A stretch of 64,000 bases of DNA. Origin: Octopus vulgaris. Lineage: Eukaryota. The DNA lies in NCBI GenBank assembly GCA_951406725.2, contig OX597819.1, positions 20,088,001 to 20,152,000 on the forward strand, read 5' to 3'. The translations under genes and the position numbers were made by a program. Positions within the stretch are counted from its first letter, which is position 1. Every line of letters begins with the position of its first letter. Positions 1-64,000 of the stretch are shown in pieces. The notes under the pieces are model-generated. The model worked only from the letters and a program-made list of their open reading frames with translations, did no database searches and had not been told where the DNA came from.

Positions 1-540
1 AAAATATATGCATACATACATACATATATATACGTACCTACATCTACATGTATATATACATGCATATATAAATATATATACGTGAGTACAGGACACCACA
101 ATAGACGTAGAACTCAACGAGAAACGAAAACGTAAATACAAACGTGGAAACGGACCTAAACGAAATAAACAGAGTACAAGACAAACTACACAAGGAAAAA
201 TCCCCTTCATCAGCTGTCCCTAGTTCAACTCCAGCATGTTTCGAAGGTTGGACAGAACACGACTCGTGGAACAAGTCCTTCCTGCGAAGGAATTAAATAA
301 AATTACTTCGCAGAGGGGCAAAATCAAGGAAAGTTAAACATGTGACACAAAAACGATACAAAATAAAATTACAAAAAATAAAAATACAGAATAAAATTAC
401 AAGTACGAAAAATACAATCCAAGAAATAAAACAAACAAAAAACAGACAATGAGGGCCTTAATGCTGGCCTACACGAGGAAAGATTCTAACACTTTGATGG
501 CAGAGATAAAATATGCCCGGCTTAGGGGTCTGAAAAATAT
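1..540 (-). mobile_element. Non-coding Penelope-pLTR/retrozyme-like repeat (family J), copy 1, running into a (TA)-rich tail at the window start
   Basis: The reverse complement aligns by eye with 35826-36340 and 61740-62260 through shared blocks: ttcgcaggaagga, ccttcgaaac, ctga(t/a)gaagggg..ttccttg, cgtttctc, gtgtcctgtactca, catgtaga.gtaggtacgta. The 5' boundary is approximate. Confidence 0.75.
202..261 (-). ncRNA. Non-circularly permuted hammerhead ribozyme candidate, copy 1
   Basis: Minus strand reads CGUG-U-U-CUGUCC-aa-CCUUC-GAAA-CAUG-(15 nt)-GGACAG-CUGAUGA-AGGGG. Stem I is CUGUCC/GGACAG, stem III is CAUG/CGUG, and the cleavage triplet is GUU. Confidence 0.65.
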
Positions 541-945
541 TGTACCACTATCTTCTTGTTGGCATACGTTGTGTAGGAATTCCTGTTGTTATTGTTGATG
601 TTGTTTGTGTTTATCGCCACACCAAGCACAATCTAGCTGGTCTATTAACAAAAAATTTTTAAAAAAGGTTTTCAGCTGAGATCAAACAGGTCCGTAACTA
701 TCAAAGATAATACTGTCCAGTACGACTCTCTATTTTAGACGGCATCAAGATATTGATGGAAGATTTCCTGCATGTCCAGCAACACTGAAGAGGCTCAGTC
801 ATTTGTTTGGTCACGTGGATGTTGATAAATGCATTTAGAATACTAAAATGCACATGGACGTAAACATATTTCTGTGCAGTGTTTCCCAGCATGTGTTTCG
901 TTGTGAGGAACCGAATAATTCAGAACTTAACGTGTAGATCCAGCT

Positions 946-1150
946 GTGAGGCGCAATGGGGCAAGGGTTTTTTACTGAAGTGTCTCACCCTGACTCACAT
1001 GCGGAAAGAGAATCTGAGTTCATGGATGCAGCGTGGAAAAATTTCGGATGATGTATATAACCAACGAAACTTGAGTGTAGCATTAAGAGTACACCTGTCT
1101 GTGGAGTATTCAGTCCTTTCGTACTCTAATTCAAGCGGGGAGTCTTTTAT
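946..1150 (+). mobile_element. Old, degenerate SINE family A copy
   Basis: Head gaggcgcaatgg and core ttaagagtacacctgtctgtggagtattcag match the intact family A copy at 48365-48757. Confidence 0.55.
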
Positions 1151-1176
1151 TAGACAAGCAGTTGACAAGGCACATA

Positions 1177-1470
1177 TGTTAGTTAGTTAGTTAATCTGGC
1201 TCAAAAGCAAATAGCAAGGCCATGTAGGGGGACATGGAGTTAAGTACAGGGTGGTGTTCATGTAAAGAGTTCAGGCCACTTGAGGTCCAGGGAGGCTTTG
1301 AACAAAGCGGTCGTCGGCATCTTCACCATCTCGTCTGGCAGCTTGTTCCACGGATCCGCAACCCGGACGGAGAAAGCTCCTCTCCTTCGATTGAGATGAA
1401 ATCGTCGCAGGTAGAGCTTTTCGGAATGACCCCGCAGCCGACGCTCTGGAGCAGGAGTGAAGAACAGCTT
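1177..1470 (-). mobile_element. CR1-clade LINE, 5'-truncated 3' end (ORF2 C-terminus, 3' UTR, (TAAC)n tail)
   Basis: Minus strand 1470-1258 translates without stops to KLFFTPAPERRLRGHSEKLYLRRFHLNRRRGAFSVRVADPWNKLPDEMVKMPTTALFKASLDLKWPELFT*. This is the typical CR1 RGH..KL / F..RV...WN.LP / FK..LD C-terminus. A short tandem tail lies at 1177-1193. Confidence 0.88.
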
Positions 1471-2129
1471 TGTTTCTCACTTTCTCATGCGCCATCTTTG
1501 AATACACAAACATATAATCACGGACGCGAAATGGCGGTCAAATATATATATATATATGCATGCACACAAACACACATAAACACTCACAAACACATACACG
1601 CACCATCAATGCCGTGCTGTTACGGTTTCGCTGGTAAATCGCAGCAGATTCCAATCATGAGAAAAAGTATAGATTTAGATTCAATGTGTGTATGCATGTT
1701 TGTGTGTTTTCTTGCCTGTTTGTGTATGTGTATGTGTGTGGAGGGGCTCTATGTGCCTGGCTAAACGTAAACGTAGCTTTAATGCAAGCCTTATTGCTAA
1801 GGCATGGATACGCCAACGTTCTCACCTCCTATAAAATTGCCAAGGGTCTTGTATTTATCCGCCCTCATCTGACGTCCCTCTACATACTTACATCCCCCAT
1901 CATAAACTCTTGTGTGATATATCAAATACTCATTCCTCTTTTCCTCTCCTTAAACCATCTGCCGTTCAGAATCACTCCTCTGCAACTTCACCTCATAATT
2001 TTCGCTATACGAAAGTCGTTTTAGATCGACTTTAATTCCTATCAGGAAAGCAACACTCTTTTAAAAATATAAGATCGGAAAATATACATAAATCTATTGA
2101 AATTCTTGAAATACACAGAGAAATATGAA

Positions 2130-2236
2130 TTTTATATATATATATATAGGAGTATGTATATATAAATATATATGTATTGGAATGTGTGTTTATCTGTATT
2201 GTGCGTGTGCCTGTATATATATATATATATATAAAT

Positions 2237-2305
<69 letters not shown>

Positions 2306-2311
2306 TACATG

Positions 2312-2343
<32 letters not shown>

Positions 2344-2392
2344 TATATACATGTATATATATATGTATATATATATATATACATATACATAA

Positions 2393-2445
<53 letters not shown>

Positions 2446-2448
2446 CAT

Positions 2449-2515
<67 letters not shown>

Positions 2516-2670
2516 TATAAATATACATGTATATATATATATATACATGTATATATACACATATATACATATGTATACATATATATACACACACACACAT
2601 ATATATATATACACTTATCTACATATACATAGATATATACACATATACGCACGTATACATGTGTATGTAT
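2130..2670. repeat. Long interrupted (TA)n microsatellite with recurring TACATG units
   Basis: Seen directly in the sequence; it produces the YIYI ORFs. Confidence 0.95.
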
Positions 2671-4187
2671 GTAGTTCAGAGTAAATGCCTCGAGGAAGCC
2701 AAGCCGAAATCCCTTTACTCCATTCCGTCTTTATACGACTGTCCAACATTAATCTATCTCTACAGTAGTGACATATCTCCCAGTTTCATGGAGCTTCAAT
2801 TATAGAAATCCTTCTCATGTGTTATAATATCCATTAGATTACCAATATTTGTTTGCAGAGAAACGAAACAAGAAAAGGAACTTTGAAAACGGTGAAGAAA
2901 TACGGTAAGTAAGAATGTTATAGCGAGAACTTAAGGTTATCTTAAGGAATAAAGTACAGCTTAAGACACATGATTAATGCAATATAAATGCGATTAAAAT
3001 TACTCGAGCATAAGAAGACGAAGTTAGGAAATAACTGAATGAGTCCGGATGACAGTAAATTAAAGCGAAACTCGAGAGAATCTTTAGATTTCAGATAGTT
3101 CGAATCAATGCAAATACTTATTCATATATTATCAGATGTTCATATAGTATTCCCGTAAGAACCAATTGTCATTTATAAGATTTATAGATTCTCATATCGT
3201 TGCTATATTCTGAACGCTGTTTTACCATTCTCCATACAGTGCCACACCACGCTTTTACTCAAACACTCGTCTCGTTATATATAATGTAACGATCGAAAAA
3301 CGGAATTTCAATATTAATGATACTAAAATTGACATTGCAACAAAAGATTTCTTAGTTGTATTATTAAATATTTAAATTAACTTGATTGAAATAGTAGGAA
3401 TTGGAAAAACAAGGAAATCAAAATTTATGAAAGTCTTCTAAAGGTTGAAATAAAGAAAAATATTTACTGTATCTAGACTTAAGTTGATGCTTGTGTAAAA
3501 ATAGATTGTCAGACTAAATAAATTCCAGGAAACATTTGCTGATTCCTGTGTAGAGAGAAGAATTAATGGGAATCAGTCAGTTAGTTTGGCCCATTGTCAT
3601 TAGCCTCTTGTTTTATATTGGAAAACAGAGCTTTCCAAGTAAATTAACCTGTCAAACAGAACAGTCCAAGTTTATTTAAGTCAACAAAACTTAGTGCGGA
3701 ATTTATCACAACACGTACGATGTGCATAAACGTATGCCAATATAGATGGAGGAATGTAAGGCAGTGTGTGTGTGGATGATTGTATTTCTTCGTGTGAGGG
3801 GAATGACAGGGGCAAGTGGGCGGTGATTGCGAAATAATGTATAAGAGGATTGAAGAAATACTAAACGAGTTTGAATCACCCAGAATTGCCTGAATTATTT
3901 TCTTAGAACTAAAGATTATTTTTATGGTGTATTAGGTAGGACAACCGTCAAACCGTAAGTAGCGAAATGTCAGGATATTTCGCGAACTATAGCTTTATAA
4001 ATTATACAGGGTGTCTTACTCCATTGTGTCTCGTGAACACACACACATATACACAAACACATAGACACACACAAATACATACACATAAATATACACACAC
4101 GCATACACTTGCATATAGACACACACTCACACGCATATAGATATCTTTGAGTGCGTGTATATGTATGAAAATATGATTATATGCATA

Positions 4188-4255
<68 letters not shown>

Positions 4256-5419
4256 TGTGTATGTGTATATGTATACTCATGTATGCAAACACATTTATTA
4301 TACAAACACACGGGAATACCAGATGTATGTGAGTTTCCTAGAATACATCTTAGTGTATCAAGAATAACGAGTGAGTTTTTTTCACAGAAGACGATCAGCA
4401 AATAATTATAAATTGATAAAAGTTATCACACACAAGCGTGTTTGAGTGATAGCCCGTATCTTACTAGCTTTCCAAACACTGAACTGATAAACATTCGGGT
4501 CGGGCATACAATTGTTGCGTAAAATTCTTTGCGTGGTGCGCTACCTAGTCAACGCGTTACCCAACGCGCAACCCAAGACTTACGCGCTGCCCAGCCAACT
4601 AATTAAAAGAAAGACTGTATGATAATGAGACGAACGTCCTAAACATCTGGACGGACGCCCATACTTTATAAGTAAACATAAATGCTTGTATATCTAAACA
4701 AGCTTAAAGAGATGGAGAGTGGTGAGCATTTATGTATTTAACAAACAAAATTTGGTCGCTGCATAAATGCGATTAAACGTAATAGATTTGTGTTTATGAC
4801 TGCAGTTTCATCAGTTTGCTTCAGTGATGGAGCTGTTTCCCCATCACCATTCTCTTTCATTAAAAGTTAGTATTATAATTTAACATTTTCTGAGTACTTA
4901 TAACAAACAATAGACATCGCGGAACGTAACATTCAGCTAAATACGTGGACTAAAATAACAACGTGTTGCAATGGAAAGAATTGCCTGCTTTGTCGTTATA
5001 GTATTTCACACGAACAGCTTCATTTGATTTGTCTAACAAACAATACATTAATTCTATGAGAATCATTGGCAATTCTCCGTCGTGGTGGAGCTATCGAAAT
5101 TCGTGTTAGAGTACACAAAGAAGACTTCAAGTGCAAGCAGTTTTGTTTATAGAAATGTTGTGTTCAGTTATTGATTAAAACTATGCTTCTAATCGGTAAT
5201 TAAAGACATTCGAAAATATAATGTTATTGGTAACGACACCCTACCATTAAAGCATCAAGTTTCTGTTATGACTTCCTGTTATATTGTCTTCAAGAAGATT
5301 AGGAACAAGTTGCGTTTGTGAGGACTTGTTATTGCGGCTCTCTGCATGACAAGACAATGCAGAACTGTCCGAAGGAATATGAGTTCGTGCTCAATACCAC
5401 ATTCTGAAAATTATATGGT

Positions 5420-5475
<56 letters not shown>

Positions 5476-5969
5476 TGCAAATATGCATCTATAAGTCTGC
5501 GTGGATAGAATAATAACATCGATTATATTCACACATACATTCATACACACAAACACATATTCTCTCTCTCTCTCTCTTTCTCTCTCTTTCTCTCACGCAC
5601 ACGTACACTCACAAACACATACGTACACAACTGAAATGCTCTTGTGTATCAACCTCAATATACGTATATTTAAACAGACATGCAGCTATTTAAATAGAGA
5701 AAGACATGGAACTACTTTCCATTGGAATATAATTAACATTTAGATATACACATGCATATATGTGCGTGTGCGTACGCCTGTGTACACACTCACAAACAGA
5801 AGCAAACACACACATACACACACTCACATACACGCATAACAATATTTGATTTTTATGTATTTTGTAACAAAAGTAACTTTACATTAAACTGATAACTCAA
5901 TGCAGTTTGAAGAGTAAAAAAAAATATTATGATTCAACATGAATAGTATTGATAGGTATTACTAAGTTT

Positions 5970-6176
5970 CGGCCAGTTAAGCCAATTTCGGACTCTCCAA
6001 AATGTTAAACGGCTTTTTGTATGTCTTTACTTTCTCTATTGAAATTACGCTGTGGTCGACTTTGGCTTTTATCATTTCGAAAACGGTGAAATAAGTACCC
6101 GTTGTGTACTGAGGTCGATGTAATCGTCATAACACCTTTCCAGAAATTGCTGGCCTTGTGCCAAAAATTGAAACCC
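5970..6176 (+). mobile_element. Degenerate SINE family C copy with the alternative tail
   Basis: Core gtcgactttggcttttatcatttcg...aagtacc...ggtcgatgtaatcg and tail gaaattgctggccttgtgccaaaaattgaaacc. Confidence 0.6.
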
Positions 6177-6247
6177 ATGTACGTGTGCATTTTATGTGTG
6201 TGTCTGTGAATCTTATATATATATATACATATATATATATATCTATA

Positions 6248-6319
<72 letters not shown>

Positions 6320-6322
<3 letters not shown>

Positions 6323-6955
6323 TGTGAAATTAATAAGGGTATAACATTTTTTTAAAAATCACACCAGTGTCCAGCATGCGTACTAAAGTCAATAGACAAC
6401 ATATTTTCATATAAAATAGTGTGTAAACAATGTACGTATTTATACATGAAAGAGGTGTTATTTAACAGGATAACTTACATGCTAGAAAGGTCAGTTAAAC
6501 CACGAATAAGACCAATTTCAAAGGGAATGAAAATAAAAACATATTTTTGTAGTTACCCTCGGACTTGTGATTCTTTATCAATGTGCAAAATAATTTAATT
6601 TGCCATCCGAAATTCTTCAGTGAGGTCGCGAAAATTAATGCATATTTATGCAGCAAGTAGCACCGAAAATACACGTGCTACATGCTTATATATTATAATT
6701 TTCAAATCCACCGCGCAAGCGCAGTTACATTCGGCAGTAAATAGTAATAAAAAAAATGAAAACTGCCTACCAGAAAGGCTTCGAAACTACAGTGAAATTA
6801 ATAAAGGTCGAAAATTTAGAATAATTTTCATACTGGTAGCTAGCATGCGTAATAAAGTCAATAGACAATATATTTTCATATATAATGGTGTATAAGCAAT
6901 TTCTGTATCAATGTGCAAAGTAATTTAATATGTCATCCGTACTTCAGGGAGGGTT
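6320..6955. repeat. Degenerate tandem duplication (~467-nt offset) next to (TA)n
   Basis: tac(t/a)gtgaaattaataa.ggt and agcatgcgta.taaagtcaatagacaa.atattttcatata occur at ~6320 and ~6788. tatcaatgtgcaaa.taatttaat..g.catccg occurs at ~6577 and ~6906; the second copy has an internal deletion. Confidence 0.75.
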
Positions 6956-7599
6956 GGTAACGATAACCCACGGCCCAAAATCAAGTAGTCACTCTTAGGA
7001 CTGCCTCGATCTCATTCAGATATAAACTTCCTAGTGTATTAAAAAGGGTTTATCTACTGGAGGAATAGTAAGCTATGAAACGTTTTAAATTTTTAAATAG
7101 TTTGAAATCATTTAGCATAGAGTCATAGTCGGCAGTATAGTTTGCAGCAGGCCTTGTTCGGTAGGTGTCATTGAAAAGTCACAGCAATGATGAAACATCG
7201 ACGTCTGTCGCTCGAGAAGGAAACATGGTGTGAGTTGTCTCGCCTGCTTACGACGTTCGTTTAGATGTTTTCACACAATGCGCACTGGGAATATAGTCTC
7301 CTTCGCGGACTAAGAACACACACAGATGGTGTATGTGTCTTCAAAATTGTTTATATACCTCGAGCTGCTTGTAATTCATATCTGAAAATGCGTGTGTGTG
7401 TGTGTGTCAGTGGGAACATATTTGCTGCTGAATCTTGGATTCTGTACCGAAATAACATCAACCAGCTTCACGCGTTTCATATGCACTGCTTGTGTACTTA
7501 TCTCCAACATAAAACCGAGTGCCCATATTCATGGCAGAGAGGTATTAACAAAATGCAGCAGATCAGGTATCGAAGCCATCCCCATTAAAATACAGCATA

Positions 7600-7976
7600 A
7601 ATGGTAATGTGACACGTATGAGTGATATCAGAATTCCGAAGGATCTTCCTTTTGGTCAATTCCAAATAAAAAGGTTATTTCAAAAGCCACATTTACACTT
7701 CTATCTCAAATAGAAAGACAATCTGATATGATGCAACATTCCCATTTCTTTTCGGGAAAATAAAGCATCAGAACGCAGGACCTGGGCCCATTCCTGCTTC
7801 TCCTCTAGTTCAAAACTTTGAGCAAAGGAAACTCCAAAATTATGATCATCTTCGTGCAAGCATAACAATACGTTGCTCCTGTATATAGAACGGAAACCTG
7901 ACCTGTCTTTGTGGATATGTGGCAGGAAGCTAAGCCATCCTCTCAAGAAAATACATAGTAAATGATCCAGAAACAC
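7600..7976 (-). mobile_element. Decayed non-LTR retrotransposon RT fragment (tentative)
   Basis: The ORF text LPHIHKDRSGFRSIYRS...SFAQSFELEEKQEWAQVL resembles the RT motifs Q.GFR..RS and DF.KAFD.V....W.VL, with a GIDQ..DP-like motif downstream. Confidence 0.3.
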
Positions 7977-8118
7977 TCAAGCAAAGAGAGTCCTCATCTT
8001 ATTCTATATACCAAAAGGTTACAAGGCACTAGCAGGCCTCAAGTGACATATTCATGTACATAGAAAGTGATTGAATCTTCGTTTTACTGAACAATCATTT
8101 GACGATCACAAAAGAATC

Positions 8119-8217
<99 letters not shown>

Positions 8218-8237
8218 GAGAGAGAGACACACAATAA

Positions 8238-8408
8238 ATTTACGGAGCAGAATAGGTAAGAGCCGGGCTACATAACGGGCGGAACCTCAGAAGGGGTAAA
8301 AATCCAAGTGATGTGTTCCTGCTTTCCAGGCCAAGGGTATCTTAACTAAATCAAAGATTACATTGTCACAAGGATGTACATATTGACGCATGGAAGATTC
8401 AATCAGAA
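8238..8408 (-). mobile_element. Degenerate single-arm copy of the hammerhead-bearing unit at 35043-35402
   Basis: Shared ccgggctaca, ggaacctc.gaag, caggccaa.g.tatctt, tgtcacaagga.gt.catatt and atggaagattcaatca. The GAAACATGT segment is deleted. Confidence 0.65.
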
Positions 8409-8559
8409 TGTGCGGTGAGCACAGTATAAGACGGGTATATAAATGTAGAAATATGTATTTGAATAAAGGAATAAGGAGAAAATAAATGGAAGAGAGAGGA
8501 AGCAGGAATTTAAGCGATGCCATAATAACTATCAAATTATACAACCCCACAACACCAAA

Positions 8560-9180
8560 CTTAACTTTTTAACAAATGCTAATCTGAATGCTAGCAATAA
8601 TAACTAACATTACACTCATTTCTCACTAAATGGTGGTCCATAATCACCCAGCAGCTATAACAAGTGTGATATCACCATCCACGGATTGTCTGAATGAACG
8701 CAACAGTATAATATTCACCTGCAAACATCGGACACTAAATCTACTCTCAAAATATAAATAATTACAACCCCCACCTCGCCCTTTTCTCCTTAAATTTTAT
8801 AAATTTCCCCTTATCTACACTCTCTGCTACTCTATATTAAACTAACAATATTTCTGCTTTTTAATTACTTTATTGTCAATTACACGGTTCTCTCCTTATT
8901 TTCCCTCACAACTCGAAACATTTTGCTTTCTATTTCAACTGCCTCCCTCTCCTACGCCCTCCTATTTTTAACTTACATGTACATACGCCAACACACACCA
9001 CCACCACTTCTATTGTACGGACGCTGATCACACACTATATACATTGCTCTATTGACAAAACGTATAGTAACCCTCACAGTTCTTCCCCACGCCTCTTTAC
9101 TTTCTTTTTCATGCATATACGTATATCCCCCCACTTTATCAAAAACACCCCACCCCCTTTTCTTTCCATTTACATACATA
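8560..9180 (+). mobile_element. Decayed Penelope-like 3' region (GIY-YIG C-terminus remnant plus pyrimidine-rich 3' tract), tentative
   Basis: Fragments HFSLNG..H / ITIHGL / IF...GTLN resemble Penelope endonuclease C-termini and are followed by a C/T-rich tract. The frames are broken. Confidence 0.3.
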
Positions 9181-9371
9181 CATACATATATATATATTAT
9201 ATATATATATATAGAATGGTTGTATACTGTTAATTTAACGTGACAGTAGGGGATTACACACCGCTGTTTAGCCCTAGGAAGCATCGACGCTTCCTGATGG
9301 CTTCGACACATTTTTTCCTGTCTTATATATTTACGAAGGAGAGACAAATACCCCCAGCAGCCAGGCCTGCA

Positions 9372-9418
9372 TCTAGAGACACGCATGTTTCAGGATCTTT
9401 GTCCATCATCGGTCTAGA
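9372..9418 (-). ncRNA. Type I hammerhead ribozyme, U4C core variant
   Basis: Minus strand reads UCUAGA-CCGAUGA-UGGA caaaga UCCU-GAAAC-AU gc GU-GUC|UCUAGA. Stem I is 6 bp and extends into a long rod. Predicted cleavage is between 9378 and 9377. Confidence 0.7.
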
Positions 9419-9730
9419 GTACCAGAATCCTGCCAGCCGCAGATATTTGTCCCGACTTCGTAAATATATATATCTAATTTTCATTGAAGTTTATTCACTG
9501 ATTACCAAAATCACAAATATTAAATTTCTAAATATCTCATAGAGATATGTACGGTGGTGGGGCGACAGAATGGTTGTATACTGTCAATTTAAAGTGACAG
9601 TAGGGGTTTACAGCACCGCTGTTTAGCCCTAGGAAGCATCGACGCTTCCTGATGGCTTCGACAAATTTTTTTCCTGTGTCCTTATATATTTACGAAGGGG
9701 AGACAAATACCCCCAGCAGCCAGGCCTGCA

Positions 9731-9777
9731 TCTAGAGACACGCATGATTCAGGATCTTTGTCCATCATCCGTCCAGA
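9731..9777 (-). ncRNA. Second hammerhead copy with a mutated core (CGGAUGA, GAAU), probably inactive
   Basis: UCUGGA-CGGAUGA-UGGAcaaagaUCCU-GAAUC-AUGCGU-GUC-UCUAGA. Confidence 0.55.
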
Positions 9778-10304
9778 GTAGCGTGTCTCTAGATGCAGGC
9801 CTGGCTGTTGGGGGTATTTGTCTCCCCTTCGTAAATATATAAGGACAGTACCCAGATTCTGGAGGTTGTGGAGTTACTTGATTTCCGTGTTTTATGCAAG
9901 ATCATAAATTGATTTTTACCCTTTCCAATTTATTTTCTGTAGATTGTATATAATAGAGAAGATGTAAATAATGCCATACGTGGAGTAGAGATAAGTGTTC
10001 AAAACAATTCAAGTACCTAATCACCAACGTCCAACGAAAGGATACCGAATCAGTGCGCAAAAGCGTTAGCTATAGTTATTGTATCGGTTGAGCCATTACA
10101 GATATTCGACACCAAGTAAGTTTCTACACAATTTCTGTCATCCTACTTTCACTGACGAGCTGAATTAACCCAGTGAATGGAAAAGTAACTTCACTAAGAT
10201 GTCTTAAAAGAGTATCGAATCAGTCATCAGACAAATGCGAATCGGGCTTCTTCATCATTCAATGGTGTTGCGTCCATAATTATCCCATTTGCATTACATA
10301 GCAA

Positions 10305-10688
10305 TGGAAGCACTCCGTCGATTACGACGACGAGGGTTCCAGTTGATCCGAATCAACGGAACAGCCTGCTCGTGAAATTAACGTGTAAGTGGCTGAGCAC
10401 TCCACAGACACGTGTACCCTTAATGTAGCTTTAGGGGATATTCAGCGTGACATAGAGAGTGACAAGGCCGGCCCTTTGAAATACAAGTACAACAGAAACA
10501 GGAAGTAAGAGTGAGAGAAAGGTGTGGTGAAAGAGTACAGCAGGGATCACCACCATCCCTGCCGAAGCCTCGTGGAGCTTTTAGGTGTTTTCGCTCAACA
10601 AACACTCACAACGCCCGGTCTGGGAATCAAAACCGCGATCGTACGACCGCCAGTCCGCTGCCCTAACCACTGGGCCATTGCGCCTCCA
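10305..10688 (-). mobile_element. tRNA-derived SINE family A, full length
   Basis: Head GGAGGCGCAATGGCCCAGTGGTTAGGG (Pol III box A) plus a box B-like motif. Near-identical to 28991-29375, 40187-40571 and 48365-48757. Confidence 0.92.
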
Positions 10689-11840
10689 CTTTTACAAGAG
10701 TCATCAGAGAACTGCGAATCGGGCTTCTTCATCATTCAATGATGTTGCGTCCATAATTATCCCATTTACATTAAATAGCAATAAATAACGTACTTCATTA
10801 TTTTCCTATTAACTACCTTAATTTTCGTTCTCTTCTACGAGATTGGTCATTCCGACAGGCACATCTTGGCGTCGTAAATAGTGCCACGCTATAGTAATAT
10901 TTCCTATAAATAAACCTCTGCGCAATTTTGAATAAGCTTTGATTTTAAAGTTGAAAATATATTTTATAATTGGAAAACAAAAAGACATTCTAATCCCAAA
11001 TGACTAACGAAACATTTTAGTAATTCAATATCTGTTTGTATTGTTTGTGTATGTGCTCCCAAATAGGTCATATTAAAACTATTTTACAGTACTGTACATG
11101 GATTTATAAAGATTGTCTTCACAATTGGTTTTTATCCCTTATTCCACAGAGATCTTTACCCATTAATATGTATTTCTCTATAGTCAAGCTAAAAGCTTTC
11201 ATCCCGCAATTCCTTTATCAGTAGATTCCATATTTGTATTTTTAATATTGATCTTCCTTTTCTTTCTTTTCTTTTCCTTATATTCTGTCGTCTGTTTCCA
11301 TTTACTTTTCGATAACAGATTGAAAGTCTTAAAACCAAATCTACTTCACATCTGGTATTAGATTCTACTGAAAATGAATTTAAAAATAAAAATGTGAATC
11401 AATAGTTGTTTTAGATAATGTTTTAAATAATTCCTTTGATACGAAATTCCATTATTATTATTCATATTTTTATTGGTGTTATTGCCGTTGTTGTTGTTGT
11501 TGTTATTATTATTAATTATGTTTTTATTATTGATACGGTTTTTCATGTTGTTCTTGTTAGAATTAAGAAATCCAAGAAGGAGAAATGCTTTTGATGATTT
11601 TCAATTTAAAACTCTTCGTAAAACAAGCTGTAAAAGGATTTATTGATAAATAAACATATGTGTAAAATGTCCGCTTATAAATTAAAAAGAAAAGACATAT
11701 TATTTACCTTACACACACACACACATACACACATACACACACACTGACACACATACACATACATACAGAAAATAACAGAGGCACACATAGACACACGACC
11801 GCGCACGCCTGTGTGCGCACACAACGTGCTAACACAGACA

Positions 11841-11923
<83 letters not shown>

Positions 11924-13232
11924 CTGTATGTATGTGTGTGTGTATCTATAAAGTGTGTAGGATTCATTTTTATTGGGATGTTGCTAACAGTGAGTAAATA
12001 AGTAAATAAATAAATAAATCTATAAATAACACACTTTCATAAAATGTATTTTGTACTTTTTTCTAGAAATTTCCCATATTTTTCGTACGTCAGCGACACA
12101 AATATTGACGATATTTTATGGAAGGTTAATATGTGTATTACATTGTTTTTCCAAATATATTTATATTTAACGCATTAGTCACATCCTAGAGTTTTTGCAT
12201 CCGAAAAATTCCTTCCGAAGGCAGACGTCGATAAACAAACGTTCACGTGGATGTCAAACTGTTGTTCAAACAAGTAAAAGCATTTAGTTAAAACAAATCA
12301 GTCAGGAGTGGAAAAATATTGAGAATAATCAATAGATAAGCTTTCAAACTTTAATCCTCCATTATCTCAACCAGATTTATCATAGAAAACTTATCAGTCA
12401 CTGGCAATGCAAATAAACAAAAGAAGAAAAATGTTTTGGCTACATACTGGTCGTAGTCCTTTAAATTATATACTATCACAAACAGGACGGATACAGTCAC
12501 TTTTATCTTCTTGTGAAGACTATTTAGACATTATATGACATTACGTGTGTAAGATGTATAAATTATCATATTGAAAGAGATATACTTTCGAAGCCAATCT
12601 TGAAAACATTACTTATGCTTAAGACAGAATATATCTTCAAGGGTTTATCGGATTTTAATGAGATTTTCTATTCACAGAAGCAAAATCTTTTAAATGTTTT
12701 GTTATTTTTCATTTAATTTCTTCACACGTTATTGAGATTTTAGTTTTCAGTTTCAATCTATTGTAGTTTCTTGCTTTGTATCTTTGTATAGACATTTAAA
12801 TTAATTTTCAAAATGGAAAACATCAACGAGGCACCTTCAAATATGCAAACTAACACTTCTTATTGAGGAAATATTTTTGTTGATGTTTTGGTTCGTTATT
12901 GAAGATGTGTCTCTGTATAGAACGTATGCAAACGGTCATTGTGCATTTTTATCGAAAGTCAAACTAATCTCAAACGAAATAAAGTAAAAATGAATCACAT
13001 GGTGACCAAAGTAAATTTTCATATCCGACACACTATAGTGTTTACAATGTCCATATTGCATTTCGCTAGAGTTATTCTTTCGAACCCATTCAGTTAGTCT
13101 TTGAAACCTAGAATCGTCGCGAATCTATATTTAATTGCATAAAACGTGCTGTGAGATTGTGGGTTGGTTTATATTGTATCATAAACGAGAAACATTAGTC
13201 CCCATAATTATTTATATCAAAAGAGCAAATTA

Positions 13233-13670
13233 GGCGTAGGAGTGGCTGTGTGGTAAGTAGCTTGTTTACCAACCACATGGTTTCGGGTTCAATCCCACTG
13301 CGTGGCACCTTGGGCAAGTATCTTCTACTATAACTTCGGGCCGACCAAAGCCTTGTAAGTGGATTTGGTAGACGGAAACTGAAAGAAGCCTGTCGTATAT
13401 ATGTATATATATGTGTATATATATATGTATATATATATATATGCGTGTGTGTGTTTGTGTGTCTGTTTTTGTCCCCCTAGCATTGCTTGACAACCGATGC
13501 TGGTGTGTTTATGTCCCCGTTACTTAGCGGTTCGGCAAAAGAGACCGATAGAATAAGTACTGGGTTTACAAAAGTATAAGTCCCGGGGTCGAGTTGCTCG
13601 ATTAAAGGCGGTGCTCCAGCATGGCCGCGGTCAAATGACCGAAACAAGTAAAAGAGAAAAGAGTAAAGAG
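13233..13670 (+). mobile_element. tRNA-derived SINE family B (CORE-like accttgggcaagt motif, internal (TA)n(TG)n, (AAAGAGT)n tail)
   Basis: Box A tggctgtgtgg and box B-like gggttcaatccc. Matches the copies at 31204, 33418 and 49052. Confidence 0.92.
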
Positions 13671-14369
13671 TAATATTCATAGCGATTCTGACAGATATAG
13701 TAGCGAGTAAATAATGATGAGTCGTTGTTATTTTTCGTGTGTGATTGTGGTATTTGTCGCCACATCTTTCCTGTTCGATTACGTCGACGATCCGTATAAT
13801 TCCAGTTGTGATTCTATTGTACTCTTCGTCAAAAATACGTTGATATTGCACCCTGTACTTATTCACAACAGTAAAATACTTTACTGCATTTAACCTAATT
13901 TACTAATAGTTGGTTAAAATTTTAAATAGTCTTCGGGATGCAAATCGTTTGGTATGGTACACTTTGATGAGGATAGTACTTAGGGTCACGTTGTCCCATA
14001 TCGAGCAAATCTTTCATCAAATTCATTCAAGTCATTACTAATATTTCTTGGGTATTGCGTATCGTATATAGAAGGATATATGATCAAACGCTTTTCGTTT
14101 CCAACACTATTTGTTGACGTTGAAGGAAAATTCATTTCTGTCAGTTCAAAGAGGTTGGACGACCCCGGAGTACCATTGTCGCTGTACGATTAGCTTGTGT
14201 AACAAAATTTTTATTGTTGTTTGTATTTTGTCAGTAAGGGATTCTTCCTCAGTTTCTCTATCTAAATTTCGAAGGAAATGTTTAATATTCCCTTCAAACT
14301 TTGCTTTTGTGATCTGCACATCGATTATTGAAAACGACCTATTGTCCATTACATTCTGCGCTGAGTTGC

Positions 14370-14560
14370 TGAAGCAGAAATATCGTTATATCAAATATTC
14401 TACTCAATACTACATAATTGCATGTCACTTACTTGATCTTAACCAGTTGAGCATGTCCCTCGGTGTCTGACAGTATGTACATCTCTGATCATGAGCAGAA
14501 GTGGTGTGGGAGGTATCATTACCATGTGTTGAGAGGGATTCTTTCGAGTTTGGATAAATG
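14370..14560. repeat. Probable interspersed repeat fragment, unclassified
   Basis: The higher-GC block ccagttgagcatgtccc...catctctgatca.gagcagaagt...tgtgttgagagggattcttt resembles a cephalopod repeat I recall. It is single copy in this window. Confidence 0.3.
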
Positions 14561-15089
14561 TAGCAGAAGGAAACATTCACAGAAATACTAACCATTTTTC
14601 ATATATTCAAGTGGTAAGCAAACAGGAAATAACCGTTGCTACCCACAGACAGAAATCAGGTCACACAGCGTTTTGTGTGTAGTCAACGTTCCACACTATC
14701 AAAGGAATTGTGCAGCAACTGAAGAGAAATGCAGCTACATTTTAAAATTTCTAGATCAGTGGGATATACATTTTTTTAACTGGAATCAAACGTAATATTA
14801 TTATTTTTGTCTTCACCGGATGTATATCTTAGAAATGTCTAACTTAATTTCCGGTTATTCGTTAATTAATATGTTCCCATCAAATGCTTTGATTACATTT
14901 TTCTTTGTCTGTTAATTATTATGAAATGAATTCTATAAATCGGTCAGTTGAACAGTTCCAGACATGATTATAATTTAGTGGTGTGGGAGGATATATTACT
15001 GAAACGAAATGTTTTTAACTGCCTTTGGTGATGGTATTTCATAACTGGTACAATTCTGAAAATTCACACACACACACACACACACACAC

Positions 15090-15157
<68 letters not shown>

Positions 15158-15318
15158 TTTATCTAAAGCAGCAGAAAATTCAACAAAACCTGTTACTCTG
15201 AGTTTCCCGTTGCAGGTTTTCTTGAATTTTCTGCTGCTTTAAATAAAGCATATTACTCTACCACTGGTATTTGAGTACTATTTTTTCCACCTCGTTTCAC
15301 ATTTATGTGCTTACTCCG

Positions 15319-15320
<2 letters not shown>
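15158..15320. mobile_element. Short element with an inverted end, inserted in (TA)n (Penelope-type inverted terminus)
   Basis: tttatctaaagcagcagaaaattcaacaaaacctg (15158-15192) pairs with caggttttcttgaattttctgctgctttaaataaa (15213-15247). (TA)n lies on both sides. Confidence 0.7.
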
Positions 15321-15354
<34 letters not shown>

Positions 15355-16088
15355 TAATAGTTATTTAATTTTGCGATAGCCGTAATCGAGAAAATCTTTG
15401 AGAAAAAAACATTCAAGTCATGCGTATCCTGTCTTTATTCAGGCCGTGTACTTCGTCTCCATTTCTCGCAGATCGAGTGATTGCTTACTCACACTTTCCT
15501 TGGGGTACTTAACGTAGGTAGAAACGAAATGATCTTCATACATAAAATTTGTGCAGCAATACAAGTACAATTTATGATATTCACAAGCCGTAAGCGACAG
15601 AAATCAGCAGATAGTTGGATGATGTAATTGAAAAACGTTAAAAATGAGGTAAATTAGTTTCAACTAAGAAACAAAGCATTCAAACGCAGTTAATTTCGTA
15701 GGACTTTACATCTAGCCCTGAGTTATATACGGGGATAATATATATTGTTATCTATGTACAGACACTTAACTAAGTCGTTTAAATTTGTTGGAATTTGGCA
15801 TTGAGGGATTGGTTGTATTGAGTAAGTTTCAGCAGTGGTAATAAGAAGAAATATTTGAAGCCATTCAGGCATCCTCTAATTGATTGATACACCTGAAAGA
15901 ATTTATATCCACCTTATTTTCATATTATACGCAACTATCTTAAAATAAGTTAGATCGACTCATTGCATATTGTAGTGCCCTGAATAAAAGCAACTAAACC
16001 TATGTTGATCATAATTGAGATAATTTTATCCTTTTTTCATTCACAGATTTGCTCGATCAGGGCCGAATTGATAAACCACGCAAACAAT

Positions 16089-16325
16089 ATTTATTTCTGT
16101 ATTGCCCACAGAGGGGCTAAACATAGGGGGGAACAAACAAGGACACACGAAGGAATTGAATTAGTTATATCGACCCCAGTGCGTAACTGGTACTTATTTT
16201 ATCGACCTCGAAATGATGAAAGGCAAAGTCGGGCTCGGCGGAATTTGAACTCAGAACGCAACGGCAGATGAAATACGGCTAAGCATTTCGTTTGTCGTGC
16301 TAACGATTCTGCCAGCTCACCGCCT
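16089..16325 (-). mobile_element. tRNA-derived SINE family C (Meta-domain-like core)
   Basis: Reverse complement of ggcggtgagctggcagaa.cgttagcacg...ctgagttcaaattccgccgag..cgactttgcctttcat..ttcg.ggtcgataaaataagtaccag. Confidence 0.88.
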
Positions 16326-19300
16326 AACACAATATTCTCCCTTTCAGCTGGCAATCAAATGGTAGTTCGACGTGAGTTCACCTATATTGAAGTTAATAAC
16401 AATTTACAGAATAATATTTTTAGATTAGCGAAGAACATGTTTCACAAACTGCCATAACCACACTCTGCAATGCGTCCAGTGTCATCTGTCCTTTGTCTGT
16501 AGAATTTGCTTTATACGACATGCTTTGCTTGTTGTTTGGAGAGGTGTAATTATTTATCGATACTTAGGTAAAATGTATCCTGATACTTGGACAAGACAAC
16601 CTAATAAGTATAGAAAAGCTCCATAATATAATCACTGCACCAAATGTCGAAGTGGCTTTTGAAATTCCGTCATGCAATTCGTAATGCCCTCTTCCAGAAA
16701 TATTGTGTAAATTGGCGCGCAGAAGCCACACAACTTTCATGAAAACTCATGGCACTTGTTAGTCATGATTGGTCAAATGCACAATGTCAGGAATATAAAG
16801 AAAGAAAGACTTGATTCGAGTACCTGTTAGGGAACGTTTGCCAAATGGCTAAAGAAGAACAGGCATTTGACTGAAATCACCTGCTGAATTTAAAATACAA
16901 AAGCAATGACCAAAAACATGATGCATAACAACAACAAGATAATTGTTAACATTACAAAGAATGTATGAATAGAAATATAAATTAAGGCGTCCACCAATTG
17001 GAGATACACACCTCCAAAAAGATACCATTGAAAAACACGCATTTACTCGGAAAGAAGTTGTGAAGCGAACAGACGATTGATATAATCGCAACGGTTGGCC
17101 TTGTAACAAAATTTGAAACCAATAAAGTCACATTCAGGATTATAAACGAAGTCGTAGTACTGCTGTTGCTTTTGTTATTGCGTCTGTTGTTCGATCAGTT
17201 GTTTAGGGCAGGATTTTGGCGGTGATACTGTAAATCACAACATCACAACTTTGCCTATCTCATCTTTTAGCAAAAGTCTTTCTAGAAAGAACATTATATG
17301 TATGCATCGTATGCGTGCGCATTTCTCTGAGTATGCGTGTGTTTATGTGCGCCTCTTAAAGATAAGAGGCTTTAAGGTATCATAAGATATATACTATACA
17401 TAAATATAAAGTGTGAGCCTTTGTGTAATATACATATATGCACACACGTACGTACATTCGAGTGTGGTGAGAAAATAATATAAAGTGTATGTTCGTGTCT
17501 GTATGTGAGTGTGTGAGTGTATGTATATGTATGTAGAGGCAATTAAATACAGATTCATGTGTATGTAGGAGTATGTATATTCCTCTCCACTGTAGTATAT
17601 GTAAAATGGTGTATGTTATGTATTTGCAAACGCGTTAGTGGGTACGTGTGTACGGCGTATCTGTATCTGCATTATGTGTGTATATATGTGCGTTCAGGTC
17701 TTTGTGTTTTACCAACAAACTTAAACATAACATTGAATGTATCCAATTGCTGCTAGAGTTAAGAAAGTAATAGCCCAATTTCAGAAACATCAATTTCCGT
17801 TTAGGGCAGATTGATTTCCGCTCAATGAAAGCTTTCCCAATTTTAACACATTGGATATTAAGCGGTCAATCTGCTATGTTTCGCCATTACTTTTCTCTCA
17901 TTACATTCCTAAGGTTTAAGATGTCTTTATTTAGAGTTGTATTACAAGTTTTACTTTAGCCTAACATACTTTATTTTACAAGTCTATTCTATCTTTCTTT
18001 TTGTGTATTTATACGAGTGTGTATGAATACCTATACAAATCACATTTCGGTTTAGATTCCGATACATTGGTATTTCGTAGCCTCTATGTGAAATTTAATG
18101 GTTCCCTTGGGCTAAATACTGAAGTTTTCCAATTTGACACAAATCAACTGGAAATTAATTATTATAGAACGAATCACGTAGTAAAAGACTGGCGATCACA
18201 ATGTTTAATGATTTGTTTTTATCGTTAAAATGGTTCCGAATAATTTAGCTTAGTTGATTGATCGTTTACAATTGGTTAGGAGCCGGTCGTTATTGATAAT
18301 TGTAGATGTCTGTGGTAATATCGATTCAGGACCATTGCAAATGCGTTCACATCCCGACAGAAATTGGATGATTCTACTTCCAACCGACCCTGCGAGATAC
18401 CCTTTCCCGTTAGAGTCCTACACTCAATATCGTGACTTAGAAAAATGGCACTGCATTGTGGCCAGGTAATTTACTTTACTTCCAATGATTCAGTAACAGA
18501 AAAATGGTAAGGTCTATATCATTTACGGGTGAAAAATATAGGACGAACATGTTTGCTTCATCATGAAGCACTACCTTACAATATCAATTTATCGGATTAC
18601 ATCTGTGAGGGTCTGCAACATATCGATACTTTTGAATCACCCAAACATGAGATACTTGTGTTTATCCGAGAAATAAGTTACCAATCCACCCATAGCGGAC
18701 AGGGTGTTATTGTGAAGGCCATACATAAAGGTTATAAGGTTATCTTTAGCTGGTACTCTTAGGTTAATATTTCACTAATTATGATCCTCTGCCGAAATGA
18801 GTGAAGTTCTCACATGTGAAATAAAGTATAGAAATATCACTTGAATCCTAATATATCCCCCCCCTAAGATAGCGTGCAAGCCAATTCTATATCAGTTTGA
18901 CAGTCTTTGCCATTCATCCAGTTATTAGAATATCGTTATCTTTAGAAAACAGCGATTTGTTGATAATTGTGTACATGAACATGTGTAGAACTGCTCTGAT
19001 TACCCAGGCCGTTTTTGCAGTTATATACTAAGCTAAGTTTAGCTTTGATCCACCAGGCACCCAGTCAGAAATATCTGAACTTGAACCATCGTATTCCTTT
19101 TTAGGTTACATATACTCACAATACAAACGGACCGCTTATTCAAGAGCACAGGCTGTGATTTGAAGGATGTTTTATTGCTATTTCTATGGAGGTGCAACTA
19201 TGTTATTTCTACATAGACGTGTAAGTATCAAGGGATACATATTTGGCTCAAATAACATTAGTTGTATCTCAGCATCCAACAACTCTAAAACAAGACAATA

Positions 19301-20243
19301 TTCATTGTTTATTTGTTTATTTCACATACCACATAACAAACTAACCCATTTTACAGTTGATCCTTGATACTTCTAATATATATTGAGAGTATAAATTTGG
19401 GGATGCACAGCCCCGTTTCATCCCCTCTTCTTTTGTCCAACATTTTGTAGCAATATTCCGCCCCATCATTGATATCAACTCATAGTGGTTAATTTATAAT
19501 TATTCAGCTTATTGGTGTTAACCCTCGTCATAAACCTCTAATTAAAATTTCGTAATTCATCTCAATAGGGAGTACAGGATGGTAGGTTTAAATGCTGGCT
19601 AACGTCATGAGTGAACTAAAAAGGATAATTCATGTGAATTTACAACTTTAATCAGCAGGCGAGTAATTAGACTTAATGAGAGGATAATGATCACTCTGAA
19701 GAGAGAGCATACTATTTTCAATAAATTAAGATTTGCAAGTAGAATAAGTAGACGTAAGTAGAATAATCTACTGGGGGATATGCCGATTATAAATAATTTC
19801 ATGAATTAATATGATGCAAACAGTAAGTGGAATTCGCTGTGGGGCGAGCGGAGAAGATTTTTTACATGAGAACTCTCGTCAAGACCAGTTAATCTTTGAC
19901 AGTCTAAGGGAACCGGGCTCACCTGAATTATAATTCTAAGTTGGTCTCATGATATTTTCCAACATCAATTTACACGTGGGTCCCGGGAATGTATCGTTTA
20001 TCTAAAGGTGATCGTTTATCCATAAACTGAATAGGGTACAGTTTGGCACGAAGACCACTGAAAGAACTTGCACTTTGGTTCCATTTCAATCTAGCTTTTC
20101 CTATGACTGTTCATTGTTTGGCAGATTGCAGACCTTAATTTCATCTCCATTAATCTATAGCCACTTTGAACTCTTCTCGTATATATCTGACATCCTTTCA
20201 TTTTTGCTGCTATTTTGCGGCACTTAATTCAGTGTTGACTTAC

Positions 20244-20302
<59 letters not shown>

Positions 20303-20344
20303 CAATTTAATACACAACCAAACAGTTGCAAAGTGTTTCATAAT

Positions 20345-20600
20345 TTTATGACACTTTAATTTGACATATTAAAAAAATACTCAATGTATCTCTAAGGAAT
20401 CTTTCAGGCTTGGAAATTGTTTCAGACCTTTCTTCGAAGGTAATCACTGGTGATCAAAGCTGGTGCTACGAAATTTGCAGATATGGAAGAGATGAAGAAG
20501 GAAACGACAGAGGAGTTAAAAGGCATCACTTCGGAAGAATTCCAGCACTGCTTCGAATAGTGGAGAACGCGCCTTGGCCTATATAGATAGGGGCAGCAGA
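20345..20600 (+). mobile_element. Mariner (Tc1/mariner) transposase remnant, internally deleted
   Basis: DLSSKVITGDQSWCY (first catalytic D motif TGDE.W) is joined by a frameshift/deletion to FADMEEMKKETTEELKGITSEEFQHCFE*WRTRL, a mariner C-terminus. Confidence 0.65.
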
Positions 20601-20664
20601 TTTCATCTCCCTCTTTCACTAAAATCCAGTCACTTGAAATTAGTCATTGAAAGGTTTATTATAC

Positions 20665-20712
20665 AGGCGGTGCCCCAGCATGACCACAGCCTTAGGGTTG
20701 AAAGGTATAAAG
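20665..20712 (+). mobile_element. 3' fragment of SINE family B or its partner LINE tail
   Basis: aggcggtgccccagcatgaccacag matches the family B 3' end ggcggtgctccagcatggccgcag. Confidence 0.55.
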
Positions 20713-20829
20713 AAACGGTTCTGGATTTAAACGGACGACTTTTGATCACCTTGTTTACATTTCATTGTTCCAACATTACTTCGTTACATTCCGAAGCTTA
20801 GACAGTCCCATGAGAGGATTACATCGAAC

Positions 20830-21800
20830 GCAACTGGATATCGACTGGACTTAGACTTCAGTTACAATTTCAGTGATAGCGTTAATCTCTCAGACCACAA
20901 CTTGTTAAACAGTTAATAATAAAAGACATGATTACTCAAGAGAAATCTCTTTGAACATTCATTATTTGCAATAGCTGAAGCACAGAAATCCATAGGCTTC
21001 GGAGAAGCAGGCATTAATGTTTAGGTTAACGAATCTGATGTCTAAGGAGCAATCAATAGTTGTAACGAAACTAGACAATTACAGCTAAGAACCTAATGTT
21101 CTATTCAATTGACTTGAAGAAATCAACATATAATTTATTGCTGACACTCTTCAAGCAAAATGCTATTAGTATTCAATGTTAATTACATAATTACAACTTC
21201 GATGCTTTTATAATAATAGAAGCCAAAGGCGTAAAGACAGCGACCAGAAAGTTTTATTCCAGGGCTTCCGTAATTGTGGCAGAAAGAGAGGAAAATGTCT
21301 CCAGATGTGACACCAGGACTAAATAATTACGAAGTACAAGACTTCTCTCCGCTAAAGGCACTCAAGAACCAGGTGTTGGTGCCAGATTAGTTGTCAGGTT
21401 AGGTCTTTTATCCTATCCATTAATATTCGAAATATATTTGAATGACTTCTCATACGAAGGGTCAACGCGATTTCCTATGCAAGAATTAAGTGAAGATTCG
21501 GCTATAGTAGAATTTAATTAACCACGTTTTCACATACAATCTGATCTGTCGAGCAATTTAAAAGAAGACATGATTGGTGATGAGAACTGACTTTTGAAGG
21601 TGCATGGAACCAAAGACTATCAATGTGGATATCTTAACAAGACTACATCTGTGCTCTGTTTTTTAAGAATAACTGAAGTCCTAGATTTAAGAACTCTGTT
21701 AAACGTAAGCAATAAAGTTATAACAATTGTAGCGGTTTGCATGAGGTTTCTGCAGGAAAACAAACGATTGATTATTGTGTATTTCAGATCGATGCATTTC
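20830..21800 (+). mobile_element. Decayed non-LTR retrotransposon ORF2 (RT domain)
   Basis: Motif remnants appear in the correct order: GF..(20995), SIDLKK (~21105; cf. FIDLKKAFD) and VVRLGLLSYPLIFEIYLNDF (~21390-21448; cf. GVRQG.LSP.LF.IYLND). Many stops and frameshifts. Confidence 0.5.
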
Positions 21801-23980
21801 ACAATTATTATTCTTTAATCATTTTTCGTTGATGAACGGTCAACCGGATCAAAGTGACTCAAGCTACAATTAACTGTATTAAAGCTAGAGTCACCAGAGA
21901 CTTTTTTTTCTGCTAACTTGTATACACGTTCGCATTATTCAATTTGTATTTTTATCTCAAAACAGAAAACTTTCGTTGAAGATGTTTTGGCGAATATGTC
22001 ACAAATACCCAGTAACCAAATAACATAATTCTATTTCTATATCATAAATTCTTCTAAAACTAAGTTACCGAAACGACAGAGGTTGATTTATATTTACAAT
22101 GTTCTTTCAAAAATATTATTGGTCCTATAGAACCTCAGCGAAAAGAGGCGTCACGTTTACTCTCTGGAAACGTTGTGCAACGCATTATGAATATGCAATA
22201 AACGCTACTTAATGCTGGAAAAATCGTTAACTACTTAGATTGGCATAAAGACAAATATTTCGGAATGAATTCATCCAATCACTCAAAATGAAATTGACAC
22301 GGTATTTTTCGTCACTCCTAAATATTAAATACAATTTTGATTTCAAGGAAATTTTAATTCTGATTGTAGCGAGGCGTAAAGATATTTTGTTATGATATCC
22401 GACACGTTAGTGAATTTGCTAATTCATACACAAGTAAATGAAATTCATACACAAATAAAGTGAAATATCAACTAAATGATATTTTATGCAATAGGATTTT
22501 GAAAAACTTACTTTTTACACTGGAACCTGAAGTGGAGAAATTCATAAATATTTGTATATAGAATATTGGGTTAAAAGAAGAATTTCAATGAAAAACGCAT
22601 TATTGAATTTTCAGTGTAAAAAATAGTGACTACAGCAATCTGTAAGATTTAAATATTAAAGATTAAATCCAATTATTTTGACTTAAAAATAGAAACAAAA
22701 ACACTTAACGGAATATATGGATACTCACTGTTAGGTTCCGAAATAAATTTAGTTTTTAAAATTGCTGTAAAGCGACAAGCGAAGTAAATACCTGGTGACC
22801 AGATATCAATGGAAATCACAGAATTGAATGTCTACGGAAACCGGATACAAGAAAATCGTCCGAGGAAAACATATTGTTCAACGAAGTGAACAGGGAAACA
22901 GTATGACAAATCTGCGGTACCGGATGTTATCATTGAAAGAACAGAAAACTACAAAATAAAAAAAGCTTTAGCGACATCAGAGAGAAATGACGCATAGTAT
23001 GATATAACAGCGATAAAAATAACAGTGTTGAGAAGCAGGATATAAGGAAAAAATGCTGACGAATAGAAACAACGTTTTCTTCATAAACACGGAAAGTAAC
23101 ATTACAAAGAAGCCATTTTGGACATACCAACGTGGAAATGGAAAAGAAAGCCACACCTAGATAGACAAATGTTATCTAGAGCTTAAAATATAAATATTTG
23201 GTATTATTTCCGAAACTGTAACCGTCTTGCCCATGAACCGCCTTTCTTAAACGAAAGATTATGAATCGAAGATTTTAAATGTTGACGGATATGCAAATTA
23301 AGCTAAAATGGAGGTTTGTTTTATAGGTTCTGTCGTTCATTTTGTATGCTATATTTTCATCTTTTTGAATTTCGAAAATTTCTACAGTATTCTACTTCCA
23401 AACTGAAAGAGGCTGACATTTCAGGTGTTCGCTGAATTTTACTCACTTCGGATGAAGAAGCTTCGGTATCGGCACATTTAATTTCTTTAAATGACAGAAA
23501 TGATGTAACAGTAGGTTATTAATGCTAGTTGGAAATATTTATGATAAGCACTATCGTATTACAGCAGGATAACATAATTAATAAGCAACAAATAAGTCAC
23601 ATTAAGCTTTTAAACGAATGGTTTAACGCCATACTGAATCCCTTATCAAATGTCATTCCTGGAGGAATAAAAGACTGTAATGAAGTGAAATATAATTGAT
23701 GACAACATTTTAAGAATGGTAAGTATTGTAATGATTTCTAAAACGAGATTGAGTTCACATACAGAGGAGAGGAATATGTCTAATTATAATCGTGGTTTCT
23801 CTGGAAAATCGTCATACATTATTTGCAGCCAAAGCCGATAGCAGTGGATTTTAAATTCAAAACGTGATGATCCACTATATATATATAAATATATAAAGTT
23901 AATCCAAACAAGAAAACACAGAAAAAAAAGAGAAAAAAAGAGAAAAAAAACACAGCAACGCAGGACGTGGAAATATATAA

Positions 23981-24051
<71 letters not shown>

Positions 24052-24077
24052 TGTGTGTGTGTGTGTGTGTATGTATC

Positions 24078-24244
24078 GGAGGCGTGGCTGTGGGATATGG
24101 TAAAAAGGTTGCTTCTCAACCATATGGTTCCGGATTCACTCCCACTGCGTGGCATCTTCGGCAAATGTTTTCTGCTATAGCCTCGAGTCCACCAAAGACT
24201 TGTACGTGGATTTGACAAAAGGAAACATAAAGAAGAGCCCGTCG

Positions 24245-24250
<6 letters not shown>
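24078..24250 (+). mobile_element. SINE family B 5' half, ending in (TA)n
   Basis: ggcgtggctgtgggatatggtaaaaag...aagaagagcccgtcgtata matches the family B head. Confidence 0.8.
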
Positions 24251-24295
<45 letters not shown>

Positions 24296-24298
<3 letters not shown>

Positions 24299-24715
24299 CG
24301 AAATAAGCAACATGATATCAAGAAGTGATGACGTGAGACCGTTTCAAGCGGCCCCATTTAATTGAACAATGCAATCATCACATCAATTTAAATGCATGCC
24401 TATACACATGATATCCAGTAGCTTATTTTGATTCTATTCACCTTACTTTGAGTTGTACGGACAACACTGCACTCATTTGGTTCTTATACGTAGGTACCTA
24501 AAAGATATACCTCTCTATCTATCTAATATATATACAATTAGATAAAAATCCAAGACCGTGAAAGAGTTCAGAACATTTATAAATAGAAGTTCTTACAGTG
24601 CTTTCCAGGATATTTTAGGTATCCCTTCATATGACACGGTGTGAGAAAATGGTTAAACAATAATCAGGACTCCTCATTTGCATAATCACCGAACCAGGAG
24701 CTTAACTATAGTCTA
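24296..24715 (-). mobile_element. Decayed Penelope-like terminal repeat region with two degenerate hammerhead remnants
   Basis: Minus strand has UGAU-GUGAUGA...GAAACG gucuca CGUC-AUCA (24385-24326) and cAUAUGA-AGGGAUA ccuaaaa UAUCC-UG-GAAAGCACUGUA (24636-24591). Flanked by (TA)n. Confidence 0.4.
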
Positions 24716-24833
24716 TCTATAGCACTTACGCAGCATTATCTGTCCTCTTTGGGTCTTATTGACACAATTACCTCTCATAACCTCTCTCTCTCTCTCTCTC
24801 TCTCTGCATATATACATACATACATACACACAT

Positions 24834-24904
<71 letters not shown>

Positions 24905-24984
24905 CATATATATATATAGACACATACTTATATATACGTATGTTTAAATGTATGTTTAGATTTTTATATTTCTACATATATATA

Positions 24985-25340
24985 TTGTTAAATATAGGGG
25001 GTTGCCTTCTATTGAAAATAGGCAGAACCTTTCAGAAACAAAGCTATGTAATGGCACAAGAGCTGAAGAAATAAACAGGAAATGTTATAGATGTCACAAT
25101 AATTTCTGTTTCTGAAAAGCCGAAGTTGTTCTTTATTGCTCACCTTTAATACTAGCCAATATGCCCTTCGAGTTCAAAGAACTTCACTTTCCAACACGTG
25201 TCTTTTTCAATGTTTTTCGCACGCTTTGTCATATGTTGGGGCTTACAGAGAGGGGAGCAACAATGATCGTTTCATTTTCGACCCTACATGTAGAACACGA
25301 AAAATTGTCTAGAAGGAAGTTTTGGCATGGGATCAACAAA
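24985..25340 (+). mobile_element. Helitron Rep/Hel (PIF1-family helicase) C-terminal remnant
   Basis: [13 protein letters not shown]..(K..GNVIDVTII)..PLILANMPFEFKELHFPTRV matches the Helitron helicase consensus RNL...LCNGTRL...NVI.A.I...IP.IP.D.PF.FKRLQFP.R. Frameshifted. Confidence 0.75.
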
Positions 25341-25940
25341 TTAGATTTGCAGAATGAATAATAACTTTGAATTGATTTTATCAATATCATACTATATTCG
25401 TCTAAGAAAAACTATTTGTATTCTTGTATGTTGTAATACTTAAAGTCAATAAATTTTAATCTATGTTTTTAGTTTTATCCGTTTTGAACTCAAAGGGCAG
25501 ACTGTAAGGTATTTAAGGTAAATGAGGAATAAAATCATCGTCGCCTTTTCCACAGACAAACATTATTGCGGTCTCTATGACATTTCACGTTAATTTTCCC
25601 CTCAGCGTTTACTTAGTTATCTCCATTTGATCAGTAATTTCTTTTTCTTTTTGTGGGATGCGAGGTGTGTTCCATGTCCAACATTTTGGAAAACGGACCG
25701 TAGACCTCTTAGGAGGGAAACCGGAGACTCGAGATCAAATCCATTGACTTTGTTTGAAAATTTTACACAAGAATTAACATATAGTATTTGTTTTTATCTT
25801 TTTGTACATGGGCCAGCCTTTTTCTCTATAATTCTACTCACAGGCCTTCGTCTTTGGTATATAAATATGTGTGTGCGCGCGTGTGTCTATATGTGTATAT
25901 TTGTATATGTACATATATATATTTATGTATGCGTAAATAT

Positions 25941-26014
<74 letters not shown>

Positions 26015-26149
26015 TATATATATAAATAATCAAAAAAAGCAACAAGAATGACTCCGGTAATTTGGTACAATCGTTTCGTACTACATCATTTTATTCAATG
26101 TTGTAATTATTACAACATATTTAAGATTTAAATCTAAATGTTTGCTATA

Positions 26150-26199
<50 letters not shown>

Positions 26200-26920
26200 C
26201 ATACATACATACACATGCACACACTCGCGCGCTCACACACACACACACAATCAATGTTAAATATAATAGTGACATGAAGTGACCATGTATTCTTTCCATT
26301 CTTTCGGCAAATACGTTTACAGACGAATTTTGTTGTAACAGAAAAATCTAACAAGTCAACAGAAAATTCCGTTTCCTAGAAGATTTCATGTTAAATTTCA
26401 TTCTGGAACACCATTTAATTTAATCTAATATTATTCGATCAGGAAAAATATTTATCTTTTGATTTTTTTTCTATGATGTATTTTACAGTTAATCATTTAA
26501 TTCTTTTGTATTTTTTTACTTCAGTATATTGTCTTAAATATGTTTACTAAGAGAAATTGTGTTTCGTCCATTAATGGGTAAGGGTCCTCACCTGCAAAAT
26601 CGATATTTCACTGCTGCAAGCTTTGACAGAATGGGTGATAGTGTTTTGTAGACAAAGACATTTAATAATATAAGGTGGCTGACCCTTAAATGTATATTGA
26701 GAAAATTATACATTTTCGAAACGACTTTTGACACTCATATGTTTCTTCACGCCATTTAAATTCCGAAGTAAATGTATCTCTATGTCCCTCTCCCTCTGTA
26801 CCTCTGCCAATCTATATGCAATAAATATATATATATATAGATAGATGTGTGTGTGTACATATAAGTATAAGTATATGTATACTGCATATATATATACAAT
26901 TCTGTTTATATGTATAATGT

Positions 26921-26974
<54 letters not shown>

Positions 26975-27027
26975 TATATATATAAATATATATATATTTC
27001 TACATGTACAATTGTGTATAAATATGT

Positions 27028-27100
<73 letters not shown>

Positions 27101-28990
27101 CATACATATATACTTACATATGTACACTTCTAATAATATATATGTGTGTGTGTGTGGAACAATATATAGATATATTTGTTTGTATGAAGATGTAAGTTTA
27201 TGTGTGTTTATATTTCTGTATGTCGGTGTGCGTATGCGTATGCGTGCGTGCGTGCGTGTGTAAGATACACATTATGAACTAAGACACCCCATAAATGACG
27301 TCGCTTAGATCATATTTCGTTTCGGGTCTTTCAACACGAGACATCCCCATCAACTGTGGTGTTTTCCAAACTATGCTTGGTTCATCGAACGGAAGAGATA
27401 ACAATGTTTATACTTTCCAATGAACTGACGGGACATATAGACAACAAAAGTGTACCGGTCGACTGGATCATCCGAAATAATACATTATGCTCAACCATGA
27501 AATTGTATAGTGTTCCTTCTAAAGGCTGAGACAATTTCTCTCTCTCTCTCTCTATTTATATACCTCTCCCTTTCTCTCTATCTGTCTCCTTCACTCATAC
27601 ACGCACACGCACACACTAGCGTGTACGTGTATATACACAAATGAATATATATATGTATATGTCTATAAGTATGGAAATATATGTATTTATGCATACATAC
27701 CTATACTATCACACATAAATACATAGATTCATACACACACACATATATATACAATATAAATAAATATATACATAAATAAAGAGATATATATATATACATA
27801 CATATATATATATATATGTGTGTGTTTGTGTGTGTGCGTGCGTGTGTGTGTATGTATATGGAGGCCGGGCCGGTGATGTGTGTGCCTTAATGCCAATCTT
27901 ATATCTCTATCTATGATCCCACATCTTCGTTAAATGCCTTCGAAGGGGCTTTCTATGAGTGGACGTTCTGAAAAATGTAACGTTCCCCTAATGTTTAATA
28001 CTGGTGATATGATTGCAGGTACAACGAAACTGGGAAAAAGCCTTAAAGTCCTGAGCCCCTTTGGCACGAGATTATGCGTTTATGAGGATCAAAAACCATT
28101 TCATTAAAATTAGAAATGACAAAGAATGGCGACAGTATAGCCGCTTCCTTTGGTGAGACTAATTTTCGAAATTAGTCGTGTGGAATTTTCCTCAATTACT
28201 TCTTGAATACCTGTACAGTTAAGGTGAGCAATGGGACAGGAAACATTTGTGAACCGAAAATTAGAGCAATTGAAGCATACTGTCTTTCAATTAAGAAAAA
28301 AGAATAAACATGTGTAGCAATCGGCGACGCGAGTTTTAAAAGGAGAGAGAAGTAAGAGGAGAGGTGAAACAGAGAACAATAAGTGCAGCGGATGAGCGAA
28401 AACGGTCAAGAAAATTGAGTCGCCAAATGGAAATTTTCAACAACCATATAAATGCCAAGGGCCCGACCATTCTTCGTCTTTAAATGTTTGTGTCTTAGAA
28501 AACGACGTCAAATTTTAATGTAATTATTCTCAGTCTGTGAAATGTGTGAGGTATTTGACAGGGGGAGATTGGAGAGATGTCTCCTGTATTCTTATCAAAT
28601 TATGCTTCATATCTCTCTCTCTCACTTGTTCCTCTCCCTCTCTCATATGCACGTACGACAATATGGGTCCACACACGCGTATATATTACGAACACCGATA
28701 TGAAGATACTGCGAATGAATTACAAACAAACATTTAACGCATATTTCATTTTCATACTTTACACATCTTAACCTTATCAAATATTCAGACAAAAAATACT
28801 AAATAAGTTGTAATGACACATCACCAAACGATGAGTGAGCGCGAATGAATTTATTTTCTTTGTCTTTGTCAAAAGGTCTCAATTTTAATTTTTACTTTTT
28901 TTTATTAATATTATCTAAAGTCCTCTTCTCTATCATTATTATCTCAAGTGTTTCGCTTATTTCTTACAATCTCCCATGGCTATATACAAA

Positions 28991-29375
28991 ATGGATGGAA
29001 GCACACCGTCGGTTACGACGATGAGGGTTCCGGTTGATCCGAATCAACGGAACAGCCTGCTCGTGAAATCAACGTGTAAGTGGCTGAGCACTCCACAGAC
29101 ACGTGCACCCTTAACGTAGTTCTCGGGGATATTCAGCGTAACACAGAGAGTGACAAGGCCGGCCCCTTGAAATACAGGTTTAACAGAAACAGGAAGTAAG
29201 AGTGAGAGAAAGTTGTGGTGAAAGATGGTGGATCACCACCATCCCCTGCCGGAGCCTCGTGGAGCTTTTATGTGTTTTCGCTCAATAAACTCTCACAACG
29301 CCCGGTCTGGGAATCGAAACGGCGATCCTATGACCGCGAGTCCGCTGCCCTAACCACTGGGCCATTGCGCCTCCA
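28991..29375 (-). mobile_element. SINE family A, full length, TSD ctatatacaaa
   Basis: TSD at 28980-28990 and 29376-29386; (CCAT)n tail. Confidence 0.92.
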
Positions 29376-29810
29376 CTATATACAAATTATGACGTAATCT
29401 TTAAGCGATTCTTCAGATACGTTTAAGAATTATATACATATTTATATATCTTTAAACCTATAGAAGCACCACAACAAGAAATCTCTCCACAAATTCTAAT
29501 TTACAAATAATCTCGATTATGAACATCCTTTCGGTACAACCAGAGAAAAGTTTAAAACATTTCTATTCGAAAATATCTTTCTCACAGGAAACGAACAAAA
29601 CAAGTAAGTTAAAACAGGCATAAAATCTGTTGAAGTCCAATTCGGATATAATAGCTAAAAATGCCGAATGTAAGCAGAAAGACCAACGAAAGGACAATTG
29701 AAACGACAAAAGCCTAAGACAACTTAGATGAAAGGCCATACAGTCGGTAAAAATGATTATCCATAAGAAAATATAATGAATTTTTTAAATTTTTATTTGA
29801 AAAAAAATCC

Positions 29811-30398
29811 TTTCTGCTATAGGAGCTAGGCCTGAAATTTCGGGGAGGGGGCTTGTCCATTCCACCCACCTCGGTACTTAAATTGTACTTATTGTATCAA
29901 CACCGAGAAAGTGAAACGCAAAATTGACGTCGTCGGAATTTGGACTCAGAATGTCAAGGCGGACGAAATGCATCTAAGCATTTTGCTCGACGTGCTAACT
30001 ATTCTTTTCCACCCTAGGCACAAGGGCTCATATTTTGGCGGAGGAAGCCTGTCGATTAGATCGCCCCCAGTACGAAACTGGTAATTAATTTACCGACACC
30101 AAATGGATGAAAGGAAATGTTGACCTCGGCGGAATTTGAACTTAAAACGTAACGGCAGACGAAATATCTATTTCTTTATTACCCACAAGGGGCTAAACAT
30201 AGAGGGGACCAACAAGGACAGACATAGGTATTTAGTCGATTACATCGACCCCCGTGCGTAACTGGTACTTATTTAATCGACCCCGAAAGGATGAAAGGCA
30301 AAGTCGACCTCGGCGGAATTTGAACTCAGAACGTAACGGCAGACGAAATACCGCAAAACATATCACCCGGCGTGCTAACGTTTCTGCCAGTTCGCCGT
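29811..30398 (-). mobile_element. SINE family C cluster: one two-core element plus an older adjacent copy
   Basis: Three repeats of the gtcgacctcggcggaatttgaactcagaa core, with two different tails. Confidence 0.85.
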
Positions 30399-30452
30399 CT
30401 TTCAAGCAGCGAAGATTGTGCTGAATCGGGAATCCTTAGCTAAGTAGTTTTA

Positions 30453-30454
<2 letters not shown>

Positions 30455-30510
<56 letters not shown>

Positions 30511-30528
30511 CTCTCTCTCTCTCTCTCT

Positions 30529-30565
<37 letters not shown>
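30455..30565. repeat. (CT)n-(TA)n compound microsatellite
   Basis: Seen directly in the sequence. Confidence 0.95.
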
Positions 30566-30567
<2 letters not shown>

Positions 30568-31203
30568 ACAACTCGGACTTTGGTTATATGTCTATTAGCA
30601 TGCCAATGAAAGCACATTCACCGTTTGGACAACCTGATGTCATCCACAGTAACTTTATAATTTCCCCTGCATCTATGTTGGTAAACCTGCTGTAAATTCA
30701 CTATGAGTTTATAAATATGGTTATACGGTCAACAATTGCCAATCCCATCCTACGCTCTCTCAGTGTACCCATGCACAACTAACCAGAAAAAAAAAAGCCA
30801 AGTAGATTTCAGAATATTTGGTGTGGTATCTTGTCCTACACGAACTACCTGAAGTAAAACACCCTGCACTGATTCGTGCAACGCAGCCAAATGCACAATA
30901 TCCAATCCCTATTGGACAGATGCAGGATAGGTCGAAACGATCGTCGTGCTGAATAAAGATTCGTATTAAAACCATCTTCCGCTTCCTTTGTCAGATATAT
31001 ATATTTATGTGTAGATACGTATGTGTATATATATATATATAAATACGCACTTATATACTCATATGTATGCGCATATATATATGCATATACATATATACAT
31101 GTATTCACGCACAACAATACACGTGTACACATGTGCGTAACTTTTCAGGGACATATAAGGAGAGAGGGGAAGGAACATGTTTGCAACATGTTAAAATTTT
31201 ATA

Positions 31204-31368
31204 GGCGCAGGAGTGGCTGTGTGGTAAATAGCTAGTTTACCAACCACATGGTTCCAGGTTCAGTTCCACTGCGTGGCACCTTGGGCTAGTGTCTTCTACT
31301 ATAGCCTCAGGCCGACCAAAGCCTTGTGAGTGGATTTGGTAGACGGAAACTGAAAGAAGCCCGTCGTA

Positions 31369-31467
<99 letters not shown>

Positions 31468-31677
31468 TTGTGTGTCTGTGTTTGTCCCCCTAGCATTGCT
31501 TGACAACCGATGCTGGGGTATTTATGTCCCCGTTACTTAGCAGTTTGGCAAAAGAGACCGATAGAATAAGTACTGGGCTTACACAAGAATAAGTCCCGGG
31601 GTCGAGTTGATCGATTAAAGGCGATGCTCCAGCATGGCCGCAGTCAAATTACTGAAACAAGTAAAAGAGTAAAGAGT
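31204..31677 (+). mobile_element. SINE family B, full length, with expanded internal (TA)n(TG)n
   Basis: Matches 13233-13670. Confidence 0.92.
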
Positions 31678-31848
31678 ATATACACACACACACACATCTT
31701 ACCATACACAGAGATAAATGTATGCATACATACCTACATGTATACATGCATACACACGAACACACACACTCTCTCACTCATTTATGTATATATATACATG
31801 TATGTATACATATACAAGTAGGTGTCTATTTTGTATACACACACACAC

Positions 31849-31907
<59 letters not shown>

Positions 31908-31963
31908 GCATATATATATACATATATATATATGCATATATATATACAGATATGCATATATAT

Positions 31964-32021
<58 letters not shown>

Positions 32022-32558
32022 GTTGTATACATATACATGTGTGCATCTGTTTTCTTTGTGTACATGTACGTATGCATGTATGCGTCATTGTGTTAAATAA
32101 GGTGACCTGAATTTCTGCTGAAGCGTCAGCCTGTATTTACAGGAAATGCATACATAAAACGACAATCAGCATGGCATGCAACATGGATTATCGATTTAAA
32201 CTTTGTTAAGTAGTTTCTTTATCCTCTCTAAACCTTCGTACATGCACTTCGCTCCTCACCTCGCCCACAAACGCTGGTTTCTGATATGGCTGAAAGCTGC
32301 GTGAAAAGCGAGATCTTGGCGGATTAACGAGCCGAAAGTATGTAATCCTCCAGAAATGCTGTCTACAGAGGAGGAATGAAGAATGGTAAGAACAGTCAAA
32401 AGTAACGCTTTCACATACCGCCAAAGTGTCTATGCTATAGATCACTTTGGAACTGATCAATATGTTTCAACATCGATCCGTGCTAAACTAATTGAGAAAT
32501 GTTACGATAAAAACAATCTCATCACATTTTTTTTTTACTTTTCTTTCCATTATTAATA

Positions 32559-32559
<1 letters not shown>

Positions 32560-32647
<88 letters not shown>

Positions 32648-32648
32648 G
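32560..32648. repeat. (TTA)n microsatellite
   Basis: Seen directly in the sequence. Confidence 0.95.
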
Positions 32649-33417
32649 CTATTTCCTTTTACTGTTAGTGATATTTTTGGTTTTGATGTTCCTGTAGCTT
32701 TTGCTGTTATGTTTACTTTTGTTTTTGTTGTCGTTATTATTAGTAGTATCACACAAAATGGAGATACGTTGTTTGCCGGACAAAAATCGTGTTTGATTTT
32801 CATCGTTTTATGGCCGATAAAATACGGACCGATTAAGTTCTGGAGTGCTCCAATGCTTTGATATTTCATTGGTATCATCAAGGAAAACCTAATGTTCCAT
32901 CATAGAATGTTCACTGAAAAAGATATTTCAATAATGTGTATAACTAAGTTACAGGTATGCATTTGCGTTGCACAATGTTAGAAATATTCCTAGGAAAAGT
33001 ACAAAAGTCACATCTCCTGACGGGGTCAGAACCATTATATACGAGAAGACCCCCTTTGCATCCAGTCGAAGTTTACAAAAATCTTCTAACTTTCCTCAGA
33101 TGACAAATTACCATATGAAAAAAAAATATGGTGATGCAGTGAATAAACAGTAAAAAATAATCGTTCTGAATGAAGCACTGGTTACTCACAACTGTTGTAT
33201 TTAACCCGCACGAGCAAGTTTCACAGACCCTAAAATGAGTAAGATTTTGTGTTACCATTTGGAATTATTAGATGATAAGTCATCTGAACAGGACTGTTTT
33301 GGCCTTAGATTCCGCTATAATTTTTTCTTTGATGCCAAGAAAGTAGTGTTCCATTTTTTTTCTCTCAAGGCTAAAAAATAAGCTACCCAACTTTTCTCAC
33401 GTTATACACAACGTGTA

Positions 33418-33593
33418 GGTGCAGGAGTGGCTGTGTGGCAAGTAGCTTACCAACCACATGGTTCCAGTTCAGTCCCACTGCATGGAATCTTGGGCAAATG
33501 TCTTCTACTATAGCCTTGGGCCGACCAAAGCCTTGTGAGTGGATTTGGTAGACGGAAACTGAAAGAACCCCATCGTATATATGCATATGTATG

Positions 33594-33664
<71 letters not shown>

Positions 33665-33861
33665 ATGTGTGTGTTTGTCCCCCCAACATCGCTTGACAAC
33701 CGATGCTGGTGTGTTTACGTCACTGTAATCTAGCGGTTCGGCAAAAGAGACGATGTAGTAGTACTAGGCTTACAAAGAATAAGTCCTGAGGTCGATTTGC
33801 TTGACTAAAGGCGGTGCTCCAGCATGACCGCAGTCAAATGACTGAAACAAATAAAAGAGTA
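33418..33861 (+). mobile_element. SINE family B, full length
   Basis: Matches 13233-13670. Confidence 0.92.
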
Positions 33862-34249
33862 ACGGTTTTCAAAATAGAAAAACGCTTCCTAGAATACGGT
33901 TCCACATATATAAAAGATGACTTTGTTCTCTTTAGAACACTTTTGTTTATTGGTATGTTAGTTGGGTAACTTATCTGGGACTAAGCAATCACGATAGCTT
34001 ATGAATGTAAATTCGTCGCTGTACCGATCACAGAAGCAAATGAAAATGGAAAACTTCGACAGCTGAATATACAAACAAGGAGGTTAACGTCTGGCTAAAG
34101 CGAATTGCCCCACCCAACTCTGTATGATTTTATTTTCGTACGGTTTGTCTCAAGAACTAATAAATAGCAAGAATTGATTTTCAAAATATATTCCGGGTTC
34201 GAAGAATTGGCCGGAAGCGATGTTGATTTTAGGTTTCTTGAAGAGAAGA

Positions 34250-34664
34250 CGGCGAGCTGGCAGAAGCGTTAGCACGCCGGGCGAAATGCGTAGCCGTATT
34301 TCGTCTGCCGTTACGTTCTGAGTTCAAATACCGCCGAGATCGACTTTACCTTTCATCATTTCGGGGTCGATAAATTAAGTACCAGTTACGCACTGGGGTC
34401 GATGTAATCGACTTAATCCGTTTGTCTAACCTCGTTTGTCCTCTCCGTGTTTAGCCACTTGTGGGTAGTAAAGAAATAGGTATTTCGACTGCCGCTACGT
34501 TCTGAGTTCAAATTCCGCCGAGGTCGACTTTGCCTTTCATCCTTTCGGGGTCGATAAATTAAGTACAAGTTACGCACTGGGGTCGATGTAATCGACTTAA
34601 TCCGCTTGTCTGTCCTTGTTTGTCCCCTCTATGTTTAGCCCCTTGTGGGTAGTAAAGAAATAGG
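34250..34664 (+). mobile_element. SINE family C with a tandem 184-nt core duplication
   Basis: The head is followed by units starting gtatttcg at 34296 and 34480. Flanking taggtttctt is a probable TSD. Confidence 0.9.
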
Positions 34665-35074
34665 TTTCTTAAATAATATGCAATATTATGTGGAGAATAT
34701 TTCATATGCTATGGACAGCAGGAAGATCTATATAGGTTGAATTATCAGACGAAAATATGTAATGTGTTGAGATTTGGGTCGGGTCTTATGAGCAAACGGA
34801 TATGTTTCAAAGACTTCAATATTAATTACGAAATTCGAAACACTAGCAACACAAAGCATTTCAGAGAAACGATTATACGTATATATATATATATGTACAT
34901 ACATATAGGTTTTGATATGTATACAAGTATGAATATGTTTTTTTCCTGTTTTAAGGTACAAAACACCATCGTTGCAATGTAGGTATATATGTATATGCGT
35001 ACACACACACACATACACGCACACACACACGCATAAATACATGAGTTACGGAACGGAGTAGATAAGAACCTCCG

Positions 35075-35158
35075 GGCTACACATGTTTCATAGCGAGCGA
35101 AACCTCGAGAGTGGTAAATATCCGAGCGAGGTGTATGCTGCAAGCTACTCCTCAGGCG
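35075..35158 (-). ncRNA. Type I hammerhead ribozyme candidate (left arm)
   Basis: cGC-CUGAGGA-GUAGC-(49 nt)-GCUAU-GAAAC-AUGU-GUA|GCC. Confidence 0.6.
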
Positions 35159-35299
35159 AAGGATATCTTGATTAAATGAATGTTTACATTATCGCAAAGA
35201 GGTACATGGAACATTTTATTGCTCTGAATGATTGAATCTTCCATATTAATATGAACCTCCTTGTGACATCGTAAAATTTCATTTAATCAAGATATCTTT

Positions 35300-35373
35300 G
35301 GCCTGAAGAGTAGTCAGCTCGCTTGAATGTTTACTACTTCAGAGGTTCCTCTCACTATGAAACATGTGTAGCC
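35300..35373 (+). ncRNA. Type I hammerhead ribozyme candidate (right arm)
   Basis: GGC-CUGAAGA-GUAGU-(39 nt)-ACUAU-GAAAC-AUGU-GUA|GCC with a fully canonical core. Stem I extends through AAGAUA/UAUCUU. Predicted cleavage is after 35370. Confidence 0.7.
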
Positions 35374-35609
35374 CGGGTCTTATCTTCCCCAATCCTTAAC
35401 TCTTATATTCTTATTCCAATACCCAGCAACCCTGGTCGCCTACCATCAATTATAAATAGAAATTTTGTTCAGTTCATTGAAATTCGATATGAAAATAATT
35501 CACAACCATCCGTCTAAATAATCCACTATAGTGCCTGAAAGTCGATGTTTATATTTACTACGGATTGCATAACACTAACTTTCTTCCTACACCTCGATCC
35601 CTGGATTAA

Positions 35610-35627
35610 TATCTATCAATCAATCTA

Positions 35628-35706
<79 letters not shown>

Positions 35707-35741
35707 TTATCTATATATCTATCTACGTATCTATCTATCTA

Positions 35742-35812
<71 letters not shown>

Positions 35813-35826
35813 TTATCTATCTATCT
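35610..35826. repeat. (ATCT)n-(TA)n microsatellite
   Basis: Seen directly in the sequence. Confidence 0.95.
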
Positions 35827-36323
35827 GGCATTTTCTGTGGCTCCTTCGACGTTCTCAAAAATAGCGTTCGTAATATTTTATTTCGTTCGGCTTAACAGCC
35901 CTTCTTGTCTTTGTTACTGTTATTCTCCTAGTCTTATCTTTTACTGTTTATATTTTGTACTGTCGTTACTATCCTGTTTTGTTACCCTTCCGCAAAAAAG
36001 TCTCAAATTTTATTTAATTTGCTTTTTGCGGGAAGGAAAGTTTAATTAAAGTTGTGTCTCGCCTTGACCTTCGAACGCGGAGTAGATGAAACAAATGCGA
36101 CTGAAGAAGGGGAATTTTCCTTGTATTGTATGTCCTGTACTCTATTTTTTCGTTGTTTAAGAAAAATGTCCATTTACTGGTTTTGTGTTTGTGTTTTCGT
36201 TTCTCATTGTGTTCGACGTTTTTTGGTGTCCTGTACCCATATATGCATGTATATATACATGTAGAGGTAGGTACGTACATATATGTATGTATATATGCAT
36301 ATGTTTTATTTTATTTATTAATT

Positions 36324-36340
<17 letters not shown>
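35826..36340 (+). mobile_element. Family J repeat, copy 2, between microsatellites
   Basis: Strong similarity to 61765-62260 (aaaaatagcgttcgtaata.tttatttcgttcggct.aacagcccttcttgtctt...). Confidence 0.85.
36053..36112 (+). ncRNA. Non-circularly permuted hammerhead candidate, copy 2 (one A of GAAA missing)
   Basis: UGUG-U-C-UCGC-cuuga-CCUUC-GAA-CGCG-(17 nt)-GCGA-CUGAAGA-AGGGG. Confidence 0.55.
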
Positions 36341-36357
<17 letters not shown>

Positions 36358-36371
36358 ATGAAAATAGATGC

Positions 36372-36614
36372 GGCCTTTTAAAGCATAGCCAGGCTCATGG
36401 GCCCGATTTCCCGGTTTCTATGGCGTATGTGTTCCGCAGCCGGACGGGATTGCAGTCCATCGCAGCGTTACTCATTTTTGCCTGCTGAGTGGACTGGAGC
36501 AACGTGAAATAAAGTGTTTTGCTCAAGAACACAACGCGTCACCAGGTCCAGGAATCGAAACCACAATCTTACGATCATGATGCTGATACCCTAACCACTT
36601 AGCCTTGAGCCTCC
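36372..36614 (-). mobile_element. tRNA-derived SINE family D (CORE-like and V-domain-like motifs)
   Basis: Minus strand: ggaggctcaaggctaagtggttaggg...ggtttcgattcct (boxes A and B), tgtgttcttgagcaaaacacttt...ctccagtccactcagc, gcgatggactgcaatcccgtcc. Confidence 0.75.
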
Positions 36615-36659
36615 ACACACACACAACACACACAACACACACACACACATACACATACA

Positions 36660-36694
<35 letters not shown>

Positions 36695-36740
36695 TTGAGT
36701 CTCTCTATATTTAAGCATTGTGTATAGTATACGTTGTTGG

Positions 36741-36964
36741 TGGCAGAAACGTTAGCACGCCGTGCGAAATGCGTAGCCCTATTTCGTATGTCGTTATGTT
36801 CTGAGTTCAAATTCCGCCGAGGTCCACTTTGCCTTTCATCCTTTCGGGGTCGATAAATTAAGTACCAGTTACTCACTGGGGTCGATGTAATCGACTAAAT
36901 ACCTATGTCTGTCCTTGTTTGTCCCCTCTGTGTTTAGCCCCTTGTGGGTAATAAAGAAATAGGT
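36741..36964 (+). mobile_element. SINE family C, single core
   Basis: Matches unit 1 of the element at 34250. Confidence 0.9.
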
Positions 36965-37245
36965 ATGATGTTAAGAATTCAAACAGCTATTGCTGCGATA
37001 TGCGTAAATTGAAATCGCCTGTGTAAATAAATGTTGTTCAGGATGATTTTAATTACGGAAAGGTGAGTGAGTAGACACTTGCTGCTATGTTTATGAGTAG
37101 AATCTGCATGGTTCCTTACCTGCTGAATCTACACACTTATACTCAACCAGACATATATGGTTTCTGTTTCTCGAATTTCTCTAGAAATCAATTAGAAAAC
37201 CATGGCTATGTTAGAAGATAACTGTCCATTTCTTCAGTGATATTG

Positions 37246-38005
37246 TTTTCTACTCTAGGTACAAGGTCCAAAGATTTAGGGGGAGGGAGTCAATGATTAG
37301 ATCGACTTCAGTACGTAACTGGTACTTAATTTATCGACCTCGAAATGATAAAAGGCAAAGTCGACCTCGGCAGAACTTGAACTCAAAACTTAAAGACAGA
37401 CGCAATACCTATTTCTTTACTACCCACAAGAGGCTAAACACAGAGAGGACAAAGAAGGAAGGACAAATGGAGTAAGTCGATTAATGGATCCCAAAGCGTA
37501 ATTGGTCCTTATTTAATCGACCTCGAAAAGATGAATGTCAAAGTCGACCTCGGCAGAACTTGATCTCAGAACGTAGCGGTAGACGAAATACCTATTTCTT
37601 TACTACCCACTAGGGGCTACACAGAGAGAGGACAAACAAAGGCAGACAAACGGATTAAGTCGATTACATCGACCCCAGTGCGTAACTGGTACTTATTTAA
37701 TCGACCCCGAATGGATGAAAGGGAAAGTCAAGCTCGTCAGAATTTGAACTCAGAATATAGCGGCAGACGAAATACCTATTTCTTTACTACCCACAAGGGG
37801 CTACACAGAGAGAGGACAAACGAAGGCAGACAAACGGATTAAATCGATTACATCGACCCCAGTGCGTAACTGGTACTTATTTAAACGACCCAGAAAGGAG
37901 GAAAGGCAAAGTCGACCTCGGCAGAATTTGAACTCAGAACGTAGTGGCAGACGTAATACTAGTTTGCATTTTGCCCGGCGTTGTAACGTTTCAGCCAGCT
38001 CACTG
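37246..38005 (-). mobile_element. SINE family C with four tandem cores, TSD tcttcagtgatattg
   Basis: TSD at 37231-37245 and 38011-38025. One head plus four core units; the last unit carries the alternative tail. Confidence 0.9.
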
Positions 38006-39010
38006 CATTGTCTTCAGTGATATTGAACCCGGACAAGCGTTGTTGCTGCATACCTGTTCCTAATCATACGCCGTTTATGTATAGGTTTAGTAAACGATGT
38101 CCGGAGCAGTAAATGAAGTATATTTTACACTGGAATATATGTTTCTATAATCTATAGAGTTGCAACGGAGTCTCATTAATAACTGATCTAGCTTAGTCAG
38201 ATTGAGTCAATATTCAGAATAAGAGAACCATTATTTCAACTCTGACATTTAGACATACTATTGATCGGTAGCTCAAGCAAGGTGTTTTCTTTTACGGTCA
38301 TTGCATTCTTCCATAATTTAATATTGATTCTTGTTTCAAATGCTCATTCTAAGAACTATCGAAGGTTAAGCAAAGTTCTTCAGGCGTGAAATGTATCTGG
38401 AATGCTGTTCAGCCGATTAATCCAGGTCTGAACTCTAGGCAACTGTCTTCTCATTGACCACTGGGCAAGATCATTAATAAGACAAGCAGCACATGGGGAA
38501 TAATTAGGTAGAAGAGGACGACACTATCACTAATATAAAGTTTCATGCTTCTTCCACACTAACACAATCATGCACACACACACAAAGCAATAAACATACG
38601 AAACACTCACACCCTTCCACACGCAGGGCCACACACACACACACTCACAAACAAAACAGAATCACACATACAGAAAGTGACTCAGACGTTAATTTCGTAT
38701 ATATTTATGCAGACACACTCACAATGCGTTCTTCGAAACATTAACAGGGAGACTAGCACCTTGATAATAACGAACACACATGCACACGCATCATATTAGC
38801 ATATACGAGGATGTGTGTGTCTCTCTCTGTGTCTCTCACACTCTCTCTATGTGCATATATATGTGTGTGTATGTGTGTTTGTGTGTCTGTGTAGATCCAC
38901 GCGTGGAGGTATGTGTGTGTGCTCGCGTATGTGTGTATGCTCGTGTATGTGAGTGTGTGTGCATTTATATATATATATGTGTATGTATGTATGTATTATG
39001 TATGTATATA

Positions 39011-39058
<48 letters not shown>

Positions 39059-39074
39059 TACATATATATATAAC

Positions 39075-39226
39075 AGCCAACAACTGATGAAGGGTCGTTG
39101 TTTATGTTTGTTTTGGTTTCCATTTGTGTATTTCGTTGTTCGAAAGAATAGTTCAGTTTCCATGTAATTGTGCTTCGTACTTTTTTGTTGTACACGTTTT
39201 CCTGACGTCCTGAGCCCACAAATGCA

Positions 39227-39235
<9 letters not shown>
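39075..39235 (+). mobile_element. 5'-truncated relative of family J between (TA)n tracts
   Basis: ctgatgaaggg...acgtttt..gacgtcctg..cccac.aatgcatatatg resembles the family J 3' half. Confidence 0.45.
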
Positions 39236-39281
<46 letters not shown>

Positions 39282-39431
39282 TATATTATATATATGCGTA
39301 CATACTACTCGCTCATGCCCGGTGTAGACAGGTGTACGCATATACATTCCTGATGTTGTGATCATCCTAATATAACTCGTCGCAATCATAACAACAACAA
39401 CGACAGCAACAATGATAAGCATAATAATCCT

Positions 39432-39808
39432 TTCTACTATAAGCACGAGGCCTGAGATTTTGATGGAGAGGACTAGTAGGTAAAATCGACCCCACCGTTT
39501 CACTGGTCCTCAACTTGTCGACCCCGAAATGACGAAAGGCAAGTCGACCATGGCGGAATTTGAAGTCAGAGACGGACAAAATATCGCTGAGCATTTTCGT
39601 TTAGTTTTCTTATTTCTTTATTGCCTACAAGGGACTAAACATAGAGGGGACAAACGAGGACAGACAAACGGATTAAGTCGATTACATCGGCCCCAGTACG
39701 TAAATGGTACTTAATTTATCGACCCCGAAGTGATGAAAGGCAAAGTGAACGTAACGGCAGACGAAATACTGCTATGCATTTCGCCCGGCGTGCTAACGTT
39801 TCTGCCAG
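39432..39808 (-). mobile_element. Two adjacent SINE family C copies (alternative-tail and standard-tail)
   Basis: Cores at ~39500-39570 and ~39680-39750; the second has an internal deletion. Confidence 0.82.
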
Positions 39809-40186
39809 CAGATAATAACAATAGTTGAAAATGAAAACAAAAAAAAAAATGTTAAAATTTAAAAAAAAGTATCCCTGTGTATAGAGACGTAAAATGAAAG
39901 TGAATATTGACTTTCACCAATACCCAATATCTCATTTGAATTAGGGTGACGCACAACAACACCTGTCTTATAACTCAGGTGTTGTTGTCTTTATAAGACT
40001 GTTGTGTGAACACCCCCAGACGATGTAGTAGACCAGTCCAATGCGTAGATATAGAGGGAGAAGTCTAGACGTCAGAGAAGAGTAGAGTAGTTGAGAGAAA
40101 TTGAATAGAAGGCATCCGAACATGGGTCGTAACAGTGGTGACGAGGATTTCGTAGCTCACACAGCCACTGTGTAGTATTGCGACAT

Positions 40187-40571
40187 ATGGAAGCACTCCG
40201 CCGGTTACGACGACGAGGGTTCCGGTTGATCCGATCAACGGAACAGCCTGCTCGTGAAATTAACGTGTAAGTGGCTGAGCACTCCACAGACACGTGTACC
40301 CTTAACGTAGTTCTCGGGGATATTCAGCGTGACACAGAGAGTGACAAGGCCGGCCCTTTGAAATACAGGTACAACAGAAACAGGAAGTAAGAGTGAGAGA
40401 AAGTTGTGGTGAAAGAGTACAGCAGGGATCACCACCATCCCCTGCCGGAGCCTCGTGGAGCCTTTTAGGTGTTTTCGCTCAATAAACACTCACAACGCCC
40501 GGTCTGGGAATCGAAACCACGATCCTATGACAGTGAGTCCGCTGCCCTAACCACTGGGCCATTGCGCCTCC
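40187..40571 (-). mobile_element. SINE family A, full length, TSD tattgcgacat
   Basis: TSD at 40176-40186 and 40572-40582. Confidence 0.93.
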
Positions 40572-40774
40572 TATTGCGACATTACGAAGACGCTGACAAA
40601 GAAACATAAATTATTAGTTCACAAAATTAAGTGCAACAACCACATGCAAATTCCATCCAGATTTTTTTTCTCATTGATATCATTTCTTATGGTTTAAATC
40701 GATCCTTTAACTTTTATGAGGAATTGTAAATAATGTTAATATATCTATTAATTTAAACATCAAGACATGTAAAA

Positions 40775-41626
40775 TGCAAACGAGTCTATGTGATAAGAAT
40801 CTTGCTTTCCAACCAAATGGATCCGGGTTCCGTCCCACTGTGTGTCACCTTGAGCAAGTTTCTTGGATCTTTTCGCTTTGAACGGCTGTTTTTTTTTATA
40901 GTGGTGTCATATGAAATTGTCACCCATAATTATGACCCTAGTATCGATCTATTGCATTTCAATCTGTTTTAGGGATAGGGTTAGCAGTGGGGGGGAAGGG
41001 TATCTTTTTTTCTTCAGAAATGTAAATAAACCCAATCTGTTTCTTAAACGAGGGACATATTCATACGGCACAGAATGTTTTTACCTCAATAGACGTCAGT
41101 GATTGGTTGAAATTGCAGAAATTGAAGAAAAAAACAAAAAATATCTTACAAACTATAGAATTTTCTCAATAAAGCTAAGAGAAAAATATGTTTTATAAAC
41201 ACATTCTACCAGTATACGAAGTTTAAACTTTTTTAGTTACCTAGAAATTACGTTAAAAACTGCCGTTCAAACCGAAAAAAATCCAGTTTCTTCTATTATA
41301 CCTTCAGGCCGACAGAAGCCTTGTGAGTGGATTTAGTAGACGGAAACTGAAAGAAGCCCGTCGTATACAAACATACATATAAGTGTGTGTGTGCTTGTGC
41401 GTGTGTGTGTTGGTATGAATGTATTTGGGTCAGTGTGTCTTTGTCCCCCACCGCCGCTGCTGGTACAGTTACTTCCCCGTAACATAACGGACATATAAAT
41501 AATTACTGGGCTTTTAAGAAAAACATTGTGTTGATTTATTCGATTAAAACACTTCAAAGTGGTGCCACAGCATGGCCGCAGTCAATTGAATGAAACAAGT
41601 GAAAAAATAAGCAAAAGGAGTAAAGA
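40775..41626 (+). mobile_element. SINE family B interrupted by a MITE
   Basis: The head runs to caccttgagcaagtttctt and resumes at 41285 with agtttcttctattatacc...gacggaaactgaaagaagcccg. Confidence 0.85.
40865..41284. mobile_element. Merlin-like non-autonomous DNA transposon (MITE)
   Basis: ~30-bp TIRs ggatcttttcgctttgaacggctgttttt / aaaaactgccgttcaaaccgaaaaaaatcc, and an 8-bp TSD agtttctt (40857-40864, 41285-41292). GG termini with an 8-bp TSD fit Merlin. Confidence 0.75.
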
Positions 41627-41738
41627 ATATTTGATTTGATATATCTTTATTTTCTTGTTGTTGTTCATGCACGTTCCGTTGCTCATTCGGACTTGTATAA
41701 TTTTCTTTTCCTTTAAAATATTTCCCTTTAATCTACAT

Positions 41739-42140
41739 CAAGAGTTCTCAACGGGTTTCATATGGCCCCAAGGAGCGGGGGGCTATTTGGAGCTTGAGGA
41801 TGACGTTTTGGAGTGAAGGGACACTCTTGTACCAAAGAGCACTGCTTCGATAGACAACGTGTTGATCTCATAAGTATCGAATGGTGGAAATCAAAGCAAT
41901 TACCAAACTTTCAATCTATTATTTAATTTTTTTTTTTTTATTGCTTTTCAATTTGTACATCTCTACTCCCGACTGCGTACAAGCGTATATGTAAAACAAC
42001 GTCCTTTATTTCTTAATCATTATCTGCTGATATAAAAAATAAGTAGTATATTGAAATATAAAAATATTTTCTAGGGAAAATTTTTAATATTTTCAAGTGT
42101 CAAAAGAGGGCCTTTGACCAAAATGGGTTCGGAAACATTG
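41739..42140. mobile_element. hAT (Charlie/MER5-like) MITE, degenerate
   Basis: Ends caagagttctcaac / gttcggaaacattg, with an imperfect 8-bp TSD atctacat / ccctacat. Confidence 0.5.
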
Positions 42141-42186
42141 CCCTACATCATTTTCTTTTCCTTTATATAAATTGCTTACACCATAA

Positions 42187-42476
42187 ATGAATTTCTCAGT
42201 TGAAAGTCAAAATACATGGCGGTGTAGAATTCGTGGATGCAGCCAAGAACATGGAGTAAGGGCAGATAACCAAAAAGTACCACTTCCTCTTCTCTAAGGA
42301 TTTCCAACTGCGTTTCGTGGTTTACTACCTCAACAGCTCCTTTCTAGGACCCAGTGGCTAAAGACATCATCAGGTGGAACCACATCTTGCCTCGGCTCCT
42401 ACTCCTCTACCGTTTTCGACGAGGCGTCCCACCTCCCTACCGGAGGTGTCTTTAGCTCTAGCGTTTCTTCTGTCTC
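42187..42476. repeat. Local ~285-bp duplication, copy 1
   Basis: Near-identical to 44294-44573 apart from short indels. Confidence 0.92.
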
Positions 42477-43224
42477 CTTCGCTTATTAACATATTTGAGA
42501 ATATATTAAAGTGTCCCGTATGCTAGATAAAAATATTTTAACGAATAAAATTGTTTTGTTTGCTTGCTTTCTTTTTAGTTATTTCGTGAAAATAGTTCTG
42601 ATTAGAATTCTAATTAGTGACCTGCCTGATAAGTAGGGAGTCTGTCAAAGGAGACGGGACAGTAGATAAAAGATCAAATGACGGATGCAGTCATGCGTGA
42701 AGTCAGATGTTCACTCCCAGCTGATTTCGGCCACTGCATTTGCCAGCAGGATGAGTCAGCAACACAAATGACCTAAAGTTCTACTAAAGTCATTTCATGC
42801 TTGGGACACTGACATTCATTTCCTCATCCTGTCTCTCTCTCTTCTTCTCTGTGTATATATCTTTCTAATCTACACATAACCATAGAGCCTCTCCAGCCAA
42901 TTTACTTGCACGAAAAGAACTAGCTGCCATTACATTGTCAGCTCACATTGAAACATGATGAATCGAAAACAACATAGACATTTGTTATTCTTACACGTTT
43001 CCATCCAGTTCTCAATATCAAAGTGGTTACCACTTTATCTTCATGGCAGATACGTATGTGTGCGCGCGCGAGTGGTTGTATAAATGTGTTTACATATTTG
43101 ATATTTGCCTAAAAATTACTCTGGTATTTCACGTTTAATGTCGTCGTGACATTCCTAATAAACTGTTTCTAATTTTGAAACCTATTCTTAAAATTCATGA
43201 TATTTCATTTCTATATTTGTTTAA

Positions 43225-43385
43225 AAGAGAACTGACAGGAGACGAGGGAATTTGCCCATTATATCGCCCTAATTACGTGGCTGGTGCATCAGTTTATCGA
43301 TCTTGGAAGGATGAAAAGCAAAGTTGTCTTAGTTGGAATTTGCCTCCAGAACTTAAAGAGCCGGAATAAATCTCTGTTAACTCGA
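43225..43385 (-). mobile_element. Degenerate SINE family C fragment
   Basis: tttatcga....gaaggatgaaaagcaaagttg....ggaatttg. Confidence 0.5.
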
Positions 43386-44293
43386 CGAGATGACACTTTA
43401 ATAATCTCAATATTTTACTTGAAATAGTTCGTTTTTTTTTATGCTAAGGTTTTCTAATACTTCATTCTATATTACTTTACAAAAACAATTTCTTTATCGT
43501 TAAAAATTTATTGGTAATCTTTTTGTCTTGCCCTTCATAATTATTCTTAAGCAAGAATTAAATATGTTTCCTCTGTGCACCATAAAATGTTAATATACCA
43601 GTTTGAATTTGTCACGGTTTAATCAATTTAACCGGAAAATAGTTTTGAGAAATTACCATGTTCATCGTATTTTTAAAAAAATCATGAGTTTGTTGGAAAA
43701 ATATCATGTGGTACTTATTCCTTCTTTTTAGGTTCTCACCTCAAGTCATGCTCAGGTGCCAACCATAACGACAATTTCCCTTCTTTTAAAAGTGGTGGCT
43801 TTTTGCTTAAATCAGAAGCCATTTATATTTCCTCCTCGGTACTTTCTGCTTATCTCATCCCCATTAAATAAATTGCCAATGAAAATGGGGTTATCTCCCA
43901 TATATATAAACAATCACTTTTTTCAAGTGAGCTTAATATATGTCTTATCTTATTAATTTGTCTTGAGGTTAATTCAACTTTAGTACATTTTAGGAACTAA
44001 TGTAAATACTATCTTCAGAATATAAAAATAAACATCGCAATTTTAAAGAATTGTTGTAGAGGTAAATCTTAAATATTCTCTTACTGAGAAAGCTCTTTCG
44101 AAGATAGTTCAGTCAGGAAGAGTCCATTTGCAAACAAACATACACGCTCACTCACACACACACACGCTCGCGCGCGCACGCAAATATTTGTTTTATGCGG
44201 CCCAGAGGCCAGACGAGGGTAAATACGCGAGTGTACCCGAAATAAATTTGAGGAATTCTTCACCGAGAAAGAATATGCAACAACGGTCATTTT

Positions 44294-44830
44294 ATGAATA
44301 TCTCAGCTGAAAGTCAAAATACATGGCGGTGTAGAATTCGTGGATGCAGCCAAGAACATGGAGTAAAGGCAGATAACCAAAAAGTACCACTTCCTTTTCT
44401 CTAAGGAATTCCAACTGCGTTTCGTGGTTCTGTACCTCAACAGCTCCTTTATAGGACCCAGTGGCTAAAGACATCCAGCTTCGGCCCCTACTCTTCTACC
44501 GTTTTCGACGAGGCGTCCCACCTCCCTTCCGGAGGTGTTTCAGCTCTAGTGTTGAGTGCAATTCTTCTGTCTCTATTTCTCTTTTGTTCTCTGTTTTCTT
44601 CGATCCAGCGTCAACGAATATCAGCGGACGACTGACCATCCTGCTAAATTTTCCTTTAAATATTCGCCAGGAAGCTCCAGCAGCCAGCACCAGCTAATTG
44701 TCACATGACACTGTCTAAGCTTTAACTGACCCATGGAGGGGAAGGGCGCGTAACCTTAGCCTGCGACCTCTCAAAGCCTGCCTTCCAACAGCGTCGTGTT
44801 AGTTTCAGTTCCAGGAACCAGACCTGAGCT
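44294..44830 (-). mobile_element. Duplication copy 2, within a possible decayed L1/Tx1-like ORF1-ORF2 junction
   Basis: The duplication is seen directly. Minus-strand LLEGR...SMGQLKLRQC (knuckle-like) followed by MSLATGSYKG...QLEFLREKEVVLF (APE N-terminus-like) is only suggestive. Confidence 0.35.
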
Positions 44831-46304
44831 TATAGTTTTATACACGAATTTGCATTACCTCATTCATTTACTTTCTCCTTCCCTTCGGCATTCATTCTTA
44901 CTCAAGATTTCACTTCAGCAAAATCATTCTGTGTCTTCGATTTTCACAATTTTTTCTCCTTAACACTGCAATTGATTTCTTCTAAGAAAAGCACAAATAT
45001 TTCAGTATCTGTTGTAATATACTTCATTTTATCTGGAGATTTATTTACGCAAAATATATGAGTGCGTTTGTGTGCGTGTGTGTGTATGCGTATGTGTGTA
45101 CGTCTGCGTATATGTAAGTGTGCGTGAGTATGTTTGTACGCTTGCATATGCGTGAGGGTACGTGTGTCTGTGACTATGTTTGTACGTCTGCTTATGTATG
45201 AGTGTGCGCGTGTGAGTTTTTTGAGTAAATATATACATATGTTAAGATTTATGATTATCGTTTCTAAATTGAAAATCAAAGTTATTCAATGTTCCATGAA
45301 ACAAATATTATGAAATAACCCAGCTCTTTCGGTATGAGTATAATTTCTAATTTATTCATTTCACAATTGATGTATGTAATTACAGTCCGTACTCACATTA
45401 CATTATAGGAAATGTCACTTGTTCAGTTTTGGGCTCCGAATATGATTCTCAAGTCCGAAAATATGTATTCTTTGTAAAATGATTTTGCCTTATGTCTGTT
45501 GCAAACGCGATGGGGAGATATGTATGAGATGGAGAAATACCTACACGCTTGTGTCTCAAAAGATTTTCGACAACTCAATGAAAATTCTTACGTTCCTTGT
45601 AGGCTCAACAGTTATCACACACCAATATATACAGTGAAGCACAAACAGACACGCACGCTCACTCATATTCACACACACACACACATACATACACACACAT
45701 TATTACATATACAAGTGCACACAATGGAAACCTACAAATTCATACATATACCTTTATGCATGAACAATATTACGAGAAATGTTGATGTCAAATATTCGGT
45801 TCTATATAAAAATACATGCATACACACGCTGGTGGGCGCACGCACATATGTGTACATGCGTATGTGCGTATGAATATATCCATAAATGTATGTGTGTTTT
45901 TGCATGTGTATATATGTATATATATTAACGTATTATATACGAGTAAGGAAATACGCACACATACAAAGTGAAATATGTGTTTATGCGTTCCTATATCTAT
46001 GTACATATACACATATGTATGAATGTATGTATCTATCTATTTATCTGTATATCTATCTATCCATCTATCTATCTATCTATCTCTATATATATAATGCATT
46101 ATACAAGGAAACAAATATAACGCGACATTATGAAAGAGCCTTAATGAATATTGAAGCAAAACTTGTCATATATGTGTATAGAAATAGGAAAAAAATGAAA
46201 CGGTGTCTTTCTTTTTCCCATTCTTAAAATAACATCGAACAAAATATATCGCCTCCAGCAATACTTCAGGAGAAAGAGTAGATAAAATAGAATAATGCAT
46301 GTCG

Positions 46305-46384
<80 letters not shown>

Positions 46385-46483
46385 GTATAGAAAGATAGAT
46401 AGACAGATAGATAGAAATACATATACATATATTTTCATATACAGAATTATACATATACATGTATGTGTGTAAATAAAGATATG

Positions 46484-46560
<77 letters not shown>

Positions 46561-46631
46561 ATACATGTGTGTGTATGAGTGTGTGCTTGTATGCAAGCAC
46601 TTTATACATACATACATACATACTTATATAT

Positions 46632-46713
<82 letters not shown>

Positions 46714-46759
46714 TAAGCTTTTGTTACCGTTGTTATCGTCATCATCATCACCATCGTGT

Positions 46760-46792
46760 ATATTATTATTATCATTATCGCTATTATTATTA

Positions 46793-46885
<93 letters not shown>

Positions 46886-46887
46886 CA

Positions 46888-46927
<40 letters not shown>

Positions 46928-47045
46928 CATTATTATTATTATTGTTATTATTATTATTATCATAATTATTATTATTATTATTATTATTATTATCATTATT
47001 ATTATTATTATTATTATTATCATTATTATTATTATTATTATTATC

Positions 47046-47126
<81 letters not shown>

Positions 47127-47160
47127 ATTATTATTATTATTATTATTATTATCATCATTG
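46760..47160. repeat. ~400-bp (TTA)n microsatellite
   Basis: Seen directly in the sequence. Confidence 0.97.
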
Positions 47161-48364
47161 CAACATTGCATGATGAAAGAATGTGGAATAATATTGAATT
47201 CAATGGCTTGAAATGAAGACACTGAAGAAGCGGTAGGTTGAAAGACGGAATACTCATATTATTGTTCCACAAAGGATATACTGTAGTGGGAATTTATTGC
47301 GTCAATAGATGGCAAGGTGATAACTATGGAGTCAGATCAATAGACGTACCGGTATGGTAGTTGATTTGGCTTGTTTAAAGACTTTTCTTTCATTTTACAT
47401 TAAGTTTTTAACCTTCGTTTTATTTTCACTTTACCTTTTGTTGTTTCTGCAATTTTATTTTATTTTCGATCGATAATTTTATTCCACGTGCAATTTTCTT
47501 TTAGCTTTTATTATTAATTTTATCATTTTCTGTTGTTGCTAGTTGTTGTTTTTTTTTTTTTTGTGGAAATCACATTTGAATTATATCAGCGTTACTATCA
47601 TTGACACGTACGAATATATAGACATATATTCATAGCCTTTTTGTCTGTTTCTTACAAATACACACACACACACACATGCACGTAGTCACACAAACACATA
47701 ATCGCATAGTTTCATAACACTACCATAATATATGGAGATTCTGCGCTCAGTTTTACGAGTGCGTTTACTTTTTATAACGCATTCAGCTATTCTATAATTG
47801 GGTGCATTTTCATTTTTTTATGTCGTATACTCGGTTCGGCTTGTTTATTTTACGGTACGATGTATCTGATATTTACAAGTATCCTCGCATTTGTTTAATT
47901 ATTTTGCTTTCATTTTGTAAATCATCTTGTGTGGAAGGAAATTTAAAATTTTCTTCCAAAAATAGATTGATTTACGAATAGATTAAACCCGTGTGAACGC
48001 TCACTTCCTGCTCTCCCTTATAGGTGTTTGATGTTGCGCTTAATGTAAGCAGTTGCGTTTCATCAATTTCTTGTTGCTCTCATGCTTATATTTGAAACAT
48101 GGAGTGATTGTGTTATCTAAATTAATACTTAAAATGCGTTGCTCGTTGAACTTGATTATATCAAACCACAAACTGACGCATAAGGACATACATATTAGAA
48201 ATAAAATGAACGCTCGTTTTCACTGCATTCTTGCCAATCTTTCCACGATCCTTTAAGCCAGAATACATAACTCAGCTACCAAGTCTCATACACTCATTGA
48301 AGTGTACAATCATCACTGTTACATATCTCGTGACATAAACCATTTCATCTTACTTTCTCGCGTG

Positions 48365-48757
48365 TGGAGGCGCAATGGCCCAGTGGTTAGGGCAGCGGAC
48401 TCGCGGTCATAGGATCGCGGTTTCGATTCCCAGACCGGGCGTTGTGAGTGTTTATTGAGCGAAAACACCTAAAAGCTCCACGAGGCTCCGGCAGGGGATG
48501 GTGGTGATCCCTGCTGTACTCTTTCACCACAACTTTCTCTCACTCTTACTTCCTGTTTCTATTGTACCTGTACTTCAAAGGGCCGGCCTTGTCACTCTCT
48601 GTGTCACGCTGAATATCCCCGATAACTGCGTTAAAGGTACATGTGTCTGTGGAGTGCTCAGCCACTTACACGTTAATTTCACGGGCAGGCTGTTCCGTTC
48701 ATTCAGATCAACCGGAACCCTCGTCGTCGTAACCGACGGAGTGCTTCCATCCATTCC
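48365..48757 (+). mobile_element. SINE family A, full length, TSD actttctcgcgt
   Basis: Box A TGGCCCAGTGG and box B GGTTTCGATTCC; TSD at 48352-48363 and 48758-48769; (CCAT)n tail. Confidence 0.94.
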
Positions 48758-49051
48758 ACTTTCTCGCGTATGACCATGTATTTTGTACCAAGGAATCATT
48801 TCTCGACATTTCATTACGTATCACACAGAATACGATTTGAGAAACGTTATTGGATTACGTAATCGTCTTATAATATACTTTTTCTTTACACGTGAGTTTT
48901 ACTACTTACAGTTTACAAAAAGTTAACATAAAAATAATCTGATGGTAATTATTTAAGAACAAATGCTTATTGTTGTATGTATATTAGAGATGGCGGACTA
49001 ACAAATTAAATTCGTCAATAACGACTATATCAGTAAACATTTTCTCACAAT

Positions 49052-49460
49052 GTGCAGGAGTGGCTGTGTGGTAAGTAGCTTGCTTGCCAACCACATCGTT
49101 CTGGGTTCAGTCCTACTACGTGGCCACTTGGGCAAGTGTCTTCTACTATAGCTTCGGGCCGACCAAAGCCTTGTAAGTGGATTTGGTAGTCGGAAACTGA
49201 AAGAAGCCCGTCGTATATACGTATATGTATGTATATGTGTGTGTGTGTGTGTTTGTGTGTCTGTGTTTCCCCCCCCCTCCCAACATCGCTTAACAACCGA
49301 TTCTGGTTTGTTTAAGTCCCCGTAACTTAGCGGTTCGGCAAAAGAGACCTATACAATAAGAACTAGGCTTACTAAGAATAAGTCCTGGGGTCGATTTGCT
49401 CGACTAAAGGCGGTGCTCCAGCAAAAGTGAAAGAGTAAAAGAGTAAAGGGTAAAGAGAGT
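49052..49460 (+). mobile_element. SINE family B, full length
   Basis: Matches 13233-13670, with a short deletion before the tail. Confidence 0.9.
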
Positions 49461-49899
49461 TATCCTTATTCTCCACAAAACGAAAATACCTTCCTGTCAG
49501 ATATGGAACCCCTAGAAAAACAAAGATCTTCTTTCTCAAATTACATGGCAGGCTCCTTGCATGAATGATGCAATTTCATAATACAGGTGTAATTCTTTTA
49601 CTGCTGTATGAGACACGGATGGACTCAAACTTCTAATGAGAAACGGCATTGTCAAAAGCCTGCGCGTTCACGAATATTTGGAAGTGTTAGTGATTCTAAG
49701 AACTATATTCTTCTACGCTAATGGAAAAGAACTAGTCAGAAAACAGTATAACCCTTAACAAGTTATAAAGTCTAAAGACGAAATAAAAAGCAAAAAACAG
49801 ACATAAACAACGATTAATCTTGCGAACAACTGCTTTTTCAGATGCAGCTTCACATAAGCACCTATTTATATATTTATCAGTCTTTAAGTCTATATTTAA

Positions 49900-50130
49900 G
49901 GCGACGAGCTGGCAGGAACGTTAGCACGCTGGGCGAAATGAGTAGCTGTATTTCGTCTGCCTTTACGTTCTGAGTTCAAATTCCGCCGAGGTCGACTTTG
50001 CCTTTCATCCTTTCGGGGTCGATAAATTAATTACCAGTTACACACTGGTGTCGACGTAATCAACTTAATCCGTTTGTCTGTCCTTGTTTGTCCCCTCTGT
50101 GTTTAGCCTCTTGTGGGTAGTAAAGAAATA
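49900..50130 (+). mobile_element. SINE family C, single core
   Basis: Matches 36741-36964. Confidence 0.9.
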
Positions 50131-50419
50131 TATTTATCAGTCTGTCTGTTGTCATCTGTCCGACTGCCTATCAGCCTGGCTACCTCTCTATGTGTTTGCC
50201 TCTCTGTCTGTTTCTACAGATATCTCTATATCTCTATATCTCTACCATTCTCCCTATTTACCTATGCCTATCAGCCTCTTTCTCTCACTTTGTTTTTGAC
50301 TGACACATACACATAAAGAGAAAGATGTTTGTTTACATCTCTTACTAAATTGAGTTTTACATTTAACTAGATAAAACAATAAAAGATCCTGACTCTGCTT
50401 TTGCGTACGAGATATTCTA

Positions 50420-50965
50420 TTGGGTTGTCCGGATAGTACGTGCTGATTTATTGTAGCTTATCTATCGACTTCTTTTAGAACATGTTTGAGTCCATAAAAT
50501 AGGATTTTACTACACATCCATTTAGAGCACAGTTTAAGCTATCTTTTCGTTGAAGAATGTTTATGTTCCTATAACCTGTGTTAATTTTGTAACCCTTTAG
50601 ATAAGAAAGTTCATTTTAGGTACTTGATGCTTTGGGAACCAGAGAAAAATTGCTGCAACTCGGCTGGAATGTGTTAACCTACCCTCCATATTCACCAGAT
50701 ATTGCTCCTTCGGATTTCTACTAATTCAGGTCTCTGCAGAATAGTCTTAATGGTAAACATTTCAATTCCTTGGATGGCGTAAAAAGAATCCTTGAAGAAT
50801 TATTTGCTATGAAACCAACTCAATTCTGGGAAGAGGGTATTTTCAAGTTAAAGGAAAGATGGAGACGCATCGTGCAACAAAAGCGTTCAAATTTGGTTGA
50901 TTAAAAGTATTTATTGCCCTTTGACTTTCCTTTAAAAATCGGCACGAACTTTCCGGACAACCCAA
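50420..50965 (+). mobile_element. Non-autonomous mariner element, internally deleted
   Basis: TIRs ttgggttgtccgga.agt.cgtgc.gattt / aaatcggcacgaactttccggacaacccaa with a TA TSD. Transposase N-terminus DKKVHFRYLMLW is fused to C-terminus REKLLQLGWNVLTYPPYSPDIAPSDFY*FRSLQNSLNGKHF...GIFKLKERWRRIV (YSPDLAP.D motif). Confidence 0.93.
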
Positions 50966-53759
50966 TAATTACGATCATTTCCAGGTTCCCGCTTGATGTA
51001 TAACTACTAATCATATATTTCATATGATTATGTAATGAAATAGAAAGCTTTCTGCACCTACGTGGTAAAATGGCTGGTTATGCTAACGTATTCCGAAAGA
51101 AAATATAGAGAGAGGAGGAGGGCAAGGAGGAGGGCAAGGGGGAGAGGAAAACGACCAGGCAAACAGAAAGGGAAGCAAAAAGAGAGGAGATATAAAAGTA
51201 GATGATAGTTCAAATTTACGCAAACTTATGTAGATATTTGCCAATCGGCACAATTGTTCATTGCTGAATTTCTAAAGAAGACCCAGAATATCGATACAGT
51301 CTATTCTGTATTTATAAAATGGTAGAAATTGTAGAGAGGGAATCCACTCTTCAAGAAACAATGTGAAGATAGCGCAAGTAAAGCTATAATGGAAGCATCC
51401 CATTTCTAGATCTAGCATAACTGATTGCTCTTGTCCACCGAAGTGTTAAAATAATGATAACATGATATGACTTACCGACAAATTCATTCAGATAATTTGG
51501 AGTTCTGAGTATACTGCAATGGAATGCGTTAAAAGGTAATAATAAATATGTAAATGTTTTTAATATATAAAATAGTGCTAAGAAGGAATGTGTTCAATAT
51601 TAGCATTGGTTAGTATTGTATTGGTTACTGTAATATTTGTGCTTTCGCAGAAAGACAGCAAGAGAAATCTATCCTGACATTCATATCAGACAAAACTGTT
51701 CATCAGCTTTACAAACCCAGAAGAGTACATTACACCAAGAAAATTACATTTGCCAAAATGAGTAGATATTCTCTTTGCCTATAACTCTATTTAATTCTTA
51801 ATGCTGGAAAGATATTTAATTAACTATAAGCATGTTTTCAACAGCATGTCATATCTTCTAACGCAAGTCCTGTCACAGGCTAAACCAGGATAAGAATATA
51901 AATAACTGTTTCTATACATGTCAAAATCTTTTAAGACAAATTGAACATTTATACATTCCGGCATCTGAGTAAATAAAGAGAGCAATAGTATCATATAAAT
52001 CTGCACTCATGTCTCAAAAGCCACTTTAGATAGTGTTTTGAGACTATCAAATAAAAGGAAAGTGAAAATAATCTATGGAGACTAAGCAATATGTTCTGGA
52101 TTTATAGGATCACACTTTGCACAGCAACAATACATGGCTGACAGTGCTACATAATATATAACAGGTGTTAAAAATAACTGGATCTTTTTCTCCTATGATC
52201 TATTGGTGAAATACTGGAAGAAAAGAAAGGGCAAGAAATAATACAAACACAATATTTTTCCTCAATGGAATGCGTGAATAGTTCATTTTTAAAAGCATTC
52301 GCATGACCTCTACATCTGCAAGTGTAATAGAGACTCCGTTTCTTAGAGAAGGTCTCATTCGAGTGAATAATGTGCGCCCTTGCTTCCTTTATATGTCAAC
52401 GTAAATGAGAAAAAAAATCTAATCTCTCACCGCATAATATTTGTGATGCTTTTTGGAATGAGCACCAATAATATTAGCACAAACTTAGATATTGCTTTAA
52501 CTTGACGAGTTGGATGTCAAGTTCCGAGAAGGATATTTTAGAGCATAAGCTGTAATTATTATCAATAGCTTTGACTCTTGTTGTAGAGAAAGCGTTTGTA
52601 ATTACTTAAAATTATCTATAAATAAAAAATAAATAACTAACACACTCACACAAATTGAGAGATTGAAATATATTGACACGAGGGTCGGAGATGTAGAATA
52701 TTAAAAATAAGATACATGGCTTGCCGCGATTGACGTATGTGCAGCCACGCACGGCAAAACCTCTAAATCGCATATAATTATTCTGAGTGAAAGGCAGAAA
52801 CGTGTTTCTGGGTGGTTTCGTGGTAATTATTCAGAGTAGCAGGCATTCTAGACGCTGACCAGTATGTTTTACCTCTTTCTGTGTCTGTTAGTGATTGAGA
52901 GTAATATATATCTCTGTATTGATATATGTTCATAATGATATTGCCATTGTGATGCGCACGGTATCCCTCTCACAAATAACCGTCATGAGCGGTTATAAGA
53001 TAAATAATTTCTAAGCAAATGAATAAATGCCTAAGAAACGGACATATTGTTTATCCTGTAGTAATAGGACAGACTTCCAAAATATTAACAGAAATCCCTT
53101 TTGTACAAAAACAATCAAAACACAATTTTGTTTCTTAAATAAATCGTGATAAAATCTGAAACGGAGAGAGAGTAACAACTTCGAATAATAATGAAAGTAA
53201 ATAAAATAAAACACAAAATAATAATAGAAATAATAATAAGGCCGCAGATACAAGATGTAGTGTTTAATATGATGTTACGTGTAATCCTCAACCAGAGCTG
53301 GGCAAACGCTTTGATATTATCGTGACGTTTTTACATTTTCCTTAGAAGCTCTCAAAAATGCTATTTTCACGGGAATTTCGCGTATGTGTTGCCGTTATCG
53401 GGGAGGCTTTTGCTAAAAGTTTCACAGAGTAAAGGGATAAAGAGGAATTGAAGGATTTAGCTAGAAAATCCTCCGGTAATGGCGACGAATATTACCTCTT
53501 TTCATTTCTAATGTATATACGTGCTGACCAAAGCTTTTATAAACTAGACACCAAGCATATATTGATTCCGCCATTTTCCAGTATTCAAGACAGCCATTGC
53601 AATAAATGACATAGCATCACTTTTTCTATCCTAAACAGTAAAATACTTTCCTTAAATTTCATTATCACTGACCTGTTTTTATATATATTGCAATATACAG
53701 AAATGTATGTATGTATGTACGTATGCATGTATAAATATAAATAAATATATATACATATG

Positions 53760-53797
<38 letters not shown>

Positions 53798-53861
53798 TAT
53801 ATATATATATGTATATATATATATGTAAATATATATATGTATATATATATATATGTAAATA

Positions 53862-53915
<54 letters not shown>

Positions 53916-54599
53916 TGCATAGGTTCGTACGTGTGTGTATACATGTACAAACACGTATATGTGTTTCAGATATGAGGGTTATTATATATATGTAAGTGTA
54001 TTTGTGTATGATCTGCTGTTTTATATTGTATATATTTTTAAATGAAGTCAAACCATATATGTAAGTACGCACACACATTTGTATATGAACGTCCATACAC
54101 CTACTCACTCGCGCGCGCGCACACACACACACACACACACGCACAACTCTAAAGTGTTCACTTAATAGGTGTATCATTTGCGAATGAGCACGTGTAGGCG
54201 TCCACCATGTTTATGTTTGTGTAGGAGAGTAAAAGGAAAAAAAAAATGTCTGCATGTATTTGTGGATAATTTGTTTCGGATTCGGTTTGGATAGAGGAGG
54301 TTTTGGGAATATTTCGTTTACAAGAAACGTGAATGCCACATTGAAATCAATCTCATTTGCTCGTTGCCAGCAAATTACGACAAGAAATAGAAAAAAGAAG
54401 CTGAATTAAGCTTCGAAAAATGTGCTTCGCCCATAAGTGTAAGACTGGAATAATTCATAGATGGATAAACTGCAGAAATGATAAAACGGCCAGCAAACTC
54501 GTGCAATGCAAGTAACAAAAAGATCGATAAGAACAAGAAGATGAATATAAAGAACAACGTAATAATGATAATACAACAACTGAAAAGATAACAAAAATC

Positions 54600-54616
54600 A
54601 TGGTAATAATAATAAC

Positions 54617-54663
<47 letters not shown>

Positions 54664-54676
54664 CAACAACAACAAC

Positions 54677-54714
<38 letters not shown>

Positions 54715-54737
54715 TAATAATAATAATAATAATAATG

Positions 54738-54790
<53 letters not shown>

Positions 54791-55030
54791 AAGAAGAAGA
54801 AGAAGAAGAAGAAGAAGAAAAAGAAAAAGAAGACGAAGACAAGAAAGAAGAAGAAGAAGAAGAAGAAGAAGAAGAAGAAGAAGACGAAGAAGAAGAAGGA
54901 GAAGAAGAAGAAAGCGAAGGAGAAGAAGAAGAAGAAGAAGAAGAAGAAGAAGAAGAAGGAGGAGGAGGAGGAGAAAAAGAAAAAGAAGAAGGAGACGAGG
55001 GAAGAATGATAATAATGATAATAATGAGAA
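54600..55030. repeat. Compound (AAT)n/(AAC)n then (GAA)n microsatellite
   Basis: Seen directly in the sequence. Confidence 0.95.
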
Positions 55031-55290
55031 CAAGAACAATAAGTCCAACAATAATAATTCCAAATGAAAAAGACAATATAACAATTATTTGTCAATTCAT
55101 CGAAAAATAATAAGGAAATAAATAGACGTAAGCAGAAGAAAAAGATAAGAAAAATGTAGCGAAACATATATATATATATATATATATAAGCTGTGACAAG
55201 ATCGATTTAGTTCAGCAGAGTTTGAGTGGAATTAAATCCACTTTCATCCTTCATACATGCTTCTGAATCACAACAGCTGCCAGAATATGG

Positions 55291-55402
<112 letters not shown>

Positions 55403-55477
55403 CACATATAGATAAATATATACTCACACATACATATGCATACATAATATGTACACATATATATTTATATGTCTGTG

Positions 55478-55527
<50 letters not shown>

Positions 55528-55686
55528 TTATGCATGTATAGGCATATATATTTAAAATATATGTATATATATATTTACATACATGTATATAGGTATATAT
55601 GTATACACATATGTACATATATATATGTATATATATATATATACGTACAGATATATATATATATATATGTACGTACATATGTATGT

Positions 55687-55724
<38 letters not shown>

Positions 55725-56499
55725 TATATACATACATATATATATATGTGTGTGTATATGCATATGTATTTATATATGGTGCGTATGTATATATAATAGT
55801 AACTAGTAACAATATGTATACTACACACCCAATATATGCATTGCTTGAAGGCAGCAGGTGTGTATTTTTGTGTTCGTTTTAGTACCCATGTATATGTGCA
55901 TTGCTTATTGGAATCAGTATATTTAAAATATATGCTGCAGCTAAATATTTTCAACATTTAGGCATACACATACATCACTTACGGTCATACAAAAGAGTGC
56001 GCACGCCCGAACAAATAATCACGAACACGCAGGCGCACAAACTAAATCACAAACATTAATTCCTGTAACACATTTCTCATAGATGTATTCATCGCTCTTA
56101 TTTACATAATTTCGAAATAGTGAATCCCACTACGCGATGATAATTGCTGCATTTTAAGTTTCAATAGATTTTTGTTGTGTGTGGGGGAATATATTTGTAT
56201 GTGTGGCGTACACATACGTATGCACATACGCTCATACACACACATGAGTATTTAAGTCTGTAAGTATGTATATACATATATATTAATACATTTATGCATC
56301 CATATGTATATACGTGTGTTTGTATGTATATATGCGTATATATTCATATTTATATACATACACAAGAACACACAGGCACACACACACAAACACGCATAGG
56401 CAAACACTCACACAAACACACACAGACAGGTGTATTTATAATTGTATACATATACATATCTTTTAATATATTTATATATTGATATATTTATGTGTTTGT

Positions 56500-56538
<39 letters not shown>

Positions 56539-56925
56539 ATCATATATATACATACACAAACACAAACACAAACACACAGACATGCCCACACGCGCATATC
56601 TTATTTTATCTTCTGGAGAAAATAAAAAGCCCAGAAAAACTTAGTGACATGACTTGCTAAGTCATTTGAAAGTAAAGCGCAGTGGCATCATAACCCATTC
56701 ACGTATGGAGTAACTGATTGGTATATATAAGTGCTTTATTTATTATAATTCGAAGAAACTTGTATAGATATGATCTGAAGTTGATGGGATTGTGTTCTTC
56801 TTTGATTGGCTTTGGCATAATGTTAAGTAGAACAGGGCCTGTTTGGGTAAAAGTATTTGTATTACGTGTTTTCGGTCTGAATTATGAAAAAGGAGTAAGG
56901 CACGGGCCCACAGATGTGGATAATT

Positions 56926-57270
56926 TCAAAATCTGTCATATAATTTCTTATTAATATTTTGGGGATTGCTCTTTTGGTTGTCTGAACTCCCAGAGTGAGG
57001 AGGTTGGTCTGGGGAGACCACAGGCGCAAATATTTTCTTGGTATGACCGTACAAAGCATGGCAAAATGGGAATGATGTTATCCGGCTCTCTGAACTTGAA
57101 TGACCTGAGAATTTACAATTCAGAAGTTCGTTCTGCGAGCGATATTGACTTTGTTGTTGCGAGAACTTCAGAAGATATTGATGGAAATAGTTACTCATGA
57201 TATTAGGTGGAGGAAGTGTGTGTGGCTGTTTGGGCGCATTCTCTTTTAAAAACTGCTTGGGTTTGCGCAC
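56926..57270 (-). mobile_element. Possible decayed gag/ORF1 with two eroded CCHC zinc knuckles
   Basis: The ORF text LLNCKFSGHSSSES and FCHALYGHTKKIF resemble C-x2-C-x4-H-x4-C with some cysteines lost. Confidence 0.3.
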
Positions 57271-59187
57271 TGTTCTACAGCTTGCTGATCAGACTGGAGT
57301 TTTATTCGTTGAAATAAATTTGAATGATTAACAAACTTGATAAGGCTATCGCTCAAAAAAATTAGTCCCTCCAAATGCAGCACTGAATTTTCTCCTTCCT
57401 CGTTTCATGCATAAAGAGCTGCATTTAATATCGTCGACCAGCTTTTCCATACAATATGTTTGATCTTGTGTCTACGTTTGAAATCGTTATTAAGAGATAA
57501 GAAAATTGAAACTGAAGACACGTTAAGAGAGAATGTATTTATTTTAAGTTTAATTGCAGTTTATACGGTCAAAATAATAAGATTTAAAAGAAAAAGTGTT
57601 TAGTGCATTTATCTAATGCAACTACTTAAATGATAACTATGATAAAAATATGAGCCATAAAAAGTATGTGTGTGTGTGTGCGTGCGTGTATGTGTGAATG
57701 CAATATGTGTACAAAATCTGTTTATTATAGTGTATAATGTTATGCTTTTTAAATTAATACAATTTTCTTGGGAGAATGTAAAATGATAATATTTTTTGAG
57801 GTTGTGTAATTATTCAGTTAGCAATTAGAATTACACTTATAGTTATTTTGGAAATGAGCAATTTGTTTGATAATGTTGAAAATTATTTGAAAATTATTCT
57901 AAGTCTAAAAATATAGTGATAAAGTTGTTTTTGTAAGTGTTAATAGGTTTATTCTATTTATAATTTTTTCTTCCTTTTAGCTTAAAGGTATGTATTAAAA
58001 TAAAAAAAAACCTAAATGCAAAATGGTATATGAAATATTGCAAGTGTAATTTAATATGTATGCATGAGTCATCAATTTGTAAGAAAGTTTCCATTCAGGA
58101 TAAGATTAGAAGTGTTTATATAATTAGCTTAGCTGGATTAAATATGTAATTGGAATGGGGAGAGGTAATATCTATTTTAAAAACTTTTTGTAGGCTCATG
58201 CATTTTAGATCTAGCAGTGGATTAATATTTCATATTCTTTCATGCGTTTCTGCCCCAATTCTCCGGAATTGCCTGTAAGAATATTTAAAAATATAGTGGA
58301 ACATATATATTAATAAAGATAAGATCAAGTGATGCTTAGAATCTAGGAATGGATAATGTAAGGCTGAGAATTTAGTCAAAAATTGCTTTTATCAAATTTA
58401 TAAACTCTATTAAAACACATTTCGTAGATATTGACAAATTATTGTAAATAAAATTATCTCCAAACTTGTAGTCATTTTTTTACTGTATCTGAGTAAAATA
58501 TCACTAAATCATTCATTTTTTTAAAAATCTATTGTTAAAGAAACACATTTCAAAATATTACTCTTTGTTAATATTGTCTCTAACGTTATACTGCTTGTCA
58601 CGACTAGATCTGGATTTTCAGCTTTCAAAGCAAAATCACTTTTTTAAAACTAGACTGTAATTGTTATCATTATTACTTAGACTGCAAAGATTCCATTATA
58701 ATGTAATTTTATACAAGAGAAAAATATATCTTCTTCAAGCACTTCAACGATTGGATGAACAAATACTATATATTTCTTAAATGTCTTCATAATTTTCGAA
58801 GAACTCAAATTATTTTTTTAACATAGAAAAATATATCATATATCAAAACTTAACCAATTTGATGTACACATAACGTTGAATTGTAACTAATTTGTAAGAT
58901 ATTTTCAAACACATTTATATTACTCTCACATTATTCTCTAAAATATTGTATTACCTCTCTCATTAACATATTCATTCTACAAGATATCCATGGCAATGCC
59001 TCCTAAAGCCCACCCCAATACAAACACCAAATTTCTAATCGTGAAATGCTCAACTTACAGTCTCACCTTAAAAATTATTCTGCAATTAAGAAAAAATAAG
59101 ATTATAAATTAGCGTCTAAGACGAATAACTTCATCAATTTTTACACTCACACACGTATGTGCTTATACAAAGAAATACATAGACACA

Positions 59188-59250
<63 letters not shown>

Positions 59251-59903
59251 GCGCGCACACACACACACACACACATATATTTATAGAGAGAGAAGAAATA
59301 TAATTTAGTTTTTAAGTTCTGTAATTACATTAATAAAGCTATTTATATTTATTTTCTCCTGACTTTTATTTAAAATCAAATTTATGACAAACCTGAAGCA
59401 CATTCTGAGTTTACAATCAATGACCCGGATTAAAAATCGTAATTCGTGGATATCACGATCTCACATTTAAAACAGTTATCCCTCAATATATATATATATA
59501 TATATATGTATAGCATTTCGAGATCGCCATTTTCTTGTTTTCCCTAAAAACACCCGCGCTATATTCGTTCTTTACATCGTTTACTACTGTTCTTATTCTA
59601 ACTAATGTCCATTGTCCGGAAATCATTCGTCACACATCTGTAACATCTTCAGCGACACTTTCCGTCTCCGTGTGTGGTTTACTCTGCTTATTCCATGGAA
59701 TAAGCAGAGCAACAACACACATCCCGAAATACAATAATATTTCTTTCAATACACGACATCACCTGCAGTGTTCTTGCAACAAAAATTCACAAGCGTGTAT
59801 GTTTACATATGTATGTATATATACGCACACACACACATATAAATATAAATACATACATCTGCATGCAAATGAGTACATGTATATATATGTATACACATAT
59901 ATG

Positions 59904-59954
<51 letters not shown>

Positions 59955-60089
59955 CACGGAATTTTGTCATTGAAGAGGTCGCGGACTGAAAGCGACAAAA
60001 ATATTTTGGCAAATTAAATGTTCAAGTGAATCTCACGAGTTGTGTGCTTTGAAATAGGTTGTAAGCACCTTCCACGCTGTAACTGCTTT

Positions 60090-60090
60090 A

Positions 60091-60183
<93 letters not shown>

Positions 60184-60210
60184 GTCTATTTATCTCTCTA
60201 TCTATCTATA

Positions 60211-60242
<32 letters not shown>

Positions 60243-60249
60243 CATCTAT

Positions 60250-60293
<44 letters not shown>

Positions 60294-61035
60294 TTATCTA
60301 TCTATCTATATCTATATCTCTCTCTCTATATATATATACATGCATCCATGTGTATATACATAAATATATATGAATATATATATGCATATACATAGATATA
60401 TGTATATATATATATATATGTATGTTTATATATGTGTGTGTAAATATGTATGTATATCAGTGAGTGTATGTTTGTGTGCTTGTGCGTATTTGGATGGGTA
60501 TTTTTTCCGTTCCTGTACCATTTCATAATATAACCTCTCTATGTGTGTCACTGCATACAGTTCCTCTGATTTCTGCGCAACATTTCAGTTGTCATTTCGT
60601 TTTCCATGTCATATACTCTAGAATGGATTTTACATGTAATCTCATCCGGGCAAACTATACGCCAACCTATGTCATTCAGTGTCACCGATATGAATATATG
60701 AATATATTTTGAAAAAAATTACTACATTCTCAGCCATAATTTGCATTGATTTTGCAGTGGAAGTAGCATGGTACTTTTGTTTCTGAAATTGTAGCGACTG
60801 ATATATGTATATTCTAAATCATATCACGCAAACTTACAAATAATCATTTTATACATATCTCTCTATTTCTCTATGTATGTATGTATGTATGTATGTATGT
60901 ATGTATGTATGTATGTATGTATGTATGTATGTATCTATCTATCTATCTATCTCTCTATCTCTCTATCAATCTCTCTATCTCTCTATCAATCTATCTATCT
61001 ATCTATCTATATCTATTTATCTATCTATCTATCTA

Positions 61036-61070
<35 letters not shown>

Positions 61071-61205
61071 ATCTATCTCTCTATCTATCTCTCTCTCTAT
61101 CTATCTATATATCTATCTATCTATCTATCTATATATCTATCTCTCTCTCTCTCTATCTCTCTATCTATCTATCTATCTCTCTATCTATCTATCTATCTAT
61201 CTATC
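60090..61205. repeat. (ATCT)n, (ATGT)n and (TA)n microsatellite blocks
   Basis: Seen directly at 60090-60340 and 60873-61205. Confidence 0.93.
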
Positions 61206-61559
61206 TGTTTACGTAGCTATTAATATATCTGTCGAGATATCTGTCAGAATTTCTGTTTATCTGTCTTTCTGTTTGTCTAGCTAACTTTATGTCTCTCTGT
61301 AGCACAGTCCATCTGTCTCTCTCTATATATATATACATATGTGTGTGTGTGTTCATGTGTATGTATGTATGTGTTGATGTCTTTATGTATGAATATGTAT
61401 GCATGCATATACATACATACATATATTCTTGTAAACATAAACGTATATATGACACAGACATGTAAAAACCTGAAAACCTGCAACGCACACACACACACAC
61501 ACACATACAAATATATATATATTATGATCTCGATATTAATTTTGATGCGCACTCTATAC

Positions 61560-62260
61560 CTTACTGTCCCATCCCTTTCTCAGCCTTCATTCTTTGATTT
61601 CCTTTCTTCTACTTAACTGTCCCCCTCTCTCTCATTCTTCACTCTATCTCTCTCATCCTTCATGGTTTCCTCACAACCATTCCCCTTTCTTCTCTCCCAT
61701 TCTCTTGCTCCTCCTCCTCCCTCCCGTCGTTGACTGTCTTTTCTGGCCTGACCTTTTTGAGGTGTGGATGGCAATTTTCTTTGCTCCCTTCGCCGTTCAC
61801 AGAAAAATAGCGTTCGTAATACTTTATTTCGTTCGGCTAACAGCCCTTCTTGTCTTGTTATTTTATTTGTACTGTCGTTACTGTCCTGGTTTGGTTACCA
61901 TTTTTACCCCTCTGCAAAAAGATCTCAAATTTTATTTGATTTGCTTTTCGCAGGAAGGAAAGTTTCTTTCGAAGATACGTCTCGCCTTCACCTTCGAAAC
62001 GTAGAGTAGATGAAACCATGGCGACTGAAGAAGGGGTTTTTTCCTTGTGTTATTTGTCCTGTACTCTATTTTTTTGTTGTTTAAGAAAAATATCCAGTTC
62101 CTTGGGTTTGTGTCTATGTTTTCGTTTCTCATTGTGTTCGACTTTTTTTGGTGTCCTGTACTCATATATGCGTATATATATACATGTAGAGGTTGGTACG
62201 TACATATATGTATATATATATATATAAGCATATGTTTTATTTATTAATATATATATATAT
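61560..62260 (+). mobile_element. Family J repeat, copy 3 (longest), with a 5' pyrimidine-rich tract and a 3' (TA)n end
   Basis: Aligns with copies 1 and 2. The C/T-rich tract at 61560-61730 is typical of Penelope 3'/pLTR regions. Confidence 0.82.
61976..62036 (+). ncRNA. Non-circularly permuted hammerhead candidate, copy 3 (intact core)
   Basis: UACG-U-C|UCGCC-uuca-CCUUC-GAAA-CGUA-(16 nt)-GGCGA-CUGAAGA-AGGGG. Predicted cleavage is after 61981. Confidence 0.7.
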
Positions 62261-62448
62261 GCATATATATAAAGGAAATGAAGAAAATGCTGACAAAATA
62301 ATTTAAGTAAGGGAGAGTGTATTTAATTAGGTGAAAGTTCTTTTTACCGGTTGCGCATTTGTTATGCATATCAAAAGATATTTTTAAAGAGAGACAGAGA
62401 TAGAGTTCCTTTCTGATAGATTTTTTTCTCTTATCTGATAGATTTTTT

Positions 62449-62486
<38 letters not shown>

Positions 62487-64000
62487 TTAGGCTGAACGTT
62501 ACAAGCTGACGACATCCTCATGTTTCATCAGCTGAGCCTTAGAAGTTTACTCAGTAACAACAGCAATACATTATCATTGTAAATGGAATAAAAATCTGGA
62601 CAATCTTGAAATTAGATAATGTATATTGCCAGATGTGTGACAGAGAAATACGGTAACTTTTGATTTGACGGTTGTGTCACTAATTAAACGAACACATTAG
62701 TATAAATCGATAATATATTGGTGTAGGTAATTTTAGTTGACGAGACGTATGATGAAACGCCGCTGTTTCCGAATCCATTGCGCAAATCATCCGCGGGTGT
62801 TATGAACTCACTGTCATCGTAAATGTTTGTTGTACTCCTGTGGCGTTTCGTGCTCAAACTTGCTTGAGTGTTTTAAGAATAAGCATGTGGGATTGCTTCA
62901 GGTCTTACTGCATGCGATGTAAATAACAATTTTGCTTTCTTCTGTTGGGAGTTGTAAGTATCATTCAGCAAGAAATTTGTTTTCCGAATTTATAAACAAA
63001 TCTAGTGGCATGTTTATGCCCAAATCGTCCGGCTTATTCTAGTTGACGAAATTAGCACTTTGAAAACACTGGTGTCCCAGAAAACCTTGCGCCGATGAGA
63101 CGAGTGTTTTGTACATACTCTCGTTGTATAAATTCCTCTCTTCTAGCATAGTTTACATCGACAAGCATATTTGGAGCTATACACTGCCTTGACGTATTAA
63201 GCATAAATATATCAATAGTCTTTATAAAATACAAGGGAATTCAAAATGCGCTGTATACATTCTGAATCTTGAATTTTATGTCAAACGGTTGGGAAAAACA
63301 ATTATCTCCGAAACAAGTAAATATTTTATCATGTACCAGATGCGTGATGAAGTTTATGAAGAAAACTCATTAAAGCATCATAGTACGCTTATAACATCGA
63401 CCAACATATTAGCAGATATTTACGCGCACACGCACGTTTTGTATATTAGATACAAGGTTCGTATATTAGATTCTTTCACCGACCTCATTAGGAAATGTAT
63501 ATAAAAAAGAACTTTCTTATAGTTGGCGTTGTTGTGTTGCTATATTTTCGCGCTAAAACATCTAGCGGCATACTTCATATCCCCTTCAGCTATCTCAGTA
63601 CCGCTAGGTATGTCGTGTGTACCACCCTTTTTCTGATAACTACTTCATTAATATGGCACTACCCTCGACTAATTTTGCATGATATCATGTGAAATTAGCC
63701 AGTTTTCTTTTAAAGTGTTCACCTACTCATAATATCGTTTCCTTTACTTCCATCTCGTGGTCTATATTTTTTTATAAATCCAACGGATCTAGTATTGTTT
63801 TCTATTATCGAAAATCCAGTGTTATGCTCAACTGAACAGCTTACTTTCTGAATATACTTGCAATTGAATATCCTACCGACAACCCTAATTTTAACGTAAC
63901 CCTTAGAACGATACAGTTTGTCGTAAATCTCGCCGCTTTATTTAATGATTCAATGAAACCCCGGACATTTGCACAGCTTTAGTCTTCCCAATCTAACTTC

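Follow-up and report, generated by a model that had tools for sequence, protein, structure and literature searches.

The window analysed here is a stretch of 64,000 nt from Octopus vulgaris (assembly GCA_951406725.2, contig OX597819.1, positions 20,088,001 to 20,152,000 of the forward strand). It opens inside a 5′-truncated copy of a non-coding repeat, which extends about 110 nt beyond the window start and is 92% identical over 626 columns to a full unit at another locus (L009). Two relatives on the plus strand, at about 36.0 kb and 62.0 kb, share 69-70% identity with the window copy over the predicted ribozyme. The features are listed below, those of the window copy in the 5′ to 3′ order of the minus strand.

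1-489, minus strand: 5′-truncated copy of the non-coding repeat, subfamily A, with the tail and (TA)n at its end
314-318, minus strand: Z2 (CCCCU), 5′ strand of the closing helix P0, partner of 202-206, present in the minimum free energy (MFE) fold
282-313, minus strand: hairpin H, directly between Z2 and Z1, present in the MFE fold
277-281, minus strand: Z1 (GAAGG), predicted 5′ strand of stem II, G281 corresponding to G10.1
269-275, minus strand: W, strand of the contact helix between stems I and II, partner of 220-226
257-261, minus strand: 3′ strand of stem III, its last base U16.1
255-256, minus strand: predicted cut, between U256 (H17, triplet GUU) and C255
250-255, minus strand: stem I strand CUGUCC, partner of 214-219
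243-247, minus strand: Y (CCUUC), 3′ strand of stem II, C243 corresponding to C11.1
235-242, minus strand: GAA of the core (242-240) and the 5′ strand of stem III from A15.1 (239-235)
220-226, minus strand: W′, partner of W
214-219, minus strand: stem I strand GGACAG
207-213, minus strand: CUGAUGA of the core (C3-A9)
202-206, minus strand: X (AGGGG), 3′ strand of P0, directly following A9 of the core
35827-36328, plus strand: third-subfamily copy, predicted ribozyme at about 35985-36112, its GAAA short of one A
61525-62258, plus strand: subfamily B copy, predicted ribozyme at about 61907-62036, core intact

The repeat is abundant. An anchor in its 3′ part matched the genome 6,236 times (control, 0), and the core pattern GAAA..CUGANGA gave 5,344 exact matches genome-wide against 1 for the reversed control. 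Among 106 copies with upstream sequence, 97 were full; they formed 16 clusters, up to 36% apart. The unit is about 830 nt long and was found head to tail at five loci (826-856 nt, with one deleted unit of 589 nt). No shared ORF was found among 60 loci, and from this and the head-to-tail units we take the repeat to be non-autonomous. Copies are 5′-truncated, lie inside (TA)n and often have an inverted partner; tandem and inverted arrangements are common. The insertion marks of endonuclease-bearing (EN+) Penelope-like elements, namely partial tandems, inverted 5′-truncated copies, an optional tail and (TA)n targets, are all present in the repeat, and the same marks are described in the accessible part of Craig et al. 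(2021, PMC8557442). An ORF of its own with reverse transcriptase (RT) and GIY-YIG domains, as those elements have, is lacking in the repeat. The repeat was likely copied by the enzymes of a Penelope-like retroelement. Contigs of four presumed-RNA runs cover the ribozyme and have no GT..AG joint; such contigs cannot show ends.

An earlier note, made from the letters of the window alone, had described a permuted hammerhead on the minus strand at 202-261. CUGAUGA, GAAA, CCUUC, AGGGG, CUGUCC and GGACAG are all there, and their order is permuted: from 261 to 202 the strand reads the CGUGU-U site (261-256), CUGUCC followed by a 2-nt linker, CCUUC next to GAAA (242-239), a stem III strand, then GGACAG, CUGAUGA and AGGGG. 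The fold predicted here is larger, spanning 202-318. From 5′ to 3′ its strands are Z2, H, Z1, W, stem III, cut site, stem I, linker, Y, GAAA, stem III, W′, stem I, CUGANGA and X. Y pairs with Z1 as stem II, whose first pair is G-C, X pairs with Z2 as P0, and W pairs with W′ as a contact helix between stems I and II, one pair of which is broken in the window copy. Hairpin H joins Z2 and Z1 without a spare base. Because CCUUC pairs with the upstream GAAGG and AGGGG with CCCCU, with the hairpin between, the core is opened between A9 and G10.1. Comparison of the copies makes it very probable that the non-coding repeat holds a predicted hammerhead with its core opened at this point.

To examine the six helices, we aligned 23 real copies picked for diversity, mostly selected on the CUGANGA motif. 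The model paired 92.3% of 755 cells, whereas slid registers paired 37-48%. Changes on both sides were seen in 18 of 33 pairs, a number reached by none of 500 shuffles, a test that overstates the significance because the aligned copies are related. Two-sided changes were found in 5 of 6 pairs of stem I, 3 of 5 of stem III, 6 of 7 of the contact helix W:W′, 3 of 5 basal pairs of hairpin H and 1 of 5 of stem II. P0 had none among its five pairs within the repeat family, with 93.9% of its cells paired. Stems I and III covaried across the subfamilies, a comparison that the note had proposed: 8 of their 11 pairs changed on both sides, with 95% of cells paired against 24-49% in slid registers. The non-circular order is borne out, as is, for these two stems, the view that structure outlasts sequence. 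The G-C at pair 3 of stem I occurred in all 23 copies.

In the core, GAAAC was invariant in 23 of 23 copies, as was CUGANGA, on which most of the copies had been selected. Both C3UGANGA9 and G12AAA15.1 are present in the window copy, and both were intact in 90 of 97 full copies, which had been selected with a fuzzy motif. The pair A15.1-U16.1 was U-A in 22 of 23 copies, position 17 was U, C or A in all 23, and the linker between stems I and II measured 2-5 nt. As in a hammerhead, three covarying helices surround the core and stem II opens with G10.1-C11.1. The MFE fold of 195-322 was better than all of 200 shuffles (z -2.79) and recovered P0, the hairpin and stem I; being nested, it cannot show the knotted helices. 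The fragment 190-280, which the note had put forward for a cleavage assay, stops one base short of G281, which is the predicted G10.1, and its fold is not better than that of shuffled sequence (z -0.46, 56/200).

The window copy is no isolated divergent sequence: the best 40 scored candidates of its subfamily match at 92-100% identity. Its stem I had been called fully re-coded, which goes too far: against the 62-kb copy (UCGCC/GGCGA), three of the five shared pairs differ on both sides and two are identical. For stem III, also said to be re-coded, two of five pairs differ on both sides from that copy, two are identical, and one differs by a G.U that departs from the window copy's own subfamily. 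Better evidence than this one copy, which the note rated the best single piece, comes from the series of subfamilies together with the unrelated tails of Naiad elements.

Naiads are said in the accessible text of Craig et al. (PMC8557442) to be without canonical hammerheads, eight of them, including Naiad_Ovul, being listed with an 'HHR_half_core'. That half core, in which CUGANGA lies in the 3′ UTR and a GAAA is found 35-50 nt to one side or the other of it, resembles the arrangement in the repeat. The Naiad_Ovul tail had 300 exact matches in the genome and fits the split-core fold; by eye, the Naiad tails of the genome match the published octopus Naiad consensus. They have the layout of the repeat in different letters. 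The repeat unit and the Naiad tails share only the fold and a core match of 17-26 nt, with no clear similarity outside the core. A search with one 64-aa RT probe gave 48 Naiad-like RT remnants; the octopus-Naiad motif comes after 17 of them and the motif of the repeat family after none. One ORF of this kind has RT motifs. A possible mobilisation by a Naiad is suggested by the shared fold and the style of insertion. A third sequence family, a single copy at L377:2930-3060 (+), fits all the helices and lies 1.4 kb after a Naiad-like RT remnant.

File S5 of Craig et al. was inspected by eye for three core words, at 24 of 62, 15 of 23 and 27 of 43 places respectively, entries being named from the following header. 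At the places covered, three near-identical Acropora Naiads, Naiad_Obim, Naiad_Ovul and two further entries near parts 12 and 19 showed the full layout at their ends; in each, the upstream strand supplies the G of the opening G-C pair of stem II, which is the conserved G10.1-C11.1 pair. Naiad_Bfor (stem I of only 2 bp) and Naiad_Esco (stem II unclear) fit in part; the ordinary order is seen in several entries near parts 13-16.

The position of the predicted cut was set by analogy with the hammerhead core and by the 5′ ends of truncated copies. Matches to an anchor some 160 nt downstream of the cut were the sole basis for selecting copies here, and 92 copies were taken from the first 95 of the 6,236 matches. 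Three reference copies were left out, and far-upstream ends are bounded by the length of the reference. Of 67 copies reaching +19, 22 end between -1 and +19 relative to the predicted cut, and the next 21 nt upstream hold 1 end. The peak has 0.018 ends per nt, 8.5 times the rate of the 3′ flank (0.0022, p 5e-11) and 5.4 times that of the 5′ flank (0.0034, p 8e-8). Since the 21-nt window had been chosen after looking, a scan test was added: none of 20,000 constant-rate simulations reached 22 ends in any 21-nt window. The ends in the peak come from at least six subfamilies. The pile-up is consistent with reverse transcripts that reach the end of an RNA cleaved at the predicted site, and it is possible that it records cutting in vivo. 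A transcription start at the same place could give the same pattern.

The peak has its mode at +5 to +7, not at +1. In the older Naiad tails, of which 66 of 70 copies could be aligned, there was no significant peak: 6 ends, at a rate of 0.0055 per nt compared with 0.0037 (p=0.25). Both observations would suit a hammerhead-derived fold that no longer cuts itself and acts as a protein-binding or template signal, its short copies arising from a transcription start or a polymerase stop. The Poseidon element offers a parallel, for in the accessible part of the report on it (PMC11167929) the hammerhead required protein and was dispensable for insertion in vitro, hammerhead mutants still inserting; RNA ends at its site were not found. 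We consider such a fold unlikely. C3-A9, G12-A15.1, U16.1, a base other than G at 17 and G10.1-C11.1 are kept across unrelated families; a structural stop is opposed by the strong upstream hairpin H, which yields few ends, and by the fact that all 3′ strands have already been copied by +9. The predicted split-core fold is likely to be self-cleaving.

Of the published hammerhead forms, type-SGC (HRIMA-1 and variants; Eckert et al. 2023, PMC10085705) is the nearest. In the accessible part of that paper type-SGC has, like the repeat ribozyme, the order site, GAAA, CUGANGA with all core bases, a short linker between stems I and II, and a helix joining the outer sides of these stems, as W:W′ does here. 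The same text assumes block C, CUGANGA with both adjacent strands, to be unbroken, from which six permutations follow. In the repeat ribozyme, unlike type-SGC, that block is interrupted: the strand after A9 is not part of the predicted stem II, G10.1 is supplied from upstream, and P0 and H are inserted there. The earlier note had paired CCUUC with AGGGG, a helix that finds no support. The three copies in the window have the same letters in these strands, so that no covariation can be seen there; in all 23 aligned copies the closing pair of this helix is a mismatch, and none of its pairs changed on both sides.

The repeat could nevertheless be a plain type-SGC ribozyme if its active stem II were shifted by one base to CUUC/GGGG, with an extra A after A9, and the upstream strand were an inactive, regulatory splint. 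In that register 95.7% of cells are paired, the first pair is G-C in 23 of 23 copies, and an extra base at this place is a hallmark of Penelope hammerheads in the accessible text of PMC4209133; two single copies (L151, L173) carry a change favouring X:Y. We find this arrangement quite improbable. Two of its four pairs are G.U and none shows a two-sided change, and its duplex energy is 0.0 kcal/mol against -4.6 for Z1:Y. In nested sub-folds, the only ones for which energies were computed, P0, H and stem II together reach -21.6 kcal/mol, compared with -10.9 when H is combined with X:Y. W comes straight after Z1, the place expected of a contact helix next to stem II. Genome-wide, pair 4 of the upstream-strand stem II was G-C in 4,165 matches (control 28) and swapped on both sides in 34 (control 8), where 0.17 would be expected if the sides were independent; one-sided changes occurred in 21 and 33 matches (controls 9 and 7). 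As the 34 matches belong essentially to one subfamily, the swap counts as one event, and this subfamily compensates in Z1, not in X.

Covariation for stem II thus amounts to one event within the repeat family and is strong between families. Four or more of the five Z1:Y pairs were Watson-Crick in 60 of 70 Naiad-tail copies, whereas X:Y reached 4 such pairs in none of the 70 and in 1 of 97 copies of the repeat family. Covariation therefore indicates a stem II built with the upstream strand, and on the sequences compared here it is the other families that decide between the two models. In this reading a known ribozyme is wired in a new way, and the stem II of the earlier note is corrected.

A dimer ribozyme, paired across two RNA molecules or across two units of a tandem, is very improbable. 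Tandem and inverted copies are indeed common, and dimers are proposed for minimal Penelope hammerheads in the accessible text of PMC4209133. Stem III of the repeat ribozyme is full and non-palindromic, with at least 5 pairs, and the local contact helix covaries; moreover, the order is not obtainable by circular permutation of tandem type I units. Rfam gave no hits at gathering score in the window and no hammerhead hit, but chance complementarity in a neutral repeat, which this might suggest, is already refuted in the aligned sequences by helix covariation and is further opposed by the excess of core matches over the control and the Z1:Y pairing in Naiad tails. To our knowledge, the Rfam hammerhead models cover ordinary strand orders only. 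Two weak plus-strand snoRNA hits from Rfam at 120-420 were far under threshold and were taken as chance on hairpin H.

We thus regard the fold in the window copy as a predicted and probably self-cleaving hammerhead, with stem II built from the upstream strand and the core open between A9 and G10.1. It sits in a non-coding repeat of some 830 nt, for which Penelope enzymes are the likely copying machinery. In this arrangement P0 and H would stack and project where other hammerheads tolerate an extra base. An insertion of two helices there is plausible because, in the accessible parts of the reports, Penelope hammerheads conserve one additional base between A9 and G10.1 (PMC4209133), and a viroid hammerhead with such a base stays active (PMC3705267). 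Transcripts of tandem units would be cut after GUH at 256/255, and reverse transcription would start about 200-280 nt downstream of the cut; for Poseidon, internal initiation of reverse transcription is shown in the part of PMC11167929 available to us. Stopping at the cut end would give short copies, and reading through on uncut or religated RNA would give long and tandem ones. The mobilising enzymes may perhaps have come from a Naiad.

The predicted split-core layout lies outside the six permutations given in the available text of Eckert et al. (2023). According to the same text, no non-circular permutation was found in the genomes of known organisms, bar one bacterial candidate. The repeat ribozyme has neither the circularly permuted order nor the Rfam score of type I, II or III hammerheads. 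As judged from the accessible parts of the sources, several retroelement systems are partly similar. The repeat is like Naiads in its (TA)n targets, partial tandems, inverted 5′-truncated copies and tail, but it is without an ORF, its motif followed none of the 48 Naiad-like RT remnants, and PMC8557442 gives no structure. Minimal type I Penelope hammerheads (Cervera and de la Pena 2014, PMC4209133) agree in host class, G10.1-C11.1 and an insertion between 9 and 10.1; they differ in their ordinary order, a single extra base, almost no stem III and the proposed dimers. Non-LTR retrozymes (Li et al. 2026, bioRxiv 10.64898/2026.07.22.740005) described as non-autonomous Penelope derivatives, are likewise non-coding units of a few hundred bases that carry a ribozyme and occur as monomers and tandems, but they are defined by type I hammerheads, and the search for them relied on type I models, to which the split-core order would be invisible. 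No published description of the split-core form was found in the literature located, including the accessible parts of PMC13725137, PMC10162972 and PMC3088659; that literature takes in few subscription papers and excludes the supplements of Eckert et al.

We lean, by a small measure, towards a broader reading, that a seventh natural hammerhead wiring is the overlooked ribozyme of many Naiads from corals to octopus, and that it cuts in vivo and has left its record in about a third of the truncated copies of the repeat. If so, the assumption that the CUGANGA block cannot be interrupted would be broken, and this would be the first non-circularly permuted hammerhead found in animal genomes in the literature located. 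The view that Naiads spread without a hammerhead would be overturned, and the role of Penelope ribozymes would become testable with a 125-nt RNA. Many more copies are probably unannotated, since descriptor and Rfam searches miss the split-core order.

Some further motifs of this kind were seen. In File S5, as far as it was accessible, the 5′ regions of Naiad_Obim, Naiad_Ovul and the next entry have CUGAAGA followed by a P0-like strand complementary to upstream sequence, possibly the remnant of a second, 5′ ribozyme. Another family, at the centre of L155 and L162, has the order site, GAAA, CUGAAGA, with a stem I of 5 bp and a stem III of 6 bp in L155; a split stem II was not found in it with an unbroken-helix descriptor, which missed many decayed copies and did not enter the counts. 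At 39071-39160 (+) of the window, a different repeat fragment starts at (TA)n and has a CUGAUGA-AGGG motif. It is probably a further family of the split-core ribozyme, as GAAAC lies about 33 nt upstream in its relatives (L149 and others).

A Penelope-like element with C-terminal GIY-YIG has left a remnant just ahead of the window start, at about 6900-7650 (+) of L031; it and the window copy face each other tail to tail across a (TA)n tract. Penelope ORF remnants beside other copies (L001, L005, L023, L030, L055 and others) were rejected as partners, as they differ in type, side and strand, and are taken as neighbours in shared (TA)n tracts. A reading of the unit as a short exon and intron (ATG..GTAAG) was ruled out, the ATG being missing in one subfamily. 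AAGTAAG, resembling a 5′ splice site, occurs near the tail end in all subfamilies (L009, L061, L044, L099, L109), with a nearby ATG that is not conserved. Elsewhere in the window, 34296-34665 and 37295-37959 are tandem arrays with a 184-bp unit of an abundant repeat, which we take to be SINE-like. At about 1270-1500 (-), the 3′ end of an ORF remnant, presumably LINE-like, is followed by short tandem repeats.

Follow-up and report, generated by a model that had tools for sequence, protein, structure and literature searches.

Among described ribozymes, the closest systems are the type-SGC hammerheads (HRIMA-1 and its variants; Eckert et al. 2023, PMC10085705). In the accessible sections of that paper, the block made of CUGANGA and its stem II strand is assumed to be uninterruptible, and no SGC ribozyme is reported from the genomes of known organisms. 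The available text of two further papers indicates that the 9/10.1 junction of known hammerheads tolerates an inserted base (PMC3705267, PMC4209133). Two groups of elements, Penelope-linked or Penelope-like, offer a comparison on the side of the carrier. Non-LTR retrozymes, as far as the available portions of the literature describe them (Cervera and de la Pena 2020; Li et al. 2026; PMC7229834; bioRxiv 10.64898/2026.07.22.740005), are non-coding elements with a type I hammerhead in units of 150-450 bp. Naiad elements (Craig et al. 2021, PMC8557442) are described in the accessible parts of their report as lacking a canonical hammerhead and containing 'core' and 'half-core' motifs only.

We found that the hammerhead motif in a repeat of the window, by which we mean the whole 64-kb stretch of DNA analysed, is real and has its three blocks in the non-circular order S-G-C (S, III'-UH-I; G, II'-GAAA-III; C, I'-CUGANGA). 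The initial annotation had located three copies of such a motif with the triplets GUC, GUC and GUU, and reading of the sequence confirms the positions, the block order and the triplets of all three. The extent that it gave for the main copy, 61976-62036, is too short; the motif runs from 61949 to 62049 and includes a further helix, IIIb. The features are as follows.

61525..62258, plus strand: copy, of almost full unit length, of a non-coding Penelope-like repeat, with a (TA)n run on either side (BLAST against tandem locus L010; sequence).
61949..61953, plus strand: 5' strand of P0, CGCAG, with a weakly supported, G-U-rich predicted pairing to 62045-62049 that would clamp both ends of the motif.
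61954..61958, plus strand: 5' strand of stem II, GAAGG, with G10.1 at 61954, upstream of the cleavage block; 98.2% paired.
61962..61966, plus strand: 5' strand of helix IIIb, GUUUC, partner of 62012-62016, extending stem III past a purine-rich internal loop.
61976..61986, plus strand: block S, comprising stem III' UACGU (U16.1 at 61980), C17 at 61981 and the stem I strand UCGCC (sequence and covariation).
Between 61981 and 61982, plus strand: predicted cut; 5' ends of copies accumulate just 3' of this site.
61991..62003, plus strand: block G, comprising stem II' CCUUC (C11.1 at 61995), GAAA (61996-61999) and the stem III strand ACGUA (sequence and alignment).
62012..62016, plus strand: 3' strand of helix IIIb, GAAAC (alignment).
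62020..62032, plus strand: stem I' GGCGA, the core strand CUGAAGA (62025-62031) and one further A, with no Watson-Crick stem II strand after it.
62033..62049, plus strand: predicted hairpin Pa (GGGG/UUCC) and 3' strand of P0, UUGUG; GGGG is the strand that the initial annotation had assigned to stem II.
189..286, minus strand: second copy, subfamily B, with identical wiring, intact core and triplet GUU.
36027..36125, plus strand: third copy, subfamily C, decayed, in an element at about 35830-36357.

The element of the subfamily B copy spans about 1-481 and continues beyond the window edge. The core elements CUGANGA, GAAA and NUH with the A15.1-U16.1 pair are present, the copy at 36053 being short of one A. 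For this copy the annotated position and triplet stand and the GAAA block does not: it reads CGAAC (36072-36076), and stem I is 4 bp long. As one A of GAAA is deleted, the copy is probably inactive. A topology-free descriptor finds the order S-G-C twice in the 64-kb window and no other block order there.

Like the type-SGC ribozymes in the accessible part of PMC10085705, the motif has the block order S, G, C, three core stems that all cross, a short linker from stem I to stem II' (2-5 nt, as had been claimed) and one extra base after A9. In type SGC the stem II strand directly follows CUGANGA; in the present motif it precedes the cleavage block, some 75 bases before the place where hammerheads usually have it, and helix IIIb lengthens stem III. 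The motif is also found as genomic repeats of an animal, unlike the SGC ribozymes of that paper. Since the stem II strand has moved upstream, the backbone would be opened between A9 and G10.1. From these sequence comparisons, we are fairly confident that this is a hammerhead-type motif, opened at that junction, which cuts the RNA of a non-coding Penelope-like element after C61981.

We examined the proposed helices in an alignment of the family. From 171 copies, 39 without the upstream flank were dropped and 106 distinct ones were left; after thinning of the over-sampled subfamilies A and B, 65 copies and the window copy at 36053 (n=66) were aligned with MAFFT, without structure. The pattern-selected loci divide into many subfamilies, and stems I and III covary across them as the initial annotation had proposed, with 93% of cells paired and double changes at 9 of 11 pairs. 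The covariation score of the three-stem model is 0.53 in the 66 copies, compared with 0.28 for shuffled alignments and at most 0.18 for slid controls. In contigs from four runs of other organisms, A61977G co-occurs with T62002C, a compensating pair in stem III, and 0 of 17 variable places fall in the core or stem II, a count that is not significant alone. Position 17 is A, C or U in 66/66 aligned copies, and G10.1-C11.1, read with the upstream stem II, is G-C in all 66. Invariance of the core in these alignments is partly built in because the copies were gathered by core patterns; the ascertainment-free set for core conservation holds 9 copies, mostly core-selected already. Single-strand folding of five copies, with pseudoknots left out of the model, gave z scores of -0.45 to +0.77.

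The two candidate partners of stem II' differ in strength. The initial annotation had placed stem II directly after CUGANGA (AGGGG/CCUUC), itself flagging this stem as weak, and this is the weaker candidate. Pairing of GAAGG (61954-61958) with CCUUC (61991-61995) holds in 98.2% of cells (n=329; 317 Watson-Crick, 6 G-U and 6 mismatched), 3 of its 5 pairs are compensated, and this level was reached by 0 of 500 shuffles. In subfamily F the helix reads GAGCA/UGCUC, and a mutual-information scan places its pairs among the 40 highest-ranking column pairs. The compensation in the window's family comes essentially from one subfamily split and therefore represents few events. In an alignment-free test on 124 copies with intact stems I and III, at least 5 Watson-Crick pairs with a strand starting 22-29 nt upstream of the cut can be formed in 86, compared with 1/124 and 0/124 in control windows. 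Estimated stacking energy is -8.7 kcal/mol for the upstream stem II versus -4.1 kcal/mol for GGGG/CUUC. The core itself holds a further GAAGG (62030-62034), which is a trap of equal stability for CCUUC. Pairing of CCUUC with the core's own G8-A9-AGG was rejected: it shows no covariation, 219 of 500 shuffles score as high, and it is broken in subfamily F.

These data bear on the reading that the motif is an ordinary type-SGC hammerhead, with stem II formed by CUUC and the GGGG (62033-62036) that follows the extra A, and with the upstream GAAGG helix as an off-state or a feature in its own right. In validated SGC ribozymes, CUGAUGA is indeed followed by one extra base, and the linker that separates stems I and II is short (PMC10085705, accessible sections); the corresponding register is paired in 96% of cells (n=254), with one double change. 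However, about half of its pairs are G-U (124, next to 120 Watson-Crick and 10 mismatched), and 4 Watson-Crick pairs directly after A9 are present in 0/124 copies, rising to 81/124 once G-U counts; GGGG/CUUC with two G-U pairs is formable in 63 of 77 CCUUC copies. Nor can the register form in the unrelated G family described below or in the coral and ctenophore Naiads of the available consensi, and it is formable in only 3 of 15 Naiad-type copies, 9 of the 15 containing the upstream stem II. We consider this reading improbable and the annotated stem II probably wrong. The type-SGC feature of a stem II strand directly 3' of CUGANGA is absent, a G-U-rich version being possible in the window's family only; thus the motif resembles type SGC yet fails SGC on stem II, and would represent a hammerhead variant.

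With stem II formed by the upstream strand, the order along the RNA would be the stem II 5' strand, the cleavage block, the GAAA block and the CUGANGA block. Stems I, II and III would cross as pseudoknots and so rebuild the usual core. Helix IIIb emerges from covariation of the linker between stem III and stem I' with upstream sequence, whereas in type SGC an extra helix joins this linker to the sequence 3' of stem II; helix IIIb is 81% paired with a double change at 4 of 5 pairs in a gappy part of the alignment, and is visible in per-family blocks. The loop between stems III and IIIb (61967-61975 with 62004-62011) places AGUA opposite GAA, which we take to be bulged-G-like; in the Naiad-type and G families (L258, L315) this loop presumably fits the kink-turn consensus. 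P0 is paired in 90.6% of cells with a double change at 2 of 5 pairs, and Pa in 89.8% with zero double changes. Both are G-U rich and weakly covarying in the window's family, where they are plausible helices, and both are unclear in the G and octopus-Naiad families. P0 and hairpin Pa would likely substitute for the missing link between A9 and G10.1, and the distal ends of stems I, II and IIIb are connected by linkers of a few bases, which suggests a closed cage.

The same helices could instead form between two RNA copies, as dimers or tandem units in the manner of minimal Penelope hammerheads, and a single-molecule pseudoknot would then be unnecessary. Penelope and salamander hammerheads act as dimers according to the available text of PMC4209133 and PMC7229834, units of the present family occur in tandem, stems I, II and III all cross in the monomer, and stem III of the window copy holds the palindrome ACGU. 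In most subfamilies, however, stem III is non-palindromic, and linkers as short and conserved as those between the distal ends of stems I, II and IIIb suit a compact monomer. The related SGC ribozymes, moreover, were cleaved during transcription of single-copy constructs (PMC10085705, accessible parts). We therefore see the dimeric arrangement as very improbable and prefer the monomeric pseudoknot.

Copies of the family are abundant. In the window's genome (G000; 2.8 Gb, 227 contigs), the pattern YTTCGAAAN{20,32}CTGANGAAGG has 2,990 + 2,952 = 5,942 matches, and its reversed control 3 + 3; the pattern fixes blocks G and C alone, and the count takes in copies truncated upstream. The earlier proposal of a multicopy retroelement family with a non-circularly permuted hammerhead thus agrees with thousands of repeat copies. 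A four-helix descriptor gave 82 distinct hits on both strands of 2.68 Mb of loci, mostly picked for the motif, and 0 hits in 0.95 Mb of shuffled sequence. An Rfam search at E<=1 returned no hammerhead among the 150 matches listed of 222.

The wiring is also found in families that otherwise share no sequence, and in which every catalytic position is conserved together with the A15.1-U16.1 and G10.1-C11.1 pairs. One of these, the G family, came to light with the four-helix descriptor.

L310-L339: G family, pattern TCAGCCGAAAN{18,30}CTGANGA.

Its stem II is GGCUG/CAGCC, it has 7,802 matches in the genome versus 7 in controls, and it is unable to form stem II after A9. The G family is more abundant than the window's family, with different stems and a tandem spacing of about 780-855 nt. 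An octopus Naiad-type motif, with stem II GACAC/GUGUC, has 696 matches in the same genome; at L352, reverse-transcriptase motifs precede it by about 1.2 kb, and this locus is collinear with L357 over 2 kb. Such copies point to a likely octopus-like source of the DNA. Among the Naiad consensi in the accessible material of PMC8557442, those of octopus, coral and ctenophore end, by eye, with RNA wiring identical to that of the window's motif in other letters. Specifically, the consensi of Octopus bimaculoides and O. vulgaris/sinensis have GACAC/GUGUC at their 3' ends. Of three Acropora consensi, two have GGCUCC/GGAGCC and the third has one mismatch, with an 8-bp P0 and a hairpin on the 5' side; the end of the ctenophore Beroe has GGCCCA/UGGGCC, an 8-bp P0 and a stem I of just 2 bp. 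The bases after CUGANGA are unpaired with II' in the coral and ctenophore ends and form two pairs in the octopus end. In the Mnemiopsis consensus and the other matches to term searches of the available PMC8557442 supplement, the wiring is absent.

The carrier has Penelope-like hallmarks: (TA)n targets, partial tandems, inverted 5' pieces and a 30-40 bp tail. Relatives of the window's element are 98-100% identical and lie on many contigs; they are 5'-truncated, some have inverted 5' pieces (L017, L018, L024, L101, L189), and 5 of 30 copies have a 3' tail of about 40 nt. Units are arranged head to tail at 836 nt (L112), 856 nt (L010) and 826 nt (L029), with one pair 898 nt apart, and each non-coding tandem unit contains one hammerhead. 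Within the available descriptions, these units resemble non-LTR retrozymes in being non-coding, in having one hammerhead per unit, and in combining dispersed and tandem copies with a Penelope-like link; they differ in their permuted ribozyme and in their length of 826-898 nt. This likeness is known here from genomic DNA, expression of linear and circular monomer RNA belonging to non-LTR retrozymes. All four hallmarks are shared with Naiad as well (PMC8557442, accessible sections). Unlike Naiad, the window's family lacks an ORF, and comparison of its DNA with 25 Naiad-type loci of the genome gave no collinear match; what the two have in common is the RNA architecture alone. Cephalopod Naiads are long inactive according to the available text of that paper, and subfamily A is young (98-100% identical copies).

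No element-linked ORF was found across the family loci except in a single chimera, L034. There, at L034:1-1860, the 3' part of a Penelope-like ORF with reverse transcriptase and GIY-YIG is fused directly to a subfamily B unit, which would reflect nested insertion or template switch; a Pfam search gave no classification of this ORF. We considered the Penelope-like element of L034 as the autonomous partner and rejected it. The motif occurs within 1,500 nt downstream in 1 of 30 loci, L034 itself, and the attachment is not repeated in the other 29; among ten 10-kb loci of the L034-type element, 0 have the motif attached. At L165:6245-8410, L170 and L171, a Penelope-like element has an open frame of 722 codons, in whose C-terminal part a GIY-YIG-like motif is seen; it has many young copies, forms tandem units of about 5.2 kb and possibly belongs to the Hydra clade by resemblance. 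A very young 535-bp repeat, tandem and dispersed, with copies about 100% identical (L205-L224, e.g. G000:C17:60865445-60871113), contains by eye a type I hammerhead of the ordinary minimal kind, in which stem III is tiny, and is likely a conventional retrozyme. In runs X10 and X13, guessed to be RNA, a very deep contig matching L010:1576-1648 has the motif with C11.1 changed to U and different sequence upstream; it is possibly a host transcript that keeps a weakened copy of the motif.

We looked for signs of cleavage in the positions where copies begin. Among 74 pattern-selected copies, 21 start at -1 to +11 of the predicted cut and 3 at -21 to -2; with one internal deletion removed, the counts are 20 and 3 (binomial p 3.5e-6). 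In the G family, the corresponding counts are 10 of 30 copies versus 1 (9 versus 1 in a second count, p 0.001); in both families the step falls at the family's own predicted cut. The old Naiad-type family shows a weak step, 4 versus 3 of 25. By eye, 20 of 23 distinct (TA)n junctions coincide with the cut or follow it, and TA/AT sites are not enriched downstream of it (0.06 versus 0.09 per nt). Copy 5' ends are found further downstream too, among 300 reverse-strand matches. The pile-up after the predicted cut is indirect evidence of cleavage in cells, and the motif of the window's repeat likely cuts its RNA there.

Most of the piled-up ends lie at +5 to +8 and not at 0, just past stem II', and this displacement would also fit a structured, non-catalytic element, such as a signal for the reverse transcriptase, at which polymerase stalling or microhomology creates the pile-up. 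Against such an element speak the retention of the catalytic positions and of the A15.1-U16.1 and G10.1-C11.1 pairs across otherwise unrelated families, a base 17 that is A, C or U in every aligned copy, and a step at each family's predicted cut. We give this explanation hardly any credence.

In the mechanism that we favor, with a cleaving motif, cleavage would convert read-through transcripts of tandem units to monomers of about 850 nt. Priming by a Penelope-type reverse transcriptase acting in trans would take place some 250-300 nt downstream, where the sequence is AT-rich. Reverse transcription running off the cut end would give copies that start at the cut, while uncut, multimeric or circular RNA would give rise to longer and tandem copies, such as the one in the window.

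In the literature searched, with most subscription papers outside its scope, we found no description of a wiring opened between A9 and G10.1. On balance, we favor a broader interpretation of these sequence data: a natural hammerhead wiring that none of the six supposedly possible block orders covers, with a core whose opening between A9 and G10.1 is closed by added helices, and which cleaves in cells, is the missing ribozyme of Naiads from ctenophores to octopuses and occupies more than 14,000 places in this genome. If true, this would break the assumption that CUGANGA and the stem II strand are inseparable, on which the six-permutation scheme and search descriptors are based, and would place a non-circularly permuted hammerhead at high copy number in animal genomes. 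It would also explain the ribozyme-free appearance of Naiad retrotransposons, and would bear on the question of whether Penelope transposition uses hammerheads in its mechanism or carries them as passengers.
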